Part shown: piece by piece, positions 1 through 64,000 of the stretch
Numbering within the stretch: position 1 is the first letter of the stretch
Layout: every line of letters begins with the position of its first letter
Assembly: GCA_937903035.1 (NCBI GenBank)
Contig: CALCZP010000004.1
Location: 12,570-76,569 of the forward strand
Reading direction: 5' to 3'
Source: an uncultured bacterium
Lineage (GTDB): Bacteria; Patescibacteriota; Minisyncoccia; Phycocordibacterales; UBA9973
DNA length: 64,000 bases
Notes under the pieces: generated by a model
What the model was told of the DNA's origin: nothing
Databases searched by the model: none
What the model saw: the letters and a program-made list of their open reading frames with translations, nothing else
Program-made: the position numbers and the translations under genes

Positions 1-221
1 TTCTCTTTAATAAGAGTAAGTAGTTGGCTTTCACTCATGTCATTTACCAAAGCGACACCTTCAGAAAGAGCACTGTCCATTTTCTTAAGAAATTCTTTAT
101 CATCTTTTCGCCAACGATAAACACTATTACGAGATAGTCCTGTTTTCTCACATGCAACTTGAACTATTGGCACCTTCCGAAGTTCATCAAGGAACTGATC
201 TTGAAATTTATTCTTTTTCAT
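1..221 (-). CDS. Partial HTH protein resembling a phage terminase small subunit. The N-terminus is in the window and the C-terminus runs off the left edge.
   Basis: ATG at 219-221 (minus) gives MKKNKFQDQFLDELRKVPIVQVACEKTGLSRNSVYRWRKDDKEFLKKMDSAL..., an HTH pattern ('ACEKxGISRxTxYRWRK') typical of TerS-like proteins. It overlaps the stop of the upstream methylase by 14 nt. Confidence 0.4.
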   Translation of the reverse strand, partial: MKKNKFQDQFLDELRKVPIVQVACEKTGLSRNSVYRWRKDDKEFLKKMDSALSEGVALVNDMSESQLLTLIKE

Positions 222-1485
222 AGAAGTTCTTGATTACCTGTGCTTTGCGACCAGTTAATTTTTCGTATCTGCGAATTGCCAAATCGCAGAACACAGGTTC
301 TATCTCTAGGGAATAGACCTTTCGCCCAAGTTGTTCTGCACAGATCATGGTGCTTGCGGATCCAGAGAAGGCGTCAAAAATAATGTCTCCTGGTTTGGTG
401 CAACGCATAATAAACTTATGGTGGAGTTCAGGATTTTTACTTGTTGCATGCTCCATTTGATTTGCAGGAAGTCGTTTTGTCGCCCAGATATTTGAGATAT
501 CTTCTAGAAGCTGATTGCCAGTTCCGTAGTCTTTGTTTTGTACTTCGTTGAGATTTTTTACGAGATCAGAAATATATGGAGACCCTTTTGTGCCATACAC
601 GCAATACTCGAGGCACTTATTGAACGCCACGGTAGGTGTCGGCGATGAATTGTTTTTGATCCAGACATTGAGCCGTCTATTCTTAACTTCATGCTCCATA
701 TAGAGTGTTTGAAATACCCACACCCACGCTTCATCGCACCAGAAAGCGACGTGTACGTCCTTAGTAGATACAGCTAGTGAAGACTTAAGAACTTTGCGAA
801 TAAATTCTTTGTATTCTTCAGGTGATTGGTTGTCGTCAAATGTGCCACCATAGTTGGATTTATTGCCAACCCCTTTGTCATATGAAAGTCCGATATTAAA
901 GGGTGGGTCATTATATATAGCGGTAGCTTTATCATCGCCAAATAGTTTTTTAACGGCATTTATATCGGTTGAACTAGCACATAATAATTTGTGACCACCC
1001 ATGACAATCAGATCACCAGGTTTTGTTTGTGGTGTTTTGATTTTCTTTAATTCTTTCTCAACATCGAATTTATCGTCTTTAGTATCTTTTTCTTCGTCCC
1101 AAAACTTAACCAATTCTTTTTCGTTGAATCCAGCGAACTGTAAAAGCTCTAGATCAAATGACTTGAGCTTTTCAAAATCCCATTCGCCGTCGTTAATATT
1201 GCTTTCGATCGCAATCTTGCGACGTTCTTCGTCAGTCAATTTACGATCAGGAATCAACACATTTACTTGCTTAATACCGAGCTGTATCAAAGCAGTTTTT
1301 CTTTGATTACCTGAAATAATCGTATTGTCTGTATCAATAACGATTACACTATGAAAACCACTTTGAATGATCTTCTCTTTTAATTTTTCCATAGCGACCC
1401 GTGAGATTTTTCTTGGATTTTCTTTCCAAGGGAGCAGGTCTGTGACATCTCGAACTCCTGTTGTCCATGAAGGTTTTTTATTCAT
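208..1485 (-). CDS. ParB-like nuclease domain fused to a beta-class amino-DNA methyltransferase (N6-A/N4-C type)
   Basis: The N-terminal region is ParB/Srx-like. Motif IV 'YNDPPFNIG' precedes motif I 'FDAFSGSAST', which is the beta-class order. ParB-MTase fusions are typical of phage and mobile DNA. Confidence 0.8.
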   Translation of the reverse strand: MNKKPSWTTGVRDVTDLLPWKENPRKISRVAMEKLKEKIIQSGFHSVIVIDTDNTIISGNQRKTALIQLGIKQVNVLIPDRKLTDEERRKIAIESNINDGEWDFEKLKSFDLELLQFAGFNEKELVKFWDEEKDTKDDKFDVEKELKKIKTPQTKPGDLIVMGGHKLLCASSTDINAVKKLFGDDKATAIYNDPPFNIGLSYDKGVGNKSNYGGTFDDNQSPEEYKEFIRKVLKSSLAVSTKDVHVAFWCDEAWVWVFQTLYMEHEVKNRRLNVWIKNNSSPTPTVAFNKCLEYCVYGTKGSPYISDLVKNLNEVQNKDYGTGNQLLEDISNIWATKRLPANQMEHATSKNPELHHKFIMRCTKPGDIIFDAFSGSASTMICAEQLGRKVYSLEIEPVFCDLAIRRYEKLTGRKAQVIKNFYEKE

Positions 1486-1659
1486 AGAGTTTTTATTTAA
1501 TTACTTATAAATTTGTAGATGACTAATCTACTAACTCCATGAAATCAAAAAGGTACATAGTCATGTAATCACCACAAAATTGAGTAGTATAAAGAAAAAA
1601 CGCCTATTTAAAGGCGATTTTTCAAAGTTATCCACTCAACTTGGTGTCAACTTAGGAAT

Positions 1660-2292
1660 TTATTCTTTTTCTATGTGGATTTTTGGATTGATACGATACC
1701 CAGATCCTTTCTTTCCTTGAATGAGTTTCGTCTTCTTAGGAAGTCTTAGAGTGTTTATTGCGTAATCATTAAAAGTCTGAACCATTTTTGCTACCGCTTG
1801 TGATGAGGGGCAAGAGAGTATTCTTTGTAAGTCTTTTGTTTGTATATATGCATCTCGGTCAAGTAATGTTTCAAGTAATTTCTTTCTTTTTCCATTTTCA
1901 GTAAGGTCATATGAAAATAGTTTGCCGCCTAAATGTCTATCGAGCGATCCGTTATCTCTGTCGTAGATAATCACGTTACTATCTTGGCTTGAAGATAGAA
2001 GTCGCTTGTGATTTTTATTCAACTCCTGAAGTTCTTCTAAGATGTCATATTCAACAGGGCGACGATATACTATGGCTGGATATTCTACTGGCTCAAAAAG
2101 TTTTGCTTGTTCGCGAACGCGATTCATTTGTTCAATAATTGGTTGTGCAACTTTTTTGATATTTTCAATCATTTCAGCATGTCTTTTACCAATCTCTTGA
2201 AATTGAGAAATCTGCCCCTCACTTAAAGTAGGGGGATGTATTTTTGCCACCAGTTCACCAACAGTCATTGGTTTTTTCTGCTCGTCTGCCAT
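1660..2292 (-). CDS. Hypothetical regulator with a C-terminal OmpR-like winged helix, divergent from the LexA-like gene
   Basis: 210-aa ORF. The C-terminus '...KLIQGKKGSGYRINPKI' resembles a wHTH recognition wing. A hairpin terminator lies downstream. Confidence 0.4.
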   Translation of the reverse strand: MADEQKKPMTVGELVAKIHPPTLSEGQISQFQEIGKRHAEMIENIKKVAQPIIEQMNRVREQAKLFEPVEYPAIVYRRPVEYDILEELQELNKNHKRLLSSSQDSNVIIYDRDNGSLDRHLGGKLFSYDLTENGKRKKLLETLLDRDAYIQTKDLQRILSCPSSQAVAKMVQTFNDYAINTLRLPKKTKLIQGKKGSGYRINPKIHIEKE

Positions 2293-2350
2293 GTAGTTAT
2301 GATAGCAAATACTTGCTTTTTTGTATAGAGTAATTTATACTATTTATACC

Positions 2351-2968
2351 ATGACAAATAACCTAAGTGATAAAGATAAAAAAGCGTTTGCCCTTATCCG
2401 TAACAAGATTGTTCATTATGGCAAAAGTCCTACACTTAGTGAGATTAACGAGGTTACAGGTGGAGCTTCTCCACGATCTGCAAGCCTAGTAATTAATCGA
2501 CTAATCGATGCAGGACTTATAAAGAAAATCGGGCGACAACTTATCCTTACTGGATCACAGACAACAGCTTCAATAAGCACAGTTGATGTTCCGTTGGTTG
2601 GTGCTGTGACTTGTGGTGCTCCTGTTCTTGCCGAAGAAAATATTCAAGCACTAATTCCTGTCTCAACAGGTTTAGCAAAGAAAGGATCGAAATATTTTCT
2701 TTTGCGTGCTATGGGTGACTCGATGAATCTTGCGGGTATTAATAGTGGAGATCTGCTTTTGATTCGACAGCAAGATACAGCAGAAGATAATGAAAAAGTT
2801 GTTGCTCTTATAAATGACGAAGCAACCGTCAAAGTGTTCAAGAAAGCGAATGGTGCCGTTGTACTTCAACCGAAATCAACAAACAAAAACCACAAGCCGA
2901 TTATATTAACAGATAACTGCATCATACAAGGAGTAGTCGTTGCTGTACTTCCTGGTGATCTATATTAA
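2351..2968 (+). CDS. lexA: LexA-type repressor / S24 family autopeptidase (LexA or phage CI-like)
   Basis: The N-terminal domain resembles the LexA DNA-binding domain ('KKAFALIRNKIVHYGKSPTLSEINEVTGGASPRSASLVINRLIDAGLI'). A 'VGAVTCGAP' Ala-Gly cleavage region, the catalytic Ser in 'GDSM' and a Lys in 'KVFKK' are present. The start was moved to the ATG at 2351. Confidence 0.75.
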   Translation: MTNNLSDKDKKAFALIRNKIVHYGKSPTLSEINEVTGGASPRSASLVINRLIDAGLIKKIGRQLILTGSQTTASISTVDVPLVGAVTCGAPVLAEENIQALIPVSTGLAKKGSKYFLLRAMGDSMNLAGINSGDLLLIRQQDTAEDNEKVVALINDEATVKVFKKANGAVVLQPKSTNKNHKPIILTDNCIIQGVVVAVLPGDLY

Positions 2969-2972
2969 AAAT

Positions 2973-3200
2973 ATGGCAAAAAATATTCACACTGTTTACA
3001 ACTCAGAGCGTGGGATGTGGGAAAATAAAAAAGAAGGCTCTTCTTCTCCTGTTTCTTCGCACCACACAAAAGAAAATGCTCTTGATAGAGCAGAAAATAT
3101 TGCTGAAAAAGCAAAGGTCGAACATTTTATTCATGGTAAAGACGGAAAAATCCAGGAGCGTAACAGCTATGGAAACGATCCTTTCCCACCACGGGGTTAA
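2973..3200 (+). CDS. DUF2188 family small protein
   Basis: '...HGKDGKIQERNSYGNDPFPPRG' is the signature C-terminus of DUF2188/YjzC-like proteins. It starts 5 nt after the lexA-like stop and ends 6 nt before the next gene. Confidence 0.6.
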   Translation: MAKNIHTVYNSERGMWENKKEGSSSPVSSHHTKENALDRAENIAEKAKVEHFIHGKDGKIQERNSYGNDPFPPRG

Positions 3201-3206
3201 AACACT

Positions 3207-4130
3207 ATGGCTATTCCGCTTTCTCAACTGACAACATGGTCAAATCAGGGTGCTACTGTTTCAGCAAAAACAACACACGAATCTATTCGGACGGCACTAA
3301 CACACGATCAATCTCCACTTAAAGATCGTATCAGTAACGGCTCGGTAAAAATCTATCTCCAAGGATCGTATAAAAATGATACAAACATTCGAGCAGATAG
3401 CGATGTGGATGTAGTTGTCGAACTAACAACCACATTTGGTCATAATGCACACGAACTTCCTTATGATCAGAAAAATGCTCATGATCAGGCATACAGTAGT
3501 GCTGTTTATGATTGGCAAGATTTACGCAGAGATGTTATCTCTGCTCTGACTAAATATTACGGACTACTATCTGTTGATACAAGTGGTAATAAGTCAATTA
3601 AACTCAAACCTTCTTCAGGAAGGCTAAAGGCTGATATTGTTCCTGTTATAAATTATCGAAAATATGATTATTTTTATGGTACCACTAGCCATAATGCAGA
3701 AGAGGGTGTGAAGTTTTATCATCGCACAACAAATCGCGGAATTATAAATTATCCAGAGCACCACTATCAAAATGGAGTTAATAAAAATTCAGATACTCGT
3801 ACAGGTGGGCGTTTTAAACCAACAGTACGAATTTTCAAGAATATGAGAAACCATCTTGTTGATACAGGTAAACTTGCCGACGGTGTAGCACCATCATATT
3901 TCTTGCAGTCATTAGTTTATAATGTCCCTGATGAGCACTTCAATGGTGATAATTCCACAACCGTGCACGCCGTATTAAAACATCTCTGGTCTGCATTACC
4001 TTTGGGACAATGTGTGTGTCAAAACCATTTTCATGAATTATTTGGTGAAAGCGAGGAGCAATGGAATCAAGATGATGCGGTAAAAACTATTAGTGCTTTT
4101 GTAGAGCTTTGGGATAACTGGAATCAATAA
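3207..4130 (+). CDS. cGAS/DncV-like nucleotidyltransferase (CD-NTase / SMODS domain)
   Basis: 'IYLQGSYKNDTNIRADSDVDVVVEL' matches the [hQT]GS...DxD pol-beta NTase motif. The third acidic residue is in 'KADIVPV', and a helical C-terminal region follows ('PSYFLQSLVYNVP'). Confidence 0.7.
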   Translation: MAIPLSQLTTWSNQGATVSAKTTHESIRTALTHDQSPLKDRISNGSVKIYLQGSYKNDTNIRADSDVDVVVELTTTFGHNAHELPYDQKNAHDQAYSSAVYDWQDLRRDVISALTKYYGLLSVDTSGNKSIKLKPSSGRLKADIVPVINYRKYDYFYGTTSHNAEEGVKFYHRTTNRGIINYPEHHYQNGVNKNSDTRTGGRFKPTVRIFKNMRNHLVDTGKLADGVAPSYFLQSLVYNVPDEHFNGDNSTTVHAVLKHLWSALPLGQCVCQNHFHELFGESEEQWNQDDAVKTISAFVELWDNWNQ

Positions 4131-4132
4131 TT

Positions 4133-4732
4133 ATGCAAAATATACACCCATATTCAATAAATTCTGAAGAACACAAGTATGTATCGCTCTACCTTGCGGT
4201 ATTATCCATATTACTTGCTTGGGGTTTATATCTTTTCTCAAAAAATGTCTTTGTGCTTCCGTGGTGGATTGAGGCTCCTTCGGTGATTGGTTTTTACGGA
4301 ATTTTACATAAGTGGTTCGAGACTAAGTTATGGAGAAATAATTTTATTCGTAAAATTACTAGTATAAAAACTCCTATCGTAGATGGAAATTGGTCTGGAA
4401 CCATAACATCTCATTCAAATCATGCTAACGGTCCAATACAGATTAAGAAATTTTGTATTAAACAAACGTGGACTCATCTACTTATTTATCTAGAAACAGA
4501 AACATCCGAATCTTTCAGTTTTGAGGCATCAATGAATGTTGATGAGTTTGGAACGGCTCGAATACATTATCAATACAGAAACAAACCAAAAGATAATGCT
4601 CCCGAAAGTATGCACATACATGAAGGATCAGCATCTGCAAAACTAGAAGATGAAGGAACGCTTCAAACAGAGTATTACTCAGGTAGAGATCGTAACAATA
4701 CAGGCTCTTTTGAAGTTAAAAAGTTACAATAG
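4133..4732 (+). CDS. Two-transmembrane effector (SLATT / Cap15-like) with a beta-rich C-terminal domain
   Basis: Two hydrophobic helices (LYLAVLSILLAWGLYLF and APSVIGFYGILHKWF) are followed by a ~130-aa soluble domain. The gene starts 2 nt after the CD-NTase stop, so it is in the same operon. Confidence 0.6.
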   Translation: MQNIHPYSINSEEHKYVSLYLAVLSILLAWGLYLFSKNVFVLPWWIEAPSVIGFYGILHKWFETKLWRNNFIRKITSIKTPIVDGNWSGTITSHSNHANGPIQIKKFCIKQTWTHLLIYLETETSESFSFEASMNVDEFGTARIHYQYRNKPKDNAPESMHIHEGSASAKLEDEGTLQTEYYSGRDRNNTGSFEVKKLQ

Positions 4733-4757
4733 ATTGTAACTTTTATAGTCAATCCTG

Positions 4758-4784
4758 TGTCACTTTTGTCACTTTTTATCACTC
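4758..4784 (+). repeat. Three closely spaced direct repeats, GTCACTTTT / GTCACTTTTT / ATCACTCG (candidate iterons or operator)
   Basis: Read directly from the sequence just downstream of the 2TM gene stop. They are followed by TATAAT-like 'gatataat' at about 4796-4803. Confidence 0.4.
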
Positions 4785-4875
4785 GACAAGGGTCGATCTG
4801 ATATAATTAGAAAAGCTAAAAAAGCTTTGTGGTGCAATGAATCCCAAGGTCGCACCACGACTAGGCTCACAAAGC

Positions 4876-4903
4876 AAAAAGCGCTTCGCAAGAGGCGCTT
4901 TTT
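4876..4903. terminator. Rho-independent terminator hairpin, bidirectional
   Basis: AAAAAGCGC-ttcgcaagag-GCGCTTTTT, with T/A runs on both sides. Confidence 0.6.
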
Positions 4904-5095
4904 GCTTTGTGATTTTTTCAGCATATATGTTGAAAAAAGAATCGAACCGGGAAAGGGTCGGGAAACGGGAGTTTCCCGTGGAGGAAGGCAGGCGAAGCCG
5001 TTGGAAAACCGTGGGTTTCCAAAGTGTGAGATAATGAAATGTCCCCGTAGGGTCACTATTTAGAGAGCCCTCGAGAAGCGTCATAATAAATTACT

Positions 5096-5785
5096 ATGAA
5101 AAGACAAAACAACATACAAGCACAAATTAAAAGAGCCTCAGAAATTTTACCGAAAATCGAACAAGAATATAATAACTCTCTACACAAAAAAGAAGTTAGT
5201 GACGATTTAAAATTGGATATTCAAACTTTTTTAGGACACTTAAGATCTGCCTTAGATTACTTATCAAAGGATATAATTGAAAAATATTGTCCTAATGTAG
5301 ATAAATCATATTTCCCAATTAGGCATGACAAAAATTCTTTTATGAAAATGATGTCCGAATCTTATCCGGAGCTTATTTCACATTCTCCTGCTCTATACTC
5401 ATATCTGGAATCAATACAGCCATATACTAATTCGGATAACTCATGGCTAGCTCATTTCAATAAACTTAATAATGAAAACAAACATAACGATTTAGTTGAA
5501 CAAATACGAACAGAAACCGAGAGGGTTAATGTGGAGATTAATGGGGGTGGTAGTGTAAATTGGGACCCTTCGGCAGTTAGATTTAGTGGACCAGGTGTTT
5601 ATATAGGAGGAGTTCCTGTGGATTTTAATACTCAAATACCAGTACAATCAAATACTCAAACTGTAACTATCCAAACATGGATTGATTTCAAATTTAGTGA
5701 TATTGAAACTTCTGCCCTTCACTTACTAAAAGAGTCACTAAGCAAAATAAAAGATATAAACACTGAGATTGTTAAATTTCTATAA
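5096..5785 (+). CDS. Hypothetical protein (229 aa), first gene of a low-GC cassette
   Basis: Long ORF in a very AT-rich segment. The N-terminal half looks helical and the C-terminal half is Gly/Val-rich. No motif was recognised. Confidence 0.5.
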   Translation: MKRQNNIQAQIKRASEILPKIEQEYNNSLHKKEVSDDLKLDIQTFLGHLRSALDYLSKDIIEKYCPNVDKSYFPIRHDKNSFMKMMSESYPELISHSPALYSYLESIQPYTNSDNSWLAHFNKLNNENKHNDLVEQIRTETERVNVEINGGGSVNWDPSAVRFSGPGVYIGGVPVDFNTQIPVQSNTQTVTIQTWIDFKFSDIETSALHLLKESLSKIKDINTEIVKFL

Positions 5786-5802
5786 TTATTGGAAATAATA
5801 TT

Positions 5803-6468
5803 ATGATTGGCGCAATATTAAAACTTTCATATAACCAAATTGGAGAAAATACTATTATTGGGGGTATATGTGGGACGTGTTTTGCTATTGATAGACATAG
5901 GTTACTAACAGCTGAACATATTATTTCTAAAAATAGTTTTACACCGGACAATGGCTTTGAGAAAGTGCGGTACTGGGCATTACTTGAGTCTGGTCAAAAT
6001 ATTGAGATATATAAAAATAACATAGAAAGTAAAAGAGAAAAAGATCTTAGTATTATAAAAACATCTAAATGGATAAATGGTAAAGTTCTAAAAGTAATAA
6101 ATTCTGAGACAAATATTAACTCAACATGTGGGAATTATGGATACACAGCAAGAACAATGCCTGACATAGATGGTGCTTGGAGTAAAAGAAAATTCAATAT
6201 TAAGTTCCATTCTTTACAAGAAAACAGAATTCATTCAAGCGGTTATGTTAAATCAATAAAAAATGCAGAAGTTAATACTAATGATTTAAATTTAAAATCA
6301 AGAATCCTAGAACTTAGTTATGGCGGTCGAGAAGGTATGTCGGGCGGCTGTTTACAAAATGAAAATAATGAAATAATTGGTTTGATGTCATTTGGGTTAC
6401 CTCCAGATCAAGCAGTAAAAAATATTCTATTCGCAGTTGATATAAGAGAAATTATAAATTATTTATAG
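5803..6468 (+). CDS. Trypsin-like (S1/chymotrypsin fold) serine protease with no signal peptide
   Basis: Catalytic triad context: His in 'LLTAEHII', Asp in 'DLSIIKT', Ser in 'GMSGGCL'. There is no N-terminal hydrophobic segment. Confidence 0.65.
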   Translation: MIGAILKLSYNQIGENTIIGGICGTCFAIDRHRLLTAEHIISKNSFTPDNGFEKVRYWALLESGQNIEIYKNNIESKREKDLSIIKTSKWINGKVLKVINSETNINSTCGNYGYTARTMPDIDGAWSKRKFNIKFHSLQENRIHSSGYVKSIKNAEVNTNDLNLKSRILELSYGGREGMSGGCLQNENNEIIGLMSFGLPPDQAVKNILFAVDIREIINYL

Positions 6469-6551
6469 CGCTCGAGAAGGGTCGAAGTGCAATACTAAAA
6501 AGCACCAGTAAACCTTACGGGGTAAAGTAACACTTGGTTCTATCTCGAGAA

Positions 6552-6601
6552 GGCTCACAAATACAAAACACCTCTTACGAGGTGTTTTGTATTTGTGAGC
6601 C
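6552..6601. terminator. Perfect inverted repeat of about 22 bp with a 5-nt loop, acting as a bidirectional terminator between convergent genes
   Basis: GGCTCACAAATACAAAACACCTC-ttacg-GAGGTGTTTTGTATTTGTGAGCC. A related hairpin with the same core, ACACCTCTT[AG]CGAGGTG, occurs at 17168-17214. Confidence 0.6.
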
Positions 6602-6632
6602 GGAGGGTAGTGTACAAAATAATTACTTAAGA

Positions 6633-7280
6633 TTAATTACTATATTTAATCTGCTGGTACTCTGCCATTAATGCATTATAAATATCTGTATATTTACTAT
6701 AAATATCATTTAATTCAGCATTTCGTTGTTCTATTGTTGAAATACCTGGAGCACTTTTCACAGCTGCCGAATCCTTTGCATATTTTGCATTAAGATTAGC
6801 AATCTGTAGATTTATAGCATCAAGCTTTTTTTGTTTATCAGCTATTTTTGCGTTTATAACATCTTGTTCTCTTTGTGCTTGTTTTTTTACAGTTTCTGCA
6901 TCCTTTAGCGCTTTTAATTCGATCAACCTATCTTCTTCTGTCTTAATCGAAGCAGCTCTCGCCAATTCATCTACTGTTTGTTTAACAACTAAGGCGTCGC
7001 TATCTTTTGCTTTAGATGTTACTTTTGTTTGTGCCTTAATAGCTGCTGAATTATCAACTTGAGAAGCAGTAAGAGATTCAGCGACCGGAGCAACTGAAGT
7101 ATTTTTAAGCGTTTTTTCAAGTTCATTAATTCTATTGTTTAACTCCTGTGTTTTAACATCTATTTTTGGAGTAAACGTCCAGTTATTGAACCATGTTTTT
7201 GGTTGCCACCAAGCAGCGTTTGTAACCGTAGGAAATGCTAAAAAAAATCCTAGAAATAATAGTGAAATTAATTTTTTCAT
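6633..7280 (-). CDS. Secreted Ala/Lys/Gln-rich coiled-coil protein
   Basis: Signal peptide MKKLISLLFLGFFLAFPTVTNA. The rest is a low-complexity, helix-forming sequence. Confidence 0.5.
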   Translation of the reverse strand: MKKLISLLFLGFFLAFPTVTNAAWWQPKTWFNNWTFTPKIDVKTQELNNRINELEKTLKNTSVAPVAESLTASQVDNSAAIKAQTKVTSKAKDSDALVVKQTVDELARAASIKTEEDRLIELKALKDAETVKKQAQREQDVINAKIADKQKKLDAINLQIANLNAKYAKDSAAVKSAPGISTIEQRNAELNDIYSKYTDIYNALMAEYQQIKYSN

Positions 7281-7430
7281 ACTTAAAAGTAATTATTAAA
7301 TGCCTAATCTCTTAATTATGCTACCAGATTGATTTTAGTCAATCATTTAAGTATTTAGATATAAGATTGTTTCAATTTGCTCCTAATTTGGTCGCAAAAA
7401 AAAGAAGCACCACTTAGTGCTTCTTTATGC

Positions 7431-8243
7431 TTAAGCCATAACACGTTTTTTGGAAGGATATAGACTTTTTGCTCTCTGTATATAGAGTTTTGTAACATCA
7501 ACATCCAGATGATCACCAGGTCTGCCTGATTTGGTCAACTGGCTTTGAGCATCAATACTCACCCCATATCGTTTTACAAGCTCAGCTACTCTCCACACCG
7601 TCTTGGGACCGAGAGCTCCGGCAACTGTAAACTGCAGTTCACTGGTAAGGTTACAAATACCATCAATATATCCCTCAACACCTGGAAGATCTATTGCGTA
7701 GCCTTCCCCGCCAGATGCGTCAATGAGTACATGAGAAATAATACCAACATAGTGCTTCACTTCATGAGCAATTTTTATCGGATCCTCATTGTGCATATAC
7801 ATTGCATCTCTTCCAATCTGAAGGATAAGATCAATGTCAGGACATTTTTTCTTGAATGCTTCAAGCTCAGCAGGATCTGGCCATATCATGTCGAGCTGTA
7901 AAGCTTTCATGTTGGGACCACAAAGATCTACTACTGATGAAAGCTCTGCACATAGATGAAATCCCCGATCTGCATCATAATTTGCATAATGCACAGAGTT
8001 TACTATGCGACAATCTCGAACACTGAAAATATCTTTCAATGTTGTAACTGATGGATAGACACTTGCATGCTTTGTTGGCTTATCATGAAGTATCTTGTGA
8101 CTGGTCATAGCGCCAACCATAAACTGAGGGGTACTTTCATCAAAACCAGGAAGCACTTTCCATACTTCCATAACCTGCTCACCTGACTGAAATCCACAAG
8201 CACCAATGTAGGTACCTAATTTTTTTGTTTGTTTTTGTTGCAT
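7431..8243 (-). CDS. TIM-barrel protein of the TrpF (phosphoribosylanthranilate isomerase)-like family
   Basis: The C-terminus 'GVSIDAQSQLTKSGRPGDHLDVDVTKLYIQ' resembles the PRAI 'GVDVSSGVE..pG.KD' motif. No other trp genes are nearby. Confidence 0.4.
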   Translation of the reverse strand: MQQKQTKKLGTYIGACGFQSGEQVMEVWKVLPGFDESTPQFMVGAMTSHKILHDKPTKHASVYPSVTTLKDIFSVRDCRIVNSVHYANYDADRGFHLCAELSSVVDLCGPNMKALQLDMIWPDPAELEAFKKKCPDIDLILQIGRDAMYMHNEDPIKIAHEVKHYVGIISHVLIDASGGEGYAIDLPGVEGYIDGICNLTSELQFTVAGALGPKTVWRVAELVKRYGVSIDAQSQLTKSGRPGDHLDVDVTKLYIQRAKSLYPSKKRVMA

Positions 8244-8366
8244 ATGATGTACTATTTTGTTTTTCTTTACAGTACTACAGAATTAACAAAAGTCAAATAA
8301 TCTACCGAGGTCAAAAAACCATTACGTAACAATATAAAAACCACCGAATATTCGGTGGTTTTATTT

Positions 8367-9383
8367 TTATAATGCTTTTTCGATTTCAATAAGCTTTTTA
8401 ACTCCATTGTAGAGCTGCTCATAAATCTCACGCTCAGTCACTCCTAAGCGACGTTTATTTGAGATATCATAGATACCATCTGATGATTCAGAATGTTCTC
8501 CATGTACACCACGGATTGATAATCCGAGTGTGCCACAAATTGCTTTGAAATTTTGACTGTTTGAAAACTTTGGAATCCTAATATGTACTGATGCACGCAT
8601 TGCAGTTCCAAGGTTTGTCGGACAAGTCGTGTGATACCCACGAAGATCATCAAATGCAAAGTTGATTTTCTCATTGATAAAATTCAATGCTGTTGCCAAT
8701 CGGGTAAACACTTCAGCGATGTCAGCTCCTGGCTGCATACTTATGATACGCATACTGTCTTCTTCTGAAACCCAGACAAGGAATTTCTTGTCGTCAGAAA
8801 AGAAAATTCCACGATTCTTTGGCCAATCACGATTTACACCGGCACTTTCCAAGAAACGGTCGCCTTGCTTGAACAAAAAATGATCCTCAACCATTTTGGC
8901 ACGAACTTCTTCGCTCATACCATCAAGTGGAAAATACTCACCCTTAAGTGTTCCTGGGAGTTGTTTCAATGCTTCAATAATTTCGGATTCCATAGCAGCA
9001 CGATCTTCTGCTGAGATAGCAGAAGGAAAAGCATACTTTGCAAAATTACGACCAACACGAATACGGGTTGATACAACATAATTACCTTCAGGGTCTAAGT
9101 TTTCAACAGGAAGACCGGTGAGTGAGAAATCACTCTTATGCCCGCTCATATCATAATTATGATACTCCTTGATAACAGGATCAAAAAGAGAGGCAAGTAT
9201 AGTATACGATTCAGGATCTCCTGCATATACACCAATACTGGAGTCCTGGTTATCAATACCAGACTGAATTGCCTTTTGAAGAGTCCAGCCATGTGGTGTA
9301 ACAGCAGTAGCTAGCTGTTCTTGTACTTGTTCAGTACAATGCTTTTTCATTAACATGTCAGGGTTTTGTGTGTTTTTTGTCAT
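8367..9383 (-). CDS. Arginine kinase-type phosphagen (ATP:guanido) kinase, full two-domain form
   Basis: Active-site 'CPTNLGTAMRASVH' and 'KKFLVWVSEEDSMRIISMQPGADIAEVF' are classic AK/CK motifs. An N-terminal guanidino-substrate domain is present ('SGIDNQDSSIGVYAGDPESYTILASLFDPVIKEYH'), so this is not a McsB-like protein. It has its own terminator. Confidence 0.8.
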   Translation of the reverse strand: MTKNTQNPDMLMKKHCTEQVQEQLATAVTPHGWTLQKAIQSGIDNQDSSIGVYAGDPESYTILASLFDPVIKEYHNYDMSGHKSDFSLTGLPVENLDPEGNYVVSTRIRVGRNFAKYAFPSAISAEDRAAMESEIIEALKQLPGTLKGEYFPLDGMSEEVRAKMVEDHFLFKQGDRFLESAGVNRDWPKNRGIFFSDDKKFLVWVSEEDSMRIISMQPGADIAEVFTRLATALNFINEKINFAFDDLRGYHTTCPTNLGTAMRASVHIRIPKFSNSQNFKAICGTLGLSIRGVHGEHSESSDGIYDISNKRRLGVTEREIYEQLYNGVKKLIEIEKAL

Positions 9384-9482
9384 AAAGAACGTATTTTAAT
9401 ATAAATTTTTATATAATACTAACTTATAAAGTTTTTTTGTCAATTACACCATAAATCCCCGTCTTGTGAACGGGGATTTTTT

Positions 9483-9803
9483 CTACATCTTTTTTTTCTT
9501 TCTGAGATCAAAGTAGTTCGTGATTTTTATAAACTCAACTTCTGCTTCACATCCTAACTCTTCGAGTACCTCAATGACCTGATGAACGATGGCAAATTCA
9601 CTACTAAACATACGCAGGAATGGGCGATCTGTTTTTTCGGTATCAATTACTTTAGTCTTAATTTCAGAAAATGTTACGTTTTTGTAATCATCTTCTGAAA
9701 AAACTTTTTTTAAAGCATCGAGTAGATTATCACGAAGACTCATAAAGCCTGAATGAGAATAACCATGAAATTCAATTAAAGGAGCATAACTAGAGTGTTG
9801 CAT
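9483..9803 (-). CDS. Hypothetical protein
   Basis: 106-aa ORF with a downstream hairpin terminator (AAATCCCCG...CGGGGATTT). Confidence 0.4.
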   Translation of the reverse strand: MQHSSYAPLIEFHGYSHSGFMSLRDNLLDALKKVFSEDDYKNVTFSEIKTKVIDTEKTDRPFLRMFSSEFAIVHQVIEVLEELGCEAEVEFIKITNYFDLRKKKKM

Positions 9804-9854
9804 AGTATACTATTTTTCAAAACCATATATGTATTTTTTAAATTTGTCAATAAT

Positions 9855-11351
9855 CTAGTCTTGGCGAGGCTTCAGAAGTGGAAAGATTTGTGATTCGCGT
9901 ACTGGCTTGTCGAGGAGGAATGAGAAGAGTCGCTCTGATACACCAAAGCCAAATGCTGGCGGCATACCATACTCCATCGCCTCGACATATTCCATATCTG
10001 CCATTTGTGCCTCATCATCCCCCGCATCACGGAGATCTTGCTGCTTCATAAAGCGCTCCTTTTGATCTACCGGATCATTGAGTTCACTAAAGCCTTTGCC
10101 GACTTCACTCCCCGCAATGATGACTTGGAAGCGTTCTACAGTCTGGGGGTTAGTACGATTTTTCTTTGCAAGTGGCTCGAGATAGACAGGAACGTTAACA
10201 AGGAATCCTGGACCACCGAGTGATTTGCGCACTTTTTTCCAGAGCAGATCCACTCCACGCTCAACAGAGATAGCTTTCTTGTCATACTCAATACCATGTT
10301 TGATAAGTGCAGCTTCGATTTCATCTACTGATGTCGCAAGTGCATCAATACCATAATGCTCCGCAATGATTGCGACAAAGTCATATGTCACCCAATCAGC
10401 ATTAAGGTCCACAGTAAATCCTTTGATGGTAAATGTTGTCGTACCAAACGTTTTTTCAGCGATTTCTCGATAGAGTCTCTTGATCATTTCCATTCCTTTC
10501 AAGTAGTCACTGTATGCCATATAGAACTCCATCTGTGTGTAGTCCTGGAGATGTTCGGCAGACATGCCTTCGTTGCGGAAAATGCGACCGATCTCAAAGG
10601 TGCGAGGAATACCTGCCACAAGGAGCTTCTTTTGCCAAAGCTCACCTGCTGAGATACGAAGGAAGACCTCCATATCAAGTGCATTATGATGTGTCACAAA
10701 TGGTCGAGCCTCTGCACCACCTGTTGTATTTTCAAGCACCGGTGTTTCAACTTCAACAAAGTCTTGTGCAAGCAAAAATGATCGCATCGTATTCCAAAAG
10801 ACTGAGCGCTTTTTCACCATCTCAGCCACATCAGCGTTTCCAAGAATATCGAGATATCGCTTGCGAAGCTTTTCTTCAGGATCTTCGATACCGTACCACC
10901 CATCAGGAATAGGACGCAGACTTTTCGCAAGCATATGCCAACTTTTTACAAACAAACTCTGTGCACCGCGTTGTGTCGTGTATGCAGTACCGATGACTTC
11001 GATAAAGTCTCCCGTATCAGCAGTATCAGTAAAGAGCGCATAGAGTGCACTATCCATCCCATCAGACTTAAATACGAGCTGTGTCTTTGCAGTTCCATCA
11101 AAGAGATCGACAAATGCGAGGGCACCTTGTCCACGTTTGGACATGATGCGACCAGCAAGCGTGATTTCATCCTTCCCTGCTTCGTATAAACTGAAACGAT
11201 CAATAAACGTCGCAACCGTATCAGTACGATGTGATGCGGCAGGATAGGACTCAATACCTTTTTCTTTGAGGAGCTCAATCTTTTTCAGTCGGTCGTTCCG
11301 GAGTTCTTCAATGGATGCCATATCCGGAGATTGTACTAAAAAATAAGCCAA
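9855..11351 (-). CDS. lysS: Lysyl-tRNA synthetase, class II
   Basis: Motif 2 'FRNEGMSAEHLQDYTQMEFYMAY', an OB-fold N-terminus and class II architecture. Confidence 0.9.
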   Translation of the reverse strand: MAYFLVQSPDMASIEELRNDRLKKIELLKEKGIESYPAASHRTDTVATFIDRFSLYEAGKDEITLAGRIMSKRGQGALAFVDLFDGTAKTQLVFKSDGMDSALYALFTDTADTGDFIEVIGTAYTTQRGAQSLFVKSWHMLAKSLRPIPDGWYGIEDPEEKLRKRYLDILGNADVAEMVKKRSVFWNTMRSFLLAQDFVEVETPVLENTTGGAEARPFVTHHNALDMEVFLRISAGELWQKKLLVAGIPRTFEIGRIFRNEGMSAEHLQDYTQMEFYMAYSDYLKGMEMIKRLYREIAEKTFGTTTFTIKGFTVDLNADWVTYDFVAIIAEHYGIDALATSVDEIEAALIKHGIEYDKKAISVERGVDLLWKKVRKSLGGPGFLVNVPVYLEPLAKKNRTNPQTVERFQVIIAGSEVGKGFSELNDPVDQKERFMKQQDLRDAGDDEAQMADMEYVEAMEYGMPPAFGFGVSERLFSFLLDKPVRESQIFPLLKPRQD

Positions 11352-11360
11352 AAAGCACCT

Positions 11361-12428
11361 TTATATCCCTTCTTTCTTGAGTTGCTCGATCACTTCCTTT
11401 GCATGCTTGGAGAGTTTCTCAGGAAGGCGGATGTCGAGTTTGATGATGAAGTTGCCGCGACGAGAGCCATGTGGCACACCTTTGCCTTTGAGGGTGATCA
11501 TCTCGCCAACTGTTGTACCAGACGGGATCGATACTTTCTCCACACCATCAAGTGTTTCGATATCGTACTCAGTACCGAGGAGTGCGTCAGTGAGCTTGAT
11601 CGGGAGATTGATGATGAGATCATTCCCCTGACGAGCAATAGTCTTGTGCGTAGACACACTCACGCGAACATAGAGATCGCCTGACTGGCCACCCTTGATC
11701 GCTTCGCCAAGTCCAGTAAGTCTGAGCGTCTCGCCATGTTGAATACCAGTAGGCACATTGATCTTGATCGTGCGAGGTTCGTTGACCACACCCTTACCTT
11801 TACAGGTATCACACCGTGTCTTTGGAATCTTGCCAATACCATCACATGTTGGGCAGGTTTGTGTTGTTTGGATAGAGCCGAGAATGGTACGCTGTACTGC
11901 CTTAACGACACCACTACCGTGACACTGGCCACATATATCGACATGCGTACCAGGCTTTGCACCATCACCCTTACACGTCGTACAGGTCGAAGGTTTAGTG
12001 ACACGGATTTCCTTTTCAACACCGAATATTGACTCTTTAAATGTGAGACTGATAGAGGTCTGGAGATCTGCTCCGCGACGAGCCTTGGGACGGCGATTGC
12101 CACCACCAAACATGTCACCAAACATGTCACCGAGATCAAACTCAAATCCGCCCGCATTTTGCCCAAAGCCACCGAAATCAAATCCGCCAAAGCCTTGACC
12201 ACCTCCACCACCCATTTGTGGCCCATCCGCTCCAAACTGATCGTATGATGCACGCTTCTGATCGTCAGAAAGTGTCTGATATGCCTGGTTCACTTCCTTG
12301 AACTTGCTGTCATCTCCGCCGTTTTTGTCCGGGTGGTGCTTGTGCGCAAGCTTATGAAAAGCTTTCTTGATTTCGTCCTTGGAGGCGCTTTTGCTGACGC
12401 CCAATGTCTCGTAATAGTCTTTTGCCAT
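11361..12428 (-). CDS. dnaJ: Chaperone DnaJ
   Basis: J-domain with HPD ('HKHHPDKNGG'), a G/F-rich linker and four CxxCxGxG zinc-finger repeats. Confidence 0.9.
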   Translation of the reverse strand: MAKDYYETLGVSKSASKDEIKKAFHKLAHKHHPDKNGGDDSKFKEVNQAYQTLSDDQKRASYDQFGADGPQMGGGGGQGFGGFDFGGFGQNAGGFEFDLGDMFGDMFGGGNRRPKARRGADLQTSISLTFKESIFGVEKEIRVTKPSTCTTCKGDGAKPGTHVDICGQCHGSGVVKAVQRTILGSIQTTQTCPTCDGIGKIPKTRCDTCKGKGVVNEPRTIKINVPTGIQHGETLRLTGLGEAIKGGQSGDLYVRVSVSTHKTIARQGNDLIINLPIKLTDALLGTEYDIETLDGVEKVSIPSGTTVGEMITLKGKGVPHGSRRGNFIIKLDIRLPEKLSKHAKEVIEQLKKEGI

Positions 12429-12508
12429 AGGGCTATAATAGCATAATCATGCTGCTATTGACAATACTATATTTATATGATATTATATACTTAATAAACA
12501 AACAAATT

Positions 12509-12634
12509 ATGAAAAAGATATTCAGTGTTCTTTTAGTTGCCGTGATAGTAAGTATTGCATTCAGCAGCTGTGCTGGTGAAAAAACGATGACCGTGTTTGG
12601 CAATACTGTCAAAGGCAACAAATGCAAAGGATAA
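12509..12634 (+). CDS. Small putative lipoprotein or secreted peptide (41 aa)
   Basis: MKKIFSVLLVAVIVSIAFSSC... is a signal peptide ending in a lipobox-like Cys. A hairpin terminator follows immediately (AAATCCCCTTCTTTTCAGAAGGGGATTT). Confidence 0.3.
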   Translation: MKKIFSVLLVAVIVSIAFSSCAGEKTMTVFGNTVKGNKCKG

Positions 12635-12685
12635 ACCCTTTCAAAGTAATGCAAATCCCCTTCTTTTCAGAAGGGGATTTATTTA

Positions 12686-12763
12686 TTATCGGTGACGCAT
12701 TGAGACAGTCTTGCCGTCCTTCTTGCGCTTGTTCTTAGCAGCGATTTTGCGTTTCTTGTTCAT
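12686..12763 (-). CDS. Tiny, highly basic peptide (25 aa), possibly a ribosomal-protein-like peptide
   Basis: Minus-strand ORF MNKKRKIAAKNKRKKDGKTVSMRHR with 13 of 25 residues K/R/H. It lies between dnaJ and the downstream hypothetical gene and is too short to appear in the ORF track. Confidence 0.3.
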   Translation of the reverse strand: MNKKRKIAAKNKRKKDGKTVSMRHR

Positions 12764-12829
12764 ATGTCCTAGCACTATAGCATAGAAATCCAAAAGAAAA
12801 AGCCCTGATACGACAGGGCTTAAGATTTT

Positions 12830-13243
12830 TTAAATCAGTTTAACTTTATGAGCTAACTCGTAAGTTTTTTCTGCATCCTCCTTTGAGAGGTCAAATTCAC
12901 TAGTCCAATGCATGATCCATTCTTCTTTCGGGGAATGCATTGTTGGTAAATATGATCCTGAAAGAAACATGCCGTCTTTTTCAGCTAAACCTGCTTGAGT
13001 GAGTTTGTTTTTTACTTCCTTTAAAGCTTTTCTAATTTGTCTTTCAAAATCAGCATGAGGTGTAAATTTTTGTAAGCCCTCAGCAATTTCTTTTGGAGAA
13101 ACGATAATTAAATCAGCAACCGTTATAACTTTTACTACTTGTCGTTTATCGCCGGCGATGAGCCAATTTATAAATTCAAATGGTAAACAGCTTTTCTTTA
13201 GTTTAGTAATTTTGCAAACCTCAGAAGTAAGTATATTTTTCAT
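12830..13243 (-). CDS. Hypothetical protein
   Basis: 137-aa ORF in the dnaK/dnaJ locus with no recognisable motif. Confidence 0.45.
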   Translation of the reverse strand: MKNILTSEVCKITKLKKSCLPFEFINWLIAGDKRQVVKVITVADLIIVSPKEIAEGLQKFTPHADFERQIRKALKEVKNKLTQAGLAEKDGMFLSGSYLPTMHSPKEEWIMHWTSEFDLSKEDAEKTYELAHKVKLI

Positions 13244-13348
13244 TGTTTATTATTTTGGTGAAGAACTTTCTATATAATAGCACATATTTATATATACGTC
13301 AATAACACAAAAAGCCCTATTTCTAGGGCTTTTTGGAGGTTTTTTCGA

Positions 13349-15244
13349 TTATTTGGTTTCTTCACCTGATGCGTCGCGGACATTTTCCGTACCATCATCT
13401 GAGATTTCAGTTGGCTGAGGTTCTGCGGCAGTAGACTGTTCGCCATTCTTGGAGATATGCTCACCAATCTTTTGCATTTCCATTGAGAGCGCATGAGTCG
13501 CGGCTTCGAGTGCAGCCTTGTCATCCCCTTCCTTTGCTTTCTTCAACTCATCAATCTTAGCCTGTACTCCAGACTTGATGTCATCAGTGATAGCAGCTGC
13601 ATGTTCGATGAGTGCCTTCTCTGCTGAGAAGATCATCATATCTGCAGTGTTCTTCGCATCCACGAGCGCCTTCTTGGCTTCGTCTTCGGTTGCATGGAGT
13701 TCGGCATCTTTTTTCATACGCTCGATATCATCTGCAGTGAGACCTGATGATGCTTCGATACGGATGGACTGCTCTTTGCCAGTACCCTTGTCCTTGGCCT
13801 TTACATTGAGGATACCGTTGGCATCGACATCAAAGGTGACTTCGATTTGTGGCATGCCGCGTGGTGCTGGTGCAATACCATCGAGGATAAATCGTCCGAG
13901 GGACTTGTTGTCAGCTGCCATTGGGCGCTCACCTTGCGTGATATGAATCTCAACTGACGGCTGATTGTCGACCGCAGTTGAGAATACCTGACTCTTTGAT
14001 GATGGGATCGTTGTGTTGCGCTCAACGAGCTTGGTTGCTACACCACCCATCGTCTCGATACCGAGTGAAAGCGGGATCACATCAAGAAGGAGCACATCGC
14101 GCACATCACCCTGGAGCACACCACCCTGCACTGCAGCACCAAGTGCTACCACTTCGTCCGGGTTGATTGAGCGATTTGGTTCCTTGCCAAAGAGTTTTTG
14201 CACCTCTTCGACGATCTTTGGCATGCGAGTTTGCCCACCGACGAGAATGATCTCGTTGATATCAGACATTGCAAAGCCTGATGCTTCGACAGCACGCTTG
14301 GTGATCTCGATAGAGCGAGTCACGTATTCATCAGCGATACTTTCGAGCTGCGCGCGAGACATCTTAAGGAGCAAGTGCTGCGGACCTTCGGCGGTCGACG
14401 TAATGAACGGAATGTTGATCTCGGTCTCCATGGTTGTTGAGAGCTCGATCTTTGCTTTTTCAGCAGCCTCGTCCAGTCGCTGCTTTGCGAGCGGATCATT
14501 CATCACATCCACACCGGATGACTTTTTGAATTCATCAGCAATCCACTGCATAATCTTGAGATCAATATCACGACCTCCCATCATTGAGTCACCATCAGTA
14601 GACTTTACTTCGATGACATCGTTTGAGATCTCGAGTACTGACACGTCAAACGTACCACCACCGAGGTCGTAAATCACAACCTTTTCTTCCTTTTTAGTAT
14701 CAAGACCATATGCAAGCGCTGCTGCAGTCGGCTCGTTGATGATCCGCTTCACATCGAGACCTGCGATCGCACCGGCGTCCTTGGTCGCCTTTCGCTGTGC
14801 ATCGTTGAAGTATGCAGGCACGGTGATGATCGCTTCGGTAACTTTCTCACCGAGCTTTGCTTCAACGTCTGCCTTGATCTTCTGAAGGATCATTGCTGAT
14901 ACTTCCTCTGGACGATAGTCCTTGTCGCCGAGATGTACGAGAATGCCGCCATCAGGACCTTTTGAAACCTTGAACGGCGAGCTCTTGATCACCGCATCCA
15001 TGCCATGATCGTCGTACTGGTGACCCATGAAGCGCTTGATACCATAAATGGTATTTTGCGGGTTGGTCACTGCCTGACGCTTGGCAAGGAGCCCAACGAG
15101 GCGGTCGCCGCCTTTGCCCACCGCAACGATAGACGGAGTTGTACGTGCACCTTCGATGTTTTCAATAATTTTTGGCTGCCCACCTTCGATGATGGCGACA
15201 GCTGAGTTTGTAGTTCCAAGGTCAATTCCAATGATTTTAGCCAT
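13349..15244 (-). CDS. dnaK: Chaperone DnaK (Hsp70)
   Basis: '[13 protein letters not shown]', '[10 protein letters not shown]' and the usual C-terminal lid, for a 631-aa protein. A terminator hairpin lies at about 13311-13334. Confidence 0.95.
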
Positions 15245-15420
15245 ACTATTTAAACAAATATAAGTCTAATAAATCGGTCATAAGAAACATCTCTTTTCGA
15301 AAAGCCAGACCCAAGCCTAACCCTTTTCTCAAAAAGATATTTCTTATTCCCTCTATTTTACGTGTATTCCGCGAACGCGAAATACTTGTACAAAGAGCAG
15401 TATAGTGCTAGCATTTTCAC

Positions 15421-15954
15421 ATGTCAACAAGTGGCGACAAAAACTCCGGCTATTCCAAGAAAATCCTCAAGCTTCTGGGCTCAAAACGGGCTATTTCCGA
15501 GTCTGAACTCACCGAATTGATGGATGTCTCGGGTCCGAGCAAGTATGCCCTCACACGCTCCCTCAAAGGCCTCTCTGACACCGGCCTCGTCGAGACCCAT
15601 CACTCAGGTCGCCAGACCTATGCGAGCCTCACCAAGGATGGCAAACGCAAGCTTCACAGTATCTCACTTGAGTCAGATGCCGCGCTCGTTGATCCCAACT
15701 GGGATGGCAAATGGCGTATCGTAATGCTCGACCTCCCCGAAGATCGCAAGACTGAACGTGAAGGCCTCCGCTACCTCCTAAAAAAAGCAGGGTTTGTGTG
15801 TCTGAAAAATGCAGTGTGGATTTCACCACAACCGTTTGAGCACCTCTTTATGAATATTAAAAAAGACCTCGGTCTGACGACTGAGATCATGATATTTGTG
15901 ACCGATACACTTGATAGTGCAACAGAAGAAGCGTTTAAAGAAATAGTGAAATAA
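15421..15954 (+). CDS. PaaX-like winged-helix transcriptional regulator
   Basis: 'WDGKWRIVMLDLPEDRKTEREGLRYLLKKAGFVCLKNAVWISP' matches the PaaX C-terminal signature. It is divergent from dnaK and sits inside the heat-shock locus. Confidence 0.55.
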   Translation: MSTSGDKNSGYSKKILKLLGSKRAISESELTELMDVSGPSKYALTRSLKGLSDTGLVETHHSGRQTYASLTKDGKRKLHSISLESDAALVDPNWDGKWRIVMLDLPEDRKTEREGLRYLLKKAGFVCLKNAVWISPQPFEHLFMNIKKDLGLTTEIMIFVTDTLDSATEEAFKEIVK

Positions 15955-15999
15955 AAAAACCCTTACAAAAGTAAGGGTAATGTTTTTAACGGTAGTTAA

Positions 16000-16215
16000 T
16001 TAATAGGCTCTTCTGAAAACACTTTTTGGTTCGTTTGATTCATTTATTTTATTCACAAATAAACAAACTAAACCGGCAAAGGCCAAAACTTCAGATGCTG
16101 CCCATAAACCAATATCTGTTTTTTGCACGGCAATCATAAATACAAGAACGGACGCTGCAAAAGATGCAAGACCAATAATCACTAACTTTTTCATATATGT
16201 AGTTTTTAAGTTCAT
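16000..16215 (-). CDS. Small two-TM membrane protein
   Basis: Two hydrophobic helices in 71 aa. Confidence 0.35.
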   Translation of the reverse strand: MNLKTTYMKKLVIIGLASFAASVLVFMIAVQKTDIGLWAASEVLAFAGLVCLFVNKINESNEPKSVFRRAY

Positions 16216-16254
16216 TTACATTATAGCACTATATACTATAAAAGTCAATACAAG

Positions 16255-16851
16255 CTATTTCGCCTTGTAGACAGAGACTCGTGCGGGACGGAGAATGTTT
16301 TCACCGAGTTTGTAACCTTGCTGGAGGACTGAGGCAATTTTGTGATCGAATGCTAGGTCTTCTGTTTCAGTATCAGACACTGCCTGATGAAGCATTGGGT
16401 CAAAGGTCTCGCCTACTGCCCCAAACACCGCGAATCCACGAGCACTGAGCGTATTCATGAGCTGCTGATGGATGTACTCCACGCCGGTGCGCCATCCTGC
16501 ATCTACCTTTTCCCATGCTTCCTTGTTGGCCATTGCCATACCAAAGCTATCTACGACAGGCAGGAGCTCTTCGATGAATGCTTCCTCTGCAAATCCTTTC
16601 ATACGCTTTTTGTCTTCCTCAGACGTTTTCACAATATTTGCATAGTCCGCACGAGCGCGCTGCCAGCCATCGAGGTATTCCTGTTTCTCTTTTTCGAGCT
16701 CTTTGATCTTGTCCTTCAATTGCCTTACCTTTGCAGTAGCGTCAAGCTCCATTCCCTCTTCGGTACTCGGCACGATCTCATCGTCGTATACAATTTCGTC
16801 AGTAGTGTTGTCGTCCATATGCCCTTGATTATACTTATTTTTCAAAAACAA
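16255..16851 (-). CDS. grpE: Nucleotide exchange factor GrpE
   Basis: Coiled-coil N-terminus and the GrpE C-terminal beta domain ('...FDPMLHQAVS...YKLGENILRPARVSV'). The start may be the internal Met at MDDNTT. Confidence 0.85.
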   Translation of the reverse strand: MFLKNKYNQGHMDDNTTDEIVYDDEIVPSTEEGMELDATAKVRQLKDKIKELEKEKQEYLDGWQRARADYANIVKTSEEDKKRMKGFAEEAFIEELLPVVDSFGMAMANKEAWEKVDAGWRTGVEYIHQQLMNTLSARGFAVFGAVGETFDPMLHQAVSDTETEDLAFDHKIASVLQQGYKLGENILRPARVSVYKAK

Positions 16852-16868
16852 AAAAGCCCCGAAGGGCT

Positions 16869-17129
16869 TTATGCTGCAACATTTTGTCGTAGCAAATGAA
16901 GTTTAAATGTGTTAAACGCAAGCTTTGGTGTGACGTGAGAAAATAATTGACCATTGTCAGTATATGACCCCATTACGACACCAGAAACAGTTGCTTCTAA
17001 CTTCATACTGATTTGTCCGACCGAAGTAGTAGCGGTGGCATTGACTACGGTCTCATTACTTGAAAATTCAATTTTTTCCTGGATAAGCATAGCTACCCAA
17101 GGCTCAAGGGATGGATGAATCTTCTGCAT
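16869..17129 (-). CDS. Hypothetical small protein (86 aa)
   Basis: ORF downstream of the rpsI terminator hairpin. The longer track ORF overlaps rpsI, so it was trimmed to the internal ATG at 17129. Confidence 0.3.
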   Translation of the reverse strand: MQKIHPSLEPWVAMLIQEKIEFSSNETVVNATATTSVGQISMKLEATVSGVVMGSYTDNGQLFSHVTPKLAFNTFKLHLLRQNVAA

Positions 17130-17211
17130 AAAAAACGATTTGGTTCGACCTATAGTATATACCTCAGCAAAAACAAAACACCTCTTGCGAGGTGCTGTGT
17201 TTTGTTTTGTT

Positions 17212-17616
17212 TTAACGCTTTGACCACTGTGGGGCCTTGCGAGCTTTCTTGAGACCGAACTTGCGGCGCTCTTTTGATCGAGGGTCACGCTTGAGAAATC
17301 CTTCCTGCTTGAGCGTGGTCTTGTCGCTCTCATGCTCAACCACGAGACCTCGAGCAATACCATGACGGACTGCTTCAGCCTGTGAGTGAATACCTGAGCC
17401 TTTCACGAGGACACTCACTGAGTATGCGTCTGCCTTCTCAGCAACCTTCATCGGATCAGTAACGATCTTCTGGAGCTCATCTGTTGGGAAATAGGTTGCA
17501 AGGTCCTTGCCGTTGATCACGTAGCTTGATTTAGTAGCCGGAGTGATGCGTACACGAGCTGTCGCAGTTTTGCGGCGGCCGATGGTCTCTATGTATCTTT
17601 TCTTTGTTTTATCCAT
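17212..17616 (-). CDS. rpsI: 30S ribosomal protein S9
   Basis: C-terminal '...ARKAPQWSKR' is the S9 signature. Confidence 0.9.
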   Translation of the reverse strand: MDKTKKRYIETIGRRKTATARVRITPATKSSYVINGKDLATYFPTDELQKIVTDPMKVAEKADAYSVSVLVKGSGIHSQAEAVRHGIARGLVVEHESDKTTLKQEGFLKRDPRSKERRKFGLKKARKAPQWSKR

Positions 17617-17633
17617 ATATTTCTGTATCTAAA

Positions 17634-17978
17634 TTATTCGGTCACGGTGAGAGCTTTCATCATCTCGTTCTGAAGCTTGTTCTTTGGGAGCATACCTTTG
17701 ACTGCGAGTGTTACGACTTCTGCATAGCCTTTCTTTTCGACAACGTGCGCCATACTTGAAACCTTGAGTCCACCTGGGTAGCCAGAGAAACTAAGGTAGG
17801 TCTTGTCTTTGAGCTTTGGAGCTGTAACCTTGAGCTTTGACGCGTTGGTTACGGTCACAGTTACCCCTGAAAGGTTGTTGCGAGTGAACTCTGGACTGTT
17901 CTTACCCATGAGAAGTACTGCTACTTCTGAAGCGAGACGGCCGAGTGATTTGTTTGTTGCGTCGATAGTGTGGTTCAT
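17634..17978 (-). CDS. rplM: 50S ribosomal protein L13
   Basis: 'LGRLASEVAVLLMGKNSPEFT' and 'SGYPGGLK' are L13 motifs. The start was trimmed to the ATG at 17978 so it does not overlap rplQ. Confidence 0.85.
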   Translation of the reverse strand: MNHTIDATNKSLGRLASEVAVLLMGKNSPEFTRNNLSGVTVTVTNASKLKVTAPKLKDKTYLSFSGYPGGLKVSSMAHVVEKKGYAEVVTLAVKGMLPKNKLQNEMMKALTVTE

Positions 17979-17982
17979 AAAA

Positions 17983-18333
17983 TTATACGAGTTCAATAAC
18001 TGCCATTGGACTTGCGTCCCCTTTGCGAGGCGTAAGCTTGGTGATACGAGTGTAGCCACCTGGACGTTCTGCGTAGCGAGGAGCGATAGCAATGAGACGA
18101 TCTACGACATCAGTGCTGTTGTAGAGACCTGCAAGGAGGAGACGACGGTTTGCAAGGGTAGGATTCTTGGCCTTGGTGAGCATTTTCTCAAACTTTGGGC
18201 GAAGTTCCTTTGCCTTCGCTTCTGTAGTAAGGATACGCTCGTGCAATACCAATGATGCTACAAGCCCCTTCAAAAGAGCTGTTCGCTGGTTGTTATCACG
18301 TCCGAATTTTCTGTTGGCATCATGGTGTCGCAT
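17983..18333 (-). CDS. rplQ: 50S ribosomal protein L17
   Basis: 'MRHHDANRKFGRDNNQRTALLKGLVASLVLHERILTT'. Confidence 0.9.
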   Translation of the reverse strand: MRHHDANRKFGRDNNQRTALLKGLVASLVLHERILTTEAKAKELRPKFEKMLTKAKNPTLANRRLLLAGLYNSTDVVDRLIAIAPRYAERPGGYTRITKLTPRKGDASPMAVIELV

Positions 18334-18355
18334 AGTGAGTACTCTTTATAGCGTA

Positions 18356-19369
18356 TTAATCCTTCAAAGACAAGTTGAATGCAGCAAGTGCTTCCTTGAT
18401 CTCGGTAATCCCCTTGTCGCCAATGCCGTCGATCTCAAGAAGATCAGCAACATGCTTGCGCGCAACACCTCCGACAGTGCGGATGTTTGCTGCAGAGAGC
18501 GCATTGAGGGTACGAGTAGAAAGGCCGATTGCATCGATGCGATTCTTGAGCACATCAGTCACATCAACTGAATCATCTTCTGATGAAGTTGCTTCTTCAG
18601 ATGCTTCTGTGACTTCCATAGCCGGAGCTACAGCTTTTGCACTTACTTTTGACTGAATGTCAGCAATGATTGCACCGCTGTCTACTGATACGATAGCCGC
18701 AAGCTGCTCGATCATCGTGTTTACTGAGGTTTCAAGTGCCTCACGTGGTGAGATCGTTCCATCAGTTTCAATGGTCATACGAAGACGGTTGAAGTTCGTC
18801 TTGTCGCCGACACGCATTTCCTCTACATCGTAGCTCACGCGACGGATTGGAGAGAAAATAGCATCGAGAAAGATCGTACCGATGTCAGCCCTCTGTTTGT
18901 TGTGGTGTGCATCACGAGGAACAAAACCGAGGCCACGTTCGATGGTGAGTTCAACATCGAGAGAAACCTTGCTAGTAATCTCACAGATGTACTGGTCAGT
19001 ATTTGAAATAGTTACAGCACCTTTTGCATTGATATCAGCAGCAGTTACTTTTTTTGGACCTTTTACTGAGAAAGAAACCTTTACTGGCTCATCACCAACG
19101 AGCTGAAAACGGACGTTTTTGAGGTTCAAAAGGATTGTAATAACGTCTTCTTTGACGCCTTCGATCGTAGAAAATTCATGAGAAACACCATCAATCTTGA
19201 CTGCAGTTACTGCAGCACCAGAGAGTGATGAAAGGATAATACGACGAAGCGAGTTACCAAGGGTGTATCCGTATCCTGGTACGAGACCGTCAATCTCAAA
19301 TACGCCTTTGTTAGCTTCTTCTGAAATTGCCTTTGGTTTTGATGGGAGGGTGATTTTTTGCTCAGTCAT
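18356..19369 (-). CDS. rpoA: DNA-directed RNA polymerase alpha subunit
   Basis: An N-terminal dimerisation domain ('GYGYTLGNSLRRIILSSL') and a C-terminal alpha-CTD HhH region are both present. The start was moved to MTEQKITL to avoid overlap with rpsD. Confidence 0.9.
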   Translation of the reverse strand: MTEQKITLPSKPKAISEEANKGVFEIDGLVPGYGYTLGNSLRRIILSSLSGAAVTAVKIDGVSHEFSTIEGVKEDVITILLNLKNVRFQLVGDEPVKVSFSVKGPKKVTAADINAKGAVTISNTDQYICEITSKVSLDVELTIERGLGFVPRDAHHNKQRADIGTIFLDAIFSPIRRVSYDVEEMRVGDKTNFNRLRMTIETDGTISPREALETSVNTMIEQLAAIVSVDSGAIIADIQSKVSAKAVAPAMEVTEASEEATSSEDDSVDVTDVLKNRIDAIGLSTRTLNALSAANIRTVGGVARKHVADLLEIDGIGDKGITEIKEALAAFNLSLKD

Positions 19370-19421
19370 AGTATTATACTTTACAACTATTTTGTAATTA
19401 TTGCAATAATGTGTCGTAACG

Positions 19422-20033
19422 TTATCGGCTGTAGTACTCAAGAACCGTTTCAAACTGGAGGAATGCCTCTGTATTCTTTGGCTTTCCTACTACCTCTGCC
19501 TTGAGCTCAGCTGGTACCAGCTTGAGCCATGTCGGCCAGGTGTAGCTTTCTACTTTCTTTTCAAATTCACCAAATGCAGGACTCTTGCGAGATCCTTCGC
19601 GAACTGAGATCACATCTCCAACGCGCACCGCATATGAAGGAATGGTTACCTTGGTGCCGTTGACAGTGAAGTGACCATGTGAGACGAGCTGACGAGCAAA
19701 GCGACGAGTGTTTGCAAAACCAAGACGATATACAACGTTATCGAGACGGTTTTCGAGTTCTTCGAAGAGCTTTTCGGTTACTGGCATACCTTTAGTGTGG
19801 GTTGCCTTTTCTACGTAGTTTGAAAGCTGCTTTTCAGAAAGTCCATATGAAAAACGAACTTTTTGCTTTTCGATGAGCTGACGACCGTAGTCAGAAGGCT
19901 GCTTTGGGCGCTTGCCTTTTGATGCTGCTGCAGACTTTTTAGTCTCAGACTGTACGTACTTCGCAGTCTGGCATTTTTCAAAAACACCAGAACCGAGACG
20001 TCGACACATTTTGTATTTTGCTCTTGTTTCCAT
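19422..20033 (-). CDS. rpsD: 30S ribosomal protein S4
   Basis: Zinc-ribbon-like N-terminus 'KYKMCRRLG' and the S4 domain. Confidence 0.9.
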   Translation of the reverse strand: METRAKYKMCRRLGSGVFEKCQTAKYVQSETKKSAAASKGKRPKQPSDYGRQLIEKQKVRFSYGLSEKQLSNYVEKATHTKGMPVTEKLFEELENRLDNVVYRLGFANTRRFARQLVSHGHFTVNGTKVTIPSYAVRVGDVISVREGSRKSPAFGEFEKKVESYTWPTWLKLVPAELKAEVVGKPKNTEAFLQFETVLEYYSR

Positions 20034-20037
20034 AAAA

Positions 20038-20469
20038 CTATACTCTTCGTGGTTTCTTAGCCTTTACTCCGTTGTGTGGAACTGGAGTCTGGTCCTTGAT
20101 TGATAATAGTTCGATTCCTGTACCGACGAAACCTCGGATCAATGGTTCGCGACCACTTCCAACACCGGTAACAAGCACATGGGTTTCTTTGATACCGATG
20201 GCAGTAGCTTTTTCAGCAAGGATTTCACCCACCTTTGAAGCAGCAAATGGAGTTCCTTTTTTTGCACCCTTGAAGCCAAGTGAACCTGATGAAGACCAGA
20301 AGAGAACATTACCTTTGAGGTCACTGACAACTGCTTTGGTGTTGTTAAAGGTTGCTTCAATAGCAAGGATTGAGGTAGTGAGTTTCTTTTTTGGTGTACG
20401 AGCAGCAGTACGTGCGCGTGCCCCGTCAACCAACTGTCCTTCTTGATTTGTGATACGTTTTTTACCCAT
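20038..20469 (-). CDS. rpsK: 30S ribosomal protein S11
   Basis: '...VTGVGSGREPLIRGF...IKDQTPVPHNGVKAKKPRRV'. Confidence 0.9.
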   Translation of the reverse strand: MGKKRITNQEGQLVDGARARTAARTPKKKLTTSILAIEATFNNTKAVVSDLKGNVLFWSSSGSLGFKGAKKGTPFAASKVGEILAEKATAIGIKETHVLVTGVGSGREPLIRGFVGTGIELLSIKDQTPVPHNGVKAKKPRRV

Positions 20470-20479
20470 ATATTATCGA

Positions 20480-20860
20480 TTATGTTTTAGATTCCTTACG
20501 ACGTCCGCTACCCATAGTGTTTCGGATGTTCCCACGAACGGTACGAGAGTTGGTCTTAGTACGCTGACCTTTGACTGGGAGGCGACGCATGTGACGAACA
20601 CCACGGTATGCTTTGATATCTTTGAGACGCTTGATATTTGAAGCAATCTCACGCTTGAGGTTACCTTCGATGGTGCGGTCTTCGAGGATGGTACGAATCG
20701 CATTTTCTTGTTCGAGGGTGATATCAGCAGGTTTTGCAGATGAAGCAACACCAACTTGCTTGAGAACCTTGTTCGCAGTTGCTGTACCTACACCATAGAG
20801 TGAGGTAAGGCCGATAGAAAGCTGTTTTTCATTTGGAATAGTAATACCGAGAATACGCAT
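20480..20860 (-). CDS. rpsM: 30S ribosomal protein S13
   Basis: 'MRILGITIPNEKQLSIGLTSLYGVG'. Confidence 0.9.
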   Translation of the reverse strand: MRILGITIPNEKQLSIGLTSLYGVGTATANKVLKQVGVASSAKPADITLEQENAIRTILEDRTIEGNLKREIASNIKRLKDIKAYRGVRHMRRLPVKGQRTKTNSRTVRGNIRNTMGSGRRKESKT

Positions 20861-20869
20861 GGGAAAGTC

Positions 20870-20980
20870 TTATTGTTTTTGCTTATGTTTAGGGTTGTCA
20901 CAAATCACGAGTAAGTGCCGACTGCGTTTTACAATCTTGCACTTGTCACACATCTTTTTAACTGTTGATTTGACTTTCAT
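20870..20980 (-). CDS. rpmJ: 50S ribosomal protein L36
   Basis: The minus-strand [39 protein letters not shown] carries the C-x2-C...C...H zinc ribbon of bL36. It sits between infA and rpsM as expected and is not in the ORF track because it is under 60 aa. Confidence 0.8.
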
Positions 20981-21030
20981 AAAATAAAAAAGTTGCACTG
21001 TAGATTTCAGGCCGAGGGAGTATACACTAC

Positions 21031-21240
21031 CTATCCTCTTCTGACAATACGCGCTTTGCCACCGTACGGATCAAGAATCATTTCGACAGAATCCCCTACT
21101 AATACCTTGATACGATGCAGTCTCATTTTGCCAGCTAAATAAGCAACAATGAGTTGCTCATTTGCGAGCTCGACTCGGAACATGGTATTGGGGAGGGCTT
21201 CCTTTACGATACCCTTAACTACTTCTTCTTGTGATGCCAT
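21031..21240 (-). CDS. infA: Translation initiation factor IF-1
   Basis: The S1-like fold sequence '[59 protein letters not shown]'. Confidence 0.9.
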
Positions 21241-21284
21241 GTGGTTACCGGAACACTATACTATAAGGCTTTATTTGGGTCAAC

Positions 21285-22553
21285 TTATTTGACTTCAACC
21301 TTGATTCGAGACTCCTTGGTTGGGAAAAAGGGTGACCAAAATGGGAGTAATGAGTATCGAGCTGTATCAATTTCTGGTATAGCAGCAAGTGCGGAAACAA
21401 ACTTTGTCCGAGGAAGACCAACAAGTACATCAGTGACTTCTGAGATAGAGGCTTTAGGAATAAGGGTTCCCGACCCAGAAACACGGATAGTGATAGACTC
21501 TGGTACACGAGTAGGACTGGTTGGAATAGCAGATATAGGATCAACTGAAAGATTTGCAAGTGTCGGTACACTCACCCGCGGAAGCGTGGCACCACTGACA
21601 GCTTTGGTAGCAATAGCACTCTCAAGAAGCTCCCTCGAAATCAAATATGAGACCATGGTACCACTGATTGTTGCAGGAAACTTCACTTCAGGACCTTCAA
21701 GCTTGAGCAGATCAGTATTAATAGAAACAAACTGAAGATTTGGGTAGGTAATCAAATTTTCAGGAATCTGGGTGCGAGTCTCCCGCTTGAGACGCTCGGT
21801 AAGTTGCGCAGTAAGGGTCGCCATTACTTCCGGGCGATCAGCATTGGATACACCATGCATCATCCCTGACTCACCCCCACTAATAACACCAGCAGATTGG
21901 GCATAAAATGTCTTTGATGAGCCAAATCCACTCACACTAAAACTTGTACCATTTGTGTTATATGCAGGACCGGTCTCCTCTGCAACAACCAATACAGAAG
22001 CACTTGTACCAGCTGTTTTCTTTTTAGTCTTAGTATCGGTGGTATACCCAGGAACTGTAACTGATGCCTGTGTTATATAACGTTTGCCATTTTGTGCGGT
22101 AAGTGTGGTACCACTTTTAACCGTTTTAGCTGTAGTGCTTAACTCATTAAAAAAGACCACCTTGCCGCGAGCTTTTGAAGTACTTGCACGAAGCTCTGAG
22201 CCATAGACCTCACGACTAATAGTCGCCTCAACAACCATGGTCTGGAATGAGAGTCTCCCTTGTGCAGCATCCTTTTCATGCAAAAGTTCAAGCTCAGCAT
22301 TGGTCAATGAAAATGGTATTCGTCGCTCAACAATCGTCACCTGTGCACGCACCATATACATACCTGCAACATAGAGTCCTACCAACAGGATACCTGCACC
22401 ACCGATAATAAACAGTTTTTTCCATGGTGACTGCCGTTTGTAATTGACGTTAGGTGCAGGGGCATCATGATGGACCGCTTTCTCTATTGTACTATCAGAG
22501 AACTGCTTGTCATTTTGCAATCGTTCTTTGCGGATAACGTCGTAGAGTTTCAT
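21285..22553 (-). CDS. Membrane-anchored protein with one TM and a large extracytoplasmic domain (PilN/O-like or unknown)
   Basis: A single hydrophobic helix 'LFIIGGAGILLVGLYVAGMYMV' is followed by ~350 Thr/Ser-rich residues. Confidence 0.45.
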   Translation of the reverse strand: MKLYDVIRKERLQNDKQFSDSTIEKAVHHDAPAPNVNYKRQSPWKKLFIIGGAGILLVGLYVAGMYMVRAQVTIVERRIPFSLTNAELELLHEKDAAQGRLSFQTMVVEATISREVYGSELRASTSKARGKVVFFNELSTTAKTVKSGTTLTAQNGKRYITQASVTVPGYTTDTKTKKKTAGTSASVLVVAEETGPAYNTNGTSFSVSGFGSSKTFYAQSAGVISGGESGMMHGVSNADRPEVMATLTAQLTERLKRETRTQIPENLITYPNLQFVSINTDLLKLEGPEVKFPATISGTMVSYLISRELLESAIATKAVSGATLPRVSVPTLANLSVDPISAIPTSPTRVPESITIRVSGSGTLIPKASISEVTDVLVGLPRTKFVSALAAIPEIDTARYSLLPFWSPFFPTKESRIKVEVK

Positions 22554-22561
22554 TGGTAATA

Positions 22562-23719
22562 TTATATCAGGCGCTTGGCAAAAAGAGTTGCTATCGAAAG
22601 TGGAATATCAACGCTCACATCATCAATTGCTCTGATATGACTATCAAGTACTGCTTCAGTAAGAAAAATAGGTTGCACTACTCCTCGAGAACATGCATGC
22701 TGAATAAATGGATCATGTGTAATGACATTAACAAGCAGTGATTCAAACCGTGGGTCAGCGCTGATATAGCAACGCTCAGGTAAGCAAAAACCATACCGTC
22801 CTGTATCGAGTACTTGCTGTAATGCTTTCTGCCATGTTTCTTGAAATACACCAAGTGCTTCTGTTGCTTTTTGAGCACCAAGACCGCCGAGCTTGTTGAG
22901 ACGATACCCTTCAAACAGCGTCCGTGCCTCAAGAATACTTGCTGCATCAAGAGCTCTATAGAGCGCATACATACCTACAGGAAATGAGTGTTGATACAAA
23001 AAGAGTCCGTCTTTGACGAAAGCAACATCAGTAATCTCCTCTCCGACATCGATAACGATACACTCATCATCAGGATGAATATGGTCACGACTCACAATAT
23101 ACGCCGCAAATGGTGCGGTTGTGACGCCAAGCGTACGGTCGCCATATGCGCGCTTGAGTGGAGTCAATATACGATCCATCACCATAGTGGGTACAGTAGT
23201 AATTGTAATAGACAGCTCGAGCGACGTCGCAGATTTACCATAGGGATTTTCAGTTGTATAGCCATTGAGCTTTATACTTGAGAGCTGCTTTTCAACAACA
23301 CTTCCCTCACTACCAAACCCAGTATCGGTTGTTACTGCATGAGCGAGCTCTTTGTCGATGAGTCCATCAACAAGCTTTTGAGTACATATGAAAGGCACTG
23401 TCTTGGTATATACCATCGTACGAGTTTGTGAGAGGTACCAGGGAGATGCAAGTACTACTTGTATATAGTCGGGATGATGAACATCAGCTTTGTGCAATCG
23501 AGCAACCACCTGCTCAAGATTTTTTGCAGTGTGTTCAACAAGTCGTGCAATATCAGGTTCACCCGAGAGTGCGGCATCTACTCGTGTCGATGCAAGAAAA
23601 AGAGACTGGTGTTTAGTATGAACATCACGCTCGAGCAATACATGTCCTCCAGCAACAGAGCTTGAACTAATATCAAATACGGCGATAACTTTTTTTGGAC
23701 GCGGACGCGCAAATAACAT
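22562..23719 (-). CDS. Actin-like ATPase domain protein of the PilM/FtsA-like family
   Basis: An N-terminal 'VIAVFDISSSSVAGG' phosphate-1-like motif. Size and context (followed by a 1-TM protein) fit PilM/FtsA. Confidence 0.4.
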   Translation of the reverse strand: MLFARPRPKKVIAVFDISSSSVAGGHVLLERDVHTKHQSLFLASTRVDAALSGEPDIARLVEHTAKNLEQVVARLHKADVHHPDYIQVVLASPWYLSQTRTMVYTKTVPFICTQKLVDGLIDKELAHAVTTDTGFGSEGSVVEKQLSSIKLNGYTTENPYGKSATSLELSITITTVPTMVMDRILTPLKRAYGDRTLGVTTAPFAAYIVSRDHIHPDDECIVIDVGEEITDVAFVKDGLFLYQHSFPVGMYALYRALDAASILEARTLFEGYRLNKLGGLGAQKATEALGVFQETWQKALQQVLDTGRYGFCLPERCYISADPRFESLLVNVITHDPFIQHACSRGVVQPIFLTEAVLDSHIRAIDDVSVDIPLSIATLFAKRLI

Positions 23720-23752
23720 GCACCAAGTATAGCGCGAAGAAGTAAAGTTGTC

Positions 23753-25501
23753 CTATGAAAGGATCGCTTTAATACGACGAATACCGGCAGACGATGCTTC
23801 TTCTTTTTGAATAGTAAACTTTCCAAGTAATGCTGTTTCAGTAACGTGTGGTCCACCACAAAACTCTTTGGAAACTGGCGTACCATTTTTATCTTCGATG
23901 AAATACACCGACACAATATCGGGGTATTTAGTACCAAACTCCATTTCTGCCCCAATTGCCTCAGCATCGGTACGTGGCATTTCGCGACGACAAACCCTAT
24001 GGTTTTCAGTGATCCACGTATTTACCTGATCTTCAACTGCTTTTTTCTCTTGATCAGTCATCTTGCGGTCAAAATTGAAGTCGAGACGGAGACGCTCGTC
24101 AGTAATGTTGCTTCCCTTTTGTTTTACTTCGGGCCCAAGGACTTTCTGAAGAGCAGCGAGAAGTAAGTGATGTGCGGTATGGAGTTTAGTCGTCATTTCT
24201 GTAGTACCAGCAAGTCCCCCTTTGAATTTCTGTTCGGCACCTGCACGAGACGCAGCTTGATGTGCAGCCATATCAGCGTCAAACTTTACACGATCGATAC
24301 TCATCCCCTTTTCTGACGCCAGCTCTTCGGTAAGCTCAATAGGAAAACCATAGCTCGTCGCAAGAAGAAACGGATCAGTTCCCTTTTCAAATTCTTTAAG
24401 CCCCTGTGCAAGCGTTTTGCCAAATTTATTGATTTCAGCATAAATCACTTCAACAATCTCAGCCTGTTTTTCAAAAACATCATAGACACTCTGATATGGG
24501 GCAAGCAATGCCGTGATAATACCTGCAAGCTTTTCACGCTCAATCAGTAATACCTTGTTCATATAAAAACGCGTTGCACGACGAATCAATCGACGAAGAA
24601 TATAACCCTGGTCTTTATTGCCAGGAAGCACACCATCAGCAATCAGAAATGATGCAGTGCGAAGGTGGTCAACAATAATACGTGATTCTCGCATATCATA
24701 AGTCCCTGTATGACTGTCGAGATATGCTATCGCTGGTGCAAAAAAGTCAGTATCATAGACAGTAGTCTTGCCTTGTATGAGCATTGTAATGCGTTCAAGA
24801 CCACTACCAGTATCAATATTTTTTTGTGGAAGCTGCCCAACCACCGCACCATCTTTTGAAAGGTACTGCATGAATACATCATTCCAAATCTCAACAACTT
24901 CACCGATATCGTCCGCAGCAACATACTCCTCGTGTGTCATATCACCAAGACCTTGCGGGGTAACATCATAAAACATCTCTGTGTCAGGACCACACGGGCC
25001 ATTATCACCCGCACTCCACCAGTTGTTTTTCTTTGGCAGAAAATAAATACGATGTTCAGGAATGTACTGCTTCCAAATCTCAACCGCTTCGAGATCACGC
25101 GGTGCATTGTCATCACCCTCAAATACGGTCACATAGAGACGAGCAGGATCAAGTCCAAGACCCTGGTCCTTTGATGTGAGGAATTCATAGCTCCATTTGA
25201 TCGCGTCTTCTTTGAAATAATCCCCGAGCGACCAGTTGCCAAGCATTTCAAAAAACGTAAGATTCTTGTGGTTGCCTACCTCTTCGATATCACCGGTACG
25301 AACGCATTTCTGACAACTTGCCAGACGCTTGCCAAGCGGATGTGTCTCACCCATCAAATACGGCACAAGTGGCTGCATACCAGCGGTATTGAAGAGTACA
25401 GACGGATCATTCTTAGGTACAAGTGAGGCAGACGGAACAACCGCGTGTCCACGTGTTTCAAAAAAGGTGAGGAATTTCTGTCTGATCTCAGCTGATGTCA
25501 T
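23753..25501 (-). CDS. alaS: Alanyl-tRNA synthetase, short form with catalytic, tRNA-binding and editing domains and no C-Ala domain
   Basis: The AlaRS class II N-terminus 'FLTFFETRGHAVVPSASLVPKNDPSVLFNTAGMQPL' and the editing-domain motif 'HTAHHLLLAAL...CGGPHV'. At 582 aa it is well short of a typical AlaRS. Confidence 0.85.
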   Translation of the reverse strand: MTSAEIRQKFLTFFETRGHAVVPSASLVPKNDPSVLFNTAGMQPLVPYLMGETHPLGKRLASCQKCVRTGDIEEVGNHKNLTFFEMLGNWSLGDYFKEDAIKWSYEFLTSKDQGLGLDPARLYVTVFEGDDNAPRDLEAVEIWKQYIPEHRIYFLPKKNNWWSAGDNGPCGPDTEMFYDVTPQGLGDMTHEEYVAADDIGEVVEIWNDVFMQYLSKDGAVVGQLPQKNIDTGSGLERITMLIQGKTTVYDTDFFAPAIAYLDSHTGTYDMRESRIIVDHLRTASFLIADGVLPGNKDQGYILRRLIRRATRFYMNKVLLIEREKLAGIITALLAPYQSVYDVFEKQAEIVEVIYAEINKFGKTLAQGLKEFEKGTDPFLLATSYGFPIELTEELASEKGMSIDRVKFDADMAAHQAASRAGAEQKFKGGLAGTTEMTTKLHTAHHLLLAALQKVLGPEVKQKGSNITDERLRLDFNFDRKMTDQEKKAVEDQVNTWITENHRVCRREMPRTDAEAIGAEMEFGTKYPDIVSVYFIEDKNGTPVSKEFCGGPHVTETALLGKFTIQKEEASSAGIRRIKAILS

Positions 25502-25510
25502 GGGGATACT

Positions 25511-27301
25511 TTATATCTTTTTCATCTTTTTTGCGAGTTTCTCGAGTTTGATAATATCAGCCTCTATTCCTTTGAGGCCCGCCTCAAAGAATGCTTTATT
25601 AGTTGTGATACCAATCGACTTAAAAATATCTTTTGGATTCATTGAACGACCCGCAGAAAGAAACTGTTCTACTTTGTGTATATACGCATGATCTTGTTTC
25701 CAATTTTCAAACAAAACACGACTCACCAATCCTCCGTAGGCATACGTGTAGGTGTAGAAGAAATATCGAATATGTGGCCAGGTAACAAAGGAATATCCAT
25801 CGTCTTCGGTAATAGTAAATGCATCTCCACAGTATGCCTGCAAATGTTTTTGCATGAGCTGCGCCATTACTTCTTTACTCACCTGTCCTTCTGTTCGTAT
25901 ACGGGTATGCAATTCTAATTCAAAATTGAAACATGCAATCTGACAAAAAATAGCGTGAATATCTTCTGAAAGAGATCGATGCAGATGAATAAACTTTTCT
26001 TCATCAGAAAGATATTTCTGAAGCTCAAGTCCAACAAACTGCTCAAAAAACATACTCGCGACCTCCGCTGTCGCAAGTGAGTGACCCTGATACAAAGGCG
26101 ACAAATGATTATCAAGTTCAGCATGAATTGCATGTCCCATCTCATGTGCAAGTGTTTCAATAGATTGCACATTATCTACCTGATTGAGCAAAATATACGT
26201 TGGCAAATCACCTACAGACATGCAATAACCACCAGAAGACTTACCCGAGCGTGGATATACATCGATCTGACCCTTTTGAAGGTAGCTTTCAAGTAATGCT
26301 CCATATTTTGGATCCGCAGTAGTAAGTGCGTCTTTTGCAACAGAAGCTCCTGTTTTGAAATCGAATTTCTTTTTAATTGCACCTATCATTACACGACGAT
26401 CTGCGAGGGTAATCTTTTTTTCTCCTAACAACTTTGCATGTAGTTTATAAAATCGGCGACTAAGTCCGAAATGATCGGTAACAAGTTCTGAAAATTCTTT
26501 GATTTCATCTTCAGTGTTTTCATTTCCAATAACAGAAGCACTGTATGGTGTTTTATACCCTCGCTTTTCGTCAATCACCTTTTTATAGTTACAAATGGCA
26601 TTTAATTCAGCTTCAGCAAGGAAACTGATAGATTTTGAAACCATCGTCATCTCATGCGCCATCAAGTGTCGTTCTTTTTTTGGAAGATTGACGAGCATAT
26701 CTCTTGCCTCGGAAAGTGGAATACGTTTCTTTTTATACCTAACAGTTTGCTTGCCGAGCATTTTTTTCTGAACATCAAGCCACATCGCCTCACTCGTTTG
26801 ATTTAGCAAATTATTTAGTTGCTCTTCTTTTTCACTTAGTTGATACGAGGCATTGAGAAATATATTTTTCAGAAAGTGTACATACGGTTGTAACACAGCT
26901 TCAGCAAGATACCGCTTCTGTGCTACTAAAGGAATTTTTGCAATTTCAAGAGTGAAAAATGTTGCCTTGTTGCTTGCCGTAGCAATACGATGCTCAACAA
27001 GTGTTGCCCTTGCTTGAAGGTTTGTATTATCTGATTCAATATCTTTTTTAAGATAAAAGTACAACAATGGTTTTGAAAGCCATGCTTCGTTGAGTGACTC
27101 ATATTGCTTCAATGCTTTTGCAAGCTTCTGAGGTGTTTCAATATAAGCCTTGTTACGATATGTTTTTTCAAAATCACTGCAAGCCTTTTCGATTGCAAGA
27201 ATATCGCATTCCATTTCTGGATCATGTTCGCTTTTGTAGAGTAATCCCAAATCCCACTTAACCTTATAGTTCATAGAATCCATAATACCAGAAAACAACA
27301 A
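25511..27301 (-). CDS. pepF: Oligoendopeptidase F (M3 family metallopeptidase)
   Basis: Zinc motif 'HEMGHAIH' plus a downstream Glu ligand region. The ~600-aa size is typical of M3B. Confidence 0.85.
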   Translation of the reverse strand: MLFSGIMDSMNYKVKWDLGLLYKSEHDPEMECDILAIEKACSDFEKTYRNKAYIETPQKLAKALKQYESLNEAWLSKPLLYFYLKKDIESDNTNLQARATLVEHRIATASNKATFFTLEIAKIPLVAQKRYLAEAVLQPYVHFLKNIFLNASYQLSEKEEQLNNLLNQTSEAMWLDVQKKMLGKQTVRYKKKRIPLSEARDMLVNLPKKERHLMAHEMTMVSKSISFLAEAELNAICNYKKVIDEKRGYKTPYSASVIGNENTEDEIKEFSELVTDHFGLSRRFYKLHAKLLGEKKITLADRRVMIGAIKKKFDFKTGASVAKDALTTADPKYGALLESYLQKGQIDVYPRSGKSSGGYCMSVGDLPTYILLNQVDNVQSIETLAHEMGHAIHAELDNHLSPLYQGHSLATAEVASMFFEQFVGLELQKYLSDEEKFIHLHRSLSEDIHAIFCQIACFNFELELHTRIRTEGQVSKEVMAQLMQKHLQAYCGDAFTITEDDGYSFVTWPHIRYFFYTYTYAYGGLVSRVLFENWKQDHAYIHKVEQFLSAGRSMNPKDIFKSIGITTNKAFFEAGLKGIEADIIKLEKLAKKMKKI

Positions 27302-27328
27302 AGCCCCAAGTGAGGGGGCTTTGTTGTT

Positions 27329-27796
27329 TTAGAGTGCCTGATCGTGATGCTTCTTGTTCTGACGAAGTTCGATATTACGGAGCTGCTTTTCAATGAGCCA
27401 AAGTACGATGAATGTAAAGAGGGTGAGTACGGTAATAGCAATTGCGAGATAGTAAAGTCCAAATCCACATGCCATACCAATACCAGCCGCAACCCACATA
27501 CCACTTGCAGTCGTAACACCACTAACCTGGTTATCATTACGATGCACAATAGCACCAACACCCAGAAATCCTGCCGCTGCCACTACTTGCGCAGCAATAC
27601 GCATTGGATCAAAATTATGAATCGACATACTACTCGTCACAATCTCTGAAATCACCACAAAGACTGCGGAACCCATTGAGATTAGTGTATACGTGCGCAT
27701 GCCTGCAGTTTTGTGTGCCACAAAGCGCTCAACACCAAGTGTCATACCGAGCACCATTGCGAGCATGATATTTAAGTAGATTTCAGGAATCATCAT
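27329..27796 (-). CDS. MgtC/SapB family membrane protein
   Basis: 'LGMTLGVERFVAHKTAGMRTYTLISMGSAVF' is the MgtC signature. The start was trimmed to the Met abutting the upstream gene. Confidence 0.7.
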   Translation of the reverse strand: MMIPEIYLNIMLAMVLGMTLGVERFVAHKTAGMRTYTLISMGSAVFVVISEIVTSSMSIHNFDPMRIAAQVVAAAGFLGVGAIVHRNDNQVSGVTTASGMWVAAGIGMACGFGLYYLAIAITVLTLFTFIVLWLIEKQLRNIELRQNKKHHDQAL

Positions 27797-27797
27797 A

Positions 27798-28574
27798 TTA
27801 TTTTTCTTCAACAAGAATCGCTTCGGTAGTCTCAGTGGTATCACTCACCACAACAGGCTCTACTGCCTCTGTAGTATTTCCTCCCTCAAGTGCTCGATAT
27901 AACTGGATAACAACTAACAGTGCAATCGGATATGCAACAATGAGTCCGAATCCAAATGTGCAGATCCCGACAAGAATCAGGAGTATTGCAAGTACAACAA
28001 CGGTAAGAAAAATAGTCCAAAACTTTGTTCCTTTGGTGATCGACCATGAATAACGAATCGCATCACGAACCCCCTTCTGTCGGTCAACAAATGAAATAGT
28101 AGCAAACATAAGTCTCGTACTAACGTATATAACTGGAATCACTACTAAGATCAGGTATGCGGCGCCTATTGAAATAGTAAGCCCAACACCCATAAACAAT
28201 AATGGAAGGCCTACTATGCCAAATGTCACAAGTAGTCCAAGTGCAACCATAATCGGCAAACTAACGATAATACTTACGCCAAATACTTTGAGCCACTGCA
28301 TCACAGTCGGGAGATGTTTGAATAGTCCTTGTACAGTTCCTACTTTTTCTTCTTTACCATCAATCACCGCAAGTGTTACGGAGATCGCGATGTAGGTCAC
28401 TACAAGTGACAAGATACTTGAAACAACTGCAAGCAGAGTGTTTACATGACGGTGGTGTGTATCGAGATTAAGGATTGCGATTACTAGTGCAATGACGATA
28501 TAGATCGTCGCATGCTTAGTGAAGAGCTGCCAAGCTTTTTGAATAGAGTTTCGAATTGAAAAGTGGAATTGCAT
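27798..28574 (-). CDS. Polytopic integral membrane protein (hypothetical)
   Basis: About six hydrophobic helices and a Thr/Glu-rich C-terminal tail. Confidence 0.5.
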   Translation of the reverse strand: MQFHFSIRNSIQKAWQLFTKHATIYIVIALVIAILNLDTHHRHVNTLLAVVSSILSLVVTYIAISVTLAVIDGKEEKVGTVQGLFKHLPTVMQWLKVFGVSIIVSLPIMVALGLLVTFGIVGLPLLFMGVGLTISIGAAYLILVVIPVIYVSTRLMFATISFVDRQKGVRDAIRYSWSITKGTKFWTIFLTVVVLAILLILVGICTFGFGLIVAYPIALLVVIQLYRALEGGNTTEAVEPVVVSDTTETTEAILVEEK

Positions 28575-28579
28575 ATAGG

Positions 28580-30367
28580 TTACATACGGTCGGGGGCTAT
28601 CTCATAATAATTCGTTAAGAATTGTACCATGCTAAAAAATGGATCACCAAGAGTCTGAATGGCAAACTGGGCACCGTTCTTTGGATATACATTGTACAGA
28701 TACAGTACGTAGCGAGGATTTGTTGCGGGAAAAAAGCCGATTAGTGAGTGCAAGTTGCGATCATTATAATATCCCGTACCATCTGATTTTGCGATTTGTG
28801 CAGTACCCGTCTTTGCGCCGACAGTATAGTGTGGGAGTCCTCGATGATAACCATCATCTACCACATGAGTAAGCATGCTACGAATCGTCGCAGTGGTTTC
28901 TGACTTAAGAACATTATCAATAACCGGATACTCGAGTTTCTTGGTAAAACCATTTGACTCTTTGATCTCTCTTACCAAATGCGGCGTCACGAGTTTGCCA
29001 CCATTTGCAAGGATTGCAAATCCACGCACGGTGTTGATCGGTGTCGTTGCAATACCTTGCCCGAATGATGCAGTCGCATAATTGACATCGTTTGGCGTCT
29101 TAAGTCCACTGACCAACCCCTTAATTTCATTTGGAAGATCAATCCCGGTACGCTCACCGATTTTGTACCGATCAAGCATATATTCCTTAAACAGATCTTT
29201 ACCCATCTTTTGCTCAACAAAAACCATACCTGTGTTGAGTGACTGATTGAGCACATCCTGCATACTCACCTTACCTCGACCTTTATGATCAAAGTTCTTG
29301 AGTACTTTGTCATCAACTTTTACCTCTCCGCTATCAAAGTAGGTTGTTGATGACGTAACGATACCTGCATCAATTGCTGCAGCCATAACAAGTGGTTTAA
29401 CAATTGACCCCATTTCATAGACGTTTTGAGTAAAAGGATTAGCGTACACACTGACGTTTTTGGCACTTCCGTACTCGTTGAGGTCAAATGTTGGGACCTG
29501 TGCCATCGCAATGATTTCTCCTGTATATGGATCCATCACTACACCGCCAACAGCATCACTCGACCAAGTATTTTCTATACCTGCGATTGCGGCCTCGAGC
29601 TGATTTTGAACACTTGGCTCAATAGTAGTAACCACATCCCCTGTTGCTGTTTTATTATGAAAAATGCTTGATTGGACGTTTGCAAAAATCTCAGCAAAGA
29701 AGTTGACATAAAAATTCTCTGCATTTCGTGAAAGTACATCATTATATTCCTCTTCAAGACCATAGTTGCCTGTTAGTTCATTGTCTTTATATGAGACAAA
29801 GCCGATTGCTTTTGCCGCAAGGCTGCCGCCAGGATAGGTGCGCCATTTCTGGCGATAGAGTGTAACACCAGGCAAATCAAGCGTAGTAATCTTTTGCCCC
29901 TGATCATTGGTGACTCGCTCAGCGATCTCTTCATATGGATCATTTTTTTTACCAATACTTACAACAAAGTCATCATAATCTATCGGAACAATCGCATTGA
30001 GCGCATTGTAGGTATGCTCAGCATCACTAATCTGTGCAGGAACAATCGCTACTTTGAATCCATCTTCAACGGTTGCAGCTGCAATCGTTGTACCATCTTT
30101 TTTGGTGAAATAAATATTTCCTCGATCAAATGATGAGCCACTCGGTGTGACGTACTGGTGCTGTGCCTTTTGTTTATAGGTGGCGCCATTCATCACCTGC
30201 AACGAAAAAAGACGGATGATGACAAGCACCCCGACTATAATGACAGCAATGATGATGATACGTATACGCGTACGATGTATGCTAGCGTCCAACATTCCAA
30301 GCAACAGCACGACGAGGTGCAGCAAATGCCGTCTTTTCAGCACGGACGAAACCTTCGGCTTGTGCAT
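28580..30367 (-). CDS. ftsI: Penicillin-binding protein transpeptidase of the FtsI/PBP3 class
   Basis: 'GSIVKP' (SxxK), 'SLNTG' (SxN) and 'KTGTA' (KTG), with an N-terminal TM anchor. The true start may be the internal Met at about 30295, since it overlaps the ftsL-like gene. Confidence 0.8.
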   Translation of the reverse strand: MHKPKVSSVLKRRHLLHLVVLLLGMLDASIHRTRIRIIIIAVIIVGVLVIIRLFSLQVMNGATYKQKAQHQYVTPSGSSFDRGNIYFTKKDGTTIAAATVEDGFKVAIVPAQISDAEHTYNALNAIVPIDYDDFVVSIGKKNDPYEEIAERVTNDQGQKITTLDLPGVTLYRQKWRTYPGGSLAAKAIGFVSYKDNELTGNYGLEEEYNDVLSRNAENFYVNFFAEIFANVQSSIFHNKTATGDVVTTIEPSVQNQLEAAIAGIENTWSSDAVGGVVMDPYTGEIIAMAQVPTFDLNEYGSAKNVSVYANPFTQNVYEMGSIVKPLVMAAAIDAGIVTSSTTYFDSGEVKVDDKVLKNFDHKGRGKVSMQDVLNQSLNTGMVFVEQKMGKDLFKEYMLDRYKIGERTGIDLPNEIKGLVSGLKTPNDVNYATASFGQGIATTPINTVRGFAILANGGKLVTPHLVREIKESNGFTKKLEYPVIDNVLKSETTATIRSMLTHVVDDGYHRGLPHYTVGAKTGTAQIAKSDGTGYYNDRNLHSLIGFFPATNPRYVLYLYNVYPKNGAQFAIQTLGDPFFSMVQFLTNYYEIAPDRM

Positions 30368-30620
30368 AACTTTCAGTCAGGTTCTTTTCTTGTGATAGGT
30401 AGGTAAGCTCCTCGGTACTCATTGCTGAGATGAGTCCCTTGATATCACGTGCGAGCTCCTGTTGCTTCACCACTGAAAATGTAATTGCGCCAACAAAATA
30501 CAAATAACAAGCAAAGAGTGCCCCGCTCCCGATCCACGTATACGTAAGTACGGTACGAATATGTTTGTTCATGTCTTCAAATTGAACGTTTCTGATTTTG
30601 TTGGTGATTTTTTGTATCAT
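30282..30620 (-). CDS. FtsL-like bitopic cell-division protein
   Basis: One TM plus a coiled coil, located between rsmH and the PBP gene as in dcw clusters. Confidence 0.4.
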   Translation of the reverse strand: MIQKITNKIRNVQFEDMNKHIRTVLTYTWIGSGALFACYLYFVGAITFSVVKQQELARDIKGLISAMSTEELTYLSQEKNLTESYAQAEGFVRAEKTAFAAPRRAVAWNVGR

Positions 30621-31498
30621 AGTTTTTGTATGGTGCGAAGTTTGGCGCTACGCGCGCGAGGATTTGATAATTGTTCGTGACGAGACGGAGGAAGTGGTTT
30701 TTTTGTAATGTGTTGTGCATCAGTACGTGCTTTCATCCATTGTTTGACCACCCGATCTTCGAGACTGTGAAAGGTGATCACACTGATGCGCCCTCCAGGC
30801 TTCAGTCGTTCCCACCAGGCGTTCAATGCCTCTGGGATGACTGCAAGCTCATCATTGACAACAATACGAAAAGCTTGGAAGGTTTTAGTTGCAGGGTGAG
30901 TTCTTCCACTCTTGGGAATGACCGAGAGAATGATATCGGCAAGTTGCCTTGCAGTGTTGATAAGTCCATCGAGACGGGCATCAACAATTGCCCGTGCAAT
31001 TTTGCGCGATGCACGATCTTCGCCATACGCATAGATTACATCAGCAATCGATGATTCTTCCCATTCGTTTGCAATGTCCCACGCTGTGATGCCTGTATGA
31101 GATCCTGCATGCGCAAACGTCATTTGAAGGGGCGTATCAGTATTGAATGAAAACCCTCGATCATCCTGCAGTAGTTGAAATGTACTCGTGCCAAGATCAA
31201 GCAAGAGCTTATCTACATGATCTTGGCCGGCAGCTTCAAGAATATGATCAGCGTTTTTAAAGTTGGACTGAACGAATGTTGCCTTGCCAACCAACGCTGA
31301 TGCTTCAAATCGATCTTTTGCATGTTCATCAAGATCGACACAAATGAGGGTGATACTAGGACATGCCGCAAGTATCGCACTTGAATGCCCTCCACCACCG
31401 AAGGTGCCATCGACGACGATGTTGCCGTTTTGAAGATCGAGTGATTGAATACTTTCTTCTAAAAGAACAGGAACATGGAATGGCTGATCAGTTTTCAT
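30617..31498 (-). CDS. rsmH: 16S rRNA (cytosine1402-N4)-methyltransferase RsmH (MraW)
   Basis: 'VDGTFGGGGHS' SAM-binding motif and the mraZ-rsmH gene order. Confidence 0.9.
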   Translation of the reverse strand: MKTDQPFHVPVLLEESIQSLDLQNGNIVVDGTFGGGGHSSAILAACPSITLICVDLDEHAKDRFEASALVGKATFVQSNFKNADHILEAAGQDHVDKLLLDLGTSTFQLLQDDRGFSFNTDTPLQMTFAHAGSHTGITAWDIANEWEESSIADVIYAYGEDRASRKIARAIVDARLDGLINTARQLADIILSVIPKSGRTHPATKTFQAFRIVVNDELAVIPEALNAWWERLKPGGRISVITFHSLEDRVVKQWMKARTDAQHITKKPLPPSRHEQLSNPRARSAKLRTIQKL

Positions 31499-31500
31499 GA

Positions 31501-31935
31501 TTAGAGCACTCCGATGCCTCCCAAACGCTCAGCGAGACTATCAGCGTTTGCCTCGACGTCTTTCTTGTATGTTTTCCATGTCGCCTCATCCCAAAGTTCA
31601 ACTCTGGTATGCACGCCGACAATCGCTACCTTTCCTTCGATACCAGCTCGCTCCTTGAGAAAGTCTGGAACCAACATACGACCCTGCGCATCAACTGAAA
31701 CTTCAGTCGCACCTCCGAGAAGGTATCGGTTGAAGCTTCGAGTATCTGCTTGGAGCATGGATGAGTTTGCCAACTTCTCAGCAATACTCGTCCACTCTTT
31801 GGTAGTAAACACGAACAAACAACGGTCGAGCCCAGGCGTCACCACTACCGTTTTTCCCATTTCCTTTCTGAATTTGATCGGAAATGAGAGTCGGTTTTTT
31901 TCATCAATTGTGTGTGTATATTCGCCGATTAACAT
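31501..31935 (-). CDS. mraZ: Transcriptional regulator MraZ
   Basis: Duplicated 'DEKNRLSFP' / 'DAQGRMLVP' MraZ motifs. Confidence 0.9.
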   Translation of the reverse strand: MLIGEYTHTIDEKNRLSFPIKFRKEMGKTVVVTPGLDRCLFVFTTKEWTSIAEKLANSSMLQADTRSFNRYLLGGATEVSVDAQGRMLVPDFLKERAGIEGKVAIVGVHTRVELWDEATWKTYKKDVEANADSLAERLGGIGVL

Positions 31936-32061
31936 TACATTTTATTTACCACTTCTTCCCACTTCATTCCATTTTACTCCACTTCTATCCCCTCTAGCAA
32001 GGAAATTAATGTGGATAACAAAAAAAGCCCTCGCTTGAGGGCTTTTTTTGAACGGACTACT

Positions 32062-32520
32062 TTAGTCAAGACTAAGGATTTTGTATGAAATGTCACCTTT
32101 CGGAGTATGCACTGCGATAAGATCACCTTTTTTCTTGCCGAGGAGTGCGACACCGATCGGAGATTTGTATGAAATCTTACCTGAGAGCATATCCGTCTCC
32201 TCACTGCCTACAATGATGAACGTGCGGGTGTTGGTCTCACCTTCTTTTTGGATCACAACGGAGCTCCCCACAGATACAACGTCGGTTGTCTTGTGATTGA
32301 TAACTTCTGCATGCTTGAGCACGTGCTCAATCGTCGCAATACGCTCCTCGAGCTTGCCCTGCTCTTCGCGGGCATTATGGTATTCGGCATTTTCGGAGAG
32401 GTCACCGAGACTCTTGGCATATTCGATCGCAGACACGATCTCTTTGCGCTTTGGTCCAGAGAGTTCCTTGAGCTCAGCTTCAAGCGCCGCCTTGTTTTCC
32501 TTGGTGATATATTCTTTCAT
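32062..32520 (-). CDS. greA: Transcription elongation factor GreA
   Basis: An N-terminal coiled coil with acidic tip residues and a C-terminal FKBP-like domain. Confidence 0.9.
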   Translation of the reverse strand: MKEYITKENKAALEAELKELSGPKRKEIVSAIEYAKSLGDLSENAEYHNAREEQGKLEERIATIEHVLKHAEVINHKTTDVVSVGSSVVIQKEGETNTRTFIIVGSEETDMLSGKISYKSPIGVALLGKKKGDLIAVHTPKGDISYKILSLD

Positions 32521-32544
32521 TGGAACAACTATACTGTGGTTTGG

Positions 32545-34239
32545 TTATTCGGTCAAAAGCTCAGGCCGGTCAGCAAATAACTGGAGTACTGGCTTGAATG
32601 CATGGGTTGCACCACTTGAAACCTTGGGACCGTCTTCCATGAGGACTGTAAATGCAAAGCGAGGATTGTCGAGCGGAAAGAATCCGATTGCCCAGGAGTT
32701 CACTCGCGTATTTCCCTTGATCTGGGCCGTACCTGTCTTTGCAGCAACAAGAATATTTGGGTTATTAAGTGCTCCTGCAGTACCTTCAGTCACCGTCATG
32801 CGCATTGCATCATGCACAACATTGTACTGGGTGTCAGTAAACGGAAGCTTAGCTGAAACAACAGGCACATTGGTTACATTCTTAAGAATCGTCGGCGTGA
32901 CAAGTCTGCCACGAGATGCAATTCCTGCGACCGCACGCAACATCTGGATAGGTGTCACCTGGAAGCCGTACTGACCAATAGCGGTATGATACGTATCTCC
33001 CAGACGCCATGGATCACCTTTAAAGTTTTTTGCTTTCCACGCAACACTTGGAACAGTTCCAGCGAGCTCACCCGAAATATTGATACCTGTTTTTTCACCA
33101 ATACCAAAGAGTTCGGCGTACTTTTCAATGTTTGCAATACCAAGGCCTTTTTGATCACCAAATCCGCCTCCGATCTGATAGAAATAGACATTAGATGAGA
33201 CTGCAATAGCCTTTCGCATATCGACATCACCATGATCGGCATTATCATTAAATATAGAATACTGGCCTGGGTTGTACGGATTTGGAATACGAAGCTCACC
33301 GGTGGTATGAATGACCTTTGTCGGTGAGATAATACCTTCTTCGAGTGCAGCAAGCCCAAGGAATGGCTTAACAATCGATCCGGGTGTATAGAGTCCTTCG
33401 GTCATACGATTAAGAAACGGCCGCTCGTCTCCGGTGATATATGATCTGATCGTCGCAACATCTTTACCTGCTGAGAGGATGCTCTGGTTGTACTCGGGAT
33501 AACTCGTCATTGCAAGGAGCTCTCCAGTGCGAATATCCATCACCGCTCCTGCACCGCCTTTATATCCTGATTGCTCAGCGAGTGCCCTGATCCCCTCAAA
33601 GAATGTTTTTTGAATCGTAGCATCCACAGACAGATTAATGTTTTCACCACGTATTGGTACTTCAATCGTACTTTGCGAGAGTACTTCCCCGCTCACGTCA
33701 GTCTCAATGAGGTTCGTACCGTTGATACCAGCAAGCGCCGTATCAAATTCTTTTTCAGCACCATCCTTACCAATAATCTTTTCTTGCCATAGATTGCCAC
33801 TCTTGTCCTTTGCTGGATATGACACGTAGCCGACTAATGTCGCAAAGCCGCCATCCTTGGTGTATTCACGTGCAGTTGGTGCGACATCGTTACCAACGGT
33901 ATTCCATGCGAGCTCAATACCATTTCTGTCATAAATGATGCCGCGATCAGCAAAGATCGGAATATGTCCGAGACTATTTTGTTCACTCTTTTTCTCATAG
34001 TAGTCAGCACGTGCAAGCTGTAGCACTCCGAGTCGCACCGGGAAGCACATCGCAACAAACACCATCACGCCAAACAATATCGCGAGTGAGCGTTTGGATA
34101 TTGCCTGTTCAATGCGACCTTCAAACTGCTGTCGATCGAATGCGGGCGAGTTGTGCACATCGAGCAAGATCTCATCTGGCTCAAGCTCAACGGTCTTTAT
34201 AAAACGTCGTCTACTTCTTCGGAACATAGAGTTCAGCAA
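32545..34239 (-). CDS. mrdA: Penicillin-binding protein 2 (elongation transpeptidase)
   Basis: 'GSIVKP', 'SSNVYF' and 'KTGTAQ' motifs, an N-terminal TM, and an MreD-like gene upstream. Confidence 0.8.
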   Translation of the reverse strand: MLNSMFRRSRRRFIKTVELEPDEILLDVHNSPAFDRQQFEGRIEQAISKRSLAILFGVMVFVAMCFPVRLGVLQLARADYYEKKSEQNSLGHIPIFADRGIIYDRNGIELAWNTVGNDVAPTAREYTKDGGFATLVGYVSYPAKDKSGNLWQEKIIGKDGAEKEFDTALAGINGTNLIETDVSGEVLSQSTIEVPIRGENINLSVDATIQKTFFEGIRALAEQSGYKGGAGAVMDIRTGELLAMTSYPEYNQSILSAGKDVATIRSYITGDERPFLNRMTEGLYTPGSIVKPFLGLAALEEGIISPTKVIHTTGELRIPNPYNPGQYSIFNDNADHGDVDMRKAIAVSSNVYFYQIGGGFGDQKGLGIANIEKYAELFGIGEKTGINISGELAGTVPSVAWKAKNFKGDPWRLGDTYHTAIGQYGFQVTPIQMLRAVAGIASRGRLVTPTILKNVTNVPVVSAKLPFTDTQYNVVHDAMRMTVTEGTAGALNNPNILVAAKTGTAQIKGNTRVNSWAIGFFPLDNPRFAFTVLMEDGPKVSSGATHAFKPVLQLFADRPELLTE

Positions 34240-34543
34240 CGCGTGTCTGTGTCGTTATAAGAAAATGAATAAGGAGTACAACCATGACAACCATTGTGAC
34301 CTGGAACATTGATATGCCAAATCCGCGCGTTGGCACATAGACCGCATCTGCAAAGATCGCAGGCAGGAGCAAAAAGATCCGATACCGTACCGAAAGCACA
34401 GCAATCAAAAGCAGCAGTCCCTGAAGCCATAATGGCGCCCACAGAACAGCTGCAGCAAGTATCAAAATGGCGATGATAGTGCGAACCATTAGGCTGATTC
34501 TAGCATATTGCTTAGGCAAACACCACTGCAACAGCGGGTACAA
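34211..34543 (-). CDS. MreD-like small polytopic membrane protein
   Basis: 110 aa with three or four hydrophobic helices. It overlaps the start of mrdA, as in mreD-mrdA operons. Confidence 0.35.
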   Translation of the reverse strand: MYPLLQWCLPKQYARISLMVRTIIAILILAAAVLWAPLWLQGLLLLIAVLSVRYRIFLLLPAIFADAVYVPTRGFGISMFQVTMVVMVVLLIHFLITTQTRVAELYVPKK

Positions 34544-35639
34544 GCCGTGTGTCGAAAATATCAGGGACGATCATAGTTTCGGTCGGTGTCGCAACAAGAT
34601 CTGCGATGACATGCGCCGCTTTGATCAAATGACCATGTGTGATCTCTCGCGTAGCAGTATCGAGCGCACCGCGAAAGAGTCCTGGGAATGCCAGCGCATT
34701 ATTGATCTGATTTGGAAAGTCTGAGCGACCTGTTGCCATGATGTATACACCTGCATCATGCGCATCATTTGGATGAATCTCGGGTACTGGATTTGCCATC
34801 GCAAAAATGATTGGGCGTTCATTCATACGTTGCACCATGTCCTTGGTTAGCGCGTTGGCAACACTGACACCGATGAATACATGCGCACCGACAAGTGCTT
34901 CAGCGAGTGTTCCTGCAGTTGCATGTGTTTTCTCTGCAATGAGTTTTTTCTCTGGTGTTAGATCAGTGCGAGACATACTGAGTGCACCTTTACTATCAAG
35001 CACCGTCATCTGATGTATACCCGCATCCCACAGAAGCTCTGCAATCGCAATACCTGCAGCCCCTGCACCATTAATCACCACTCGTGCATCAGCAAACGCG
35101 AGTTCGCGAAGCTTGAGCGCATTGATGAGACCTGCGAGTACAACAGTAGCCGTACCATGTTGATCATCATGAAAAACCGGGATCGAGAGTCGTGCGCGGA
35201 GCTTTGCTTCTATTTCAAAACAACGTGGTGCTGCAATATCCTCAAGGTTAATACCGGCAAATGATGGCGCAAGCGCTGCAACTGTTTCAATGATCTGATC
35301 TGTATCTTGGGTTGCAAGACAAAGCGGCACCGCATCAATATCTGCAAAGCGTTTAAAGAGTGCAGCCTTGCCTTCCATGACTGGCATTGCCGCAGCAGGA
35401 CCAATGTTGCCAAGTCCAAGCACTGCAGAGCCATCAGTAATGATCGCAACGGTGTTTCCAATGTTCGTGTATTTTTTTGCAAGCGATACATCAACTGCAA
35501 TATCTGATGAGATGAGTCCAACACCGGGCGTGTATGCAAGCGAGAGATCTGCCTTGGTATCAAGTGGTACCTTGAGTGCTGTTGCGAGCTTGCCATGGTG
35601 TCGCGCGTGAAGTTCACGTGCCTGTTCGTCAAACGTCAT
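34512..35639 (-). CDS. NAD(P)-dependent malic enzyme (small bacterial type)
   Basis: 'LSLAYTPGVG' malic-enzyme N-terminal motif and a Rossmann 'VINGAGAAGIAIAELL' region. The start was trimmed to the ATG at 35639. Confidence 0.8.
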   Translation of the reverse strand: MTFDEQARELHARHHGKLATALKVPLDTKADLSLAYTPGVGLISSDIAVDVSLAKKYTNIGNTVAIITDGSAVLGLGNIGPAAAMPVMEGKAALFKRFADIDAVPLCLATQDTDQIIETVAALAPSFAGINLEDIAAPRCFEIEAKLRARLSIPVFHDDQHGTATVVLAGLINALKLRELAFADARVVINGAGAAGIAIAELLWDAGIHQMTVLDSKGALSMSRTDLTPEKKLIAEKTHATAGTLAEALVGAHVFIGVSVANALTKDMVQRMNERPIIFAMANPVPEIHPNDAHDAGVYIMATGRSDFPNQINNALAFPGLFRGALDTATREITHGHLIKAAHVIADLVATPTETMIVPDIFDTRLVPAVAVVFA

Positions 35640-35640
35640 A

Positions 35641-36396
35641 CTAAATAAATCGTCTGATAATAAAACGAAGCACAATGAATGCGAGTACGATTCCAACCAC
35701 GTAGAACATGAGCATGCTACCGAGGAGTGATGCGAGCGACGTTGCGCCAATCAGAATCAAGTAATCCTTGGGATTGTTCTGGCTGTCAGCAGAAGGATTC
35801 TTCTCAGGCTCAACACCGGCGATTTCCTTGGCGATTTTTTCCTCGACTTGTCGTGCGACCGAAATACCGAGATCGCGCTTTGCTTCGTCACGCATTGTTG
35901 CAAAATGCTCTGCCTGTGCGATACGCCACTTCTCTACTGATGCAAGATGTATACCAAACCATTGCTTGATCGCATCAGCCCCCGGGAAGCCATTGATAGC
36001 GATAGGTGCAGTCGCACCAACTGCGATGGTACCGAGTTCTCCTTTAAGACTCGCAACATCCTTTTTATCCTTGGTATTTACTGCCTTGGTGATCGATACA
36101 AGAATGCTTGCAGGAGCTTCAGGCATGACCCATGGCACGACTGCGCTCTTGCCACTCTCTTTTGGTACTACGACAACTACTGTTCCGATATCGGTACCAC
36201 CGGACGCAAACATGACCGTCACCGAGACTTCATTCTTGGTGTTGTTGTACACAAATGCATTGAGATCAATCGTGGCACCTGGCCTTGCATCAGATGGAGT
36301 AACCCACAGTGTTTCAGCAGGAGGAGTCGCAACGGCTCCTACTAGCGCAGGCACAAGGAATACGATGAGCGATAGAATACCGATGAGTCGTCGCAT
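35641..36396 (-). CDS. Signal-peptide protein with a C-terminal TM anchor (hypothetical)
   Basis: Both N- and C-terminal hydrophobic segments are present, and the C-terminus ends in basic residues. Confidence 0.45.
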   Translation of the reverse strand: MRRLIGILSLIVFLVPALVGAVATPPAETLWVTPSDARPGATIDLNAFVYNNTKNEVSVTVMFASGGTDIGTVVVVVPKESGKSAVVPWVMPEAPASILVSITKAVNTKDKKDVASLKGELGTIAVGATAPIAINGFPGADAIKQWFGIHLASVEKWRIAQAEHFATMRDEAKRDLGISVARQVEEKIAKEIAGVEPEKNPSADSQNNPKDYLILIGATSLASLLGSMLMFYVVGIVLAFIVLRFIIRRFI

Positions 36397-36397
36397 G

Positions 36398-37141
36398 TTA
36401 TTTAAGTGAAAATGCTGCCTTTACTGTCACAGTCACCTGCTTTTCGATCTGAGACGTATCATAGCTCCCATAGTCAGATACATCAGTTGAGTTGCGAGAC
36501 TGGACTTGGACCACACCACTTGATGCACTCTTGAGGGTACCGACATCCTTGCCTGAATTCTTGGCAATCTCGCCTGCACGGGCCTTGGCATCATCAATAG
36601 CCTGTGAGAGAAGCGTGATACGTGTCTCAGGAAGCTTTGAGTAGTAGTACTCGAGCGAGAGACTTGAGAAGATCACATTCTGCCCCACTACTGTCGCGAG
36701 ATTTTTGGATGCATTGGTTACGCGATCAACATCCATCGTTGATACAGTGAGCACCTGCGTGAGCGAGTAGAGCTTTTCGGCAGATTGGTTCTGCTGATAG
36801 ACCTCATTCATCGAGACCGGACTAATATTGAGCTCAGTATCAGCGATCTGCTGCCCTTTCATGAATGATTTGGTGATCTCAAGGTCACGGGCAATCTGCT
36901 CATACCCGCTCTTGAGATTACTCTCGCGCACGGTGCGACTGATCTGGGTGATCCACTTTGCCTGGTCTGCCGTGACCTCCATCTTTGCAGAGCCGGTCAC
37001 TGACACGGTGTCATTGAGCGAGCGCAAGCGAAATACGGTCATTGCACCAACAACTGTTGCAATGAGAAAACTGCCGCCGAGAATAATACCAAGGAGTACG
37101 AGTGGGTGAAATTTTTGCTGCATATACGTGAAGTATAGCAC
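36398..37141 (-). CDS. SIMPL / DUF541-like domain protein (YggE-like)
   Basis: An N-terminal TM followed by a ~210-aa domain of SIMPL-like composition. The family assignment is tentative. Confidence 0.4.
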   Translation of the reverse strand: MLYFTYMQQKFHPLVLLGIILGGSFLIATVVGAMTVFRLRSLNDTVSVTGSAKMEVTADQAKWITQISRTVRESNLKSGYEQIARDLEITKSFMKGQQIADTELNISPVSMNEVYQQNQSAEKLYSLTQVLTVSTMDVDRVTNASKNLATVVGQNVIFSSLSLEYYYSKLPETRITLLSQAIDDAKARAGEIAKNSGKDVGTLKSASSGVVQVQSRNSTDVSDYGSYDTSQIEKQVTVTVKAAFSLK

Positions 37142-37147
37142 TGCTTG

Positions 37148-37756
37148 CTAGTGGAACGTAAAGAAACCGTAGAATATTGCCGCAAAGTTAAGTACTGCAT
37201 GCGCGAGCGATATCAGGATCAAGCTTGGGAAATACCGATACATGAGTGCAAAACAAAGCCCTCCGATGAATGCAACTGACAACATGATGCCAGGCAATGG
37301 ATAAATGACATGCAAAAACGTAAACAACAGAACATTAAATAGAATGATGAACCACCACTTTGATGAAAGCAATCGCAATTTATAAAAGAGAAATCCTCGA
37401 TAAGCGATTTCTTGCAACAGAGACACCGGAAGAAACATAAATAACAGATGCGATGACTGCCACCATGTTCCGACAGATTCGAGTCCAAGCTTTTTGGATA
37501 CCCACGCAAGTGCACATACACCCGCTATAGTAAACAAGGTATATGGGATCAATCCTTTGCGAAATGATGTTCGTGAGATGCCAAGGGCAGCATCAGGAAT
37601 GCGTTCATGCATGATAATGCCATACATAAGGAGCATTGAGATGCACAGTACAAGCATCCGCCATTCTGGATTGATGATACCAGTCGCAATGAGCGCAACC
37701 GGTACGATAAAGATAAAGAAAATCTCGCTGAGGATTGTTTCTCGGTCAGTAGTCAT
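37148..37756 (-). CDS. CPBP family intramembrane glutamic endopeptidase (CAAX protease/Abi family)
   Basis: Motifs 'EIAYRG' (EExxxR-like), 'FTFLHV' (FxxxH) and 'HAVLNF' (HxxxN) in a polytopic protein. Confidence 0.7.
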   Translation of the reverse strand: MTTDRETILSEIFFIFIVPVALIATGIINPEWRMLVLCISMLLMYGIIMHERIPDAALGISRTSFRKGLIPYTLFTIAGVCALAWVSKKLGLESVGTWWQSSHLLFMFLPVSLLQEIAYRGFLFYKLRLLSSKWWFIILFNVLLFTFLHVIYPLPGIMLSVAFIGGLCFALMYRYFPSLILISLAHAVLNFAAIFYGFFTFH

Positions 37757-37758
37757 AC

Positions 37759-38031
37759 TTATGCGTTAATTGCGCCTTCCTTGATAAGGAGTGCTCGCTT
37801 GGCATCAGGGCCACCACGGTTGTACCCACCTACTTTTCCATCAGATCGGATCACGCGGTGACACGGAACAGTCAGATCATAGTTATCCTTCATGATCGCA
37901 CCGACTGCACGAGCAGCACCAGGATACCCCGCCTTTGCGGCAACTGCACCATAGGTCATGGTCTTGCCCACAGAAATCTTGCGGACCTCTGCGCGTACCT
38001 TATCTGCAAATATTGTTTCGATCTTTTTCAT
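37759..38031 (-). CDS. Methylated-DNA-protein-cysteine methyltransferase (Ogt/MGMT DNA-binding and active-site domain only)
   Basis: 'PCHRVIRSDGKVGGY' active-site cysteine motif in a 90-aa protein. Confidence 0.75.
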   Translation of the reverse strand: MKKIETIFADKVRAEVRKISVGKTMTYGAVAAKAGYPGAARAVGAIMKDNYDLTVPCHRVIRSDGKVGGYNRGGPDAKRALLIKEGAINA

Positions 38032-38048
38032 AGACTTAGTATATCCTA

Positions 38049-38076
38049 TTGCAAAAAAGCGGTTTTGTATTACAAT
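38049..38076 (+). promoter_or_regulatory. Sigma70-like promoter for tRNA-Ala
   Basis: TTGCAA, a 16-nt spacer and TACAAT, ending about 20 nt before the mature tRNA 5' end. Confidence 0.5.
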
Positions 38077-38095
38077 CTCATAGTCCCACTCAAAT

Positions 38096-38171
38096 GGGCC
38101 CTTAGCTCAGCTGGTAGAGCAGTGCTTTTGCAAAGCAAAGGTCAGGAGTTCGAATCTCCTAGGGTCCACCA
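38096..38171 (+). tRNA. tRNA-Ala (anticodon UGC) with the CCA end encoded
   Basis: The cloverleaf was folded by hand. The acceptor stem GGGCCCT/AGGGTCC contains the G3:U70 alanine identity pair. The anticodon loop is TT-TGC-AA and the T-loop is TTCGAAT. The 3' end is ACCA. Confidence 0.9.
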
Positions 38172-38172
38172 A

Positions 38173-38208
38173 AAAAGCAAAACCGCCTATGTGGCGGTTT
38201 TGCTTTTT
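38173..38208. terminator. Bidirectional rho-independent terminator
   Basis: AAAAGCAAAACCGCC-tatgt-GGCGGTTTTGCTTTT. Confidence 0.7.
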
Positions 38209-38223
38209 TGGAGTAGAGAATGC

Positions 38224-38868
38224 TTATTGAGCTTTTACACTCGCAGATGCATCCACTTTCACCTCAGACTTTGCGTTTGCACGAAATGCTTTGACGAGCT
38301 TGTCGGCATCAGCACGAGCTACTTGGAGACTCGTACGCGCAAGCTTGATCTTGGCACGAGCTTCCATCCCAATTTTTTTATTTGCTTCTGCTATTTCTTT
38401 TGTTGCTCCATCAGTTTTTGCAGTTGCTGCAATATCAGCTGCTGCCTTTGCTTGTACCTTTGCATCAGCAACCTTTGCAGTGTAGTCAGCGTAGATTGCA
38501 GTCCATGCAGCAACATCAACACCATTTGCCTTTGCCGCATTGATGCGCGCTTCAAGCTTGGTACCAAATATTGTCATAACATCAGCAGTCGCAATGATAC
38601 GGTTTGTCACCACATTCACCATATTGATACCAAAAGCTCGAACCATACCGCGCTTCATATCAACATTTGCTTTCACATCTGCTTTGATATCCGCACGAGC
38701 TTCACTGCGCTTTTCCATTATTTCACGCACTGGCATGGTACCTGAAGTAGTAACAGCTGCCTTTACCCCCATGTCAGCATTCAGACGAACTGTCTCTTGT
38801 GCTACAGCTGGAGTTACAGCAATTGAAACAATAGCAGCAACCACAACTATAGAGTGAGTGTATTTCAT
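38224..38868 (-). CDS. Secreted Ala/Lys-rich helical protein
   Basis: Signal peptide MKYTHSIVVVAAIVSIAVTPAVAQ, then repetitive sequence of the KA..A.A.V.AKA type. The start was trimmed to 38868. Confidence 0.5.
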   Translation of the reverse strand: MKYTHSIVVVAAIVSIAVTPAVAQETVRLNADMGVKAAVTTSGTMPVREIMEKRSEARADIKADVKANVDMKRGMVRAFGINMVNVVTNRIIATADVMTIFGTKLEARINAAKANGVDVAAWTAIYADYTAKVADAKVQAKAAADIAATAKTDGATKEIAEANKKIGMEARAKIKLARTSLQVARADADKLVKAFRANAKSEVKVDASASVKAQ

Positions 38869-38869
38869 A

Positions 38870-39124
38870 TTATTGTATTGATTTCTGTTGAGTACTTTCT
38901 GCATCGACTGCTGCAGAATCCTGTTCGATAAGTTTGAGCTGTGCATCCATGGTTGCCATATCACGCTCCAGGTCATTATTTGAATTCCCTGTCGTAAGTT
39001 TTGCCTCTGTCTGAACAGTAGTCTGTTCTTTTTTTATTGCCTCTTTTTTATTGTGATTAAAGATTCCATACCCCACACCACCAATAACAGCAGCTGAGAG
39101 TATAATACGTGCAAGTAGTGGCAT
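38870..39124 (-). CDS. Small membrane-anchored protein
   Basis: An N-terminal TM and a polar tail, for 84 aa in total. Confidence 0.4.
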   Translation of the reverse strand: MPLLARIILSAAVIGGVGYGIFNHNKKEAIKKEQTTVQTEAKLTTGNSNNDLERDMATMDAQLKLIEQDSAAVDAESTQQKSIQ

Positions 39125-39246
39125 ATAATACTAGTAGTTGATTAGCTAATAACCTCCTGCTGCGACGATTCGCAACATACCTAAAGTATACCACTAGACG
39201 TATCTGCCACCTGCCTTATATACTTTAGATACTAACTACATATCCT

Positions 39247-39921
39247 ATGCGAATATTACTCGTTGAAGATGATGTTGACATGCGTGAATTTCTCAAATCA
39301 CGACTTGAGAAAAAATGTTTTGCCGTCGATGCGTTTGCTGATGGATATAGCGCACTATATCAGGCAAAGATCAACGAATATGACCTGATCCTGCTCGACT
39401 ATGATCTTCCTGATACAAATGGGTACCGCATCTGTGCTGACCTGCGAGCAAGTAGGATAACTATCCCGATCATCATGATCTCGGCAACAACTGAAGTGCC
39501 ACACAAAATTGAAGGATTTGAGCTTGGTATTGACGACTATGTCACCAAGCCTTTTTTCTTTGATGAACTTTTCGCTCGTATCCAAGCAGTATTGAGACGA
39601 CCTAAAGCACAAGAACAAGCAATCCTCTCAATTGATGATCTCTCACTTGATACTATCAAACAAAAAGTGACTCGTGGCACGGAAAATATCTATCTAACTC
39701 GCAAAGAATTTTCGCTTCTTGAATATCTATTACGAAATACAGGGAATGTTATATCGCGAAGTACACTGATGGAACATATTTGGGATATAGATGCTAACCC
39801 ATTCTCAAATACGATTGAAACTCATATTTTAAATCTCCGAAAGAAAATAGATCATACTTCTGTACATAAACTCATTCATAGCGTACCAGGTCGTGGATAT
39901 AAAATAGAGCATATTCACTGA
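39247..39921 (+). CDS. OmpR-family response regulator
   Basis: A receiver domain with 'DLILLDYDLPD' and a C-terminal wHTH ('TRKEFSLLEYLL...VPGRGYKI'). Confidence 0.85.
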   Translation: MRILLVEDDVDMREFLKSRLEKKCFAVDAFADGYSALYQAKINEYDLILLDYDLPDTNGYRICADLRASRITIPIIMISATTEVPHKIEGFELGIDDYVTKPFFFDELFARIQAVLRRPKAQEQAILSIDDLSLDTIKQKVTRGTENIYLTRKEFSLLEYLLRNTGNVISRSTLMEHIWDIDANPFSNTIETHILNLRKKIDHTSVHKLIHSVPGRGYKIEHIH

Positions 39922-40820
39922 TGACTGACCATGTCGTGATTCGCCAGTACCTTACGATTGGCATGACCGGCTGTGCAGTTATTCACTACCTCTGTGTTCT
40001 AGGAGGAATCTACATTCTCCTGAGAAAGGTATATGCCTTTTATCAACAACGAAAATCTCGTGAGCAAGAAATACTCATCGAATGCGCAACTCGTCACCAC
40101 AAAGAACATCTGCAAGCAAGAAATCATACAGAAAAGCTCGCCCAGCTATATACATTTGTAGAATTTGGTAAATTGTCTTCAGGCTTATTTCACGACCTCA
40201 TGAATCCACTGAATGCTCTTGTAGGGACAGTTGAATCAATGTCTCATACCGAACAAGTACCTGAGCTTCTCCCCTATGTAGAAAAAGCTGTTATTCATAG
40301 CAAACGAATGCAACGTGTTATGAATGTTGTACAAAAACAAGTCGATATGAGTCTCCTTGAACGACCATTTTCCTCAAGTGCTGAATTACATGAAGCAATT
40401 ATGGTCTTGAATTATCGTGCACGAACAACTTCTACACGTATTAATACCTGTATTCGCAACAACCTCATTCTATACGGAAATCCTCTGAAGTTTTATCAGA
40501 TTGCAGTAAACCTGATTAGTAATGCGATTGATGCAACTAATACAATCACTGATAGAGAGCGGTACGTTAGTGTTGAACTACTCCATAGTCATGGAAGTGC
40601 AATCTTAAAGGTGAGAGACAATGGCATCGGCATACCTGCTGCATTTCATTCAAAAATCTTTGATCCCTTTTTTACAACAAAAGAGAAAAATGGTATGGGG
40701 ATCGGACTCTCTACAACCAAAGACATTGTAGAACGACATTTCAATGGAACAATCACCGTATCGAGCATTCCAACTATTGGTACTGTATTTACCGTGCGAA
40801 TTCCTCGAAAGAGTACCTAA
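39921..40820 (+). CDS. Sensor histidine kinase
   Basis: An N-terminal TM, the H-box 'FHDLMNPLNAL', the N-box 'NLISNAIDA' and the G-box 'DNGIGIP'. Its start overlaps the stop of the response regulator. Confidence 0.8.
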   Translation: MTDHVVIRQYLTIGMTGCAVIHYLCVLGGIYILLRKVYAFYQQRKSREQEILIECATRHHKEHLQARNHTEKLAQLYTFVEFGKLSSGLFHDLMNPLNALVGTVESMSHTEQVPELLPYVEKAVIHSKRMQRVMNVVQKQVDMSLLERPFSSSAELHEAIMVLNYRARTTSTRINTCIRNNLILYGNPLKFYQIAVNLISNAIDATNTITDRERYVSVELLHSHGSAILKVRDNGIGIPAAFHSKIFDPFFTTKEKNGMGIGLSTTKDIVERHFNGTITVSSIPTIGTVFTVRIPRKST

Positions 40821-40873
40821 CAAAAACGGCATTGCTGCCGTTTTTGTTCCCTGTATTCACGCACTAGTAATTA

Positions 40874-41836
40874 CTATCTACTCCAATCACCCTTGAAAAA
40901 GTGGCGAAAGAATGAGCCGATACGAGTAAAGATGCCTTTTGAAGCTCGTACTTCATCAACACTGGTCGCATCAACTGATGTGCCACTTACCGTACCACGC
41001 ACTACCACACTCTCACCTACTTTAATGTCATCCTTGTCCTCATCGCCCACCACCTCACTGGTATCAACTTGGTAGCTTGTACCATCAGATACAAGCACCG
41101 TTAGTGAATTAACAGTCTTTGCGGTCACGGTACCTCGGATACCAGCATGTGCCATCTCTTGTGGAAGGTTCACCTCAACTACATTTGTTGCAGTCACTGA
41201 TGTACCATTCACCTTACCTTGAATGATCACACTGTCGCCGACATCAAGGTCATCCATGCCACCCTTACTATTCTTGTCTTTCCAAATACTCGCATCAGCG
41301 GTCATTACTGTGTAGGTCGTACCGTTTTTACCAACTATGGTGATAGAGGTATCACTCGTCGCAGTGATGGTGCCGATAATACCTGACATATCGTTCGGCA
41401 TGGGCTTCGTCACAGTACCTGCTTTTGCAGTCACGATACTAGTCGCAACGATCGTATTACCACTGATCGCACCTTGGATCACGACAGCGTCATTCACACT
41501 GATTGATGAGAACGAGATGTCATCGTTGCCACGACGAACCTTTGCATTGGAGGCATCAACGACATAGATCGTGCCGCTGTTGCCAGCCTTGATCGTAAGG
41601 GTCGTGTCAGTCTTTGCGGTCACCGTACCTACTACAGCAGGATCGTATGACCAATCTTTCCATCTGTCCCAAAGCTTGTCATCAACCTTAATACCACCAT
41701 TGAGCGTTATGCTTCCTTTGATAGTTGTATCGTTGCGTTTATCACCATCATTCGTTGCGAATGCAACAGATGCGGAGCTAGTAAACATTGCAAGCGCAAC
41801 AGTACTTGCGAATAATTGTTTGTATAATGATTTCAT
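40874..41836 (-). CDS. Secreted protein made of about four tandem ~70-aa repeats (DUF5666-like)
   Basis: A signal peptide, then repeating units of the form 'GTVTAKTDTTLTIKAGNSGTIYVVDASNAKV...VVIQG.ISGNTIVATSIV'. Confidence 0.55.
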   Translation of the reverse strand: MKSLYKQLFASTVALAMFTSSASVAFATNDGDKRNDTTIKGSITLNGGIKVDDKLWDRWKDWSYDPAVVGTVTAKTDTTLTIKAGNSGTIYVVDASNAKVRRGNDDISFSSISVNDAVVIQGAISGNTIVATSIVTAKAGTVTKPMPNDMSGIIGTITATSDTSITIVGKNGTTYTVMTADASIWKDKNSKGGMDDLDVGDSVIIQGKVNGTSVTATNVVEVNLPQEMAHAGIRGTVTAKTVNSLTVLVSDGTSYQVDTSEVVGDEDKDDIKVGESVVVRGTVSGTSVDATSVDEVRASKGIFTRIGSFFRHFFKGDWSR

Positions 41837-41980
41837 AAGCGTTTTATGTATATTACTACCATTACTGATAATGATTCGACTCATCTAGTAGTGACGACCC
41901 TATGGGGTGATACTTACATCTCTATGTGATTGACAAATTTTATATGTATACTATAGTGAAATCCAACTAAAAACTATTTT

Positions 41981-42151
41981 ATGCTCCTTGTATCATCTCC
42001 TTTTTTTCATCCTAACTCCAACTGGCTATGGGGAGGTCTGGCATTGGGTATTGTTCTAGCTGTAATTCTTGTATTTCGTACAAGAAAAAAAAGAAATAAC
42101 GCCAATCAAGACGATGAGACTGACATCATTCTTTCTGATGGTGATAGATAG
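41981..42151 (+). CDS. Small single-TM peptide (56 aa)
   Basis: MLLVSSPFFHPNSNWLWGGLALGIVLAVILVFRTRKKRNN..., followed by a strong hairpin terminator (AAAAAGTCGTCCCTCCAAGGGACGACTTTTTT). Confidence 0.25.
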   Translation: MLLVSSPFFHPNSNWLWGGLALGIVLAVILVFRTRKKRNNANQDDETDIILSDGDR

Positions 42152-42203
42152 CTCTCCATGCAAAAAGTCGTCCCTCCAAGGGACGACTTTTTTACTTATA
42201 CGA

Positions 42204-42458
42204 TTATGAAAGATGCTTTGAAACGAGCTTGGTCATTTCGAACATGTTCACGACTTTCTTACCATCGAACACTTTGAGTAATTTCTCATCGGCATTGATA
42301 TTGCGCTTGTTTGCAGGATCCTGAAGATCATGTTTTTTGATGTATACCCAGATTGCCTTGGTAACTTCAGGGCGTGACATTTCGTCAGCACCCACCACTG
42401 CCGCGAGGTCAGCGCTTACTTTCATTGGTTTTGAGAGTCCGGTGTTTGTTGTAGCCAT
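42204..42458 (-). CDS. SWIB/MDM2 domain protein
   Basis: 'LAAVVGADEMSRPEVTKAIWVYIKKHDLQDPANKRNINADEKLLKVF' matches the SWIB consensus. Confidence 0.7.
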   Translation of the reverse strand: MATTNTGLSKPMKVSADLAAVVGADEMSRPEVTKAIWVYIKKHDLQDPANKRNINADEKLLKVFDGKKVVNMFEMTKLVSKHLS

Positions 42459-42660
42459 AGGCCATACTATACCATATTCCATAGAAAATGGAATGAACCC
42501 GATTCTTTGAAAAAATTTGATGGAAACTACATGCCTTAGCTATACCTAGAGGCATTTTTATTTCGATCATTCTCAATACTCTGTAGTATATTGACTTTTA
42601 ATATAATTTGTGCTATTATATGTTGGAAGCTCCTTACAATCACCAACAAAAAAACTCCTA

Positions 42661-43293
42661 ATGAAACAACTAATCGCAAGTTTAGCTTTCTTATTTCTTC
42701 TTGGTACCCTATCTGCTCAAGTAATCTACCACCGCACAAAAAATCCTAATGTAGGATTTGGCAAAGCAACTGATTGTACACAAAGTCTCTATATGAACTT
42801 TTGTGTGAATGGTCCACTTGTTAGCCCTAACAAACTTCCAGTTGGTGGATACGTCGATAACGGTACTCAGATGAAAAATTGGGTTAACCCAGAAGATAGC
42901 GGAGGAAACTTTGCTGTCGACAATGCAATCTTTGGACTTGGATTTGATGGCAACCTCTACATGGTTTCATCAAACCAGAAAGAAATGGTACCTCAAATGA
43001 AATGGGCATTTCAAAATGGCCCTATCTTAGTAAAAGATAGTCTAAACATGAGAGGAACATCCCAATCCAAAACTGCTCGCTCAGGAATTGGATACAAAAA
43101 AGATGGCACTATCGTTGTGATAGTATCTATTTCTCCAATTACATTTTATGAGTTTGCAAACTTATTTGTTCAAGAAGGTTGCTCAAATGCACTCTACTTG
43201 GATGGAGGCCCCTATGTTGGGTGCTCAAATAAGGATACGACTTATGGAACGATGGTGAGCCAAGCTACTAAATTACAGTTTTTCAACAATTAG
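42661..43293 (+). CDS. Secreted phosphodiester glycosidase family protein (DUF2233/NAGPA-like)
   Basis: A signal peptide and '...RSGIGYKKDGTIVVIVSIS...NALYLDGGPY' typical of PF09992. A terminator hairpin follows. Confidence 0.6.
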   Translation: MKQLIASLAFLFLLGTLSAQVIYHRTKNPNVGFGKATDCTQSLYMNFCVNGPLVSPNKLPVGGYVDNGTQMKNWVNPEDSGGNFAVDNAIFGLGFDGNLYMVSSNQKEMVPQMKWAFQNGPILVKDSLNMRGTSQSKTARSGIGYKKDGTIVVIVSISPITFYEFANLFVQEGCSNALYLDGGPYVGCSNKDTTYGTMVSQATKLQFFNN

Positions 43294-43383
43294 TATCAAA
43301 TGAACCCACCGGCAAAACCTGCTTCGGCGGGTTTTTTTATTTTAATGATATTGATGAAGCTTTGGTTCAATATTGAAACTTTT

Positions 43384-43821
43384 TTATGTAAGGCTTACTT
43401 CTTTTCTTTTACTTTTATAAGCAAGAATCGTTAGCACTAATGCATATACAATATGCTCATCTACAATAGGGTTATTTTCAGGTGGTAATAATGATAGCCA
43501 CATAAGTAGCATCATAACTACACCAGCGATTGCTCCCCATTTTACAAATCTATTGAGCAACAGGGTAAGTCCGATAAATAACAGACCGAGCATAAACAGC
43601 CAATCAATACCAGCTACACCTGCAAGACTTTTAAAAAATTCAGCAAAAGGACCCTTGGTTGCAAACGATAAAAACCCTGTTGTTGGTGAACCTCCGTTTA
43701 TCCATGCATTTTCTGGTTTAGTAGCGAATCCAAGACCAAAGACCTTATCAAAGAACGCCCACAAAAAAATGAGTGCCATTACGATTCTCAATTTTATAAG
43801 TGCAATTTTTTGTATATTCAT
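43384..43821 (-). CDS. DoxX family membrane protein
   Basis: Four hydrophobic helices with a DoxX-like 'LRIVMALIFLWAFFDK' segment. Confidence 0.6.
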   Translation of the reverse strand: MNIQKIALIKLRIVMALIFLWAFFDKVFGLGFATKPENAWINGGSPTTGFLSFATKGPFAEFFKSLAGVAGIDWLFMLGLLFIGLTLLLNRFVKWGAIAGVVMMLLMWLSLLPPENNPIVDEHIVYALVLTILAYKSKRKEVSLT

Positions 43822-43860
43822 AGATATAGTATATTTTAACTTATTAAATTTATAAATCAT

Positions 43861-44250
43861 CTACGCTTGGAAATTAATTTCAAAAGGATACATACCCATT
43901 CCACAGCTACCCTTTAGTACCCCCGCCTGTTGGATCCCGAGATCAAGTTCGGTAACACCTGTTTGTGGCAAATTTTGTGATATGTTCAGAGATGGAATTC
44001 GTACGGAAGAAGAACAATCAAATGTACCTTTTGTAGTAACACGAAGCACTGTAGGAATTCCAGCTTTTGCATCAATACTACGAGGAGTAAACCCTCCTTT
44101 TGCCCGTAAATCAATAATTTGCTTTCCATCAACTACAGTAACAACATTTATAGGCACCTCTTCTTCTTTTGGCACACTATTTACCGCTACGAGTATTCCG
44201 AACCCAATAATTACGATACCTATAGAGATTGCAAGAATATTTTTTTTCAT
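43861..44250 (-). CDS. Membrane-anchored Cys-containing protein, possibly metal-binding
   Basis: An N-terminal TM, Cys residues in 'FDCSSS' and 'GSCGMGM', and a location inside the copper cluster. Confidence 0.4.
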   Translation of the reverse strand: MKKNILAISIGIVIIGFGILVAVNSVPKEEEVPINVVTVVDGKQIIDLRAKGGFTPRSIDAKAGIPTVLRVTTKGTFDCSSSVRIPSLNISQNLPQTGVTELDLGIQQAGVLKGSCGMGMYPFEINFQA

Positions 44251-44252
44251 AG

Positions 44253-45293
44253 CTATAAATTAAATAAAGGTGGAATAAGACCAATTACCGCCAAGCTATT
44301 AATGAGATTGAACAGTGCAAACAGTATAACAATCAATCCTGCAGATTTAAAGAATATTCCTGCACGAGAACTTTTCTTGACACTAAATGAACTAAACCCC
44401 ACAAGGAGCAGTACCGGGAGCGTACCAAGTGCATATGCAAGCATGGTAAGACCGCCTTTCATAAAGGTTCCCGTGGAAAGAGTGTATATCTGCATTGACT
44501 GAGTAAAGCCGCACGGAAGGAAGAACGTCGCAATACCGACCAGAAAAGGAGTAAACGTATGTGTCAGCTTACTTACTGAAAATGCTTTCTTCGAAATCAT
44601 TTTTGGCATGCCCGGCTGCAATCTTTTTGTGAAATGGAAAACATCGAGCAAGTTTAATCCCATAAGAAGCATGACAATGCCGATTACGATACCAAGAATA
44701 AATGTTGCTGTTGTGTTGAGCGCAAAAGCTGAACCGATTCCACCAATAACACCTCCGAGAATAAAGAATGAGATAAGACGTCCTAGTTGAAACAAAATTT
44801 GTGGACGAATTTTATCCCCCTCTCTCGCAAATGTAGCTGACATTGAAAGCACGAGTCCACCAACTACTGCCATACATGTTGAGAGTGAGGCTATGATACC
44901 GATCACAAATGCAGTCCCGTACGACACATTACTTGCATCAACAAGATTTACAATCCCCATCTTTTGCAAAAGTACAAATAGTACAGCAAATACAATAGCT
45001 ATAGGAATGGCGATCGAAAACTCGCGTGTTCGTTTTGTTTTTACCGCAATCTGTTTTTGAGTAGAGACTGTATATCCATGAGATTTGAGTACTTCAGTAA
45101 ACCGCTCTGCTAATTCTTCCTGCGTTTTACCCTCAAACATACCTGTCACCGTGACGGTATGTTTCGAAAGACTAGCGTGTGCATGTTCTACTTCCGACAG
45201 TTCATTCAGTTCCCCCTCTGTAAGCAGAATACATGCCTTGCAGTGCATACCGTGTATATGAAATGTATATGTTTGTTTTTCTGTATTATTCAT
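44253..45293 (-). CDS. HMA-domain fusion to a DsbD_2/UreH-like polytopic membrane protein
   Basis: An N-terminal 'GMHCKAC' heavy-metal-associated motif, then 6-8 TM helices with a conserved Cys pair. Confidence 0.6.
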   Translation of the reverse strand: MNNTEKQTYTFHIHGMHCKACILLTEGELNELSEVEHAHASLSKHTVTVTGMFEGKTQEELAERFTEVLKSHGYTVSTQKQIAVKTKRTREFSIAIPIAIVFAVLFVLLQKMGIVNLVDASNVSYGTAFVIGIIASLSTCMAVVGGLVLSMSATFAREGDKIRPQILFQLGRLISFFILGGVIGGIGSAFALNTTATFILGIVIGIVMLLMGLNLLDVFHFTKRLQPGMPKMISKKAFSVSKLTHTFTPFLVGIATFFLPCGFTQSMQIYTLSTGTFMKGGLTMLAYALGTLPVLLLVGFSSFSVKKSSRAGIFFKSAGLIVILFALFNLINSLAVIGLIPPLFNL

Positions 45294-45295
45294 AC

Positions 45296-47584
45296 TTATA
45301 GTTTTTTAGCTTTTAACCGCAATGAGTTTCCTACCACCGACACGCTCGAGAATGCCATTGCAAGCCCTGCAAATATCGGATTAAGCAGCCATCCAAATAG
45401 TGGATAAAATACACCTGCCGCAAGTGGTATCCCTACAATATTATATATAAATGCCCAGAATAAATTTTGCTTAATCCCACGCATCGTAATCTTTGAAAGA
45501 TTGATTGCCTTAACAAGTTTTGTAATATCACCGTGCAAGAGTGTGATTCCCGCGCTCTCTATAGCAACATCTGTCCCGGTTGCCATAGCAATACCGACAT
45601 CTGCTTGAGCGAGAGCTGGAGCGTCATTGACTCCATCTCCAGCCATTGCGACTACTTCTCCCGATGATTGTAATTTTTTGACTGTATTGAGTTTATCTTC
45701 AGGTGTTACTTCGGCAATGACCTCATCTATTCCCACAGAAGAAGCAATAAACTGCGCAGTATTTATATTATCTCCAGTTAACATGTAAACCTTAATTCCT
45801 TTCTTATGAAGCTCCTGTATAGCATTTTTTGCTTCAGGCTTTACCGCATCTGCAACCATAACGATTGCAAGTATTTTTTCTTTCGTAGCAAGTAGCACTG
45901 GTGTTTTTCCAGTTTTTGTCTCTGCCTCAATCATTGATATGTCTATAGCGTGCTTGAGGTTTTCCATAAGCCGGATATTACCAGCAAAATATTCTATTCC
46001 GAGTATTGAACCACGAATACCTTCACCTTTTACAATCTGGAATGATCCAACTGGAGGAAGTTGTATATCTGTTTCTTTCGCATACGAAACAATTGCATCT
46101 GCAATAGGATGTTCAGATTTTTTCTCAAGCGCAGCAAGTAGTGCAATAATCTCTTCATCTGACCGATCAGAAAGATTTTTTATAGACACTAGCTCTGGTT
46201 TTCCTTTTGTAATAGTCCCTGTCTTATCAACAACAACCGTGGTAACTTCGTGAAGTTTCTGCAACGTAGCAGCGTCTTTGATAAGAATGCCATTCCTTGC
46301 CCCTTTACCTACCCCAACGATAATTGCTGTCGGCGTAGCAAGTCCAAGCGCACATGGACACGCAATTACGAGCACACTTACAAACGAAAGTATTCCAAGT
46401 GAAAGTGCTTGTGAGAAGCCAAGATAGGTTGAGCCAATAGTTAGCCATGCAACTATTGAAAGAAAGGCAATGACTAGAACAATAGGAACAAACACGCTTG
46501 AGATTTTATCGGCGAGCGCCTGAATTGGCGCACGACTTCCCTGCGCCTCTTCTACCATTTTGATAATATTCGCAAGCATAGTTTCTGCTCCTACTTTTGT
46601 TGCCTTGAATGTAAATGACCCTGTAGTATTCATAGTACCTGCAACCACAGTATCTCCTTCCCCTTTTTCCACAGGAATTGGCTCGCCAGTAATCATAGAT
46701 TCATCCACATATGAAGACCCCTCAGCAACAACACCATCAACTGGTATTCTACCGGCGGGCTTTACAACAATAAGATCCCCATGCACCACTTCAGTGATTG
46801 GAATTTCAACTTCTTCTCCCTGACGAATAATAAGGGCGGTTTTTGCCTGAAGCGTGAGTAGAGCTTCAATCGCATCCCCTGTTTTCTTTTTTGATCGAGC
46901 CTCCAAGTATTTTCCAAGTGTAATAAATCCAATCACGACAATAGTCACATCAAAATAGGTGAATTCTGGTACACGCAATAGGTCGCGAATAGATGGTAAT
47001 AGCGTTATAACAACACTGTATAAATATGCAGTGAGCGTACCAATACCAATAAGGGTATCCATATTAGCAACCTTATATCGAAGGAATCTTGTAACACCTT
47101 TTAAAAATGGTTTTCCAACCCAAAACAATACTATTGTTGCAAGTACCATGTTTATTATATTGAAAAGATCCATAGGTATAGGAAGATTTGGAACACGAAC
47201 AAATGTCCGTGCGAGAATATCCCATAGCATAAGTATAAATATTACGCCAGTGATTGGCAGTACAAAATGTGTTTTCTGTTGTAATAGCACAAGTTCGCTG
47301 TCAGAAGTTTTAGCATGATCATGTACTCCAGATTCTTCTTCACCAGTAGACATAATCATATATCCTAACTTCTCAAGCTCTGTATTCATTACTTCAATAG
47401 AGGTAGCAGACGGATCAAACGAAAGATTCGCTTTTTCACTCACAAAATTCACCGATATATCACGCACACCTGGAACCTTTGAAACAGTTTTCGTAATTAT
47501 GGAAGCACAACTTGCACAGTGCATCCCTTTTATTGTATAGACATCTTTTTTCATATCTTTGTAATGAGTTAAATTGAATACCAT
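45296..47584 (-). CDS. copA: Copper-translocating P1B-type ATPase
   Basis: An HMA 'GMHCASCAS', a 'CPC' transmembrane motif, 'DKTGTIT' and '[10 protein letters not shown]'. Confidence 0.9.
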
Positions 47585-48132
47585 GTTGACCTAAGACCTT
47601 TAAGTGTTTCTATACCCCCTTTGAGAAATGCTTCTACTCCATCTGCATTATTAAGAATTTCAGCCCTACTTGATTTAATACGTGTTTCTTGAGTCATCTC
47701 AATACCAGCTTCATGGTGTGCAATAATTGCGTTTAAAAATCTAAGGTCAAATTTTTCATCTTTTGGACCAAGGTTTGCAACAATAGGATCACGCACTTTT
47801 CTACTATCTCCGTACCACTCTTTTTTCCATGTATAAAGCTCTTCAATAAGCACAGGCTCTCCTTTCAATATATCAGCTGCGAGCGTTTGTAGTTCAGGTC
47901 TATCAGTATTTTTTTGGAGTTGCTCAGCAAGTAGCATTGCGCCCCGATGATGCGCAATCATTGCGTTAATATAACGCAAATCAAACGTACGGTCAGCACG
48001 TCCTAAATCCATTGTGTTTTTTTCATACATTGAAGTTCTATATTCAGGAGTAAGGGCATACCCAATACCAAGACCAAGAACCCCGGATACAATTGCTATG
48101 CTAATTGCGAAATATAATGATATTTTTTTCAT
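47569..48132 (-). CDS. DUF305 family protein
   Basis: The duplicated '[16 protein letters not shown]' / '[16 protein letters not shown]' repeat characteristic of DUF305. An N-terminal TM is also present. Confidence 0.7.
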
Positions 48133-48154
48133 ATAAATAATTATTTCTATTAAA

Positions 48155-48418
48155 TTACTTGCGCTTTAAACGATAAACTTGGATGATTTCTTGTGTAGCT
48201 TTATCAGCTTTTCCATCCTTAATTTGGTTAATTAAGCAATGGCCCAAATGATGCTCAAGAAGAGTATCCTCAACATTGGAAATTCCCTGCTTTATCGCGG
48301 ATGCCTGCGTGATGACGTCGATACAATATGTACCTTTTTCAATCATGTCTTGAAGACCCCTTACTTGACCTTCAATTATTTTTAACCGGCGTATCATTTT
48401 TTCTTTATTCGTAGACAT
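48155..48418 (-). CDS. csoR: CsoR/RcnR family metal-sensing transcriptional repressor
   Basis: 'LKIIEGQVRGLQDMIEKGTYCIDVITQ...HHLGHC' carries the C-H-C ligand pattern. Confidence 0.8.
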   Translation of the reverse strand: MSTNKEKMIRRLKIIEGQVRGLQDMIEKGTYCIDVITQASAIKQGISNVEDTLLEHHLGHCLINQIKDGKADKATQEIIQVYRLKRK

Positions 48419-48603
48419 GTACCGAGTATATACCCCCAGGGGGGTATTGTCAAAGGTATTTTAAATACTTAAATATCGTAATAGCCTACTCTTCAATTAT
48501 TCTTAAAAGGTAACTAGAATTAAGGTTCTAATTTTAGGTGTGAAATATCGACTTATCCTTATTTAGGAGTACTATTTATAAATATAAATAAGAATAAAAA
48601 CAT

Positions 48604-49002
48604 ATGAAAATTGATGAAAATATTGAAAAATTTATTTTATCTGCCGAATCAAAAGCACTTGCAACATATGGCACAAACATAAACGTTGTTCCTGTATCTT
48701 CAATAAGGATTGTGGAAGGGAAAATTTGGCTTATAAACTATTTTCTTGATAAAACACTAGCAAATATTCTTCTTAACCCCTCGGTTTCTCTTGTATGCTG
48801 GAAAAAAATGATGGGATATCAGATAAAAGGAAATGTTGAATATATAACAGATGGAGAATATTTTGATAATGCAACCTCATGGATAAAAGAACAGCTGCCA
48901 GATAGAGTAGTAAAAGGTTTGTTGATTTTAACACCAGAAGAGATATACGATATTGCTCCTACCAAAGATACTGCGGAAAAGTTTTTAAATGAACTATCCT
49001 AA
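48604..49002 (+). CDS. Pyridoxamine 5'-phosphate oxidase-like FMN-binding split-barrel protein
   Basis: The 'LATYGTNINVVPVSSIRIVEGKIWL' PNPOx-like fold signature, in an AT-rich flank with a downstream hairpin. Confidence 0.55.
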   Translation: MKIDENIEKFILSAESKALATYGTNINVVPVSSIRIVEGKIWLINYFLDKTLANILLNPSVSLVCWKKMMGYQIKGNVEYITDGEYFDNATSWIKEQLPDRVVKGLLILTPEEIYDIAPTKDTAEKFLNELS

Positions 49003-49152
49003 AATGATGAGATATCGTAAATACAAAAGACACCTAAAATTAGATGTCTTTTGTTCTGGTTACCGCACTCAGCGGGTATGCAATTTCAGTATAGTATATC
49101 GAGCTAGCTCGAGAAGCGTTATTTCAACGCGTCTCGTGCTAGCTGTCAATTG

Positions 49153-49223
49153 CTGGGGAACTAGGACTCGAACCTAGATAAACGGAACCAAAATCCGTTG
49201 TCCTACCATTAGACGATTCCCCA
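49153..49223 (-). tRNA. tRNA-Gln (anticodon UUG), without an encoded CCA
   Basis: Hand-folded: acceptor TGGGGAA/TTCCCCA, a three-bp D-stem (GTC/GAC), anticodon stem ACGGA/TCCGT with loop TT-TTG-GT, T-arm CTAGG-TTCGAGT-CCTAG and discriminator G. The architecture resembles E. coli tRNA-Gln. Confidence 0.8.
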
Positions 49224-49274
49224 ATATTGTGCCCTGCAGTTATACCATGACAGGTGTTTTTTTTGAAGAGTTTT

Positions 49275-50318
49275 TTATTTCTTCCCTTCTATCCCGAGCA
49301 TGTCGATAAATGCGAGCTCGAGTGCGAGTGTCGGCACTGCAGCATAGGCAATACGCTCGATCGCCGTGATCACCGCAACAATACCGCGTGATGAGATGGC
49401 TTCTGTACTCTCCACTGCTCCCCGCTTGATGATCTCCATGTACTGCTCAGAGTATTCAGCTTCGATATCGGCACGCTTGTTCGGCGCATAGCGATACATG
49501 AGCGAGCGACGCATCGTATCGAGAAAGAGCTGCGCCAGGAGCATCATGTCGGTATGGTGCGCCTCAGCACGAGCAAGCGTCGTATAGATCGCATCCATGT
49601 CGCACTCAATGAGCGCAGTATAGAGCTCATGAATCACCTGGAGTGATGGCGCACCGGTGATACTCTCAATGAGCTCACGAGTAATCACGCGCCCTTTTGC
49701 AGCAGAGAGTACCTTTTGCAAAATACTGAACGAATCACGAAACGATCCATCGCCGAGAAATGCCACGAGTGCGGCACTCTCCTTGTCGATCACCACATGC
49801 TCACGCTCCGCAATGCTTTCGATGATACTTGCGAGGACTTTCTCATTTGGCTTGCGAAACGAAAATACTTGGCAACGAGAGAGGATCGTATCAGGCACCT
49901 TGTCGAGCTCAGTCGTTGCAAGCACAAAGATCACATGAGCCGGTGGCTCCTCAATGGTCTTGAGAAGTGCATTGAATGCATGTGATGAGAGCATGTGCAC
50001 CTCGTCGATGATGTAGACCTTGAAGCGTGATGAAAATGGGAGTACACGCACGCTCTGTCGGATCTCATCGACATCAGCCACCTGACGGTTTGATGCGGCA
50101 TCGATCTCAATAATGTCCTCAGGGTTCGTACCGAGCGCACGGGCAAAGATGCGAGCGACTGAAGTCTTGCCCGTACCACGACTGCCTGTAAAGAGGTATG
50201 CATGGGAGAATGTACCACTTTCGATTGACTGAGAGAGTGCCGAGACAATGTGCTCTTGCCCCACCACTTCATTCCACTCACTCGGGCGATATTTGCGGTA
50301 CAAGACTTGGCTTTCCAT
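49275..50318 (-). CDS. dnaX: DNA polymerase III gamma/tau subunit, short form
   Basis: 'YLFTGSRGTGKTS' Walker A, 'IIDEVHML', and sensor 'ILSRCQVFSF'. The start was trimmed to MESQVLYRKYRPSEW. Confidence 0.85.
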   Translation of the reverse strand: MESQVLYRKYRPSEWNEVVGQEHIVSALSQSIESGTFSHAYLFTGSRGTGKTSVARIFARALGTNPEDIIEIDAASNRQVADVDEIRQSVRVLPFSSRFKVYIIDEVHMLSSHAFNALLKTIEEPPAHVIFVLATTELDKVPDTILSRCQVFSFRKPNEKVLASIIESIAEREHVVIDKESAALVAFLGDGSFRDSFSILQKVLSAAKGRVITRELIESITGAPSLQVIHELYTALIECDMDAIYTTLARAEAHHTDMMLLAQLFLDTMRRSLMYRYAPNKRADIEAEYSEQYMEIIKRGAVESTEAISSRGIVAVITAIERIAYAAVPTLALELAFIDMLGIEGKK

Positions 50319-50382
50319 GACGACATTGTAGCAGACATGCCCAAAAGAAAAAGCCTGCACGGTGTGCAAGGCTTTAGGGTTT

Positions 50383-50817
50383 TTAATGTGGAGTAAACGT
50401 GAATAAAAAGTTATCATCTTTCACTTGCTCAACAACTATTTCAGCTTTTGTATTCCAAATAGCAGATATTTGAGCACATATCCGAGCTAACTCATTGAGT
50501 GAATACTGACTGATGAGTACTTCTTTTTGTACCAAAAAGGTGCTTTGCTGGGCAGCTTTTTCTCCATTGAATACTAATGTTGCATCAAGTAATGCATACA
50601 GAAGTGTCTTTGTATGTTGTACGGGCAGGATCAATAAACGCCTCGCATCATCAGCATTTTCTTGAGATGGAGGAATTAGAAGTGATTTGTAAATCGGCTC
50701 TAGATACTGCATTCGCTGAGCCTCAAATGCGGAGCTAGTCTTATTAACTGCATATACAGTTTTTGAAAAGGGTCCATAAAGGCGGCTCGTACCTTCGGTA
50801 AGAAGAATTTTTTTCAT
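50383..50817 (-). CDS. Hypothetical protein
   Basis: 144-aa ORF upstream of dnaX. Confidence 0.4.
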   Translation of the reverse strand: MKKILLTEGTSRLYGPFSKTVYAVNKTSSAFEAQRMQYLEPIYKSLLIPPSQENADDARRLLILPVQHTKTLLYALLDATLVFNGEKAAQQSTFLVQKEVLISQYSLNELARICAQISAIWNTKAEIVVEQVKDDNFLFTFTPH

Positions 50818-50852
50818 GGTACTTAGTTTTTCAACAAAATACCATTTGATAA

Positions 50853-51929
50853 CTAACTTGTCAAAAATTGTACTACAATCCCCTCAACTTCACCTGCATC
50901 CTTTGCTTCCATGAGCTCCATACGAAGTTCCTTTGCACCGCGGAAGCCCGTGCAGTATGCCTTGTAGTGTTTTTTCATAATGGCAAATGACTTGATATCA
51001 CCGAGCAAGTCCTCAAAGAGTTTCGTATGTTCTACCATTACCGTGAGTCGCTCCTCGATCGTGATCGGACGCGCAGCAGATTGTGCGAGCGTGCGCTTAC
51101 TCGTCCCAAAGATATGTTTCAAAAAGGTACTGCGGATCCATCGTGGTTGCTTGCGCGGAATACTTGCCACCACTTCACGCGACGCATCAAAAAACCATGG
51201 ATTACCAAACAGTGCTCGTCCTACCATCACGCCGTCAGCCCCACTCTCTACTGCTTTTTGTTTCCCATCAGCAAGCGACGTCACATCACCGTTGCCGATA
51301 ATGATCGTCTCTGGCGCAAGCTTGTCGCGGAGCTCGACGACGCGCTTAAGACGAGACCAGTCAGCAGGTACTGCGGAGAGTTCTTTGCGGGTGCGTACAT
51401 GCACACTGAGTGCAGCAATTCCTGCAGAGAGTAGTAGCGGGATCCATTTTTCTATTTGTACCGTCTGATACCCAACGCGTGTTTTCACCGAAAGCGGAAT
51501 ATCACGACCTGATGCCTGGATACCACGTTTTGCAGCGGCAATCACTGCCAATGCAACATCAGGTGTCTTGATCATTGCGGCACCTGCGCCCTGCTTCTCA
51601 ATAGTCTTGTCAGGACATCCCATGTTGATGTCGATACCATCAAAGCCGAGCTCGGCCGCGAGCTTACACGCGCCTTCCATATTTGTGGGATCAGCAGAAA
51701 AAAGTTGCGCGACAATCGGTCGCTCTGCTTCAGAAAACACCAAGTCACGCGCGAGTATCTCCCGCCCCTTGCTCATGAGTCCATTTGCAGACACAAACTC
51801 CGTCCATATGACATCAGGCTTGCCATGACGAGCAATGAGTGCGCGAAATGCAGGATCAGTCACATCTGCCATCGGTGCGACGACAAAGAATGGCTTTTTA
51901 GTTGATTTGAGTTGTTGCCAGAAGTTCAT
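50853..51929 (-). CDS. dusB: tRNA-dihydrouridine synthase
   Basis: 'VAPMADVTD' and 'DINMGCP' Dus motifs, a TIM barrel and a helical C-terminal domain. Confidence 0.85.
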   Translation of the reverse strand: MNFWQQLKSTKKPFFVVAPMADVTDPAFRALIARHGKPDVIWTEFVSANGLMSKGREILARDLVFSEAERPIVAQLFSADPTNMEGACKLAAELGFDGIDINMGCPDKTIEKQGAGAAMIKTPDVALAVIAAAKRGIQASGRDIPLSVKTRVGYQTVQIEKWIPLLLSAGIAALSVHVRTRKELSAVPADWSRLKRVVELRDKLAPETIIIGNGDVTSLADGKQKAVESGADGVMVGRALFGNPWFFDASREVVASIPRKQPRWIRSTFLKHIFGTSKRTLAQSAARPITIEERLTVMVEHTKLFEDLLGDIKSFAIMKKHYKAYCTGFRGAKELRMELMEAKDAGEVEGIVVQFLTS

Positions 51930-52747
51930 TAGTCGAATTTATACACTACTTTGTTCTCAAAGCGAAGGTCGATATAGCGGAGCACACTCGCTGAGTGATA
52001 CATCGTCTCCAAAGGATCAGTACGGAGCGCACTAAAGAGCGCCTCGAGCGTCGTATCAGCATCATGCAAGGGATCGATCATGAGCTTTGCTTCGTTGGCT
52101 TGATGCATAAACACAATATCAAGCTCACGCTCCGATACAAAGTGAAATGCAATCGGATCAATCGAAATATCACGCAAGTGATCGATATATGTTTGTATGA
52201 GCATTAGTTGATCTAGTGTGATAGGTACAAACGGAAGCTCACCGCGAGTACCGATAGAGATTTTCACATATGCATTCCCCGAGAAGTACGGCGCCTGCGC
52301 AAATACTGATCCACGCTCATCCATAAAGAAACACTGCTCATCACACCAGAGATATTTACCTTCGTATTCTGCAACAGAGACCATGAGCTTGGTCGCACCA
52401 TCACGCGTGACCGATACTTGCTTGAACCTTGGAAACATTTCCTTGATGCGAGACGCGAGCATATCACTATCAAGGAGCAGCATGCTTTTCTTGGGAAATA
52501 GTTTCAAATGATTGCCTTCGAGTAAGCTCGCCGCATAGAGTCTAACTTCTTCGGGATCAGCGACATTTGCACCAACAACTTCAATGGTCTGCACTTGAAG
52601 CTTGGGGGTACGAGTCAGCATCACAAAGCCTACAATCACTGCAATAATACTGAGTATGATGACCAAACGCTTCAAGGGAAACTTCTTTGGATCAGGTTTC
52701 GATGCGTCTGACTTGAGAACGCGTGATTGATACGTGCGTTCGTACAT
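51929..52747 (-). CDS. FtsQ/DivIB-like cell division protein
   Basis: A single TM after a basic N-terminus, then a POTRA-like segment 'IQTIEVVGANVADPEEV'. Confidence 0.55.
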   Translation of the reverse strand: MYERTYQSRVLKSDASKPDPKKFPLKRLVIILSIIAVIVGFVMLTRTPKLQVQTIEVVGANVADPEEVRLYAASLLEGNHLKLFPKKSMLLLDSDMLASRIKEMFPRFKQVSVTRDGATKLMVSVAEYEGKYLWCDEQCFFMDERGSVFAQAPYFSGNAYVKISIGTRGELPFVPITLDQLMLIQTYIDHLRDISIDPIAFHFVSERELDIVFMHQANEAKLMIDPLHDADTTLEALFSALRTDPLETMYHSASVLRYIDLRFENKVVYKFD

Positions 52748-52752
52748 ACGTA

Positions 52753-54018
52753 TTATCCGAGATAGTCCTTACCGATATAGGGCTTGAGCACATCAGGTAC
52801 TTTGATACGACCATCTGCCTGTTGGAAATTCTCGATGATCGCAGGAATGATACGTGACGGTGTTGCAACAAGCGTGTTGTTGAGTGAGTGCGCATAGCGG
52901 AGCTTGCCTTCGGCATCCTTGTACCGAATGTTGAGACGTCGTGTTTGAAAATCATGAAAGTATGACGCTGAATGTGTCTCACGGAATTTACCTTGTGACG
53001 GCATCCATACTTCGATGTCGTATTTCTTGACCTGCCCGAGACCAAGGTCACCACCGCAGTTCACCACAATATGATAGTGCAGACCGAGTGCCTGAAGGAG
53101 CTCCTCGACATTCGTCGTGATTTCTTCATGGAGTGCAACAGAAGCTTCATGACTTGCTTCACAGAGTACAACTTGTTCGAGTTTGTAGAACTCATGCACA
53201 CGGATCAAGCCCTTCACATCCTTGCCATGGCTTCCCGCTTCACGACGGAAACATGGTGAAAATGCTACGTACTTTTTTGGGAGATCACTGACTGAAAGCA
53301 CCTCATCAGAATGATATGACATGGTCGCGACTTCACCAGTACCTGCGAGGTAGTCATCGTCTTGTGTTTTATACAAATCCTCCTCACCTTGTGGTAAGTA
53401 ACCTGTACCGTAGAGTGTGTTCTTGGTGACAAGTGACGGTACAACAAGTGGCGCAAATCCTTTTGCAACGATTGCTTGCATAAAGTACTGCCAGAGTGCG
53501 AACTGGAGAAGTACTGCATCATTTTTTAAAAAGTATCCACGAAAACCTGCAACTTTGGTTCCACGATCAAAGTCCACCATATCACGCGCTTCCATGAGCT
53601 CAGTATGATCCTTTACTGGGAAATCAAATGTTGGTTGTTCACCCCATACACGATACTCAAGATTTTCTTCGTCACTCGCACCTTCAGGAACTGAAATATC
53701 AGGTACGTTTGGTACCTGAAGCATCATGAGCTGCCATTCGCGGGTGATGGTTTTCACCAACTCTTCTTTTGCCTGAACTTCTTCTTTGATCGGCTTGAGA
53801 TCTTCGATGAGCTTGGTGCGAGTCTCGACATCAGGCGCCTTTGGAATCTCATCAGAGAGACGGTTTTGCTCAGCACGGATGGTCTCAAATGCCGTCAGTG
53901 CTTCACGACGCTTCTCTTCGAGTGCAAGGAGTGCATCCACATCAAAGGTAATATGTTTTTTGGCAGCGGCCGCCTTGATAAGCTCAGGATTTTCTTTGAT
54001 GAATTTGATATCTAACAT
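52753..54018 (-). CDS. serS: Seryl-tRNA synthetase
   Basis: An N-terminal coiled coil, class II motifs ('FRREAGSHGKDVKGLIRVHEF') and a 421-aa length. Confidence 0.9.
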   Translation of the reverse strand: MLDIKFIKENPELIKAAAAKKHITFDVDALLALEEKRREALTAFETIRAEQNRLSDEIPKAPDVETRTKLIEDLKPIKEEVQAKEELVKTITREWQLMMLQVPNVPDISVPEGASDEENLEYRVWGEQPTFDFPVKDHTELMEARDMVDFDRGTKVAGFRGYFLKNDAVLLQFALWQYFMQAIVAKGFAPLVVPSLVTKNTLYGTGYLPQGEEDLYKTQDDDYLAGTGEVATMSYHSDEVLSVSDLPKKYVAFSPCFRREAGSHGKDVKGLIRVHEFYKLEQVVLCEASHEASVALHEEITTNVEELLQALGLHYHIVVNCGGDLGLGQVKKYDIEVWMPSQGKFRETHSASYFHDFQTRRLNIRYKDAEGKLRYAHSLNNTLVATPSRIIPAIIENFQQADGRIKVPDVLKPYIGKDYLG

Positions 54019-54075
54019 GTAGGAGCACTATAGCGCATTTTTTGACTTTTTTGAATATTTATCTTTTCTTGAGGG

Positions 54076-54966
54076 TTGGCACCATACAATATATACATGG
54101 AAGACTACCCGATCCGAGAACTGCACCCTCTTGAGGCATTTCCATCCCTTGCTGAAATCCCCGACCAACCCAAGGTGCTCCATATCCGCGGATCACTCGA
54201 TCGTATGCAGGGCACCAAGTACGTGACCGTCGTCGGTAGTCGCAAATGTACAAGCTATGGCAGAAATGTCTGCCAATCATTGATTGCTGGACTTGCAGGA
54301 TATCCAGTCACTATTGTTTCAGGTCTTGCACTGGGCATTGATGGCATTGCACATCAAGCAGCGATTGATGCAGGACTTCCAACCATCGCATTTCCCGGAT
54401 CAGGACTTAATGCAAACGTGCTCTATCCCGCGAGTCATCATGGTCTCGCACGCAGCATACTCGAACACGGTGGTGCACTCATTAGTGAATACGACAATGA
54501 TATGATTGCAACGCCGTGGACTTTCCCGAGACGCAACAGACTCGAGGCAGGTATTTCAGATATCACCATTATTATTGAGGCACAAGAAAAGTCGGGCACC
54601 CTCATCACCGCGCGATTGGGCACCGAGTACAACAAGATCGTCGGCGCCGTGCCTGGACCTATTACGTCGGACACCTCGCGGGGTACTAACTGGCTTCTGA
54701 AACTTGGGGCAGTACCAATCACTGATTCTACAGATATTTTGCGCGAGCTCAATCTTGCGGAGAAACTCACGAGTGATATATCGAGCTATCTGATGCTCAA
54801 TGCTGATGAAGAACGCGTAATCGCTATCTTAAATGAACCAAAAAGTCGAGAAGATATCATGCATGAACTTGAACTTGATGCATCATCTGCGAACATGCTG
54901 TTCTCTACACTTGAGATCAAAGGAGTCATACGAGAGACGCTCGGTTATATTGAGCGCATGCTCTAG
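54076..54966 (+). CDS. dprA: DNA processing protein DprA (Smf)
   Basis: 'VTVVGSRKCTSYG...IVSGLALGIDGIAHQAAI' Rossmann-like DprA core. Confidence 0.85.
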   Translation: MAPYNIYMEDYPIRELHPLEAFPSLAEIPDQPKVLHIRGSLDRMQGTKYVTVVGSRKCTSYGRNVCQSLIAGLAGYPVTIVSGLALGIDGIAHQAAIDAGLPTIAFPGSGLNANVLYPASHHGLARSILEHGGALISEYDNDMIATPWTFPRRNRLEAGISDITIIIEAQEKSGTLITARLGTEYNKIVGAVPGPITSDTSRGTNWLLKLGAVPITDSTDILRELNLAEKLTSDISSYLMLNADEERVIAILNEPKSREDIMHELELDASSANMLFSTLEIKGVIRETLGYIERML

Positions 54967-55013
54967 AAATTTGCCAAAGAATATTCCTCGTGGTACTACT
55001 GCATGAGCAAACT

Positions 55014-57224
55014 ATGAAATTACTTATTGTCGAGAGTCCCTCGAAAGCAAAAACAATCGAAAAATATTTGGACGGTGCATATACCGTACGCGCATCAGTC
55101 GGCCATATTCGCGATCTTCCAAAGTCAAACAAAAAAGCCATCGACATTCCAGGTGGCTTTATTCCTCATTATGAAATCGCCAAGGGTAAAAGTCATGTCG
55201 TGGACGAGTTGCAGCACCTTGCACACAGCGCCAAAGAAATCATGCTCGCAACTGACCCGGACCGAGAAGGAGAAGCCATCGCGTGGCACATTGAGGAAAT
55301 TCTCCATGCCGACAAAAAAGTCAAAGCACCAATCAAGCGTGTGACATTTAATGAGATCACCAAGGAGGCAGTGACCGAGGCATTAAAACATCCTCGTAAT
55401 ATCGATACAAATCTTCGTCGTGCACAAGAAGCACGCCGTGTCCTTGATCGCCTCGTGGGCTATGATCTCTCAGGTATTATCTGGCAGAAAGTCCGCTACG
55501 GCCTCTCAGCAGGTCGCGTACAATCCCCTGCGCTTCGCATTCTCATGGAGCGCGAGCGCGAAATCCGCGCATTTATTCCTGAGACCTACTGGGTACTTGA
55601 TGGACTCTTCAAGACCAAAAAAGGTGTCACTATCGGACTTGCTGCAACCGAAGAACCACGCGACAAAGCTGAGGTTGATCGTATTATCAATATCGCCAAG
55701 TCTGCTGACTGGATCGTGACTGAAGTAAAGACTAGTGAGCAAAAACGCTCACCACGTGCACCATTTACCACTTCAACGATTCAACAGACAGCGAGTACAC
55801 GTTTTGGCTTTTCGCCTGCACGCACCATGCAGATCGCACAAAAGTTGTATGAAGCCGGTCATATCACCTACATGCGTACTGACTCGACCACCATCTCCGC
55901 ACAGATCATGCCGATGATCGTCAAAACGATTGAAAAGAAATTTGGCAAGGAATTCGTGGAAGTTCGCACATACAAAACTAAGGCAAAAAACGCACAGGAA
56001 GCCCACGAAGCCATCCGTCCAACTCACCCAGAGAAAATCTCAGCAGGTACGACCGATGAACAAAAGAAACTCTACTCCTTGATTTGGGAGCGCACGATTG
56101 CATCACAAATGATCGATGCAAAGCTCATGAAAACACGCATTGCGGCAAATGTGACCAAGGGTACGATCCCTGACTTTGTCGCAAACGGCTCACGTGTCAT
56201 TGCACCAGGATGGCTCATGGCTGATATTGGCGCACGCGGCGAAGACATTGAACTCCCGGAAGTGCACGAACAAGACCCGCTCACCCTTGTTGAATTCAAA
56301 GACACTGAGAAACAAACCGAGCCACCAAATCGCTACTCCGAAGCAGGGCTCGTCAAAGAGCTTGAGGCACGAGGCATTGGTCGTCCTTCAACCTATGCAG
56401 CTATCATCTCAACACTTGAGGCACGAGGATATATTGAAAAGGTAAATCGCTCACTCCATCCGACTGATACCGGCGATGTTGTATCATCATTCCTTGAGGC
56501 ACACTTCATGAATTATATTTCCGACACCTTTACCGCAGAAATGGAAAATGAGCTCGATGATATTGCAAACGGTGATCGCGACTATACCAAAACGCTCAAG
56601 GAATTCTACACACCATTCCAAAAGGAAGTAAAGCAAAAAGAAAAGCTCGACAAAGCGACTACTCTTGAGAAAGCCGATGACAAATTCAAATGTCCGAAAT
56701 GTGGCGCAGGCATGATTGTAAAGCTTGGTCGCGGCGGCAAGTTTCTCTCATGCGATCGCTACCCTGACTGCGATGGCGCACTCACCATTGAAGGTCTTGA
56801 AATTAAAAAAGATGAACCAATTGGTATTGATCCTGAGAGTGGACTTCCGATCTTTGTGCTTATTGGACGTTTTGGCCCCTATGTACAGCTTGGGCTCAAA
56901 CCTGAAAAGACCGCGAAAGCAAAGAAAGGTGAAAAGAAAGAGAAGCCTCGCATGGCAAGTATTCCCAAAGAGATTGATCCAACGACCGTGACGGTGGCAA
57001 TGGCAACCAAATACCTCTCACTCCCGCGCGTACTGGGTATACACCCAGACAGTGGCAAAGAAGTCATGGCAAACATTGGACGCTTTGGTCCATATGTCGG
57101 ACATGACGGCAATTTCCGATCAATCAAAGCACCCCTTGATGTGTACACTATTACCCTAGATGAAGGACTCCATCTCCTCGCCCAAGAAAAGAAACCTCGT
57201 GGATTCCAGAAAAAGAAAGTCTAA
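55014..57224 (+). CDS. topA: DNA topoisomerase I
   Basis: TOPRIM 'LLIVESPSKAKTIEKYL', an active-site Tyr region, and a C-terminal zinc ribbon 'CPKCGAGM...CDRYPDCDG'. Confidence 0.9.
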   Translation: MKLLIVESPSKAKTIEKYLDGAYTVRASVGHIRDLPKSNKKAIDIPGGFIPHYEIAKGKSHVVDELQHLAHSAKEIMLATDPDREGEAIAWHIEEILHADKKVKAPIKRVTFNEITKEAVTEALKHPRNIDTNLRRAQEARRVLDRLVGYDLSGIIWQKVRYGLSAGRVQSPALRILMEREREIRAFIPETYWVLDGLFKTKKGVTIGLAATEEPRDKAEVDRIINIAKSADWIVTEVKTSEQKRSPRAPFTTSTIQQTASTRFGFSPARTMQIAQKLYEAGHITYMRTDSTTISAQIMPMIVKTIEKKFGKEFVEVRTYKTKAKNAQEAHEAIRPTHPEKISAGTTDEQKKLYSLIWERTIASQMIDAKLMKTRIAANVTKGTIPDFVANGSRVIAPGWLMADIGARGEDIELPEVHEQDPLTLVEFKDTEKQTEPPNRYSEAGLVKELEARGIGRPSTYAAIISTLEARGYIEKVNRSLHPTDTGDVVSSFLEAHFMNYISDTFTAEMENELDDIANGDRDYTKTLKEFYTPFQKEVKQKEKLDKATTLEKADDKFKCPKCGAGMIVKLGRGGKFLSCDRYPDCDGALTIEGLEIKKDEPIGIDPESGLPIFVLIGRFGPYVQLGLKPEKTAKAKKGEKKEKPRMASIPKEIDPTTVTVAMATKYLSLPRVLGIHPDSGKEVMANIGRFGPYVGHDGNFRSIKAPLDVYTITLDEGLHLLAQEKKPRGFQKKKV

Positions 57225-57238
57225 GGTATAGTGAGTCC

Positions 57239-58711
57239 ATGCACGACATTGCATCACTCACCAAGCTCATCACGTATCCTATTACTGATGATGACAAAAC
57301 ACGGATAGAAAGAGCGTACACCTTTGCAGAAGCAAAACACGCAGGTCAGAAACGAAACTCTGGTGAGGACTATTTTTTTCACGTACTTGAAGTCGCCAAA
57401 AACTGTGCAGTACTTGGCATGGATACCACAACAATTATCAGCGCACTCCTTCATGACACTCTTGAGGATACGGATGCAACTGAGGATGAGATGCTTGAAG
57501 CGTTTGGCGAGCAGGTAGTCTTTTTGGTCAAAGGGGTCACTAAACTTGGCAAGATTAAATACCGCGGACAAGAACGACATGTTGAAAGTATGCGTAAGCT
57601 CTTTGTTGCAACAGCGGAGGATTTGCGTGTACTTATCATCAAGCTCGCTGACCGTTTGCATAATGTCTCAACACTTGAACACGTTCGTCCTGACAAGCGC
57701 ACTCGTATCGCACTTGAAACAATCGAAGTGCATGCATCACTCGCCGGACGACTTGGTATGGGTAAACTCAAAGGAATGCTTGAGGATTATGCATTCCCCT
57801 ATGCTTTTCCAAAAGAATACGAACGAACAAAAGCATTCTTCACCGAACGATCACCAAAAGCACAAGAGACTGCCAGCAAGGCACACACTGAGCTCACCCA
57901 GACACTCAATGGCTTTACACTACCTAACATCGAGATCGATTCTCGAGTCAAGCATCTCTACAGCCTGTATCGCAAAATGCTCAAGTATGAAAAGCGCAAA
58001 GAGTCGACCGATCAGATCTATGATATCGTTGCACTTCGTGTACTCACTGACTCAGTTACCGACTGCTATCAAGTCCTTGGACTCGTTCATATGCTCTGGA
58101 AACCACTCCCTGGCCGTATCAAAGACTACATTGCCCTTCCTAAACCCAATGGCTACCAATCACTCCACACAACTGTTATAACCCCGACTGGTATTGTTGA
58201 GATACAAATCAGAACTCATGCGATGCACCAAGAAAGTGAAATCGGTATCGCAGCACATTTTGCGTACAAAGAAGCTGCCCACCCTCAAGCACATGCTCCA
58301 AAGAAAAAACTTCGATGGATTGATGACCTCAAAGAGTTCCATGGTGCAATTAAAAATCCCAACAAATTTCTTGATCAGCTTCGTACTGATCTGTTCAAGA
58401 ACCGTATCTTTGTCTTTACCCCAAAAGGCGATGTGATTGACCTCCCTGAGGATGCATCTCCAATCGACTTTGCATATGCAGTTCACTCAGATATCGGTAA
58501 CAGCGTGAGCTCCGCTCGTATTAATGGCAAAATAGCAGCGCTTGGCAGCGCTCTCAATAATGGCGATATCGTTGAAATCATCACGAGTAAAAATGCCAAG
58601 CCTTCGAGCAAATGGCTCGACTATGCACGCACTGGTATGGCCAAGCGTCGTATTCGCACCTATATTGCCGAGCACGGCGGTCTCCTCGAGAAGTTTCTGG
58701 CAAAAGAATAG
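57239..58711 (+). CDS. rel: Bifunctional (p)ppGpp synthetase/hydrolase Rel, short form without an ACT domain
   Basis: An HD domain ('LLHDTLEDT'), a synthetase domain ('VKHLYSLYRKM...YQSLHTTV') and a TGS domain at the C-terminus. Confidence 0.85.
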   Translation: MHDIASLTKLITYPITDDDKTRIERAYTFAEAKHAGQKRNSGEDYFFHVLEVAKNCAVLGMDTTTIISALLHDTLEDTDATEDEMLEAFGEQVVFLVKGVTKLGKIKYRGQERHVESMRKLFVATAEDLRVLIIKLADRLHNVSTLEHVRPDKRTRIALETIEVHASLAGRLGMGKLKGMLEDYAFPYAFPKEYERTKAFFTERSPKAQETASKAHTELTQTLNGFTLPNIEIDSRVKHLYSLYRKMLKYEKRKESTDQIYDIVALRVLTDSVTDCYQVLGLVHMLWKPLPGRIKDYIALPKPNGYQSLHTTVITPTGIVEIQIRTHAMHQESEIGIAAHFAYKEAAHPQAHAPKKKLRWIDDLKEFHGAIKNPNKFLDQLRTDLFKNRIFVFTPKGDVIDLPEDASPIDFAYAVHSDIGNSVSSARINGKIAALGSALNNGDIVEIITSKNAKPSSKWLDYARTGMAKRRIRTYIAEHGGLLEKFLAKE

Positions 58712-58832
58712 CTCCACAAAAACACCATTCATATGACACGCATATTTTTCTGGTGAAAATTGCTATGCTCGCACCAGTCGCGCTTGTGCAATGTCATAGA
58801 ACTAGTATTTTTTATAGTGGGCTAGGGTAAAA

Positions 58833-59804
58833 TTACAGTGAGAAGTTTCTGATATTGTAGAGCTCATCGATCTCTTGATCAGCTTCTTTCACTTCTTCTT
58901 TACTTCGATCATCAAGTTCAACAACTGTCGGCTCCTCTGCCTGATCAGCAACAGTAGTACCAACAGCTGCAATCTGTGAACGTTCCTCTGCGAGTACCTT
59001 CATAATCGCCTGCAAATCTTCTGGCGTGAAGTAGTCAATCGTGATCTTACCACCAACTTCACGAGGTTCAATATGGACGCGAGTACCAAGTGACTCCTGG
59101 AGCTTTTGCTCGATCTCCATGAGTTCAGGTGTCGGCAAAAGATTCTGTTTTCTCACTTTCTCAACAGCAATACGGCGCGCGATACGCTCAGCTTCACGGA
59201 CACTGATCTTGCGGAACATGATTTCCTTGAACAATGTCTGCTGCTCTTCGGGACGACTCGAAAGCATCATGAGCGGACGTGTGTGGCCTTCGTTAATCTT
59301 GCCCATTGAGAGCGCATCAAGCATGTCCTGTGGGAGCATGAGGAGGCGAAGCGTGTTTGAAACAAATTCGCGGCTCTTCCCTACTTTTTGCCCAATCTGT
59401 GTATGGGTGAGCTTGAACTCCTCCACGAGCCGAGAGAATGCTCGTGCACGCTCGACGGCATTAATATCCTCACGCTGGAGGTTCTCAATGATCGCAAGCT
59501 CAAGCTTCATGAGGTTGTCATCACCCACACGAATGATTGCAGGCACCTGCGTGAGTCCTGCGAGCTTGGATGCACGGAGTCGTCGCTCCCCAGCAATGAG
59601 TTCATACTCGGTCGTGAGACCTCCGTCTTCGGTTACTTTTTCGAGACGAGACACCACAAGCGGCTGAAGTACTCCGTACTGGCGGATCGACTCTGCGAGA
59701 TCCTTGAGCGGACCTTCTTCAAACTCACGACGTGTCTGATACGGGTTTGGCGCAACGCGATCAACATCAATAAAGAAAATGGAGTTGGTATAGAGTTCGG
59801 ACAT
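58833..59804 (-). CDS. parB: Chromosome partitioning protein ParB (Spo0J)
   Basis: 'GERRLRASKLAGLTQVPAIIR' ParB box and HTH. No parA is adjacent. Confidence 0.85.
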   Translation of the reverse strand: MSELYTNSIFFIDVDRVAPNPYQTRREFEEGPLKDLAESIRQYGVLQPLVVSRLEKVTEDGGLTTEYELIAGERRLRASKLAGLTQVPAIIRVGDDNLMKLELAIIENLQREDINAVERARAFSRLVEEFKLTHTQIGQKVGKSREFVSNTLRLLMLPQDMLDALSMGKINEGHTRPLMMLSSRPEEQQTLFKEIMFRKISVREAERIARRIAVEKVRKQNLLPTPELMEIEQKLQESLGTRVHIEPREVGGKITIDYFTPEDLQAIMKVLAEERSQIAAVGTTVADQAEEPTVVELDDRSKEEVKEADQEIDELYNIRNFSL

Positions 59805-59867
59805 GGGATTAGTGTATCACATACCTTATTTGAAATAATCGTGGAAAAATGCCAATATACAGGCATT

Positions 59868-59950
59868 GCCGGTGTGGCGGAATGGTAGACGCGATCGACT
59901 CAAAATCGATTACCCGTACGGGTGTGGAGGTTCGAGTCCTCTCTCCGGCA
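59868..59950 (+). tRNA. tRNA-Leu (anticodon CAA), no CCA encoded
   Basis: Hand-folded: anticodon stem ATCGA/TCGAT with loop CT-CAA-AA, a long variable arm (ACCCG-tac-GGGT), and T-arm GGAGG-TTCGAGT-CCTCT. The acceptor GCCGGTG/CTCCGGC has one U-U mismatch at 6:67. Confidence 0.75.
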
Positions 59951-59955
59951 CAAGA

Positions 59956-60037
59956 GCCCGAATGGTGGAATTGGTAGACACGTACGCTTCAGGTGCGTAT
60001 ATCGCAAGATGTGGGAGTTCAAGTCTCCCTTCGGGCA
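59956..60037 (+). tRNA. tRNA-Leu (anticodon CAG), no CCA encoded
   Basis: Acceptor GCCCGAA/TTCGGGC, anticodon stem TACGC/GCGTA with loop TT-CAG-GT, a long variable arm, and T-arm GGGAG-TTCAAGT-CTCCC. miaA starts 2 nt after it. Confidence 0.85.
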
Positions 60038-60038
60038 C

Positions 60039-60866
60039 ATGAGCAAGCAAAAAATTATCGTCGTATGCGGACCGACTGCGACCGGCAAGTCAGATCGCGC
60101 CGTTGAGATCGCTAAAGAAAAAAATGGTGAGGTTATTTCTGCAGATTCACGTCAGGTGTACCGAGGACTCGATACTGGAAGTGGCAAGATTACAACTGAA
60201 GAAATGCAAGGTATTCCCCACCATCTCCTTGATGTGGCTGATCCAGCTGACAAATTCTCAGTCACACAATACCAAACACTTACCAAAGCATGCATTGATG
60301 ACATCATCGCTCGCGGCAAAACGCCCATTATCTGTGGTGGTACCGGACTTTATATTGACGCCATTGTTTCTGGCACCGTATTCCCTGCTGTTCCTCCTAA
60401 TGAAACACTACGCGCTTCCCTTGCAAAGGAACCTCTCGAGTCACTCCAAGAAAAACTACAAACACTCGATCCTGAACGGTATGACATGATCGATGAACAA
60501 AACAGTGTTCGCCTCATCCGTGCCATCGAGATTGCAACAGCACTTGGCAAAGTTCCCGCGCTTGAGACAAAGCGTGAGTATGAAGTTGAATGGATCTACC
60601 TCGACTTTCCTGATGACGTATTAAAATCACGCATTCACGATCGCCTATTGAAGCGCATGGATAGGGGTATGCTTGATGAAGTGAGTAATCTACATGCAAA
60701 AGGAATCTCATGGGAGCGTCTCGAATCCCTCGGACTTGAGTACCGGTACCTCGCACTCTACCTCCAAGAAAAGCTCTCATATGACGACATGCTTCAGCAG
60801 CTTGAGATAGCGATTTGGCATTATGCCAAGCGACAACGAACGTGGTTTAAGAAATACGCGAAGTAA
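60039..60866 (+). CDS. miaA: tRNA dimethylallyltransferase
   Basis: 'IIVVCGPTATGKS' P-loop and 'ISADSRQVYRGLDIGS'-type motif. The start was trimmed to MSKQKII. Confidence 0.85.
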   Translation: MSKQKIIVVCGPTATGKSDRAVEIAKEKNGEVISADSRQVYRGLDTGSGKITTEEMQGIPHHLLDVADPADKFSVTQYQTLTKACIDDIIARGKTPIICGGTGLYIDAIVSGTVFPAVPPNETLRASLAKEPLESLQEKLQTLDPERYDMIDEQNSVRLIRAIEIATALGKVPALETKREYEVEWIYLDFPDDVLKSRIHDRLLKRMDRGMLDEVSNLHAKGISWERLESLGLEYRYLALYLQEKLSYDDMLQQLEIAIWHYAKRQRTWFKKYAK

Positions 60867-60972
60867 AACACCAATATAAAAGCGCATCTTCTTGTGTTTT
60901 CTTTGAAAACATCCGCGAAGCAAATTTCCGCTTTTTATACGGAACGCTGTCACTTGTAAAAAACGAAAATTT

Positions 60973-61043
60973 GCGAGCGATGAGGGAATCGAACCCCCGC
61001 CAAAGGTTTTGGAGACCTTCGTTCTACCATTAAACTAATCGCC
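60973..61043 (-). tRNA. tRNA-Trp (anticodon CCA), no CCA end encoded
   Basis: Acceptor GGGCGAT/ATCGCTC with one G-U pair, anticodon stem AAGGT/ACCTT with loop CT-CCA-AA, and T-loop TTCGATT. It lies immediately downstream of rpmG, as in many bacteria. Confidence 0.85.
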
Positions 61044-61095
61044 CAATTTGCCCTGCCACTATAGCAAAAAAGTAGTCTTGCGACTACTTTTTTGT

Positions 61096-61254
61096 TTATT
61101 TCTTTGATTCCTTGAACTTGATGACCTTGCGGAGCTTCTTGGAATATTTGTTGAACTCGAGCTTGATACCCGCGAGTTTCTTGCGGTTCTTTGCAGACCA
61201 GTAGACCTCTCCAGTCTCTTTGTTTACGAGTTTTACGAGATTATCTTGTGACAT
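61096..61254 (-). CDS. rpmG: 50S ribosomal protein L33
   Basis: The minus-strand ORF MSQDNLVKLVNKETGEVYWSAKNRKKLAGIKLEFNKYSKKLRKVIKFKESKK (52 aa) matches the bL33 pattern '...Y.T.KN.R..P.RLE..KY...' with the conserved C-terminal KE. A terminator hairpin lies downstream. It is not in the ORF track because it is under 60 aa. Confidence 0.7.
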   Translation of the reverse strand: MSQDNLVKLVNKETGEVYWSAKNRKKLAGIKLEFNKYSKKLRKVIKFKESKK

Positions 61255-61414
61255 AGTGGCAAAACTATAGCACCGAACACGTATTTGGGCAAATCTAGCT
61301 ATACTTGACTTTTATTTTATAAAGTGTTATAAAATATTTAGAGGTTAAGGAAAATACAGCATTTGAAATTATTCGAATCCTGCATTTTTCTTAACCAAAA
61401 AACCGTTCTTTGTT

Positions 61415-62371
61415 ATGAACACAAACACACAGGTACTTAGCGCCGTGAACACGATAGTGACTCACCGCCGTCCTCATATCGATGAAATAGTAGCTATTGT
61501 TCTCTTGAGAGCATATGGTGAAAAAAAGTTTCCCGGCATCAAAAATGCAACACTTGCTTTTTGGGATGCAGGATCAGCAAACACGGATAATAAAAGCTGG
61601 AAGCAACATCACCGTGAAGGCAGAGTATTAATTGGTGTTGGAGGTAGCTGCTTTGATGAGCATCCTTCTGCTACGAATGACAGAAAAGATGGTCACTGTG
61701 CTGCAACTCTTGTTGCTCAGTATCTCGGAATTTCAGATTTACCTGAGCTAGAACAATTGTTAAGGTACACCTTGAACAATGATACAAAGGGTGGCAATAA
61801 CCCTTTTGATCTTGCGGCACTAACCAATCTTATGAATAAGACATGGTTCGACACGAACCCGCAAGGTGCAGTGAACTGGGCAATCCAGGCAGTAGAAATG
61901 CTTTTACAAAAGCAGGTTAAATTCTTTAGGCAAACCGCTAAGGAATTTAATGAATATGCAGAAGTCATCAAATGCGACCACAAAGGGAAAAACATCACTG
62001 TTGTGGCAATTCAAAGCAACGATGAAGACATGGGTGCGTACGCTCGTTCTGACTACGGAGCAAGTGCGGCAATCGTGATTCAACAAAATCAAAAAGGTCA
62101 GGTAAGCATTACTTCTCAAAAAAGAGCAAAGATTGATTTTAGTAAAGCAATCGTTGTTATACGGAGAAAAGAGGCTTATTTGAAAAAAATTGATTTTAGC
62201 AAAATGAACCTCACTATTGAAGGTACTATACCTGAAATTAGCGAATGGTACTACGATGAACCTGCGGCACGTATCTTGAATGGAAGCCTAACAGCACCAA
62301 ATGTTGCGGCAACACAAATTCCATTTGGTGAGTTGATAGGTATGATTATTAAAGCCTTGTCTACTACATAG
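61415..62371 (+). CDS. MYG1-like (UPF0160) metal-dependent hydrolase family protein
   Basis: 'HRRPHIDEIVAIVLL' and 'GVGGSCFDEH' match the MYG1 H.G.FH.DE / GG.YD...DHH motifs. A hairpin terminator follows. Confidence 0.55.
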   Translation: MNTNTQVLSAVNTIVTHRRPHIDEIVAIVLLRAYGEKKFPGIKNATLAFWDAGSANTDNKSWKQHHREGRVLIGVGGSCFDEHPSATNDRKDGHCAATLVAQYLGISDLPELEQLLRYTLNNDTKGGNNPFDLAALTNLMNKTWFDTNPQGAVNWAIQAVEMLLQKQVKFFRQTAKEFNEYAEVIKCDHKGKNITVVAIQSNDEDMGAYARSDYGASAAIVIQQNQKGQVSITSQKRAKIDFSKAIVVIRRKEAYLKKIDFSKMNLTIEGTIPEISEWYYDEPAARILNGSLTAPNVAATQIPFGELIGMIIKALSTT

Positions 62372-62447
62372 TAGTGTTCTAAAAGTGCTCTGGTCCCCGA
62401 TATAAATCGGGGACTTTTTTATTTGGTGCTACACTGGTATAACAAAG

Positions 62448-63047
62448 ATGTTTATGAAGAAATCAATACAAGAAACTATGGAGCGCACCAAGAAACTTGA
62501 ACGGACTGCTGATGTCGCAACTCGCTGGATCGGGTCTACTCGTTCACTCCTTGTGCACACCTTCGTCTTTGCCGCAGCCTTCATTGTGCCGTTTTTTGGT
62601 ATTGCCCTTGATCGCGTACTCCTTGTACTCACAACCGCCCTCTCGCTCGAGGCGATCTATCTCGCTATCTTTATCCAAATGTCAGTAAACAAAAACACTG
62701 CTGATATCGAGGTCATCCAAGAAGACGTTGAAGATATCCAAGAAGAGATCGAGGATATTGGTGAAGATGTTGAAGAAATCCAAAAGGATGTCGATGACAT
62801 CGCCGAGGAAATCGAGGATATCGGGGAGGATGTTGAGGAAATTCAGAAAGACGTCGTAGAGATCCAAGAAGACGTGGAAGGTATTGAAAAAGACGTTGAG
62901 GAAATTCAAGGCGACATTGAGGAAATCGAGGAGGATAGCGACGAGGATGTAAAAATTGAGCAAAAAGAGCAGCAAACACTTGCTGCAATTCAGGAAACAC
63001 TTGCGATCCTTCAGAAAGAAATCGAAAGCCTCAAAAAGAAACGTTAG
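62448..63047 (+). CDS. DUF1003-like two-TM membrane protein with a C-terminal acidic heptad-repeat tail
   Basis: Two hydrophobic helices (residues about 37-80), then about eleven copies of E[DE][VI][ED][ED]I[QGA]. Confidence 0.55.
   Translation: MFMKKSIQETMERTKKLERTADVATRWIGSTRSLLVHTFVFAAAFIVPFFGIALDRVLLVLTTALSLEAIYLAIFIQMSVNKNTADIEVIQEDVEDIQEEIEDIGEDVEEIQKDVDDIAEEIEDIGEDVEEIQKDVVEIQEDVEGIEKDVEEIQGDIEEIEEDSDEDVKIEQKEQQTLAAIQETLAILQKEIESLKKKR
62703..62951 (+). repeat. In-frame 21-nt (heptad) tandem repeats that encode the acidic tail
   Basis: Repeating gaag[at]tgt[tc]ga[ag]ga[at]at[tc]ca[ag] units are visible in the DNA. They are coding repeats, not a CRISPR array. Confidence 0.7.
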
Positions 63048-63610
63048 ATTGTACGCGCACCCTGTCGCAAGACGATCACTTCACCTTCTTCAAACTTTAC
63101 TATCGTTGATGGCTCACTCACTTTTTCTCCGCCATCAACATACGTATCGATACGCTCACCAAAATATACTTCTGCTTCTGCAACCGTTTGTGCAGGTACT
63201 CCGCCTTGCGGATTTGCACTTGGTGCCACGAGTGGGCCAGTGATTTTCAATAGTTCCAGAAGTTCGAGATTGTCAGGAAAGCGAAATGCGAGTGTGTTGG
63301 TACCACGATGTAGGTATTCAAGATCGGCTTGATAATCATCCCCGATCGGGAGTATGACCGTGACTGCACCTGGCCATAGATCAGTGAGCTTTGAAGTTTC
63401 ATCAGATGAAAGCTCCACACCAAAGTCAGCAAGTCGCTCAATACTATCGATCAATATAATAAACTGTTTGTGTTCATCGCGCCCTTTGAGTTTATAGATA
63501 CGCGCCACCACGTCAGGCAACAATGCACTCCCGACAATGCCATACAGCGTATCTGTTGGGATTACTGCAATACCACCGTCTTTCAATACTTGCACTACTT
63601 CTTCGTTCAT
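63044..63610 (-). CDS. tsaC: L-threonylcarbamoyladenylate synthase (TsaC/YrdC, short form)
   Basis: The 'GGIAVIPTDTLYGI' YrdC signature. Confidence 0.8.
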   Translation of the reverse strand: MNEEVVQVLKDGGIAVIPTDTLYGIVGSALLPDVVARIYKLKGRDEHKQFIILIDSIERLADFGVELSSDETSKLTDLWPGAVTVILPIGDDYQADLEYLHRGTNTLAFRFPDNLELLELLKITGPLVAPSANPQGGVPAQTVAEAEVYFGERIDTYVDGGEKVSEPSTIVKFEEGEVIVLRQGARTI

Positions 63611-63702
63611 TGTTTAAAAAATTAAAATTCTATTTGTCCGACTCCGGCCTTGGGAGGGCCTCCGCTGGATGATTGAATTCAAAATATGAAAACGTGGCCG
63701 TT

Positions 63703-64000
63703 TTATATTTTAAACTCGATCACATCACCGTCTTTGACGATGTAGTCCTTACCTTCAGTACGAACCAATCCTTTTGATCGAGCATTCCCGTATGATCCTG
63801 CATCCAGAAGGTCACTCCAAAAGATCACTTCAGCGCGGATGAATTTATCCTTAAAGTCGGTATGAATCGCTGTACCTGCAATTGGTGCAGTACTCCCCTT
63901 TGCAATCGTCCATGCACGAGTCTCGTCTTCACCGGTGGTGAAAAATGTCTCAAGGCCTAGGAGCTTGTACGCAGCGGTAATGAGGTTGTTAATACCATCG
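63703..64000 (-). CDS. ychF: Ribosome-binding ATPase YchF, with only the C-terminal TGS-like part in the window
   Basis: The minus-strand translation ends '...TFFTTGEDETRAWTIAKGSTAPIAGTAIHTDFKDKFIRAEVIFWSDLL...EGKDYIVKDGDVIEFKI*', a typical YchF C-terminus. A terminator hairpin (AAAACGGCCACGTTTT) lies downstream. Confidence 0.8.
   Translation of the reverse strand, partial: DGINNLITAAYKLLGLETFFTTGEDETRAWTIAKGSTAPIAGTAIHTDFKDKFIRAEVIFWSDLLDAGSYGNARSKGLVRTEGKDYIVKDGDVIEFKI

Follow-up and report, generated by a model that had tools for sequence, protein, structure and literature searches.

The 64,000-nucleotide stretch of DNA analyzed here (the window) carries a gene whose product is best explained as a cytosolic ATP:L-arginine N-phosphotransferase (arginine kinase, AK; EC 2.7.3.3) of an ultra-small bacterium of the Patescibacteria (Paceibacteria/Parcubacteria group); the enzyme belongs to an old clade of Patescibacteria enzymes and would serve as a phosphoarginine ATP buffer, a reading to which we assign a probability of about 0.7. 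Animals store quick-release energy as phosphoarginine through arginine kinase. The parts of this reading differ in strength. At the level of sequence comparison, the ORF is confirmed as a true full-length phosphagen/arginine kinase and, judging by its homologs, it is one member of a clade and not a one-off. From the active-site residues we infer that arginine is the substrate, and the role as an energy buffer is plausible.

The first-pass annotation described a full-length two-domain phosphagen kinase, and both Pfam domains were indeed found above their cutoffs: PF02807, the guanidino-substrate domain of the N-terminus (E=3e-24, 85.6 bits; cutoff 25.7), and PF00217, the catalytic domain of the C-terminus (E=1e-71, 240.7 bits; cutoff 22.4). 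The two blocks quoted there, CPTNLGT and FLVWVSEEDSMRIISMQ, were both read in the protein, the latter containing the catalytic acid cluster. No hydrophobic signal sequence was found at the N-terminus of AK. The coordinates of these and other features are listed in Table 1.

Table 1. Features of the AK gene and its surroundings, with positions in the window.
Feature	Position	Strand	Basis and remarks
orf270, "TrpF-like" neighbor	7431..8243	-	PRAI (PF00697) below cutoff
Intrinsic-terminator-like 11-bp hairpin with T-run, 5 nt past the AK stop	8330..8362	-	folding
Arginine (phosphagen) kinase CDS	8367..9383	-	ORF of 338 aa beginning with ATG; coordinates include the stop
C-terminal catalytic domain, residues 131-337	8373..8993	-	PF00217
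CPTNLGT signature, residues 254-260, with reactive cysteine C254 (Limulus C271)	8604..8624	-	sequence
FLVWVSEEDSMRIISMQ block, residues 201-217	8733..8783	-	sequence; includes R212 and the catalytic acid cluster E207-E208-D209
N-terminal guanidino-substrate domain, residues 9-72	9168..9359	-	PF02807
Substrate-specificity loop D47-S48-S49-I50-G51-V52-Y53	9225..9245	-	alignment to 1M15_A
Promoter-like site TTGACA-16-TAGTAT, before the AK start	9416..9443	-	10/12 consensus match, prediction
Stable hairpin past the orf106 stop, ahead of the AK promoter-like site	9453..9479	-	folding energy vs shuffles
orf106, small protein	9483..9803	-	homolog upstream of AK elsewhere

The active site was analyzed in an alignment of the Limulus AK with the window protein, 81 clade members and eight Myxococcota AKs. 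The Limulus reference sequence was checked and matches chain 1M15_A exactly at residues 1-357; the list of its functional residues is that of the 1BG0 transition-state structure. All 13 listed residues (D62, S63, Y68, R124, R126, R193, E225, R229, C271, R280, H284, R309 and E314) are present in the window AK and are invariant in the 81 clade members, save one sequence gapped across CPTNLGT; this motif is kept in the other 80. The five phosphate-binding arginines (R107, R109, R212, R263 and R291 in the window AK; Limulus R124, R126, R229, R280 and R309) and the catalytic glutamates E208 and E296 (Limulus E225 and E314) are invariant in 81/81, as are the equivalents of Limulus E224, E225, D226 and R229; H267 (Limulus H284) is also kept, and the D62-R193 pair of the Limulus enzyme is found as D47-R176. 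The specificity loop aligns with Limulus D62-S63-G64-V65-G66-I67-Y68 at the same length, and its D, S and Y are invariant in all 81 sequences.

Comparison with solved structures gave 320-358 bits for arginine kinases, among them 321 bits and 44% identity for Limulus 1M15 and 343 and 358 bits for the two domains of Anthopleura 4RF6. The corresponding values are about 280-290 bits per domain for the taurocyamine kinase 4wo8, about 235-250 bits for creatine kinases and about 91-111 bits for McsB chains, which match the C-domain only (residues ~96-337). The metazoan AKs (Limulus 1M15/1BG0, the two-domain Anthopleura 4RF6) have their fold and active site in common with the window AK; the latter differs in an N-terminus about 15 residues shorter than that of Limulus, in having the length of a monomer and not of a contiguous dimer, and in being bacterial in both context and phylogeny.

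A search of 5.8 billion proteins, clustered at 90% identity, identified about 80 protein clusters that are 70-93% identical to the window AK, and every named member among them carries the label "phosphagen kinase" or "arginine kinase" and comes from Paceibacterota, Patescibacteria or Nomurabacteria; the last of these names is borne by several AK-carrying MAGs and belongs within the Parcubacteria group of the Patescibacteria. The label "phosphagen kinase" is already used by NCBI for several of these Patescibacteria proteins. The next relatives are Myxococcota AKs at 56-69% (Archangium 69%, Myxococcus 56-60%), followed by eukaryotic AKs at 41-55%, those in this protein search being multi-domain enzymes at 41-51%. 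When one genome for each GTDB species was scanned with two peptide patterns, AK turned up at 70-91% identity in at least 28 Patescibacteria species, together with AKs of Myxococcota, Bacteriovoracaceae, Gammaproteobacteria and Desulfobulbales at 48-67%; with just two patterns, these counts are lower bounds. Two Patescibacteria copies are divergent (L036, 58%, and L047 from Kaiserbacteria, 49%). A library of representatives at 50% identity contained none near the window AK and served for outgroup diversity only; the cluster of the clade in this library is probably represented by a longer multi-domain eukaryotic AK. Within Patescibacteria the gene is patchy, and it is therefore not essential to their lifestyle.

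Neighbor-joining trees were built from a trimmed alignment of 328 columns. The core Patescibacteria AK clade was monophyletic in 98/100 bootstraps, and its union with the sister sequence P0085 was recovered in 91/100. A phylogeny had been proposed as a check in the first pass; in our trees the AK groups with bacterial AKs, the Patescibacteria clade and P0085 being joined to the Myxococcota AKs in 98/100 bootstraps. The Myxococcota AKs themselves were monophyletic in 193/200 bootstraps and the Patescibacteria clade was nested inside them in just five of the 200, so that the two are sister clades. The label "eukaryote-type" given to the enzyme by the first-pass annotation holds for its architecture and fails for its kinship, the nearest relatives being from Patescibacteria (70-93%) and then Myxococcota (56-69%), as against 41-55% for eukaryotic AKs.

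The Myxococcota enzymes (Myxococcus xanthus Ark and those of Archangium and Vitiosangium) resemble the Patescibacteria AKs in being single-chain two-domain proteins, about 330-345 aa long, whose N-terminus is short and whose catalytic residues are the same. They differ at H284, where 5/8 Myxococcota sequences have L and the Patescibacteria clade always keeps H, and their hosts are large-genome social predators, whereas the Patescibacteria host here is ultra-small and presumably host-dependent. AKs of the Desulfotalea psychrophila type (Desulfobulbales) and scattered AKs of Gammaproteobacteria and Bdellovibrionota are likewise true AKs with both domains; these enzymes are more distant, 48-57% identical to the window AK, and fall outside the group of Patescibacteria and Myxococcota in the neighbor-joining tree. 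A division of bacterial AKs into clusters A, B and B' goes back to Suzuki 2013 and Fraga 2019, as summarized in the review PMC11492440. The window AK groups with Myxococcus-type AKs, which by proxy would place it in cluster B.

The proposed enzyme would move the gamma-phosphate of ATP reversibly to the guanidinium of free L-arginine (Arg + MgATP <-> phosphoarginine + MgADP). In this scheme the guanidinium would be placed by E208 and E296 and tuned by C254, with the phosphates bound by the five arginines and the domains closed through the D47-R176 pair. The resulting phosphoarginine pool could buffer ATP in a very small, metabolically sparse cell with uneven supply and demand. No genes for arginine uptake or arginine deiminase were found in the 64-kb window or near AK in 29 loci, a point against this reading.

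The same enzyme could instead act mainly in stress survival or the transition between life stages, or in the handling of host arginine and ATP in episymbiosis, without moment-to-moment buffering. The nearest relatives outside Patescibacteria are the Myxococcota AKs, and the review PMC11492440 describes the AK of M. xanthus as required to form fruiting bodies and viable spores; this sporulation role makes a stress or life-stage role a live variant for the Patescibacteria enzyme as well, and the patchiness of AK across Patescibacteria is as expected of a niche adaptation. However, no regulatory or developmental genes are conserved beside AK in the 29 loci, and such a role would be compatible with identical AK chemistry. 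We consider it unlikely as the main role.

A phosphagen kinase acting on another guanidino substrate, such as glycocyamine, taurocyamine, D-arginine or an agmatine-like compound, is also quite unlikely. It is suggested by the specificity loop, where the position of Limulus G64 is S, N or G and that of V65 is I or V in the clade (no other functional position varies), and by the taurocyamine kinase 4wo8 being the second-best solved match. Yet both substitutions (G64 to S, V65 to I) are conservative ones, S being found at the G64 position also in Anthopleura domain 2, and the equivalents of D62, S63, Y68, E225 and E314 are present, while the loop insertion of the CK/GK type is absent. In addition, the window protein scores clearly higher as AK than as TK, CK, GK or LK, and the sister Myxococcota clade includes the M. 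xanthus enzyme, which is treated as an AK in the literature (PMC11492440).

The dN/dS ratios (Nei-Gojobori) of the window AK and its relatives are 0.035-0.063 in the four pairs with an estimable dS (1.7-2.7); the other five pairs show saturation at synonymous sites. The combination of saturated or high dS with low dN/dS indicates that the high protein identity reflects constraint over a long divergence and not a recent spread; the Patescibacteria AK clade is under strong purifying selection. In 25 Patescibacteria loci the GC content of AK tracks that of the flanks (r=0.63, mean difference +0.02), the pattern anticipated of genes that have long been in place. In the window, the GC content of AK (0.40) and of orf270 (0.41) lies between that of a neighboring low-GC island (0.30-0.33) and that of the core genes (lysS 0.46, dnaJ 0.50), and the GC3 of AK is 0.30 as compared with 0.41-0.49 in the core genes beside it.

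The AK gene is located at a core/accessory boundary, between the core block rpoA...dnaK-dnaJ-lysS and a CBASS/prophage-like island, and every gene from dnaJ through orf215 is on the minus strand. Downstream of AK, orf270 and orf215 (with a signal-like N-terminus and a coiled coil) are followed by the island, which holds a trypsin-like protease pair, an S24/CI-like repressor, a ParB-fused DNA methyltransferase and a type I CBASS consisting of a CD-NTase (PDLC00788, 3e-106) and a 2TM Cap15 effector (4e-57); a terminase lies just outside the window start. The closest LysRS relatives are those of L055 (80%) and L054 (78%), of which L055 has the entire upstream synteny in common with the window. 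Neither orf106 nor AK is found after lysS in about 2 kb available in L055 and 10 kb in L054, hence the position of AK in this genome is lineage-specific.

All-vs-all clustering of the ORFs within 5 kb of AK in the 29 loci revealed no conserved operon partner except orf106, which occurs in five loci. In four of them (L008, L009, L010 and L023) its homolog, 60-67% identical, lies directly upstream of AK with no lysS nearby, and orf106, which has no Pfam, PHROG or PADLOC match, is a possible companion of AK. The remaining recurrent neighbors are found in three to five loci each and look unrelated on sequence inspection. Carriage of AK by phages or mobile elements was considered and rejected: no AK of this type was found on IMG/VR contigs or in phage records, where only McsB-like C-domain matches with 23-31% identity were obtained.

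This position raises the question of whether AK was acquired recently and rides along, in effect neutrally, as a passenger of the adjacent island. Its place at the boundary, its absence after lysS in L054 and L055 and its GC3 below that of lysS and dnaJ would fit such an origin, and the low GC3 and the abutting mobile/defence island do count against the preferred reading. On the other hand, a dN/dS of about 0.04-0.06, an active site invariant across 81 sequences, a GC content above that of the island genes, the absence of such AKs from viral contigs and phage records and the lack of PHROG and PADLOC matches among the immediate neighbors all argue against it, and just one split copy (L026, 185 + 152 aa) was seen. 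We therefore regard a neutral passenger as largely refuted and very improbable. As to the horizontal transfer to which, in the words of the first pass, such sporadic genes are usually attributed, this AK is no lone recent import but part of an old, ameliorated clade under purifying selection, its lineage-specific position here notwithstanding.

An identity as a McsB-type protein-arginine kinase, already denied in the first-pass annotation, is extremely improbable. The catalytic domain PF00217 is homologous in both, the NCBIfam McsB models reach E ~1e-45 on it, and JGI auto-annotation names some homologs "protein-arginine kinase". However, McsB lacks the N-terminal PF02807 domain present in the window protein, the NCBIfam McsB equivalogs score only 79-154 bits against cutoffs of 381-679, each of which the protein fails, with matches confined to residues 94-337, and the scores of solved McsB chains given above are low as well. 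Further, no mcsA/clpC/ctsR-like genes are located within 10 kb on either side of AK. The domain architecture and the NCBIfam scores rule this identity out.

The genomic origin of AK was addressed using identical copies in other assemblies. A 100% identical protein is recorded on seven contigs from at least five samples, and the gene order lysS-orf106-AK-orf270 is the same in all five sites shown, each from a different sample (ERZ650244, SRR6231149, ERZ650304, ERZ650271 and ERZ650287); the ERZ650244 copy lies on a 405-kb contig with 36x coverage. The block upstream of AK is infA-rpsM-rpsK-rpsD-rpoA-rplQ-rplM-rpsI-grpE-dnaK-dnaJ-lysS, and the remaining window codes for AlaRS, PBPs, mraZ/rsmH, TopA, RelA/SpoT, SerRS and similar proteins. 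All named relatives of the flanking LysRS are from Patescibacteria (Paceibacterota, Pacebacteria, Komeilibacteria, Gribaldobacteria and "Patescibacteria group"). Eukaryotic contamination or an assembly chimera, for which the top solved-structure match being a cnidarian AK might speak, has a negligible probability and is ruled out by the identical junctions in at least five independent assemblies and by the Patescibacteria type of lysS, along with bacterial ribosomal, chaperone and aaRS genes in the flanks, closest homologs on 28 Patescibacteria MAG contigs, the absence of introns and terminator-like hairpins of bacterial type on both sides. The check for contamination proposed in the first pass thus points to a genuine bacterial chromosome.

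The prediction that AK is monocistronic with its own terminator agrees with the transcription signals in Table 1. The hairpin with a T-run right past the AK stop folds at 8337..8362 with an energy of -15.5 kcal/mol (z=-4.5), and the hairpin on the other side (-16.1 kcal/mol, z=-3.4, equalled in 0/200 shuffles) is likely the terminator of the unit upstream of AK. With hairpins on both sides and a promoter-like site before its start, AK is predicted to form its own transcription unit, although promoter-like sites in this region are no commoner than in shuffled sequence.

In the review PMC11492440, AKs are listed as established in Desulfotalea, Myxococcus, Sulfurovum, Moritella, Oceanithermus and Ahrensia, that of D. 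psychrophila having been characterized as an enzyme, and bacterial AKs are portrayed as rare, with a strong bias toward Proteobacteria (Fraga 2019, cited there). No paper tying arginine kinase or phosphagens to Patescibacteria or the candidate phyla radiation (CPR) was found in the searchable full-text literature. The enzyme kind itself is known; what appears to be undescribed is that Patescibacteria have a large, old clade of it and that this clade is sister to the Myxococcota AKs. A Patescibacteria clade with a conserved active site alters the known distribution of bacterial AKs, and as a deep sister group, itself bacterial, of the Myxococcota enzymes it bears on the question of a eukaryotic versus an old bacterial origin of AK. 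That genomes shorn of most metabolism retain a phosphagen kinase suggests that ATP buffering is under selection in CPR bacteria.

A broader proposal, which we make tentatively and consider doubtful, is that a genuine phosphoarginine phosphagen system operates in many Patescibacteria of the Parcubacteria group, which would be the first energy-storage buffer recognized in ultra-small host-dependent bacteria. If so, Patescibacteria would bank host-derived or fermentative ATP, together with imported arginine, and so get through periods of starvation or without a host, and the sister relation to Myxococcota, along with a high-GC AK freshly inserted in an infC-rpmI-rplT operon (L050/L051), would be a record of gene exchange between the two lineages. 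The AK enzyme is easy to express and assay.

The neighbor orf270 had been described as TrpF-like, which holds at the level of fold and superfamily but not for TrpF proper. It has just 11 relatives in the big protein database and scores 14.3 bits with Pfam PRAI PF00697 (gathering cutoff 22.7), a domain matched by 4/10 members of its family with a best E of 4.5e-5. AlphaFold prediction from the single sequence gave a pLDDT of 37, whereas an alignment of ten sequences raised it to 88.5, and the latter model is a (beta/alpha)8 barrel whose top Foldseek matches are MJ1099 (6.5e-9) and TrpF (1e-7), at about 12% identity. The gene is not conserved beside AK in other loci, and its product, as modeled, is an orphan phosphate-binding TIM barrel and not a demonstrable TrpF.

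Two arginine kinases (AKs), one from Paceibacterota and one from Kaiserbacteria, fall outside the main clade of Patescibacteria sequences that are 70-93% identical to the AK of the window, and their position suggests that the phylum harbors several AK lineages, at least two. The neighbor-joining (NJ) tree placed the Kaiserbacteria sequence near Desulfoluna with weak support (57/200). The coordinates of these genes and of the other features considered here are listed in the table.

The lineage of P0085, the sister sequence of the main clade, is represented at two loci, L050 and L051. Its AK has a GC content of 0.55 (GC3 0.65), whereas the surrounding genes range from 0.35 to 0.42, a difference suggesting that the gene was transferred more recently, the donor having a higher GC content. 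At both loci the gene lies between infC and rpmI-rplT, interrupting an otherwise universal translation operon.

Two further AK loci were noted. In one MAG (locus L026, 1014-2012) the gene is broken into two ORFs of 185 and 152 aa, reflecting either a frameshift or pseudogene, or else an assembly error. Locus L038 (8001-8978), whose record bears the title 'Comamonas sp. KCTC 72670', contains an AK of the Myxococcus type, which clusters with Myxococcus sequences in the NJ tree (200/200). Mislabelling or contamination of the assembly may explain this, as may a transfer of the gene.

Both ORFs flanking the AK of the window were also analyzed. The small protein orf106 may be a companion of the AK: it is encoded immediately upstream of the kinase gene in five of 29 Patescibacteria loci, irrespective of the presence of lysS. 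The other neighbor, orf270, has only 11 relatives among 5.8 billion proteins and carries an invariant, phosphate-binding-like AGGLGP motif; its closest folds are MJ1099 and TrpF (~12% identity).

Features in the window and at related AK loci
Feature	Location	Strand	Remarks
ParB-fused N6/N4 DNA methyltransferase	window 208..1485	-	prophage-like remnant
S24/CI-like repressor	window 2321..2968	+	prophage-like remnant
Terminase large subunit	slightly outside window start, L001 19573 onward		prophage-like remnant
Type I CBASS anti-phage system	window 3207..4732	+	CD-NTase, then 2TM Cap15-type effector
orf229 and trypsin-like protease	window 5096..6468	+	gene pair
orf270	window 7431..8243	-	orphan, predicted (beta/alpha)8 barrel
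orf106	window 9483..9803	-	no family match
Copper-handling cluster	window about 44250..48130	-	
CopA-type P-type ATPase	window 45296..47584	-	in copper-handling cluster
Paceibacterota AK	L036 1127-2107		58% identity
Kaiserbacteria AK	L047 8001-8972		49% identity
P0085-lineage AK	L050 8001-8987; L051 4437-5423		67% identical

Elsewhere in the window, the CBASS system was recognized by its CD-NTase (PADLOC PDLC00788, 3e-106) and its effector (4e-57). The gene pair at 5096..6468 may be an uncharacterised defence module, orf229 matching a PHROG of unknown function and the protease showing RT-Protease/LmuA-like similarity in PADLOC (1e-11). Besides the ATPase, the copper-handling cluster comprises a CsoR-like repressor, DUF305, an HMA/DsbD-like protein and a cupredoxin. 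Prophage-like remnants occupy 208..2968 and extend slightly beyond the window start.
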